Virus record (IMG/VR): IMGVR_UViG_3300015607_000776
Length of the DNA: 20,000 bases
Origin: an uncultured virus (IMG/VR IMGVR_UViG_3300015607_000776)
Taxonomy: Duplodnaviria > Heunggongvirae > Uroviricota > Caudoviricetes
Reading direction: 5' to 3' (one strand)
Both the position numbers and the translations under genes were made by a program. The notes under the pieces were generated by a model. That model saw only the letters and a list, made by a program, of their open reading frames with translations, ran no database searches and was not told the origin of the DNA. Below, in pieces: positions 1 to 20,000 of this stretch. Positions within the stretch are counted from its first letter, which is position 1. Every line of letters starts with the position of its first letter.

Positions 1-39
1 GAATTCATCATATGACAATTTTTGTGTTTTAACGATCAT
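1..39 (-). CDS. 5' fragment of a gene running off the window (MIVKTQKLSYDEF...)
   Basis: ATG at 39-37 overlaps the TGA of the macrodomain gene (ATGA coupling), and the frame is open to the window edge. Too short to assign. Confidence 0.5.
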   Translation of the reverse strand, partial: MIVKTQKLSYDEF

Positions 40-515
40 AGTTCATAGACCTTTATATTGACGTTGGATGCTGTACCAAATGAATATTTTGAGGTACCCA
101 GGAAGTTTTGTTTGATTATTGATTCGATAATCTCCCAGTTACCTCCACCGAGACCGGCACCTATTCTAGGGATTGCAATTTCCATTATGTCGTTTACTTC
201 ACAATAGAGCGCAATATCCTCAAAACATTCATCAATGGCATCATAACTAACATATCGCCTACCATCTTTTCCAAAGTTTAATTGAGTGATGGCATTGGCA
301 ATAACTGTTCCATCATCCTGTTCGGAGAAATTAACCGAACCAAGGAGACTTTCTTCAGGCATTTCACGACACATTTCAACATAATCTTCATATGCCTTTG
401 GATACTTCTCCTTGATCTGTTTTGCAAGACCACTGCCCATAACACCTTGTGCATTGCATCCATGGACAATAAGTTTACAACCCGATTTTAGAATATCACC
501 TTTAATATACTGCAT
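36..515 (-). CDS. Macrodomain (Appr-1''-p processing / ADP-ribosylhydrolase-like) protein, T4 Tk.4/Poa1/DarG-class
   Basis: N-terminal IKGDIL, IVHGCNAQGVMGSGLAKQIK and IAIPRIGAGLGGGNW motifs, typical of ALC1/TARG1/DarG-like macrodomains. Confidence 0.92.
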   Translation of the reverse strand: MQYIKGDILKSGCKLIVHGCNAQGVMGSGLAKQIKEKYPKAYEDYVEMCREMPEESLLGSVNFSEQDDGTVIANAITQLNFGKDGRRYVSYDAIDECFEDIALYCEVNDIMEIAIPRIGAGLGGGNWEIIESIIKQNFLGTSKYSFGTASNVNIKVYEL

Positions 516-1071
516 ATTGCCTCTTGTTCAAATACATTTCAAAATAATGGTCTTGTTCACGTTTGATTTCTTCTGGTGTTACACCCGCGATTGTTACTTG
601 AGAAATTAGATCATCACGGACCTGCATGATTGCTTCACCCAGCCAGTTAGTCCCTTTCCATTTTGATTCATCCAAAATGTCGGGATCATTTTCATGTAGA
701 CCAATACCCCATACAGTATCTTCTGGACTAGCTTCGACAATCTTTAGTTTCTTTGTTCCCAAAAGGAAATTGAATAACTCTTTATGTTGACTAAACTTTG
801 CCCAGTTTGCACGATAAACAACTAAACGAGCAACTTTTTCCCATTCTACTTGATCAAACCCCTTGACCTTACGACCCCAGGCCTTTTGTTCGCGAGGATT
901 ACTGATCTTCAGAATTGCATCCAATGCATCTTGGTCATTGAATAATCTTGCCTTCTCTGCCATCATATATTGCTCATTGCAATTGTATGTATGACCATCA
1001 ATTTTAATAGGTGCCTTATACCACTGGGAACATTCACCACCCCAAAAGAAATAATATTTTCCACTAATCAT
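502..1071 (-). CDS. NADAR (YbiA-like) family N-glycosidase / ADP-ribosylhydrolase
   Basis: FFWGG..SQWY, EQYMMAEKARLF, KAWGRKVKGFD, KFSQH, VEASPEDTVWGIG and GTNWLGEAIMQVR motifs. Confidence 0.95.
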   Translation of the reverse strand: MISGKYYFFWGGECSQWYKAPIKIDGHTYNCNEQYMMAEKARLFNDQDALDAILKISNPREQKAWGRKVKGFDQVEWEKVARLVVYRANWAKFSQHKELFNFLLGTKKLKIVEASPEDTVWGIGLHENDPDILDESKWKGTNWLGEAIMQVRDDLISQVTIAGVTPEEIKREQDHYFEMYLNKRQYAVY

Positions 1072-2105
1072 TAGATACCTACCATGTGTTCCACTATATT
1101 AAAATGATCCTCAAACATCTTGTTTCTGGATTGTGCAAATTTACTGAAAGGTACCCAGAATGCCTTAGCAGCGTCATCACTTCCCTTGATCTTTGGAAGA
1201 CCAGATTCAGTGTCAGTTAATTTAAAATGATATGCCTGGGAGATTGTTCTACCTCTTGCGCTTCTGTGAGGATCGTCATAGGTATGCACATCTGCGATTG
1301 AACCAACCAATACTGGTTTAGGAACCTTCAGTTTAGTTTCCTCATATAGTTCACGAATGACTGCTGCCTGCAATGTTTCATCTTGGCCAACGAAACCACC
1401 AGGCAATGCCCAAAGACCTTTACCAGGCAATGCACCACGTTCTACCAGTAGAATATGTCCTGCCTGAGTAACAACAGCGTCAACTGTCATAAACGTAGGA
1501 GGATAAGGTGCACGATTCCAGGATGCCTTATAGATTTCCAGGTGTTCCTTTTCATTGAAAATCTGATTCCAAATGTCACGAGAGAAACCTAGAACAGTCT
1601 CAAAGTGATCTTTGTCAACGAATTCCTTGTCGTCATACTCAGACCAATTGGTAGAGAACAATTCATTCCTGATGGTTGTTGCATCAATGGGATGCTTGAT
1701 ATCCACATTGATCAAATCCCACTGAGGAAACTTTCTTAGATAGTAAGATGAATGATCCTTGTCATATCCAATAATGCAGATGTTAGTTGGACCAGGTCTG
1801 AATTTACTGAAAACGATTGTATTTACCGATGCCTGAATGGAAGCAATCCAACGTTCATCATTATATGTATGATCAACCTGAGGTGCAAAGTGAATATTTG
1901 GACCATCCAAACCAGTTGATTTGATGATTTCCATTCTTTCTGCGGTTGTGAAAGGATTACGAGTATCGCGAGGGCGATCATGTGATCCAATGACAAAGAT
2001 TATATTTTCGGAGATTTTTAACGCTTCTTCTGCGATGTGATAATGCCCAATATGGAAGGGCTGGAAGCGGCCGATGATTACGGCATAATCGTAAGGTTTT
2101 TTCAT
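1071..2105 (-). CDS. nadM: Bifunctional NMN adenylyltransferase / ADP-ribose pyrophosphatase (NadM-Nudix, NatV-like)
   Basis: N-terminal IGRFQPFHIGH nucleotidyltransferase motif, RNPFT..ER and KDHSSYYL..FPQW. C-terminal Nudix box ALPGGFVGQDETLQAAVIRELYEET, plus GSDDA and FEDH. Confidence 0.95.
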   Translation of the reverse strand: MKKPYDYAVIIGRFQPFHIGHYHIAEEALKISENIIFVIGSHDRPRDTRNPFTTAERMEIIKSTGLDGPNIHFAPQVDHTYNDERWIASIQASVNTIVFSKFRPGPTNICIIGYDKDHSSYYLRKFPQWDLINVDIKHPIDATTIRNELFSTNWSEYDDKEFVDKDHFETVLGFSRDIWNQIFNEKEHLEIYKASWNRAPYPPTFMTVDAVVTQAGHILLVERGALPGKGLWALPGGFVGQDETLQAAVIRELYEETKLKVPKPVLVGSIADVHTYDDPHRSARGRTISQAYHFKLTDTESGLPKIKGSDDAAKAFWVPFSKFAQSRNKMFEDHFNIVEHMVGI

Positions 2106-2106
2106 G

Positions 2107-2152
2107 TGCTAAAACTCCTTTAGCAAAAGTAGGAAAGGATCTATTCCTTCCC
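2107..2152 (-). promoter_or_regulatory. Structured 5' leader of nadM-Nudix: two hairpins, with the SD sequestered
   Basis: The minus strand reads GGGAAGGA-ATAGA-TCCTTTCC (8 bp stem with one G-U, 2132-2152), then TGCTAAAG-GAG-TTTTAGCA (8 bp stem with one G-U, 2107-2125). The second hairpin contains the SD AAAGGAG and ends 1 nt before the ATG. Confidence 0.65.
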
Positions 2153-2162
2153 ATTGTCTAGT

Positions 2163-2191
2163 AGTATATAGTATTTTTTACTTCAAGTCAA
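2163..2191 (-). promoter_or_regulatory. sigma70-type (early) promoter for the nadM-NADAR-macro operon
   Basis: TTGACT (2191-2186), 17 nt spacer, TATACT (2168-2163), located about 55 nt upstream of the nadM start. Confidence 0.75.
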
Positions 2192-2572
2192 GCTATTTGT
2201 TGCTTTATCTTTACTTATTTTATTCACGACGTACTTGAATTCTTCATCAGATAAACCATATATATACTTGATTCTACTTAGAAATTCTAGTAATAGTTCT
2301 TTGGAATCATAGATTTCGGGGTCAAAACCTGCTTCTTCTAAACCATAGCATGAGCAATGACTTCCTAATAGGTAGTAATATTTTCCCTGGTCTCGCCATA
2401 TAACAACCGCGGATCCTTCATAACCATCTATGTCATATTTTGCAATATAGACTTTTTCGGGTTTGGGATGGTTTTTTAACTCAGACTTTGATCTAACATC
2501 ATCATATGTCGAACCAGTGAATTGGTTAACAACATCTTTCCAACTGTCAAAATTACCTAAATACGTTTTCAT
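2183..2572 (-). CDS. Hypothetical phage protein with a GSHCSCYG motif
   Basis: ORF 2183..2599. Start revised to ATG 2572 (MKTYLGN), preceded by AGGA SD and just after the upstream stop. Confidence 0.75.
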   Translation of the reverse strand: MKTYLGNFDSWKDVVNQFTGSTYDDVRSKSELKNHPKPEKVYIAKYDIDGYEGSAVVIWRDQGKYYYLLGSHCSCYGLEEAGFDPEIYDSKELLLEFLSRIKYIYGLSDEEFKYVVNKISKDKATNSLT

Positions 2573-2582
2573 AGTTTTATTC

Positions 2583-3092
2583 CTACATAGTTTTCTCAAG
2601 ACTATCGTATAGTTTTAACAGTTCTTGAGCATGATTTACTTCTTCAATTGCAAGTTTTACTGCTTCATCCAGTGTTTTCACTTGAGGAATTCCATACTTA
2701 GCACAGACAATATCGATATTTCCTTTTCTCCAGAACCCCTCTGGGCAGACAACCACTGAATCTGTAAAACTTCCTGTTGCCAATCCAAACTCAAACATTG
2801 TTACAGGACTCTTGGTTCCAGGAAGGAAATTGAAGATGCGAAACTGTGCCATTTCCAATCCCAATAGTTCCCACTCAACCTGCTCACGGAATTGTTTATT
2901 GTTGATAGATTGGACCCAAGAATCATCCCAATCTAGTCTGCGAGGATCGAGAACATCCAAACCAGCATCATTCAATTGGTGTGCTGCTGTAATCTGCCAA
3001 TGCTCTGCTTCACCCATTTCAATGGAACCTGCAAGAAATACTGCTTTGTTCCAATCACATCCCATAATTGGAGCTGGTGCACGAAAAATCAT
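2583..3092 (-). CDS. Nucleoside 2-deoxyribosyltransferase-like protein (Nuc_deoxyri_tr2-type)
   Basis: VFLAGSIEMG..WQ, VLDPRRLDWD, QVEWEL, PGTKSPVTMFEFGL and VCPEGFWRKGNIDIVC motifs. Confidence 0.85.
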   Translation of the reverse strand: MIFRAPAPIMGCDWNKAVFLAGSIEMGEAEHWQITAAHQLNDAGLDVLDPRRLDWDDSWVQSINNKQFREQVEWELLGLEMAQFRIFNFLPGTKSPVTMFEFGLATGSFTDSVVVCPEGFWRKGNIDIVCAKYGIPQVKTLDEAVKLAIEEVNHAQELLKLYDSLEKTM

Positions 3093-3430
3093 TATATAGT
3101 CTCCTTAAGTTTTCTAGTCTCTGTTTCACACATTTTAATGAAGATTGAAATATCGGTTGTCCTCTTTTTCTCTTCCAGAGGTTTGAATCTCTCATATCTA
3201 TAACCATAAGCATTTACCGTATCAGGATTTTTTGCCATTCTATCAATTTCTCTCACATCAACTATAATGTAATTAAATATAGGATGAGGATAGATTTTAT
3301 CTATCGTATAGATTTCACCCTTTGTCAATCCATCTAAGCTTCCAATATAAGTATATCCAGGAAGGTTATATCTTGATACATCATCATTAATGCATACAAC
3401 TTTCTGACCAACATAAAAATTGCATTCCAT
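3092..3430 (-). CDS. Hypothetical protein (FYVGQKVVCIND N-terminus, possibly a small beta-barrel)
   Basis: ORF 3092..3526. Start revised to ATG 3430 with AGGAAG SD; TAATG overlap with the downstream gene. Confidence 0.7.
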   Translation of the reverse strand: MECNFYVGQKVVCINDDVSRYNLPGYTYIGSLDGLTKGEIYTIDKIYPHPIFNYIIVDVREIDRMAKNPDTVNAYGYRYERFKPLEEKKRTTDISIFIKMCETETRKLKETI

Positions 3431-3431
3431 A

Positions 3432-3557
3432 TCACTTCTTCCTACTAAAAAATATCTCTTTCTCTCTTGCGTGGACAATAAGGCCTCTTTCTTGGAGACA
3501 TTGTATAAACTGTGCCCATTGGGCATCTGTATTAAGCGCTGTTGGTATTGGTGTCAT
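3432..3557 (-). CDS. Small hypothetical protein, 41 aa (MTPIPTALNTDAQWAQFIQCLQERGLIVHAREKEIFFSRKK), not in the ORF track
   Basis: Manual translation. ATGA overlap with the nuclease stop, GGAG upstream, and the stop lies 1 nt before the next ATG. Confidence 0.55.
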   Translation of the reverse strand: MTPIPTALNTDAQWAQFIQCLQERGLIVHAREKEIFFSRKK

Positions 3558-3997
3558 TTCCAAAATCTCCATGCCCATCCACACCAATTAAACTTCTTAC
3601 CTTTACCATAGTAAGGTTTTGCATATCCGTTCTTGATCAATTCTTTACTGAGTGGTTTCCCATCGATAATAACATCACCAAGAATTCTACCACCGTACTT
3701 GTCCCAACTCTTAACTAGTATTTGGACCTTCTTTGCATGGGAGATTTCCTGAGTAGTGAATAACTTTGCTCTCAATGAGAGACTTTCTTCCAAATGACAT
3801 TTTGCTCGTGGTCCTTTTTCGGGAGTATCCACACCTAGGATTCTGACGCTGAGAACAGGTTTCAATGGTTGAGGTAGAAAGTCAACTAAGACTTCTACTG
3901 TGTCACCATCGATTACTCTTTTGACTGGCCAGTCATATGGATTACCATATGCTGGTGTAGTGATAGATAATATCAGTGCAAAAATAGTTGCTCTCAT
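3554..3997 (-). CDS. Thermonuclease (SNase-like) with signal peptide
   Basis: VKRVIDGDTV, VRILGVDTPE, DKYGGRILGDV and LIKNGYAKPY motifs. Start revised to ATG 3997, giving a Sec-type leader MRATIFALILSITTPAYG. Confidence 0.92.
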   Translation of the reverse strand: MRATIFALILSITTPAYGNPYDWPVKRVIDGDTVEVLVDFLPQPLKPVLSVRILGVDTPEKGPRAKCHLEESLSLRAKLFTTQEISHAKKVQILVKSWDKYGGRILGDVIIDGKPLSKELIKNGYAKPYYGKGKKFNWCGWAWRFWK

Positions 3998-4005
3998 TCT
4001 TTCCC

Positions 4006-4656
4006 CTATGAAATGCTGGGACACACTAACATTATATTCAATGCATCCTTGAGTCCTTGATATGTGGTTGTGTCAACGAATACCCCACCAGTTTCGTCTG
4101 CAATGCATGAAGCATTTTTCAATTCATCAAAACCACCTTCCAACCCAATAACGTGGATTGTCAGATCGGAAGACTTAGCCTTTAGGTCCTTTGCTGTCTT
4201 GCATGTATCTCTTCCACAAGTATCATCACCATCAGTGAGCACAACAATTGTTGCTTTCTTATGCTCATAGTCTAATGCTTCTGCTGCCTTTTCAAGGGCA
4301 GTTGATAGTGGTGTTCCACCATCAGTCTTGATATTATCGATCACCGAAAGAATAGATTTCGATGCATTTAGTTGAACAGGAACGACCATATCAACATTTG
4401 AACATTGTTCTTTTCTTCCTGGACCTAAAGTAAGTAGTCCCAATCTTCGGTGTTGTGAAGAAATTGGGACTACTTCATGTGCTGCTAGTCTTGCTGCTTC
4501 GATCTTTGAATTGCCACCCTTGAACAATTGAGACATTGATCCAGATGCATCCATTACGATCATTGCATCATTTGTGCAAGTATCTTGCGGTTGGAGGGCA
4601 ATTGCACTGTGATTCGCAAGCAGAATTGCCACAACATATACTAGGAAATTTCGCAT
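4006..4656 (-). CDS. Exported von Willebrand factor A (vWA) domain protein
   Basis: MIDAS DASGSM, GGTPL, VVLTDGDDTCG and IHVIG motifs. N-terminal signal peptide (MRNFLVYVVAILLANHSAIA) and six Cys. Confidence 0.9.
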   Translation of the reverse strand: MRNFLVYVVAILLANHSAIALQPQDTCTNDAMIVMDASGSMSQLFKGGNSKIEAARLAAHEVVPISSQHRRLGLLTLGPGRKEQCSNVDMVVPVQLNASKSILSVIDNIKTDGGTPLSTALEKAAEALDYEHKKATIVVLTDGDDTCGRDTCKTAKDLKAKSSDLTIHVIGLEGGFDELKNASCIADETGGVFVDTTTYQGLKDALNIMLVCPSIS

Positions 4657-4832
4657 TACCCCTCCAGGAGAAGCTTCTTTGAAGACTTAAAACAGTTTAC
4701 AAAGTTCTTTGGGTTCTCCTCCTTGAGAGATTCATAGATTTCCATTGCTTCGTCGCGAGAATTGAATTCTCTTGAGTATAGTTTATTACCTGTCTTGTGG
4801 TCAACTTCTTCTACTATCCATTGCTCAGACAT
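4656..4832 (-). CDS. Small hypothetical protein, 58 aa (MSEQWIVEEVDHKTGNKLYSREFNSRDEAMEIYESLKEENPKNFVNCFKSSKKLLLEG), not in the ORF track
   Basis: Manual translation. Strong SD AAGGAG, TAATG overlap with the vWA start, and it fills the gap exactly. Confidence 0.8.
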   Translation of the reverse strand: MSEQWIVEEVDHKTGNKLYSREFNSRDEAMEIYESLKEENPKNFVNCFKSSKKLLLEG

Positions 4833-4843
4833 TTTGTTCTCCT

Positions 4844-5302
4844 TTACAATTCACCATAATCATTACTATCGATAGAATAAATTACTTTCCTAATTTGAAA
4901 CGTATTTATGCAACGAAAGCATCCTTCACATGGTTTTGAGTTACCAAACTCCAGACCAGTTCTCTTTGCATCAACATACTTGATCCTAGTAATATATAGG
5001 GTTGATTTCGACAATTCATCCAAAGTAAGGACTTTCAATGCAGTCTTGATTGCATTCGTTTCAGCGTGCAACCAAATAGAATGGTCATTGCTCTTATACT
5101 TTGCCTGAAATGGATGGGTCTTTTTCTCATTCATGCAGCAAGAAACAAGGTTATTCTTATAGACAATAGATGCTGCAACCCGTGCTTTACCACTGGTTGG
5201 CGATAGATGCTTTGTTGCGATTTCTGCTAGAATATTAAGATAGGTTTCCTGTATAGTTTTTCCGGAATATTGAGGTGCCGGCACCGTCGGTATAGTATTC
5301 AC
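4844..5302 (-). CDS. Zn-dependent cytidine/dCMP deaminase-fold protein
   Basis: HAE (WLHAETNAI) and PCxxC (SKPCEGC) motifs. Start revised to GTG 5302 with AAGGA SD. Confidence 0.85.
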   Translation of the reverse strand: MNTIPTVPAPQYSGKTIQETYLNILAEIATKHLSPTSGKARVAASIVYKNNLVSCCMNEKKTHPFQAKYKSNDHSIWLHAETNAIKTALKVLTLDELSKSTLYITRIKYVDAKRTGLEFGNSKPCEGCFRCINTFQIRKVIYSIDSNDYGEL

Positions 5303-5312
5303 TGTATTTCCT

Positions 5313-5603
5313 TTAGACAAACATCCCCAAACTATCAGTGCCTTCCTCGATGAAAACACCGGAATACGATAATATGTCTTTTATCAGTTCATCGTCTGCT
5401 TTTGCCAATGCTTCCAGTAGAACACCAAAATAAACCACGTCATGTTCTGCCGCAGCAATCAGACTATAACCTTTTTCAAGGAAAGGATTTAAAGCAGTCA
5501 ATAGTTCAAGATCGGAAGCAATCTTAGATTTATATTTCTCTTTATTGCTCCAATCACTATTATTTTTATACCACTCAACCATTTCTTCCACTGTCATTGC
5601 CAT
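5313..5603 (-). CDS. Hypothetical protein
   Basis: 96 aa ORF with AGGA SD, directly downstream of a promoter. Confidence 0.75.
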   Translation of the reverse strand: MAMTVEEMVEWYKNNSDWSNKEKYKSKIASDLELLTALNPFLEKGYSLIAAAEHDVVYFGVLLEALAKADDELIKDILSYSGVFIEEGTDSLGMFV

Positions 5604-5641
5604 GATAATGTCTTCCTATTGTATGATTTCCTAATTTTAGT

Positions 5642-5669
5642 ATTATATCACATCTGGAACGAAAGTCAA
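5642..5669 (-). promoter_or_regulatory. sigma70-type (early) promoter with extended -10
   Basis: TTGACT (5669-5664), 16 nt spacer, TATAAT (5647-5642) preceded by TGn. Lies in the 5604-5677 intergenic gap. Confidence 0.7.
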
Positions 5670-5677
5670 GTAGGAAT

Positions 5678-5923
5678 TTATTCCGAAAATACCTCTTTGA
5701 ATGCTTCATCCACACTCTTTTTCTCTATTTGTCTCTTTACTGACAATAGCATAAACCTAGGAGTAAACCCATGGAAAGCACCACCATTTTCCAGGAAAGT
5801 TTTACATGCTTCCGCATCTTCCTGGAAGAAAAAGAAGTCAATTGCTTGTTCTGTTGCTTCCTCATAGACACAAAAGAAAATGTCATTGTCATTTTGTATT
5901 GGATGAACCGTGTACTTATGCAT
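5678..5923 (-). CDS. Hypothetical protein
   Basis: 81 aa ORF overlapping the upstream stop, with GAGG SD. Confidence 0.7.
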   Translation of the reverse strand: MHKYTVHPIQNDNDIFFCVYEEATEQAIDFFFFQEDAEACKTFLENGGAFHGFTPRFMLLSVKRQIEKKSVDEAFKEVFSE

Positions 5924-6404
5924 TGAGAACCTCTTTGATTAGTGTGTCCAACTCTATTGTCATATAGACTCTGTACTTTGTGTCCATGGTGGAAAATTGT
6001 TTTTCTGATTTACAATCAAATTTAAAAACACCTTTTGATAACATATCGTTTTTGAATTTATCCAACAATTCAACTTTGGCAAAGTTCATTGCATAATCTC
6101 TGGCCGCCTGGTCTTGCAACATACTTGTTGAATGATCTATGCGTGCATATATTTTCTTACCATAAAACGTATTCATGATTGTGTTTGGTGCAATCGTTAT
6201 TTGTCCCATTAGCAAATCTTGATTAATTGTATATGATTTACCATCACCTTCTTCTTTGGGTGGTTTATGTGGTGTTGAAACAATTCCCTTATACTTCGTG
6301 GCAAATCTTGCACACCAGTTTGCCATTTCTTGGACAGAGGTCGAATTTTCTATCACTTCCATTAATTTCTGTTGTAGAATATACTTGTCAAATTTATCTT
6401 CCAT
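5916..6404 (-). CDS. Hypothetical protein
   Basis: 162 aa ORF starting 1 nt after the helicase stop, with AAGGTG SD. Confidence 0.75.
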   Translation of the reverse strand: MEDKFDKYILQQKLMEVIENSTSVQEMANWCARFATKYKGIVSTPHKPPKEEGDGKSYTINQDLLMGQITIAPNTIMNTFYGKKIYARIDHSTSMLQDQAARDYAMNFAKVELLDKFKNDMLSKGVFKFDCKSEKQFSTMDTKYRVYMTIELDTLIKEVLNA

Positions 6405-6405
6405 A

Positions 6406-7776
6406 TCACACCTTTAATGCTTTAAATTTGTTCACCTGTGGACTTTGACTAGATGATTTGGAAGCTCCTGAATGAACCACATTTTTCTGTGCGGTTTGTA
6501 ACAAGTCAAAGAGTTTCATCTTGGTCTTATCAACACCGACAACACCTCTGGGAACTCTGTTCATATCATCATATCTATTTTTTAACTGCTTAATCATAAT
6601 TTGGTTCATCTGCTTCATCTGTTCACTGACAATTAGAACCAACAATAAGTCACATGTCGCTGGCAAACCAAATGATTCTGCCACGTCTGTCATATCTGGA
6701 TCGGAACTTGAATAACCTGTTCTGGTCAACTGTGTTGCTGACCAGATGGGAATTCCAAACTCCTGCGCAAGACCTCTGACTTCTTCCGCAATAGACTTGA
6801 CATAGGTATATGTGTCATTTGCTGAGGATGCCTTAATTCTGGATGATGCACAAATGTTCAAATAGTCAATGAGGATAACATCTGGAACAAAGTCTTTCTT
6901 CAATGACAATTCATTCAACAATGCCTTGAAATGAAGTACCGAGGCGGACGTTGAAGGATATTCCTTGATGATCAACTTGCCGTTTGTTTTCTGCTTTAAC
7001 TTTGATACCTTGTCATCATACAATGCCTTTGGTAAAACCATAAGGTCATCAAATGAGATATTCAGAAGGTTTGCGTCAATTCTCTTTGCAATTTCTTCCT
7101 CTGACATTTCCAATGAAATATACAGGACATTCTTACCCTGATTTAGGTATGCGGATGCAAAGTGGCAAAGAAACAAAGACTTACCAGAATGAACACCACC
7201 CATGATAATGTTGAGTGTCTTATTTGGAATACCACCTTTGGTGATATTGTTCAGAAACTCAAGATCGAAAGGAAGTTTCTCTTCCACTCTATGGTAGTAA
7301 TCAAATCGCGAATCTGACTGCTCCAGATAATCGTGTCCAACATTAGGATCAAATGAGACTGACAATGCATCCGAAAGAAGACCAGGGATCGCACCCTTGG
7401 TCAACTTACTTTTGTTGTTTAGAATTTCGATTGAATTCATAATCGCATTATAGATTGCCTTCTCTTGACAGAATTCCTCTGTCGATTTGGTCAACCAATC
7501 AATATGATTCTTGTCAGTGTTTGCCTTAATGTTCTCAAGTGTCTTGATTGCATTGTCTAGGGTATCCTGGTACAATCCAGGTTTCTTACCCAATTCGACT
7601 GAGATTTCATCAACACTTGGTGAAACATTATATGCTGTTATGAATTTCTGGACAACATCAAAGAGAACCTTATCTGAGTCATTTTGGAAGTATTCTTCTT
7701 TTAGGAATGGCAGGACCTTTCTTGTATAGTTTTCATTTCCCAATAACGACTTAATGATAATGTGTTCAATCTGCAC
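6406..7776 (-). CDS. 41: Replicative DNA helicase (T4 gp41-like, DnaB/SF4)
   Basis: Walker A GGVHSGKS, YISLEMSEE, Walker B IDYLNI, SATQLTR, ESFGLPATCD and KQLKNRY motifs. Follows uvsX as in T4-like phages. Confidence 0.95.
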   Translation of the reverse strand: MQIEHIIIKSLLGNENYTRKVLPFLKEEYFQNDSDKVLFDVVQKFITAYNVSPSVDEISVELGKKPGLYQDTLDNAIKTLENIKANTDKNHIDWLTKSTEEFCQEKAIYNAIMNSIEILNNKSKLTKGAIPGLLSDALSVSFDPNVGHDYLEQSDSRFDYYHRVEEKLPFDLEFLNNITKGGIPNKTLNIIMGGVHSGKSLFLCHFASAYLNQGKNVLYISLEMSEEEIAKRIDANLLNISFDDLMVLPKALYDDKVSKLKQKTNGKLIIKEYPSTSASVLHFKALLNELSLKKDFVPDVILIDYLNICASSRIKASSANDTYTYVKSIAEEVRGLAQEFGIPIWSATQLTRTGYSSSDPDMTDVAESFGLPATCDLLLVLIVSEQMKQMNQIMIKQLKNRYDDMNRVPRGVVGVDKTKMKLFDLLQTAQKNVVHSGASKSSSQSPQVNKFKALKV

Positions 7777-8068
7777 TGTCTAAAGCTTCCTGTGTATCTA
7801 ATGTATCCAAAATCAATGCGTTCAAAACTAATCCGATATGAGCAACAAACTTTTGATCTTTCCTCAATTCTTCTTCTGTGAATAGGTCAGAATAGATGAT
7901 TTCATAATCGAACTTGACAACTGCCTGTTCTTCCTTTTCCACAATTGATACTGTAATGTACCGATAGATTATATCAGCATATGGCCCAGAAGTCAACTCA
8001 ATTGGAATCGTTCCATCTTCGCCTTTTACTTTATCTTCTCGGATTTTATAATCTATTCCTAGAATCAT
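7766..8068 (-). CDS. Conserved T4-like protein in the gp40 (head vertex assembly chaperone) position
   Basis: Acidic 100 aa ORF between uvsX and gp41, where T4 gene 40 lies. The assignment rests mainly on synteny. Confidence 0.55.
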   Translation of the reverse strand: MILGIDYKIREDKVKGEDGTIPIELTSGPYADIIYRYITVSIVEKEEQAVVKFDYEIIYSDLFTEEELRKDQKFVAHIGLVLNALILDTLDTQEALDSAD

Positions 8069-9153
8069 TCTTCATCCTCCTCTTCATCCTCAACATCATC
8101 CTCAAGGAGCTCAACATCAACTGAACCACCGGAATTCATTTGGAACTTGTTTTTGATGAATTCTTTGAAGGTTGTATTTTCCAAAACAGATTCCCAGAAT
8201 TCGTCGTTATTGACTACTTCATCTGTTTTCATTTTCTCTCCAACAACTTCACCACTCTCAACATCAACCAGACAATATCCATTACCTTCCTTTTGCAGAT
8301 ACCCACCTGCAATTGCAAGATCGAATAGACCCGACCACTTATTGATACCTGAATCATATAGAACGGTAATTGGAATCTCAGACTTCTCTTTCAGGAATCG
8401 TGATTTCTCAACTCGAATAATGAAGTTATATCCAGCAAGTTTCTTGTTCTTGTCCTTTTCTTGCTGTCTGCCAATGATCCAAACATTGTTTGCAGAATAC
8501 ATGATGCCTCTACCACCAGAGACAATCTCTCTGGGATAACGGCTCATTTCAGTATAGGTGTGGTTGATAGCAATGAGAGGAATGTCTCTAAGAGTTAATT
8601 TTGGTGTAATTGCACGAAACAATGACTTGATTGCCTTTGCTCTTGTCATGTCTGCAACCGACTTTTGGTTGATTGCATCCTCAACTTCTTTATTCGATGC
8701 AAGATTTCCAATAGAGTCAATTACAATACAAATCTTGTCACCTCTTTTGATAACTTTTTCCAACTGGAAAACAAGATCATTCTTCAGCTCTTCAATTGTG
8801 GAAATTGGCATATGCAATACTCTGTCCTTATCGATTCCAAATGCCTGTAGGTATTTTTCGGGGATACCAAACTCAGAATCATAAAACATGACGATTGCGT
8901 CTTCATATTTCTTCAGATAAGCACCTGCCATGATCATAGCAAAAGCAGATTTGAAATGCTTTGATGGTCCTGCCAATACTGTTGAACCTGGTGTTAATCC
9001 TCCGTCAATCTCACCTGAAAGGGCAATGTTTAAAGCAGGAATTCCAGTGTCAACCATATCTTTCTTGTTATACACTTCAGAATTTGTTAGAATGTCAGTA
9101 TCATCAATTGTACTGGCCTTCTTGAGTCTGCTTAATAGTTCCTTATTGATCAT
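8065..9153 (-). CDS. uvsX: RecA-like recombinase UvsX
   Basis: LNIALSG, UvsX-type P-loop AGPSKHFKS, YDSEFG, IDSIGNLAS, ADMTRAK and VEKSRF motifs, with an acidic C-tail. Start revised to ATG 9153 (AAGGA SD); 9159 is an alternative. Confidence 0.95.
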   Translation of the reverse strand: MINKELLSRLKKASTIDDTDILTNSEVYNKKDMVDTGIPALNIALSGEIDGGLTPGSTVLAGPSKHFKSAFAMIMAGAYLKKYEDAIVMFYDSEFGIPEKYLQAFGIDKDRVLHMPISTIEELKNDLVFQLEKVIKRGDKICIVIDSIGNLASNKEVEDAINQKSVADMTRAKAIKSLFRAITPKLTLRDIPLIAINHTYTEMSRYPREIVSGGRGIMYSANNVWIIGRQQEKDKNKKLAGYNFIIRVEKSRFLKEKSEIPITVLYDSGINKWSGLFDLAIAGGYLQKEGNGYCLVDVESGEVVGEKMKTDEVVNNDEFWESVLENTTFKEFIKNKFQMNSGGSVDVELLEDDVEDEEEDEE

Positions 9154-9547
9154 GTTCATTTCCTTTTGGTGCTTGTTGAGGTTTTGGTGCCGAGAAGTGG
9201 AATTCATTTGAGAAGTCTGCCATGTTCATAATGTCTATAATACATGCTCGACCATCCTTGCTCAAATTAGCAACCAAGACAGATCCAATTTCGTTTGTGA
9301 AGATTGTTTTTGTTGACTCGTCTTGCTGTGCTTCCAATGCTATGATATGCAGACCCTTGGTGTTTAGTAGTACCTTAAAGTCCTGTGGTGGCATACATCG
9401 CACTTTTGCTGGAAACTCTTGAACGTTCGGTCCTTCGACATATGGTGGGAAAACTTGTGCTTTTGCTGGTGTTTCTCCAAACAACAAAATAACAATAATC
9501 GCGATACTAATTGCTAACAATATCATTTCAAATATGGTCAAATTCAT
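9143..9547 (-). CDS. Hypothetical exported or membrane-anchored protein
   Basis: N-terminal hydrophobic stretch (ILLAISIAIIVILLF) followed by an AKA cleavage-like site; two Cys. Confidence 0.7.
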   Translation of the reverse strand: MNLTIFEMILLAISIAIIVILLFGETPAKAQVFPPYVEGPNVQEFPAKVRCMPPQDFKVLLNTKGLHIIALEAQQDESTKTIFTNEIGSVLVANLSKDGRACIIDIMNMADFSNEFHFSAPKPQQAPKGNEHDQ

Positions 9548-9548
9548 A

Positions 9549-9884
9549 TTATATCCTTACTATATCTGTTTCTTCCGTTATTGATCCCAATTGCACTTCA
9601 ATGGCAACTAGGTTTTCTGTTTCTGAAATGTTTAAAACTCTGTGTACTGCTCTCACTGGAATAGTAAATACGTCTCCTGTCAATACTACAGACATTTTAT
9701 CATCCAAAAATAATTGTCCTTTACCACTAACTATACACCACGTCTCCGATCGAAAATTGTGATATTGTTTACTGATACTTCCTTTGGGATTTATGGATAA
9801 TCGTTTGACTTTATATCCTGGACCTTCATTGAGGACTTCCCAATATCCCCAAACTGTCCTTTTAAACGTCTCTGGGTCATTCAT
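9549..9884 (-). CDS. Cupin, mannose-6-phosphate isomerase type II C-terminal-like
   Basis: WGYWEVL..GPGYKVKRL, SISKQYHNFRSETW, IP..AVHRVLN and IEVQLG..EETDIVRI motifs. GGAG SD. Confidence 0.85.
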   Translation of the reverse strand: MNDPETFKRTVWGYWEVLNEGPGYKVKRLSINPKGSISKQYHNFRSETWCIVSGKGQLFLDDKMSVVLTGDVFTIPVRAVHRVLNISETENLVAIEVQLGSITEETDIVRI

Positions 9885-9893
9885 GCAATACTC

Positions 9894-10745
9894 CTAAAAA
9901 TCTCCCCCTTGTATTCCTTCGCGAGGGGTTCGTTTCTTTCTTTTCTTTTTCATAACATTTTCACTATCAATCGCCAAGAATTCCATGTTATAATGTCCAA
10001 TTCTGTTGATCGTAATGTTAAATGCAAGCATGAGAAATATTGCCAAAGGATCGAATACAAAGATCAATATGATTATAACAAATCTGACCGCTTTGTCAAG
10101 TATTTTTTCATCCGATTCCCCATAGATTAATTCCGCCACATACTTAATTGGGCCCACTTCTGCTTCCATTTGTTTGTATTTTGATTCCAAAGATACCTTT
10201 TGTTCCTTCAAGGAAAGTATCTCCTGCATCTTTGCTTCCCGTTTTGTATTAAGTTCCTCTCTGGAACTCTTGTTTGATTTGGATGCTGATAGACCTGACT
10301 TTGCCTTGCCAGTGGATATTAACTTATCTACCGACTTATCAATGACACCAATTTGTTTGTCTATGTCTTCCAGAATTGCAGTTTGATCAGTGATCTTATT
10401 ATTGATATTTTTGATTTCGTCTGAAATGCCGATATTCAATTTCAATTGTTGATCAATATGTGCCTTTGATAGAAACCCAAATATACCCATGCTAGTGATC
10501 AACATAAGGATGATCACTGCAAGGGTCATATAGGTTTTAATGAAGAAAGATACGTGTTGCCAGTTGTTGTATAACCACGACACAACAACCAGTTTGGATA
10601 TCTCCAGGGCACAACCCATAATAACTACTGCTTCTCGTGCCCCGGAGAATATTGTTGTTAGTCCGATGATTGAATAATATGCTGCAACACCGGATAATAG
10701 TAGTCCTGTGAGTAGGACTATGCCTGCTAGAAATTTCTGATTCAT
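9894..10745 (-). CDS. Multi-pass membrane protein with a central coiled coil
   Basis: Three N-terminal hydrophobic helices (ending SMGIFGFLSKAH), a heptad-rich middle, EVGPIKY, a C-terminal TM (FVFDPLAI) and a basic tail. Confidence 0.8.
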   Translation of the reverse strand: MNQKFLAGIVLLTGLLLSGVAAYYSIIGLTTIFSGAREAVVIMGCALEISKLVVVSWLYNNWQHVSFFIKTYMTLAVIILMLITSMGIFGFLSKAHIDQQLKLNIGISDEIKNINNKITDQTAILEDIDKQIGVIDKSVDKLISTGKAKSGLSASKSNKSSREELNTKREAKMQEILSLKEQKVSLESKYKQMEAEVGPIKYVAELIYGESDEKILDKAVRFVIIILIFVFDPLAIFLMLAFNITINRIGHYNMEFLAIDSENVMKKKRKKRTPREGIQGGDF

Positions 10746-10749
10746 CTGC

Positions 10750-10757
10750 TATTTATG
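10750..10757 (-). promoter_or_regulatory. Candidate T4-type late promoter (CATAAATA)
   Basis: 7/8 match to TATAAATA, overlapping the gp43 stop codon and ending 4 nt before the ATG of the membrane protein. Confidence 0.45.
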
Positions 10758-13338
10758 AGAAAAACGCACTTAATGAAGAACCACGACTTGCCTTCCAACC
10801 AATACAATCAAGGATGATTGTTAATGGATTTAGGAACGTCTTTTCAAATTGAGTGTTATAGTCAACAAACTTCTCAATATTGAATTCTGCTGGTAAGACT
10901 TGAGGAAACGCAATAATGTTTTCGCCGATCATATTTGGTTCCTTCAAATAGATATACTTGATCTTCTCTCCCTCCTTGATTGTTTGATATTTCTTTGTCA
11001 GATCATTTTGCTCAAGCAAATTGTTATATACGATTGATCCCCTGACATGCATCGGGGTACCCTTCTTATATCCTTTTTGTGAATTTTCTTTGTAGAATTT
11101 TATTCCTGATACACCACGAGGTGATGCAATCTCATGCACTGGTAATGTTTTGAATTCCTTTTTGAACTCACTAATGAACTTGATCACATCGTCATTATTT
11201 CCTCTGAGGATCAACTCAACTGCCTTCTTGAGTTTTACCTTACAGACACCAGGTGTTGAAGATTTAACCATTTCAAGACCTGAGATTTTAACTTCTGGTG
11301 GATCATATGCAACACCTTCACTGTTCCAAACATTCAAAGCATATCGTTTCTTTGCAGTCCAAAATCCTTTGTCTGCAAGAACTTCTCGCTTCATGTGCAT
11401 CTTCTGCTCTAGGGAATTAAGATATTTAGCAAGCTCATTATAAGACTTATCGATAAACGGTTGCAACTTAATCTCACAGACTTTATCCATGAAGTCGATG
11501 ATCCGTTTAGTATCTGTAGTCTCACTTCCAAACGTCTGCTGTACCAATTCATCAAGAGATAGGTAAATTGAGTCCGTATCTGACGCAATTATGTAATCCT
11601 TCTTTGTCCCCAACACATTATTTAGATATTTGTTGATTTTGATTGCAATCCATTGAATTGCAAGCTTACCGGAAGTCGTGATTGCTTCTGCTTGTCTAAC
11701 GTCGAACCAACGGAAGTATTCAGACCCCAAAGTACCATAAGCAGAATTCAAGGTGAGTTTCATAGCCAGCTGCATGTTGTTATAATGCGCTGCATCATTT
11801 TTATACTTGGTCATTTCCTCTTTTAATTCTGCCGTTTCACCTTCTTCTGCTATTCTCTTTTTGATTACCTCAATCTGCTTCTTTGCTTCAATTGCTTTCT
11901 TTTTGAAGACCTTTCGGTCATCATAAATCTCCTGCATCATTTCCACAAGGAAACCTTTTTGATCAAGTCTGAACAACTGACCATTTGGTGTAACTGTAGC
12001 ATTCCAGGCCTTTAATGGTACGGTATTGATTGTTCTATTGAGTAGTTTTTCAACACTGATACCTCTATCAAGAAACGATGCCATACCTTCGACATAGTTT
12101 CCTGGTTCAATAATAGTATCAGGTGAAATGTTCTGCTGCATGATCAAATGTGGATACAGTGAGTCAAGGTCGAATGATGCAATGTATTTGTAGAAACCTG
12201 GAATTGGTTCCTTGACATATGCACCTTCATAGTCTTGCTTCTTTGTACTCTTTTTATTTGGAGGAACCACAATTTGCTTTGAACGTAATCGATTGTAGAA
12301 TAGTGAATCCCACATTGTTACCTGTGTAAACACATCGTCAAAATTACAACGACAAGTGTAGGCAATAATGATCGCAACCTCAACCAACTTCAGTTTTGCA
12401 TCCAGTCTTTCAACCAGCTCAACGTCATGGATATTATACTCAATGAACTTCTGGTAATTATCTTTATACAAACGAAACAGGTTCCCATATTCTTCATATG
12501 AGATTTTCTTTTCACCAATTTCTTCACTGCAAATGAAGTTGAGTGAATACTGTTCCTTTGCCTGACCACCTGGATGGAAACTGCGATACAGTTCCAGATA
12601 ATCTAGTATTGCAATACCGGCAATGATATATACCTGCTGCTGTCTGTTCTGATAATAGACTTCACGTTCATAGTATGAATTCCAAGGTGAAAGTCTCTTT
12701 GCAAATTCCTCACCCATTACTCTTGTGATCCTGTTCACAAGATAGGGAATATCGAAAAACTTTACGTTCCATCCAGTGATAATATCCGGATAATCAAGTC
12801 CCCATTGATTGAGGAACATATTGATCAAATCGATTTCATTGGAACATTTAATATACTCAACATCTTCTCTGGTGTTTTTAAATTCACCACAACCAAATAC
12901 CATGAACTTACTGCCCATCTTATAGGTGATTGCAGTAAGTGGTTCATAAGCAGTTTCGGGCTCAGGAAAACCATTTTCCGAGCCAACCTCAATGTCGATA
13001 TTACATACCTTGATGAATGAAAGATCATATGGGATAGGATCCCTTGGACCAAACTTATCGGAAATGAAAGCATATTCATATCTCTGGTTTCCGTAAATTT
13101 TGAAGTCTTGGATATCCTCATATTGCCTGCAAAAGTCCCGACACTCTTTCATAGTGCCAGGTCTAATTTCTTCAACGAATTCACCAGATATGGTTGTGAA
13201 TTGTGTAGGGTTGTCGGAATGAATGAAAAGAGAAGGGTAATAATCGATTTTTGATCGTACCCTTCTCCCATTTTCAATACCTCTATAGGCAATTTTATTT
13301 CCGATAACCTTTACGTTTGTGTAAAAGTCATTAGTCAT
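10753..13338 (-). CDS. 43: Family B DNA polymerase (T4 gp43-like)
   Basis: ExoI DIE, ExoII GWNVKFFDIPY, ExoIII YNIHDV. Polymerase motifs SFDLDSLYP, KLTLNSAYG, SDTDS and KKRY. C-terminal clamp-binding-like SLSAFFS. Confidence 0.98.
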   Translation of the reverse strand: MTNDFYTNVKVIGNKIAYRGIENGRRVRSKIDYYPSLFIHSDNPTQFTTISGEFVEEIRPGTMKECRDFCRQYEDIQDFKIYGNQRYEYAFISDKFGPRDPIPYDLSFIKVCNIDIEVGSENGFPEPETAYEPLTAITYKMGSKFMVFGCGEFKNTREDVEYIKCSNEIDLINMFLNQWGLDYPDIITGWNVKFFDIPYLVNRITRVMGEEFAKRLSPWNSYYEREVYYQNRQQQVYIIAGIAILDYLELYRSFHPGGQAKEQYSLNFICSEEIGEKKISYEEYGNLFRLYKDNYQKFIEYNIHDVELVERLDAKLKLVEVAIIIAYTCRCNFDDVFTQVTMWDSLFYNRLRSKQIVVPPNKKSTKKQDYEGAYVKEPIPGFYKYIASFDLDSLYPHLIMQQNISPDTIIEPGNYVEGMASFLDRGISVEKLLNRTINTVPLKAWNATVTPNGQLFRLDQKGFLVEMMQEIYDDRKVFKKKAIEAKKQIEVIKKRIAEEGETAELKEEMTKYKNDAAHYNNMQLAMKLTLNSAYGTLGSEYFRWFDVRQAEAITTSGKLAIQWIAIKINKYLNNVLGTKKDYIIASDTDSIYLSLDELVQQTFGSETTDTKRIIDFMDKVCEIKLQPFIDKSYNELAKYLNSLEQKMHMKREVLADKGFWTAKKRYALNVWNSEGVAYDPPEVKISGLEMVKSSTPGVCKVKLKKAVELILRGNNDDVIKFISEFKKEFKTLPVHEIASPRGVSGIKFYKENSQKGYKKGTPMHVRGSIVYNNLLEQNDLTKKYQTIKEGEKIKYIYLKEPNMIGENIIAFPQVLPAEFNIEKFVDYNTQFEKTFLNPLTIILDCIGWKASRGSSLSAFFS

Positions 13339-13540
13339 CGTTACTCTTTTCTTCTAAAAGTTTACACCATGACACACCTATTGGTCCAAAATTCTTGAAA
13401 CCACACGAATCTAATTGGTGTCTTATCCATTCAGCATACTTTTCTCGATCTAGTTCCTGTAGAGATTTTGATTCCTTGGTAATCATTGCAACTTCAAACA
13501 ATATGTCAACCAACTTTTGTTCTCTGGATCGATTTTGCAT
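13331..13540 (-). CDS. Hypothetical protein
   Basis: 69 aa ORF overlapping both neighbours (TAATG coupling upstream). Confidence 0.7.
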   Translation of the reverse strand: MQNRSREQKLVDILFEVAMITKESKSLQELDREKYAEWIRHQLDSCGFKNFGPIGVSWCKLLEEKSNDD

Positions 13541-13851
13541 TAGTCGAATCCTACAAGGTCTGTCTTGGGAGCAATAATTCCACCAAACATTGCATTGTAC
13601 TGATTAATAAATTCCTTGACTGGTTCATATGCACAAATAACATGAGCACCACTCACAAGAATATCCTTTGTTGCACTGAATTCTGCCCAGGGAGCAAATG
13701 CAACTGTTGGTGTATTTGGATCTGACCTACTTGGCACAACCATAACACGCACAACATTCTTTAGTGTTACATTTGCCTCAGAAACATTCAGGACTTCTCC
13801 CATAATTTCTTCACCTGTGGCCAATTTCAAGATTTTGATATTCTTCGCCAT
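13540..13851 (-). CDS. Sm-like fold protein common in T4-like phages
   Basis: IKILKLATGEEIMG, LKN, FAPW and Y..MFGGII.P pattern. Start revised to ATG 13851 (TAATG overlap, GAGG SD). Confidence 0.7.
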   Translation of the reverse strand: MAKNIKILKLATGEEIMGEVLNVSEANVTLKNVVRVMVVPSRSDPNTPTVAFAPWAEFSATKDILVSGAHVICAYEPVKEFINQYNAMFGGIIAPKTDLVGFD

Positions 13852-14051
13852 TACGCTACTTCCTCCATGATAAATGGGTACACCGCAACTGTGACCCACT
13901 TTGTTGGAGTCAAAGTCATATTCATTCCTCTTTCATCAACGAAAGAGTAACTGTTTTCCGTATCCATCACCTTGACGATACGTTCCCAGCAGCCATCGAA
14001 TTCGCGCTGGACTAATTGTGTTTCAAGAATGGAATTCTTGTCAATAGGCAT
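13851..14051 (-). CDS. Hypothetical protein
   Basis: 66 aa ORF with AAGGA SD; first gene after the consensus promoter. Confidence 0.75.
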   Translation of the reverse strand: MPIDKNSILETQLVQREFDGCWERIVKVMDTENSYSFVDERGMNMTLTPTKWVTVAVYPFIMEEVA

Positions 14052-14079
14052 GATGTATTCCTTTTGTAATTGTGAGTAT

Positions 14080-14108
14080 ATTATAAACTAGTTTGTGTCA
14101 AATGTCAA
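14080..14108 (-). promoter_or_regulatory. Perfect-consensus sigma70 promoter upstream of the polymerase block
   Basis: TTGACA (14108-14103), 17 nt spacer, TATAAT (14085-14080). Confidence 0.85.
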
Positions 14109-14917
14109 TCGGGATCGTACATGGTTGTAGGTAGATATTTTCCTGCAGGATTGTTTCCTTCATCCATATCTATCACCTTATAGACCTTTACGTCGGGATT
14201 ACTGCATACCCATTGTTCATCCCTAAATCTATCAGATGCACCTTTCAACCAAATATTGGAAGTCTTTTCCTTCAGAGCATACCACCAATCTTTGGTAGCA
14301 GGATTGGGAAGTGTTTTGATATATGAAGATTTTGCCCACCAAAAATTTCCACTGAAATGTGGTGATGGTGAACTAAAGAAATTCACACCAGCAACATCGT
14401 TATCATCTAATGCATCAACGCATGACCTCCATCTTTTGATCACACCCCAATTCAAAAACTGACGCCAGTAATAGTAATTCTTGAACGATTGTGCAAGGAT
14501 ACAATTCTTGCTCATTAGTCTCATGCAAGAGGTGATTCCTTTTGTATGAATATACATGACATAGAATTCTTCCTCTGCGTTTTGACAGTCCTCATATATC
14601 CTTCTGAAGGTATAGTTTTCAGTGATTGTATGTGGACTCTCAAGGTTTTCCATCATCGCAATATCATTTGCCCAGGGGTTCTTGACAAAATGAATATCAA
14701 AATTAACACCCTTGTCAGCTGCCATTTCAGTGGAACACAGTGATTCCAATTCTCTGATACGTTCATCATCCTGAGTGATTGCAACAATCTTAATCATATC
14801 CAACTCACTCAAGAGTCCGGAATCTTCCATTGCCTTCATCTGTTCAAGGAATATATTAGTCCATGTACTTGGTTCATCGGTCAGGTACATGTGGTAATAT
14901 AGGATTTTCTTAATCAT
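14105..14917 (-). CDS. Putative glycosyltransferase-like protein
   Basis: TENYT, YIHTKG, YYWRQFL and HFSGNFWWAKSSYI.TLP pattern, as seen in viral GT-like proteins. Sits in a sugar-gene context. Confidence 0.55.
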   Translation of the reverse strand: MIKKILYYHMYLTDEPSTWTNIFLEQMKAMEDSGLLSELDMIKIVAITQDDERIRELESLCSTEMAADKGVNFDIHFVKNPWANDIAMMENLESPHTITENYTFRRIYEDCQNAEEEFYVMYIHTKGITSCMRLMSKNCILAQSFKNYYYWRQFLNWGVIKRWRSCVDALDDNDVAGVNFFSSPSPHFSGNFWWAKSSYIKTLPNPATKDWWYALKEKTSNIWLKGASDRFRDEQWVCSNPDVKVYKVIDMDEGNNPAGKYLPTTMYDPD

Positions 14918-16208
14918 TGTCTATCCTAAAACTTTCAACCTTTGGGAAATATCTGACAAAAACATCATTTGGATTGTCTCTGATAGATTTGATCTTCGAT
15001 ACGATTTCATCAAAGAAATTCCAAGCAAGAGGAATGAATACAATTGAGTCCTCTGTTGTCTTTAGAAAATCAGAATTGATAATCGGAAGCTTTGAACCAG
15101 GAGCAAACTTACCTTGCTTCAATGGGTTATCATCAACAATGCAACTCATGTATTTACCAATATCAGTGTAATTAATTAGTGTCATGCCCTTTGCTGCGGC
15201 ACCATAACCAACTACCATCTTACCAACATCACTTCTCCAATATTGAGTAATTTCATCAGTCAGTTTTTGAGGCAATGCTTCACACTTCTTTTTGTATTCA
15301 TAGTAAGTCTTTGGACTATAGAGTCCTACTGCCTTTTCCATCGCAATCAGATTTTCGATTCTGTATTTTGTTGAGGTCACAGGTGGGGTTTGACCAATAA
15401 CAAAAATGTAACTAGTTCCGTGCAAAGGAGTTTTGATAACATCAATCAGTTCCATCCCTGCTCTTTTGCACAGCTCTTGCATCGAGTTAATATTGTAGAA
15501 TGAAATGTGCTCATGGTAAATTGTATCAAACTCACCATTCAAAATCATATTTGCCTGTGAAGTTTGGATGAATAACAAACCATCAGCTGCCATCATATTT
15601 TTTACATTGTTTAAAAATGTAAATGGGTCTGGATTATGAGCAAACACATTTTGTGCTACTACAATATCTGGTTTGTTATAGCCAAATTCAATGTCATCGT
15701 ACATCCATTCGACAAATTCATTATCAAAAAATCCACAATACAAAATGTGTTGATCCGACTTTTTTCTAGCACTCTTTATAATATTTTCAGCAGGATCAAC
15801 ACCAATTGTCACAAATTTTCCGTTTAATTTATTGAATTGGTCTAATTGTGAACCATCATTGCAACCAATCTCTACAATTACCTTTGGTGTTCTGTCATTA
15901 AGTGACTTATAATATTCGTCAGCAAATTTAGAAAACCACTCGAAGTATTCCATCATAGTCTTTGAAGTACCACTTACATATGGGTAATCTTTATACAGAA
16001 TTTCAGGATTGACAATATGCGTCAACTGGACATGGTAACAATCCAAGCAACGATTAATTGCAAGGGGAAATTGTTCCTGTACCTGAATTGCAGTTTTCTT
16101 AAGTGAATTTGCTGGTGGTTGCTTTCCTAGGTCTAGTAGTGGAGTCAAACAATTCCCACCACATGCCAAACACGTCTTTAATTCTTCTACTGGTCCATTC
16201 TCAAACAT
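14910..16208 (-). CDS. NDP-hexose 3-C-methyltransferase-like (Zn-binding N-terminus, SAM domain, C-terminal domain)
   Basis: CLACGG...CLDCYHVQL, YPYVSG, EIGCNDG, NVFAH, FDTIYHEH, GYGAAAKG, DDNPLKQG and LAWNF motifs. Start revised to ATG 16208; 16217 is an alternative. Confidence 0.9.
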   Translation of the reverse strand: MFENGPVEELKTCLACGGNCLTPLLDLGKQPPANSLKKTAIQVQEQFPLAINRCLDCYHVQLTHIVNPEILYKDYPYVSGTSKTMMEYFEWFSKFADEYYKSLNDRTPKVIVEIGCNDGSQLDQFNKLNGKFVTIGVDPAENIIKSARKKSDQHILYCGFFDNEFVEWMYDDIEFGYNKPDIVVAQNVFAHNPDPFTFLNNVKNMMAADGLLFIQTSQANMILNGEFDTIYHEHISFYNINSMQELCKRAGMELIDVIKTPLHGTSYIFVIGQTPPVTSTKYRIENLIAMEKAVGLYSPKTYYEYKKKCEALPQKLTDEITQYWRSDVGKMVVGYGAAAKGMTLINYTDIGKYMSCIVDDNPLKQGKFAPGSKLPIINSDFLKTTEDSIVFIPLAWNFFDEIVSKIKSIRDNPNDVFVRYFPKVESFRIDND

Positions 16209-16464
16209 CGTTTTCATCTTCCAATTGCTCATCAGTTTTCTCAAACCACAAATCTTTAACTTCATATCCTTGTGGCCACAATGCATCTAGGTGGTCATCA
16301 CGCCATCCTAGTGTCAGTTCGCAATCATAATGCTTAATCAACCACTTGCTTATTTGTCTATTATAATCTCCCAAATAAGCGGCGGTGCATTTTGGATTAT
16401 TTACCATTACTCGGCAAACTTCCATGCATTTTTTACATTCTGCAAAATACCAGGTCTTTGCCAT
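16201..16464 (-). CDS. Hypothetical protein with CxxC and further Cys/His (possible metal binding)
   Basis: 87 aa ORF starting immediately after the methyltransferase stop; ECKKC and HYDC. Confidence 0.7.
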   Translation of the reverse strand: MAKTWYFAECKKCMEVCRVMVNNPKCTAAYLGDYNRQISKWLIKHYDCELTLGWRDDHLDALWPQGYEVKDLWFEKTDEQLEDENDV

Positions 16465-17133
16465 TTATTTCCCTTTGGGTGTCACTCGCTTCATTTCCGT
16501 TTTTCCAAACTTTTCAAACACGACTATACTATCATAAAAATGGACAGAAGTCAAGTCTTTCCCAATTTTCTTCCTTTGTTCCAAGTCTGCATTCATTTCT
16601 TCCCACCAACTGGAATGGATAACATCAATGTAGGACTTTGCATAGGAAATAAACGACCCTTTTACATTCAATCCACCACCATTGTATTGCATGTAGGAAG
16701 TATGGCAATCTTCACAGATATAGACTCCATTTAAACATAGTTTTGGGAAAATCTTCTCAAAGGTCAGAATTTGTTGATCCATGAAATGACCACCATCATC
16801 AATGAAAATGTCAATTTGAGGGTGCTCTTGAAGGAATTTATCCCAAAATTCAGGATCACTTTGATCACCAATCACAACCTTGATATTTGGGTTATCATAT
16901 TGTAATTTTGCACATTCAGGATCAACGTCAATACCAATAACTTTATGACGTGGACCTAAAAATTTACCCCACATTTCCAATGATCCACCTTGCTGAACAC
17001 CGACCTCAACTAATGTTAGAGGTATGGGCATTAGTTCAGTCCATGACAAATGTATTTCATAGACATTGAAATAAGGCAACCACTTATCAGATGGGTGATC
17101 TAGGTTTTCAAAAAGATTCTGTAGTCTACTCAT
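16465..17133 (-). CDS. Class I SAM-dependent methyltransferase, sugar O-methyltransferase-like (MycE/TylE-type motifs)
   Basis: SDKW..YF..YE, EVGVQQGGSLEMW, GIDVDP, GDQSD, IFIDDGGH and GVYICED motifs. Confidence 0.88.
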   Translation of the reverse strand: MSRLQNLFENLDHPSDKWLPYFNVYEIHLSWTELMPIPLTLVEVGVQQGGSLEMWGKFLGPRHKVIGIDVDPECAKLQYDNPNIKVVIGDQSDPEFWDKFLQEHPQIDIFIDDGGHFMDQQILTFEKIFPKLCLNGVYICEDCHTSYMQYNGGGLNVKGSFISYAKSYIDVIHSSWWEEMNADLEQRKKIGKDLTSVHFYDSIVVFEKFGKTEMKRVTPKGK

Positions 17134-17528
17134 TTCAATTTCTTTCTTTTTGGTTTTTTGTCCAAATCAATAACGTAAGCATTAATTTTCTTTTTACCTA
17201 TAATTCGATTTATCAGAACCCTATGATGACCGTCCATAAGAAGATTCTTGCCCTTATGTCGAATAACCTGTACCGGTTCTGTATCATCTATCTTCCAAAG
17301 CATTGCCTGAGGAGAATAAAATGTACCTCGATGTGTTTTGACCAGACTATCAATATCAACCTGAGTAATCTTAGAAGAAAGAAACTTGTCGATTAGTCTT
17401 CCCTTGGTTTTCTTCATTGCTGCATCATAAGCAGCATCTCCTAAAGAAGGATCGGACTCCTTGAATTTTCTTTCTTCATCTATATAGGTCTGAAGAATAC
17501 GCTTAAATGCTTTCTTGTAACTACTCAT
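17130..17528 (-). CDS. ParB/sulfiredoxin-like domain protein
   Basis: PVQV....LLMDGHHRV...G..KINAYV motif; very basic termini. Confidence 0.7.
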   Translation of the reverse strand: MSSYKKAFKRILQTYIDEERKFKESDPSLGDAAYDAAMKKTKGRLIDKFLSSKITQVDIDSLVKTHRGTFYSPQAMLWKIDDTEPVQVIRHKGKNLLMDGHHRVLINRIIGKKKINAYVIDLDKKPKRKKLK

Positions 17529-17629
17529 TTTTCAAGTTCTTCCAACCTTTTAGCAATTACCCATAATGCACCTGTGGTAAATACATTACAAACAACCATT
17601 AATAGTAAAAAAATCTCAGCATAATTCAT
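17525..17629 (-). CDS. Small single-pass membrane protein, 34 aa (MNYAEIFLLLMVVCNVFTTGALWVIAKRLEELEK), not in the ORF track
   Basis: Manual translation. ATGA overlaps at both ends; a hydrophobic core followed by a charged tail. Confidence 0.65.
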   Translation of the reverse strand: MNYAEIFLLLMVVCNVFTTGALWVIAKRLEELEK

Positions 17630-18666
17630 ATTTCAATCCATTCTTTGTTTGCAAGTGACCATTCAGTCACTTCACTGATTCTTTCCTGAAGACTAAACCT
17701 TGGTTCCCAACCCAGACTTTTCATATACCCACCATCAAGTGCATACCTCAAATCATGACCAGGTCTGGATGAATGGAAGTCAACCATTTCACAGATAGGT
17801 GTTCTACCTTGTGCATTTGCGATCATCTTTACCAATTCAAGGTTATTGATTTCTTCCTTACCAACAATATTGAACTTGGGGCATTTTGCACCACCCCAAT
17901 CTGGTGTGTAAATTGTTTTCAAGTTTTCAGGTGATAGAGTTAATATAAACAGAATTGCATCTGCCACATCCTTTGCATGTATATAGAATCTTGACCCAGG
18001 GATTGTACGTGTTGAATCACTATGGATGAAAATCTTTTCTGAGTCTCTAATCTTCCTAATACACAATGGAATGAACTTCTCTGGGTGTTGACGTTCACCA
18101 AAGACATTCATGCAATGAGTAATGAAGATTGGAAGTTTATAGGTATTTTCATAGGCAACACAGAATTCCTCACCTGCTGCTTTGGAAGCAGAATAGGGGT
18201 TGGTTGAGTTATATCTGTCACGTTCCTTGTACGATACACCAGGAGGTGCAATACCAAAGATTTCATCTGTGCTGAAATAGATCATACGTTCAAGGTTCTT
18301 TAAACCTCTTGCAAAATCTAGAACGTTTACTGTTCCCACAGTATTATCCATCACAAATTCCATTGGGTGAGTGATAGACCTATCAACATGACTGGATGCT
18401 GCAAGGTGCAGGATAATATTTGGATCACCAATGAAATTCTTGGTTAGGTCTGATATGGGCGCCTTTAGATCATGCCATACCACCTTAAGTCTTTGTTGTG
18501 TTTCTTTGGGATACTTCTCTAGAACACTGTGTAACCTGTTTAGGTTTCCAGAATAGTCCAACCGATCAAGAGATACAATCTCCCAATCGGTCTTTTCTAG
18601 GAACAAATCAATAATGTGGTGGCCTATAAACCCAGCTCCACCTGTCAGGAGACAACGCTTAACCAT
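17626..18666 (-). CDS. rmlB: dTDP-glucose 4,6-dehydratase (extended SDR)
   Basis: GGAGFIG, LDRLDYSGN, HLAASSHVDRS, STDE, YSASK, QHPEKFIP and RPGHDLRYALD motifs. GGGAG SD. Confidence 0.92.
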   Translation of the reverse strand: MVKRCLLTGGAGFIGHHIIDLFLEKTDWEIVSLDRLDYSGNLNRLHSVLEKYPKETQQRLKVVWHDLKAPISDLTKNFIGDPNIILHLAASSHVDRSITHPMEFVMDNTVGTVNVLDFARGLKNLERMIYFSTDEIFGIAPPGVSYKERDRYNSTNPYSASKAAGEEFCVAYENTYKLPIFITHCMNVFGERQHPEKFIPLCIRKIRDSEKIFIHSDSTRTIPGSRFYIHAKDVADAILFILTLSPENLKTIYTPDWGGAKCPKFNIVGKEEINNLELVKMIANAQGRTPICEMVDFHSSRPGHDLRYALDGGYMKSLGWEPRFSLQERISEVTEWSLANKEWIEI

Positions 18667-18784
18667 GAAATACTCTCCCTTTATAAAATCCTTTCGGAAT
18701 TACATCATCAGCAAAAACACCAGCGAAAGACTTTTTGGGACTCCAACAATAGTAGTTATCATATAAAAATGCTGCAACTGTCAT
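18659..18784 (-). CDS. Small hypothetical protein, 41 aa (MTVAAFLYDNYYCWSPKKSFAGVFADDVIPKGFYKGRVFHG), not in the ORF track
   Basis: Manual translation. GAGG SD, starts 3 nt after the upstream stop and overlaps the rmlB start. Confidence 0.45.
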   Translation of the reverse strand: MTVAAFLYDNYYCWSPKKSFAGVFADDVIPKGFYKGRVFHG

Positions 18785-18787
18785 AAT

Positions 18788-19015
18788 TTACCTCGAAAAA
18801 TGGATTGACTTAAGACCCTTTGCTGTCTTGTGATTGTGAATATCAACCTTATTCATACCCGGTTGAGATACTGTTTTCACTTCCCAAAGACCTTCCTCAC
18901 CAATCAATTGGACTCTAAGTCCGTGCTTTGCGCCTTTTTCCTCAATCCACGCAACCTGGTGGATGATACCTTCATCTGTCTTTTGTTCAAGTCTGCACTG
19001 ATAATATAGCGTCAT
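18788..19015 (-). CDS. Hypothetical protein
   Basis: 75 aa ORF with GGAG SD, overlapping the upstream gene end. Confidence 0.7.
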   Translation of the reverse strand: MTLYYQCRLEQKTDEGIIHQVAWIEEKGAKHGLRVQLIGEEGLWEVKTVSQPGMNKVDIHNHKTAKGLKSIHFSR

Positions 19016-19272
19016 AGTTCAACTCCACAATCAATTATGTCATTCTCCAACCTTTCAATTCTTTCTTCCATTGATCTGACCAATGATTTATGTAAAGCTT
19101 CATCAAAACGAATGTTGAAGGTGACTGGTGGTAAATCTCTAGCACCATCTTCATACATTGTTACAATTATAGTCTCTTTGAATTTTTTTGACTTTAATGT
19201 ATCCAACTGCATTTTTGCTTCGTTTAGTAATCGTGCCAAAATACTAACTCTTGTAATATCTTCTAATTTCAT
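19012..19272 (-). CDS. Hypothetical protein
   Basis: 86 aa ORF with an ATGA overlap with the upstream gene. Confidence 0.7.
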   Translation of the reverse strand: MKLEDITRVSILARLLNEAKMQLDTLKSKKFKETIIVTMYEDGARDLPPVTFNIRFDEALHKSLVRSMEERIERLENDIIDCGVEL

Positions 19273-20000
19273 GATGAAACCTTCTTTAGACCTGCAAATT
19301 CAACCTGTCGATCATCATACTGATAATCTAGGTTGAATTTGTCTTTCATATACTTTGGGAACCATTCCCGCATCAGGTAATCCATTTCTCGGAAACCTTC
19401 TGTTTTATCATAGGAACTTTCACGTCTCATATGCTTGATTTTACTTGCATGGATAATATGGGCGTTCATCTGCAAATAGAAACATAACACCTTATCCATT
19501 CCCCATTCCGCATTTCCTGGTTTATAATCTGTAAAGAAACGGAGTACCTTTCGGAATATATCATTCCGGAAGAAAGGTACTCCAAGTTCCGTAAAATTAG
19601 TTTCCGTAAATACAAAATCGGGATTGTGCTCTAGTATAGGGTAAACCGTCCAGGATGTCAAGCTCTGTTGAAAGTATCCCATATCATGTCTTCTTGCAAT
19701 ACTTAACGCCGTCTCGATTGACTGAATATCAGTACAATAATCATCATCAAAATAAGCAATGTAGTCATAATTTTCCCATTTCACTTTGTTTGCAATTTCT
19801 GGAAGCATTGACCATTTCCTACCTTTATGGTGAATGACCATATCATATGTTCCAGGTTCTGGTTCAAAATCGTTGAAGATCACAGCACAAGTTTCAAACG
19901 ATCTTCCAGGTTTTCTGAATACCCAATGATTATCCTTATCAAATTCTTCATCGAGAAAATAAGGACACCCAGTAGGTGTAATGATCAATGCTTTATTCAT
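19269..20000 (-). CDS. DUF707-like / GT-A fold putative glycosyltransferase (start at the window edge)
   Basis: YDYIAYFDDD (DxD), QQSL, TNFTELGVPFF and WGMD, matching the DUF707 pattern. The ATG is at 20000, so the true start cannot be verified. Confidence 0.65.
   Translation of the reverse strand: MNKALIITPTGCPYFLDEEFDKDNHWVFRKPGRSFETCAVIFNDFEPEPGTYDMVIHHKGRKWSMLPEIANKVKWENYDYIAYFDDDYCTDIQSIETALSIARRHDMGYFQQSLTSWTVYPILEHNPDFVFTETNFTELGVPFFRNDIFRKVLRFFTDYKPGNAEWGMDKVLCFYLQMNAHIIHASKIKHMRRESSYDKTEGFREMDYLMREWFPKYMKDKFNLDYQYDDRQVEFAGLKKVSS

Follow-up and report, generated by a model that had tools for sequence, protein, structure and literature searches.

The locus raises the question of whether the short leader before a phage nadM-Nudix gene is a regulatory RNA and, if so, which genes such an RNA serves and what reads it. 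The window, that is, the whole 20,000-nucleotide stretch of DNA that was analysed, carries the genes of this locus on its minus strand. The nadM-Nudix gene (1071..2105, with its AUG at 2105-2103) encodes, according to its Pfam domains (CTP_transf_like, 1.3e-11; NUDIX, 3.4e-20), a bifunctional NMN adenylyltransferase/ADP-ribose pyrophosphatase and is led by two adjacent hairpins. Homologues annotated as NadM/NMNAT-Nudix are found in 483 phage records. A NADAR gene (502-1071, minus strand; Pfam NADAR, 6.6e-49) and a Macro gene (36-515, minus strand; Pfam Macro, 4e-11) follow nadM in the same direction. Beyond them, about 190 nt past the left edge of the window, the phage carries the leader once more in the sense orientation (L001:3794-3843, equivalent to G002:16938-16987; 48.5 bits with the family model) before an ORF with NAMPT_N and NAPRTase domains. 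Passages of bioRxiv 10.1101/2024.02.11.579819 and PMC13464706 describe NAMPT and NMNAT-Nudix as the phage NARP2 pathway, by which NAD+ is rebuilt after an NAD-depleting defence. As far as sequence analysis can tell, the 51 nt at 2153-2103 (minus strand) belong to a widespread and so far uncatalogued family of two-hairpin mRNA leaders that accompanies an NAD-salvage regulon.

The two-hairpin leader of nadM-Nudix

RNAfold folds 2162..2095 (minus strand) into exactly two hairpins, H1 and H2, which constitute both the minimum free energy (MFE) structure and the centroid. The MFE is -16.3 kcal/mol, compared with -9.63 +/- 2.25 kcal/mol for 200 dinucleotide shuffles (z = -2.96), of which 1 folds as well. 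In a 141-nt context H1 and H2 still form, yet the overall z is only -1.21. The upstream hairpin H1 (2132..2152, minus strand) has an 8-bp stem, GGGAAGGA/UCCUUUCC, with one G-U pair and the pentaloop AUAGA (5′ arm 2152-2145, loop 2144-2140, 3′ arm 2139-2132), and is present in the MFE and centroid structures alike. It is followed by an unpaired, G-free linker of 6 nt, UACUUU (2126..2131, minus strand), and then by H2 (2107..2125, minus strand), a 7-bp stem UGCUAAA/UUUAGCA with the loop GGAGU (5′ arm 2125-2119, loop 2118-2114, 3′ arm 2113-2107). A single nucleotide, C2106, separates H2 from the AUG. The stability of H1 in the window is -10.6 kcal/mol and that of H2 is -5.1 kcal/mol, which gives -15.7 kcal/mol for the two together.

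The two-hairpin leader perceived in the initial annotation is real, judged by this fold and by the conserved, covarying, sense-strand family to which it belongs, and the other promoter-proximal leaders in the window (5604-5677 and 14052-14104) are poorly structured, as had been claimed. The Shine-Dalgarno (SD) sequence had also been described as buried in H2, which proves incorrect. It is the H2 loop that holds the SD core GGAG, and of AAAGGAG only AAA is paired, both in the window MFE and in the family consensus.

A sigma70-like promoter candidate (2163..2191, minus strand) is contained in the 77-nt gap between nadM-Nudix and the upstream ORF (stop at 2183). It consists of TTGACT (2191-2186), a 17-nt spacer and TATACT (2168-2163) and shows 10/12 matches in a consensus scan, which gave 76 sites overall where 69.1 were expected, so that the site is a prediction only. 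Transcription from it is predicted to start at about 2157-2155, 3-5 nt before H1. RNA-library contigs from four runs, compared with window 1-4000, span the leader, mostly as the variant of a relative and with DNA carry-over possible; one contig bridges 2053-2921, and the contigs are uninformative on transcript starts, ends and strand.

When window 1-4000 was compared with 50,697 phage records by Megablast, there were zero matches. A close relative (G001:C128, identical to L004; 88% identity) keeps the H1 stem despite a 1-nt deletion and has the loop ACAGA. Its identity to the window is 100% until the H1 loop and falls afterwards, which places the break inside H1. Among the sequences covered, only two leader variants have an identity of at least 88%, which makes covariation analysis at close range impossible, and distant homologues were used instead.

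No Rfam 15 family reaches its gathering score in the window, and there is no relevant match. The NAD+-I and NAD+-II models give no match at E <= 10 on 1900-2400 nor, with cut-offs of E <= 1 or 10, do they match any of 22 related loci, and the only match of IRE_I (E 1.3) lies away from the motif, on the opposite strand inside nadM. The impression that the leader is unlike the NAD+-I and NAD+-II riboswitches is therefore borne out, since neither of them matched, nor did any other Rfam family. The full-text literature searched, including the available text of PMC11109978, PMC8632094, PMC7749635 and PMC2330246, contains no description of a two-hairpin NAD leader RNA, and none of expression control of the NARP2 pathway was found in it.

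Structure and covariation in the leader family

Two family models, R1 and R2, were defined in this analysis. On the 20-kb window R2 has one strong match, at 2103-2153 (minus strand; 53.7 bits, E 1.5e-11), and the next-best match, of 18.4 bits, is within a helicase gene. Both models were derived from loci of the type that they later scored, and their E-values are rough. The full architecture with covarying stems, ending at the start codon, is found in 40 of 59 distinct phage nadM-Nudix leaders, and the full motif is missing from 14 of the 59. A perfect stem of at least 6 bp around an A-N-D-G-A pentaloop is present in 29 of these leaders, compared with 1/236 coding windows, 1/115 far-upstream windows and 3/1180 shuffles.

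In a set of 34 distinct rows, pairing in the H1 stem amounts to 95.8%, with double changes in 7/7 pairs and a covariation score of 1.24 versus 0.23, which is reached by 0/500 shuffles; the 35 rows behind this comparison had been preselected for at least 4 pairs beside the loop. Because MAFFT, run on whole leaders, places H2 out of register by 1 nt, its alignment was used for H1 only. Across 83 distinct copies, in alignments fitted to the structure of the model, 94.6% of the cells pair, compared with 49.5% when shuffled and 38-48% with slid partners. Double changes are found at all 14 pairs (8/8 in H1 and 6/6 in H2), the inner helix of H2 is 99.5% paired, and the top 14 column pairs by mutual information are exactly the 14 helix pairs. 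G:U occurs 44 times in the helices and A:C 13 times, as expected for the sense strand folding as RNA. Matches are on the sense strand in 42/42, 25/25, 35/35 and 87/87 cases, and in the last of these sets the single match on the minus strand precedes a minus-strand gene. These comparisons of sequences show that the element is conserved as a structure, with the stems of both hairpins covarying.

In the loops, by comparison with the stems, it is the nucleotides themselves that are kept. The consensus of the H1 loop is A (76/77), N, A (71/77), G (76/77) and A (77/77), so that the AUAGA-type loop, for which a check of conservation among homologues had been proposed, is indeed conserved as A-N-A-G-A. 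H1 is defined in the family by this pentaloop on a G-C or C-G closing pair; the loop in the window is closed by an A-U pair, as in 10 of 76 family copies. The H2 loop has G in 83/83 copies, G in 82, A in 81, G or U in 62 and 17, and U or C in 69 and 11. The linker is G-poor throughout the family (A 303, U 216, C 154 and G 20 of 693). The spacing between the two loops is 25-30 nt in 31/35 copies and 26 nt in the window, and the end of H2 lies at -3 to +4 nt relative to the AUG. The median stability is -8.9 kcal/mol for H1 and only -3.4 kcal/mol for H2. Neither pairing of a loop with the linker nor covariation between the loops was found in the family copies, and there is no covariation beyond the 14 helix pairs.

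The family comparison also bears on the proposal of a switch between two states, with the 3′ arm of H1 as an anti-SD that competes with H2 for the SD. In the window UCCUUU is exactly complementary to AAAGGA, as the initial annotation stated, and SD-like and anti-SD-like H1 arms are found in a few relatives (L086, L097, L074 and L098). As a conserved alternative fold, however, this complementarity does not hold up, because CUCC or UCCU occurs in the H1 3′ arm of 8/83 copies, where shuffling of the arms predicts 6.2. In 4/83 copies an alternative duplex could form with -6 kcal/mol or lower, and in 1/83 the duplex is better than H1 plus H2. In the window the duplex reaches -5.8 kcal/mol, against the -15.7 kcal/mol of the two hairpins that it would replace, and the mutually exclusive fold postulated there is not supported. 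It is because of the family comparison that we give such a switch hardly any credence.

It might also be asked whether the leader is a generic expression cassette without NAD sensing, in which H1 would be a stabilizer or insulator, 5′-proximal or intercistronic, and H2 a context-independent hairpin of the ribosome binding site (RBS), the whole having moved with nadM or nadV. A promoter-like element (-10-like, or like TATAAATA/CTAAATA) ends 0-11 nt before the model start in 39/83 copies; 24 of these elements are late-like and 15 are -10-like (one of the latter at 16 nt). In these copies H1 begins a few nucleotides past promoter-like elements, like a 5′-terminal protective hairpin. The G-poor A/U/C linker resembles translational enhancers or S1-binding leaders, and the identity break inside H1 in the 88% relative suggests a module boundary. 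A stabilizer, however, needs no fixed loop, whereas A1, G4 and A5 of the H1 loop are kept in 76-77 of 77 copies while all stem positions vary. Moreover, the element precedes several non-homologous NAD genes (nadM, nadV, pnuC and nadE) rather than one gene lineage, and it is missing from other leaders of the same genomes. A generic cassette accordingly appears to us improbable.

Distribution among NAD genes

The element precedes nadM-Nudix, NAMPT/nadV, pnuC, nadE and a small ORF, in phages as well as in bacterial chromosomes. The small ORF that has the leader in other phages shows no relationship to the ORF at 2183-2599 of the window (E = 12). A comparison of the regions upstream of NadM-Nudix and NAMPT homologues, which the initial annotation had suggested, ties the element to NAD-salvage genes. 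In five whole phage records totalling about 1.17 Mb (G002-G006; 26.7, 455, 251, 242 and 195 kb) there are 11 matches at E <= 1, 10 of which lead nadM, nadV or pnuC, and the remaining weak match is inside a helicase gene. Among bacterial nadV loci the element ends at the nadV start in 33/79, and at bacterial nadM loci it is found before nadM, nadV and nadE. An identical 17-nt H2 word was found before nadM and pnuC of a jumbo phage in an exact-word scan of IMG/VR, where the scans with 17-nt H1 and H2 words gave mostly chance matches. Thus, as far as these loci show, the element is found only on the sense strand and almost only before NAD genes.

Carriers of the element include phages of many hosts and members of several bacterial phyla, and the culturable ones include Budvicia, Pragia, Asticcacaulis, Burkholderia, Luteimonas and Azospirillum. 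No match was found in the 244,834 bp of KVP40, which is the model NadV/NatV phage, and Cronobacter phage S13 has no copy at nadM. Klebsiella phage K64-1 keeps the two-hairpin layout with divergent loops (GUAGUA/UGAUGUA), and in one clade (L077-L083) a CUCC...GGAG hairpin stands in place of H2. In all five motif-positive bacterial genomes nadM-Nudix adjoins nadV. Shared descent of gene and leader could inflate the apparent NAD specificity.

The distribution can be set against another possibility, namely that H1 is the intrinsic terminator of the upstream gene or belongs to a T4-type promoter-early stem-loop (PeSL), a composite terminator/promoter recombination cassette. The genome is T4-like, and a promoter-like site lies directly before the stem-loop; T4-type PeSL cassettes (PMC2839356, PMC4122927) likewise have a promoter-like site and an intergenic stem-loop, and the identity break between the window and its close relative falls at the hairpin. 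The drop in identity after the H1 loop is like that at the PeSL-mediated exchange points mentioned in the text of PMC4122927, and a terminator scan lists H1 followed by UACUUUUGCU. Across the family, however, the linker is 31% U and A-rich and has no U-tract. Since the segment after H1 is A-rich and without a U-run in the family, the terminator-like tail in the window is not a conserved feature. PeSLs are presented in the same part of PMC4122927 as repeated sequences spread through hyperplastic regions, whereas the element is not multi-copy in the part of the genome covered: there is one strong copy in the 20-kb window and two in the 26.7-kb record, both of the latter at NAD genes and with unrelated stems. 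What is conserved over unrelated phages and bacteria is the loop rather than the sequence, tied to NAD genes, and the same element is found in bacterial chromosomes. We regard a PeSL or terminator as very improbable.

Putative translational control and comparison with known systems

Most likely the element acts as a translational operator for the NAD-salvage (NARP2) regulon and probably sets the amount of NAD-salvage enzymes that are made. In such an operator H2 would be a marginally stable brake on 30S binding, and H1, about 25 nt upstream of the AUG and at the edge of the ribosome footprint, would be the recognition site for a trans-acting reader. The bound reader would block initiation or lock H2, and enzyme synthesis would then track NAD status. 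In this phage the element would set the NARP2 counter-defence operon, consisting of nadM-Nudix, NADAR and Macro, followed by NAMPT under the second copy. Taken as a whole, the explanation that this is an uncatalogued two-hairpin NAD-salvage leader, acting as a translational operator with a trans-acting reader as we infer, seems to us on balance probable. The spread of the element over phages with many different hosts and over several bacterial phyla requires a reader that is either universal (a metabolite or core machinery) or encoded alongside. NadM-Nudix and NAMPT are the only proteins that accompany the element throughout.

A universal reader could be a metabolite, and the leader would then represent a third class of NAD-related riboswitch. 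The direct ligand of the hairpins, to which the G-poor linker might contribute, would be NAD+, NMN, nicotinamide riboside, ADP-ribose or a similar compound, and its binding would stabilize H2 and turn off translation. The distribution before nadM, nadV, pnuC and nadE over unrelated phages and bacterial groups needs a ubiquitous reader, which a metabolite fits, and a marginal H2 with the SD beside the AUG resembles translational expression platforms. Two small hairpins with conserved loops can make a riboswitch, as Guanidine-II exemplifies. Both validated NAD+ classes control NAD genes in a similar way, according to passages of PMC6859854, PMC7749635 and PMC8632094. On the other hand, the conserved unpaired nucleotides are limited to the 5-nt H1 loop and the SD loop, and bulges and junctions are absent. 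The H1 loop does not covary with the linker or the H2 loop, the two loops are dissimilar and non-complementary, and the tight spacing better suits a steric or bridging protein than loop docking. The loops of K64-1, moreover, differ. A riboswitch is thus unlikely in our view, though it should be kept in consideration.

We favour NadM-Nudix or NAMPT moonlighting as a repressor over a direct riboswitch, because the RNA has no internal loops, junctions or tertiary covariation to form a pocket. NadM-Nudix and NAMPT are not known to bind RNA. In an operator of this kind the A-N-A-G-A loop, which is rich in adenosine, might occupy the nucleotide pocket of the enzyme and compete there with NAD+, ADP-ribose or ATP. 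A broader and more doubtful proposal, which we put forward tentatively, is that the element is the sensor of a new NAD-pool circuit common to bacteria and phages, either as a third minimal NAD riboswitch class or as an operator read by NadM-Nudix or NAMPT. If this were true, phages would turn on NAD rebuilding by NARP2 exactly when host defence depletes NAD+, and the leader may explain the timing of a phage counter-defence. The element makes a further side of NAD homeostasis, besides NrtR, NadR and NiaR, accessible to experiment and is a candidate new RNA class for Rfam. With a size of 51 nt and with loop, spacing and stems that can be mutated cleanly, decisive experiments would be cheap.

The nearest counterparts by function are the NAD+-I and NAD+-II riboswitches, which passages of PMC7749635, PMC8632094 and PMC6859854 describe, like the element, as cis-acting sense-strand leaders of NAD genes including pnuC. 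The likeness extends to an RBS within the structure, for which those passages lead one to expect translational control tied to the NAD pool. NAD+-II (the pnuC motif) is characterized there by P1-P1a, an internal bulge that is conserved and a pseudoknot with the RBS, and it occurs in Streptococcus only (PMC7749635, PMC8632094); NAD+-I (the nadA motif) lies upstream of nadA in Acidobacteria. In contrast, the element consists of two plain hairpins with a pentaloop, which are uninterrupted and have neither a bulge nor pseudoknot covariation, and it is found in other hosts and before other genes.

The proposed mode of action also resembles that of autogenous operators. In E. coli thrS/ThrRS, T4 gene 43 and gene 32, RNA-phage coat protein and the B. 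subtilis PyrR loop, a sequence-specific hairpin loop lies at the SD or AUG, the stems are free to covary, and repression takes place via competition with the 30S subunit. The element differs from these operators in serving several genes of one pathway, in phages as well as bacteria, with a reader protein that is only postulated. The CAGAGAG and CAGUGAG variants of H1 resemble PyrR-binding or IRE-like loops, the CAGAGAG type in particular the PyrR loop; the Rfam PyrR models give no match at the motif at E <= 10. Guanidine-II (mini-ykkC) likewise places two small hairpins in tandem; its stems covary, its loops are conserved and the second hairpin lies close to the SD. Both loops are an identical ACGR tetraloop, through which they dock, and the length of the linker is not constrained. 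The element, in contrast, has two different loops (ANAGA and GGAGU) without mutual covariation, a tight spacing and no Rfam match.

The same genes (nadV, nadM, pnuC and nadE) are also controlled by NrtR operators, and in three of the five bacterial genomes that carry the motif (G007, G008 and G010) Nudix-like ORFs lie divergently beside nadM. NrtR sites, as they appear in the text of PMC2330246, are DNA palindromes of 21 bp, whose arms are conserved and whose core is GT-N7-AC. The window differs from them in having GG-A-ATAGA-T-CC at the core positions, and in the family the H1 arms covary, G:U pairs are tolerated and the sense strand alone scores.

Two hairpins in the nadM-Nudix leader

The nadM-Nudix gene (1071-2105, minus strand), which encodes a bifunctional NMN adenylyltransferase/Nudix protein, is preceded by a 77-nt intergenic region that carries its leader. 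On the minus strand, a sigma70-like promoter (TTGACT-17-TATACT, 2191-2163) is followed by the 5'-proximal hairpin H1 (GGGAAGGA/AUAGA/UCCUUUCC, 2152-2132), a linker of 6 nt, the hairpin H2 (UGCUAAA/GGAGU/UUUAGCA, 2125-2107), C2106 and the AUG (2105-2103). RNA-library contigs gave no transcription start and no RNA end. The two hairpins described in the initial annotation were reproduced by RNAfold: both the MFE and the centroid structures consist of precisely H1 and H2, with a folding energy of -16.3 kcal/mol (z = -2.96) that is equalled by 1 of 200 shuffles. The other promoter-proximal leaders in the window are nearly unstructured on folding, which agrees with the annotation's remark that they held no comparable structure. 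Its view that H2 buries the SD has to be revised, since the SD core GGAG is exposed in the H2 loop rather than paired. A covariance model of the leader gives a single strong match in the window (53.7 bits). The runner-up (18.4 bits, E 0.014; 7464-7508, minus strand) lies within the helicase gene, has neither an AUAGA loop nor a start codon, and is taken as a false positive.

The window comes from a T4-like phage of wastewater or activated-sludge metagenomes, whose minus-strand genes include a family-B DNA polymerase, UvsX/RecA and a DnaB-like helicase. Amid the replication genes, at 14910-18666 (minus strand), we also found a C-methyltransferase gene, another methyltransferase-like ORF and a GDP-mannose 4,6-dehydratase-like gene, a set that suggests the phage has functions in modifying sugar nucleotides. 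According to the accessible parts of the published account, NAMPT and NMNAT-Nudix form the phage NARP2 NAD-reconstitution pathway (bioRxiv 10.1101/2024.02.11.579819; PMC13464706). NAMPT/nadV of the window phage is situated ~190 nt past the left edge of the window. The genes for two ADP-ribose-removing enzymes, NADAR and Macro (36-1071, minus strand), sit between nadM-Nudix and NAMPT, all in one direction, and thus extend the NARP2 pair. A second leader copy, which reads CACAACAAG/AUAGA/CUUGUUG ... CGAAAGGAGUUUUCG AUG, precedes NAMPT ~190 nt to the left of window position 1 (positions 3794-3843 of L001, a locus of the same phage, or G002:C1:16938-16987). Because an obvious promoter is absent there, this copy is probably internal to a nadM-NADAR-Macro-NAMPT transcript.

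Covariation and consensus of the leader family

We examined the regions upstream of NadM-Nudix homologs (40-52% identity) in 80 IMG/VR loci, most of which show the same layout with wholly different stem sequences. The H1 loop is G-AUAGA-C or one of the variants ACAGA, AAAGA, AGAGA and AGUGA, and ~25 nt past it stands a hairpin with a GGAG(U) loop whose 3' arm adjoins the AUG. In a blind pattern test, a perfect stem of at least 6 bp around an A-N-D-G-A pentaloop was found in 29 of the 59 distinct leaders, compared with 1 of 236 coding windows, 1 of 115 windows farther upstream and 3 of 1180 shuffles. In 31 of 35 leaders the two loops are 25-30 nt apart. In a MAFFT alignment of 34 distinct rows, preselected for at least 4 pairs beside the loop and with H1 in register, 95.8% of the H1 cells pair and double changes occur at all 7 pairs. 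The covariation score is 1.24, as against 0.23 in shuffles (0 of 500 reach it) and 0.13-0.27 with slid partners.

Covariance models were built from 7 leaders (R1) and from 42 matches (R2), and screening of 86 phage and bacterial loci yielded 87 matches at E < 0.01; these E-values are rough and the loci were selected via NAD genes. Whole-record scans serve as the main specificity control. Among 83 distinct rows, in an alignment fitted to the model and therefore favoring pairing, 94.6% of cells pair (49.5% when shuffled, 38-48% with slid partners). The conservation and covariation sought upstream of NadM-Nudix and NAMPT genes was found, with double changes at 14 of 14 helix pairs. Computed independently of the structure, the top 14 mutual-information column pairs are exactly the 14 helix pairs. 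The helices contain 44 G:U and 13 A:C combinations, and all matches are in the sense orientation relative to the gene that follows. These results demonstrate that the folded molecule is the mRNA.

The consensus H1 loop is A (76/77), N (U 48, G 16, A 7, C 6), A (71/77), G (76/77) and A (77/77). Its closing pair (G-C 46, C-G 20, A-U 10) correlates with loop position 2, giving the subtypes G-AUAGA-C and C-AGAGA-G. The linker of 6-13 nt contains hardly any G (20 of 693 letters). The H2 loop reads G G A (G/U) (U/C), and the top pairs of H2 are A-U-rich. The median stability is -8.9 kcal/mol for H1 and merely -3.4 kcal/mol for H2. The AUG is kept tightly at 22-31 nt downstream of H1, and the loops are unchanged in high-GC copies (0.63-0.70 G+C). 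Within the 45 nt upstream of H1, a T4-late-promoter-like TATAAATA/CTAAATA ends 0-7 nt ahead of the model start in 24 of 83 copies; a transcript initiated from one of these would begin at, or just within, the H1 5' arm.

The family comparison also bears on the annotation's proposed switch, in which the H1 3' arm (UCCUUU) would pair with the SD as an alternative to H2. Anti-SD words occur in this arm in 8 of 83 copies (6.2 expected), and a duplex of -6 kcal/mol or better in 4 of 83; in the window the duplex reaches -5.8 kcal/mol as against -15.7 for H1 plus H2. The complementarity is a coincidence of the window copy. H1 of the window also scores as terminator-like, yet a U-tract after H1 is absent from the family.

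Gene specificity and variants

Whole-record scans of five phage records (26.7 to 455 kb) returned 11 matches at E <= 1, of which 10 lead nadM, nadV or pnuC (Pfam NMN_transporter) and the other, a weak one, lies within a helicase gene. Second and third copies in the fetched loci lead NAMPT/nadV. In a 251-kb phage with the order pnuC-nadM-nadV (L160:1501-2172; G004:C1:66648-), each gene has its own copy, and those of nadM and pnuC match the window's 17-nt H2 word letter for letter although protein identity is just 46%. Bacteria also carry the element, with 25 matches in 80 nadM-Nudix loci, located upstream of nadM, of nadV and, in an Azospirillum, of nadE. Among the 79 bacterial nadV loci, 33 have a copy that ends at the nadV start. 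Budvicia, Pragia, Asticcacaulis, Caulobacter, Halomonas, Microbulbifer and Sulfurovum are among the carriers. NadM-Nudix was found in all 5 motif-positive bacterial genomes tested, and the only proteins seen throughout with the element are NadM-Nudix and NAMPT.

The full motif is absent from 14 of 59 distinct phage nadM leaders, and no match was obtained in the 244,834 bp of KVP40 or at nadM of Cronobacter phage S13. In five phage loci (L140, L147, L127, L132 and L141) nadM lacks the leader, which precedes a small ORF just upstream. In L140:227-601 and L147:248-601 this ORF is 117-124 aa long and matches phrog_33851, a family of unknown function with the motif WxVRGEDxNCDFGGxHYMPELG. The ORF may be an additional regulon member. 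Klebsiella phage K64-1 has two-hairpin nadM and nadV leaders with the H1 loops UGAUGUA and GUAGUA (L242:2895-2986 and 4047-4126), possibly a subtype whose reader differs in specificity. One clade (L077, L078, L079 and L083; ~40 nt before the nadM ATG) retains H1, GGAUAGACC, and has H2 swapped for a hairpin that pairs an upstream CUCC with the SD GGAG, so that the SD is truly sequestered.

Possible mode of action and known systems

The H2 loop contains the SD, and the AUG stands at the base of a marginally stable helix; whatever stabilizes H2 or occupies this region would be expected to lower initiation. H1 is stable, stands at a tightly kept distance from the AUG and contains the sole conserved nucleotides that translation does not explain, and is therefore likely the recognition site of a trans-acting reader. 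Given its presence in unrelated phages and several bacterial lineages, the element would need a reader that is universal (a metabolite or core machinery) or one that is encoded beside it. A generic role of H1 as stabilizer or insulator would fit its position right after promoter-like elements, but would leave the fixed loop and the confinement to NAD genes unexplained. As for the putative reader, the spacing is tight and the element has no bulges, junctions or tertiary covariation, which somewhat favors a protein-read operator over a riboswitch, both being candidate readings.

NrtR provides one comparison. Its operator is given in the accessible text of PMC2330246 as a 21-bp palindrome with a GT-N7-AC core, and the element is ruled out as such an operator because the H1 arms covary. 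In motif-positive bacteria, Nudix-like ORFs of 242-285 aa stand divergent beside nadM (G007:C35:35690-36082, G008:C27:17937-18260 and G010:C19:75137-75583). These are probably NrtR repressors, and such operons may therefore be under two-level control.

Among the few close relatives of the window phage, one variant at 88% identity (G001:C128, identical to L004) keeps H1 despite a 1-nt deletion, with the loop ACAGA and an H2 identical to that of the window. On comparison of 2140-2330 (minus strand) with L003:1200-1560 and L004:1250-1560, identity to this relative is 100% from the upstream gene across the promoter and H1 5' arm, and falls from the H1 loop on. By this comparison, H1 seems to mark a recombination or module boundary, a role that has been described for PeSLs. 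The combination of a promoter with a stem-loop, and the loss of identity after its loop, resemble the PeSL cassettes of T4-type phages, as far as the accessible text of PMC4122927 describes them; the element differs from these in that it is not repeated in many copies and is shared by bacteria too. A search of Rfam 15 matched no family, including both NAD+ riboswitch classes, in line with the dissimilarity to NAD+-I and NAD+-II judged initially by eye. Searches of openly available full texts turned up no account of this two-hairpin NAD leader RNA. The window leader clearly belongs to a class of NAD-gene leader RNA that is new and unpublished, and this class falls within a familiar kind, the structured translational leader.
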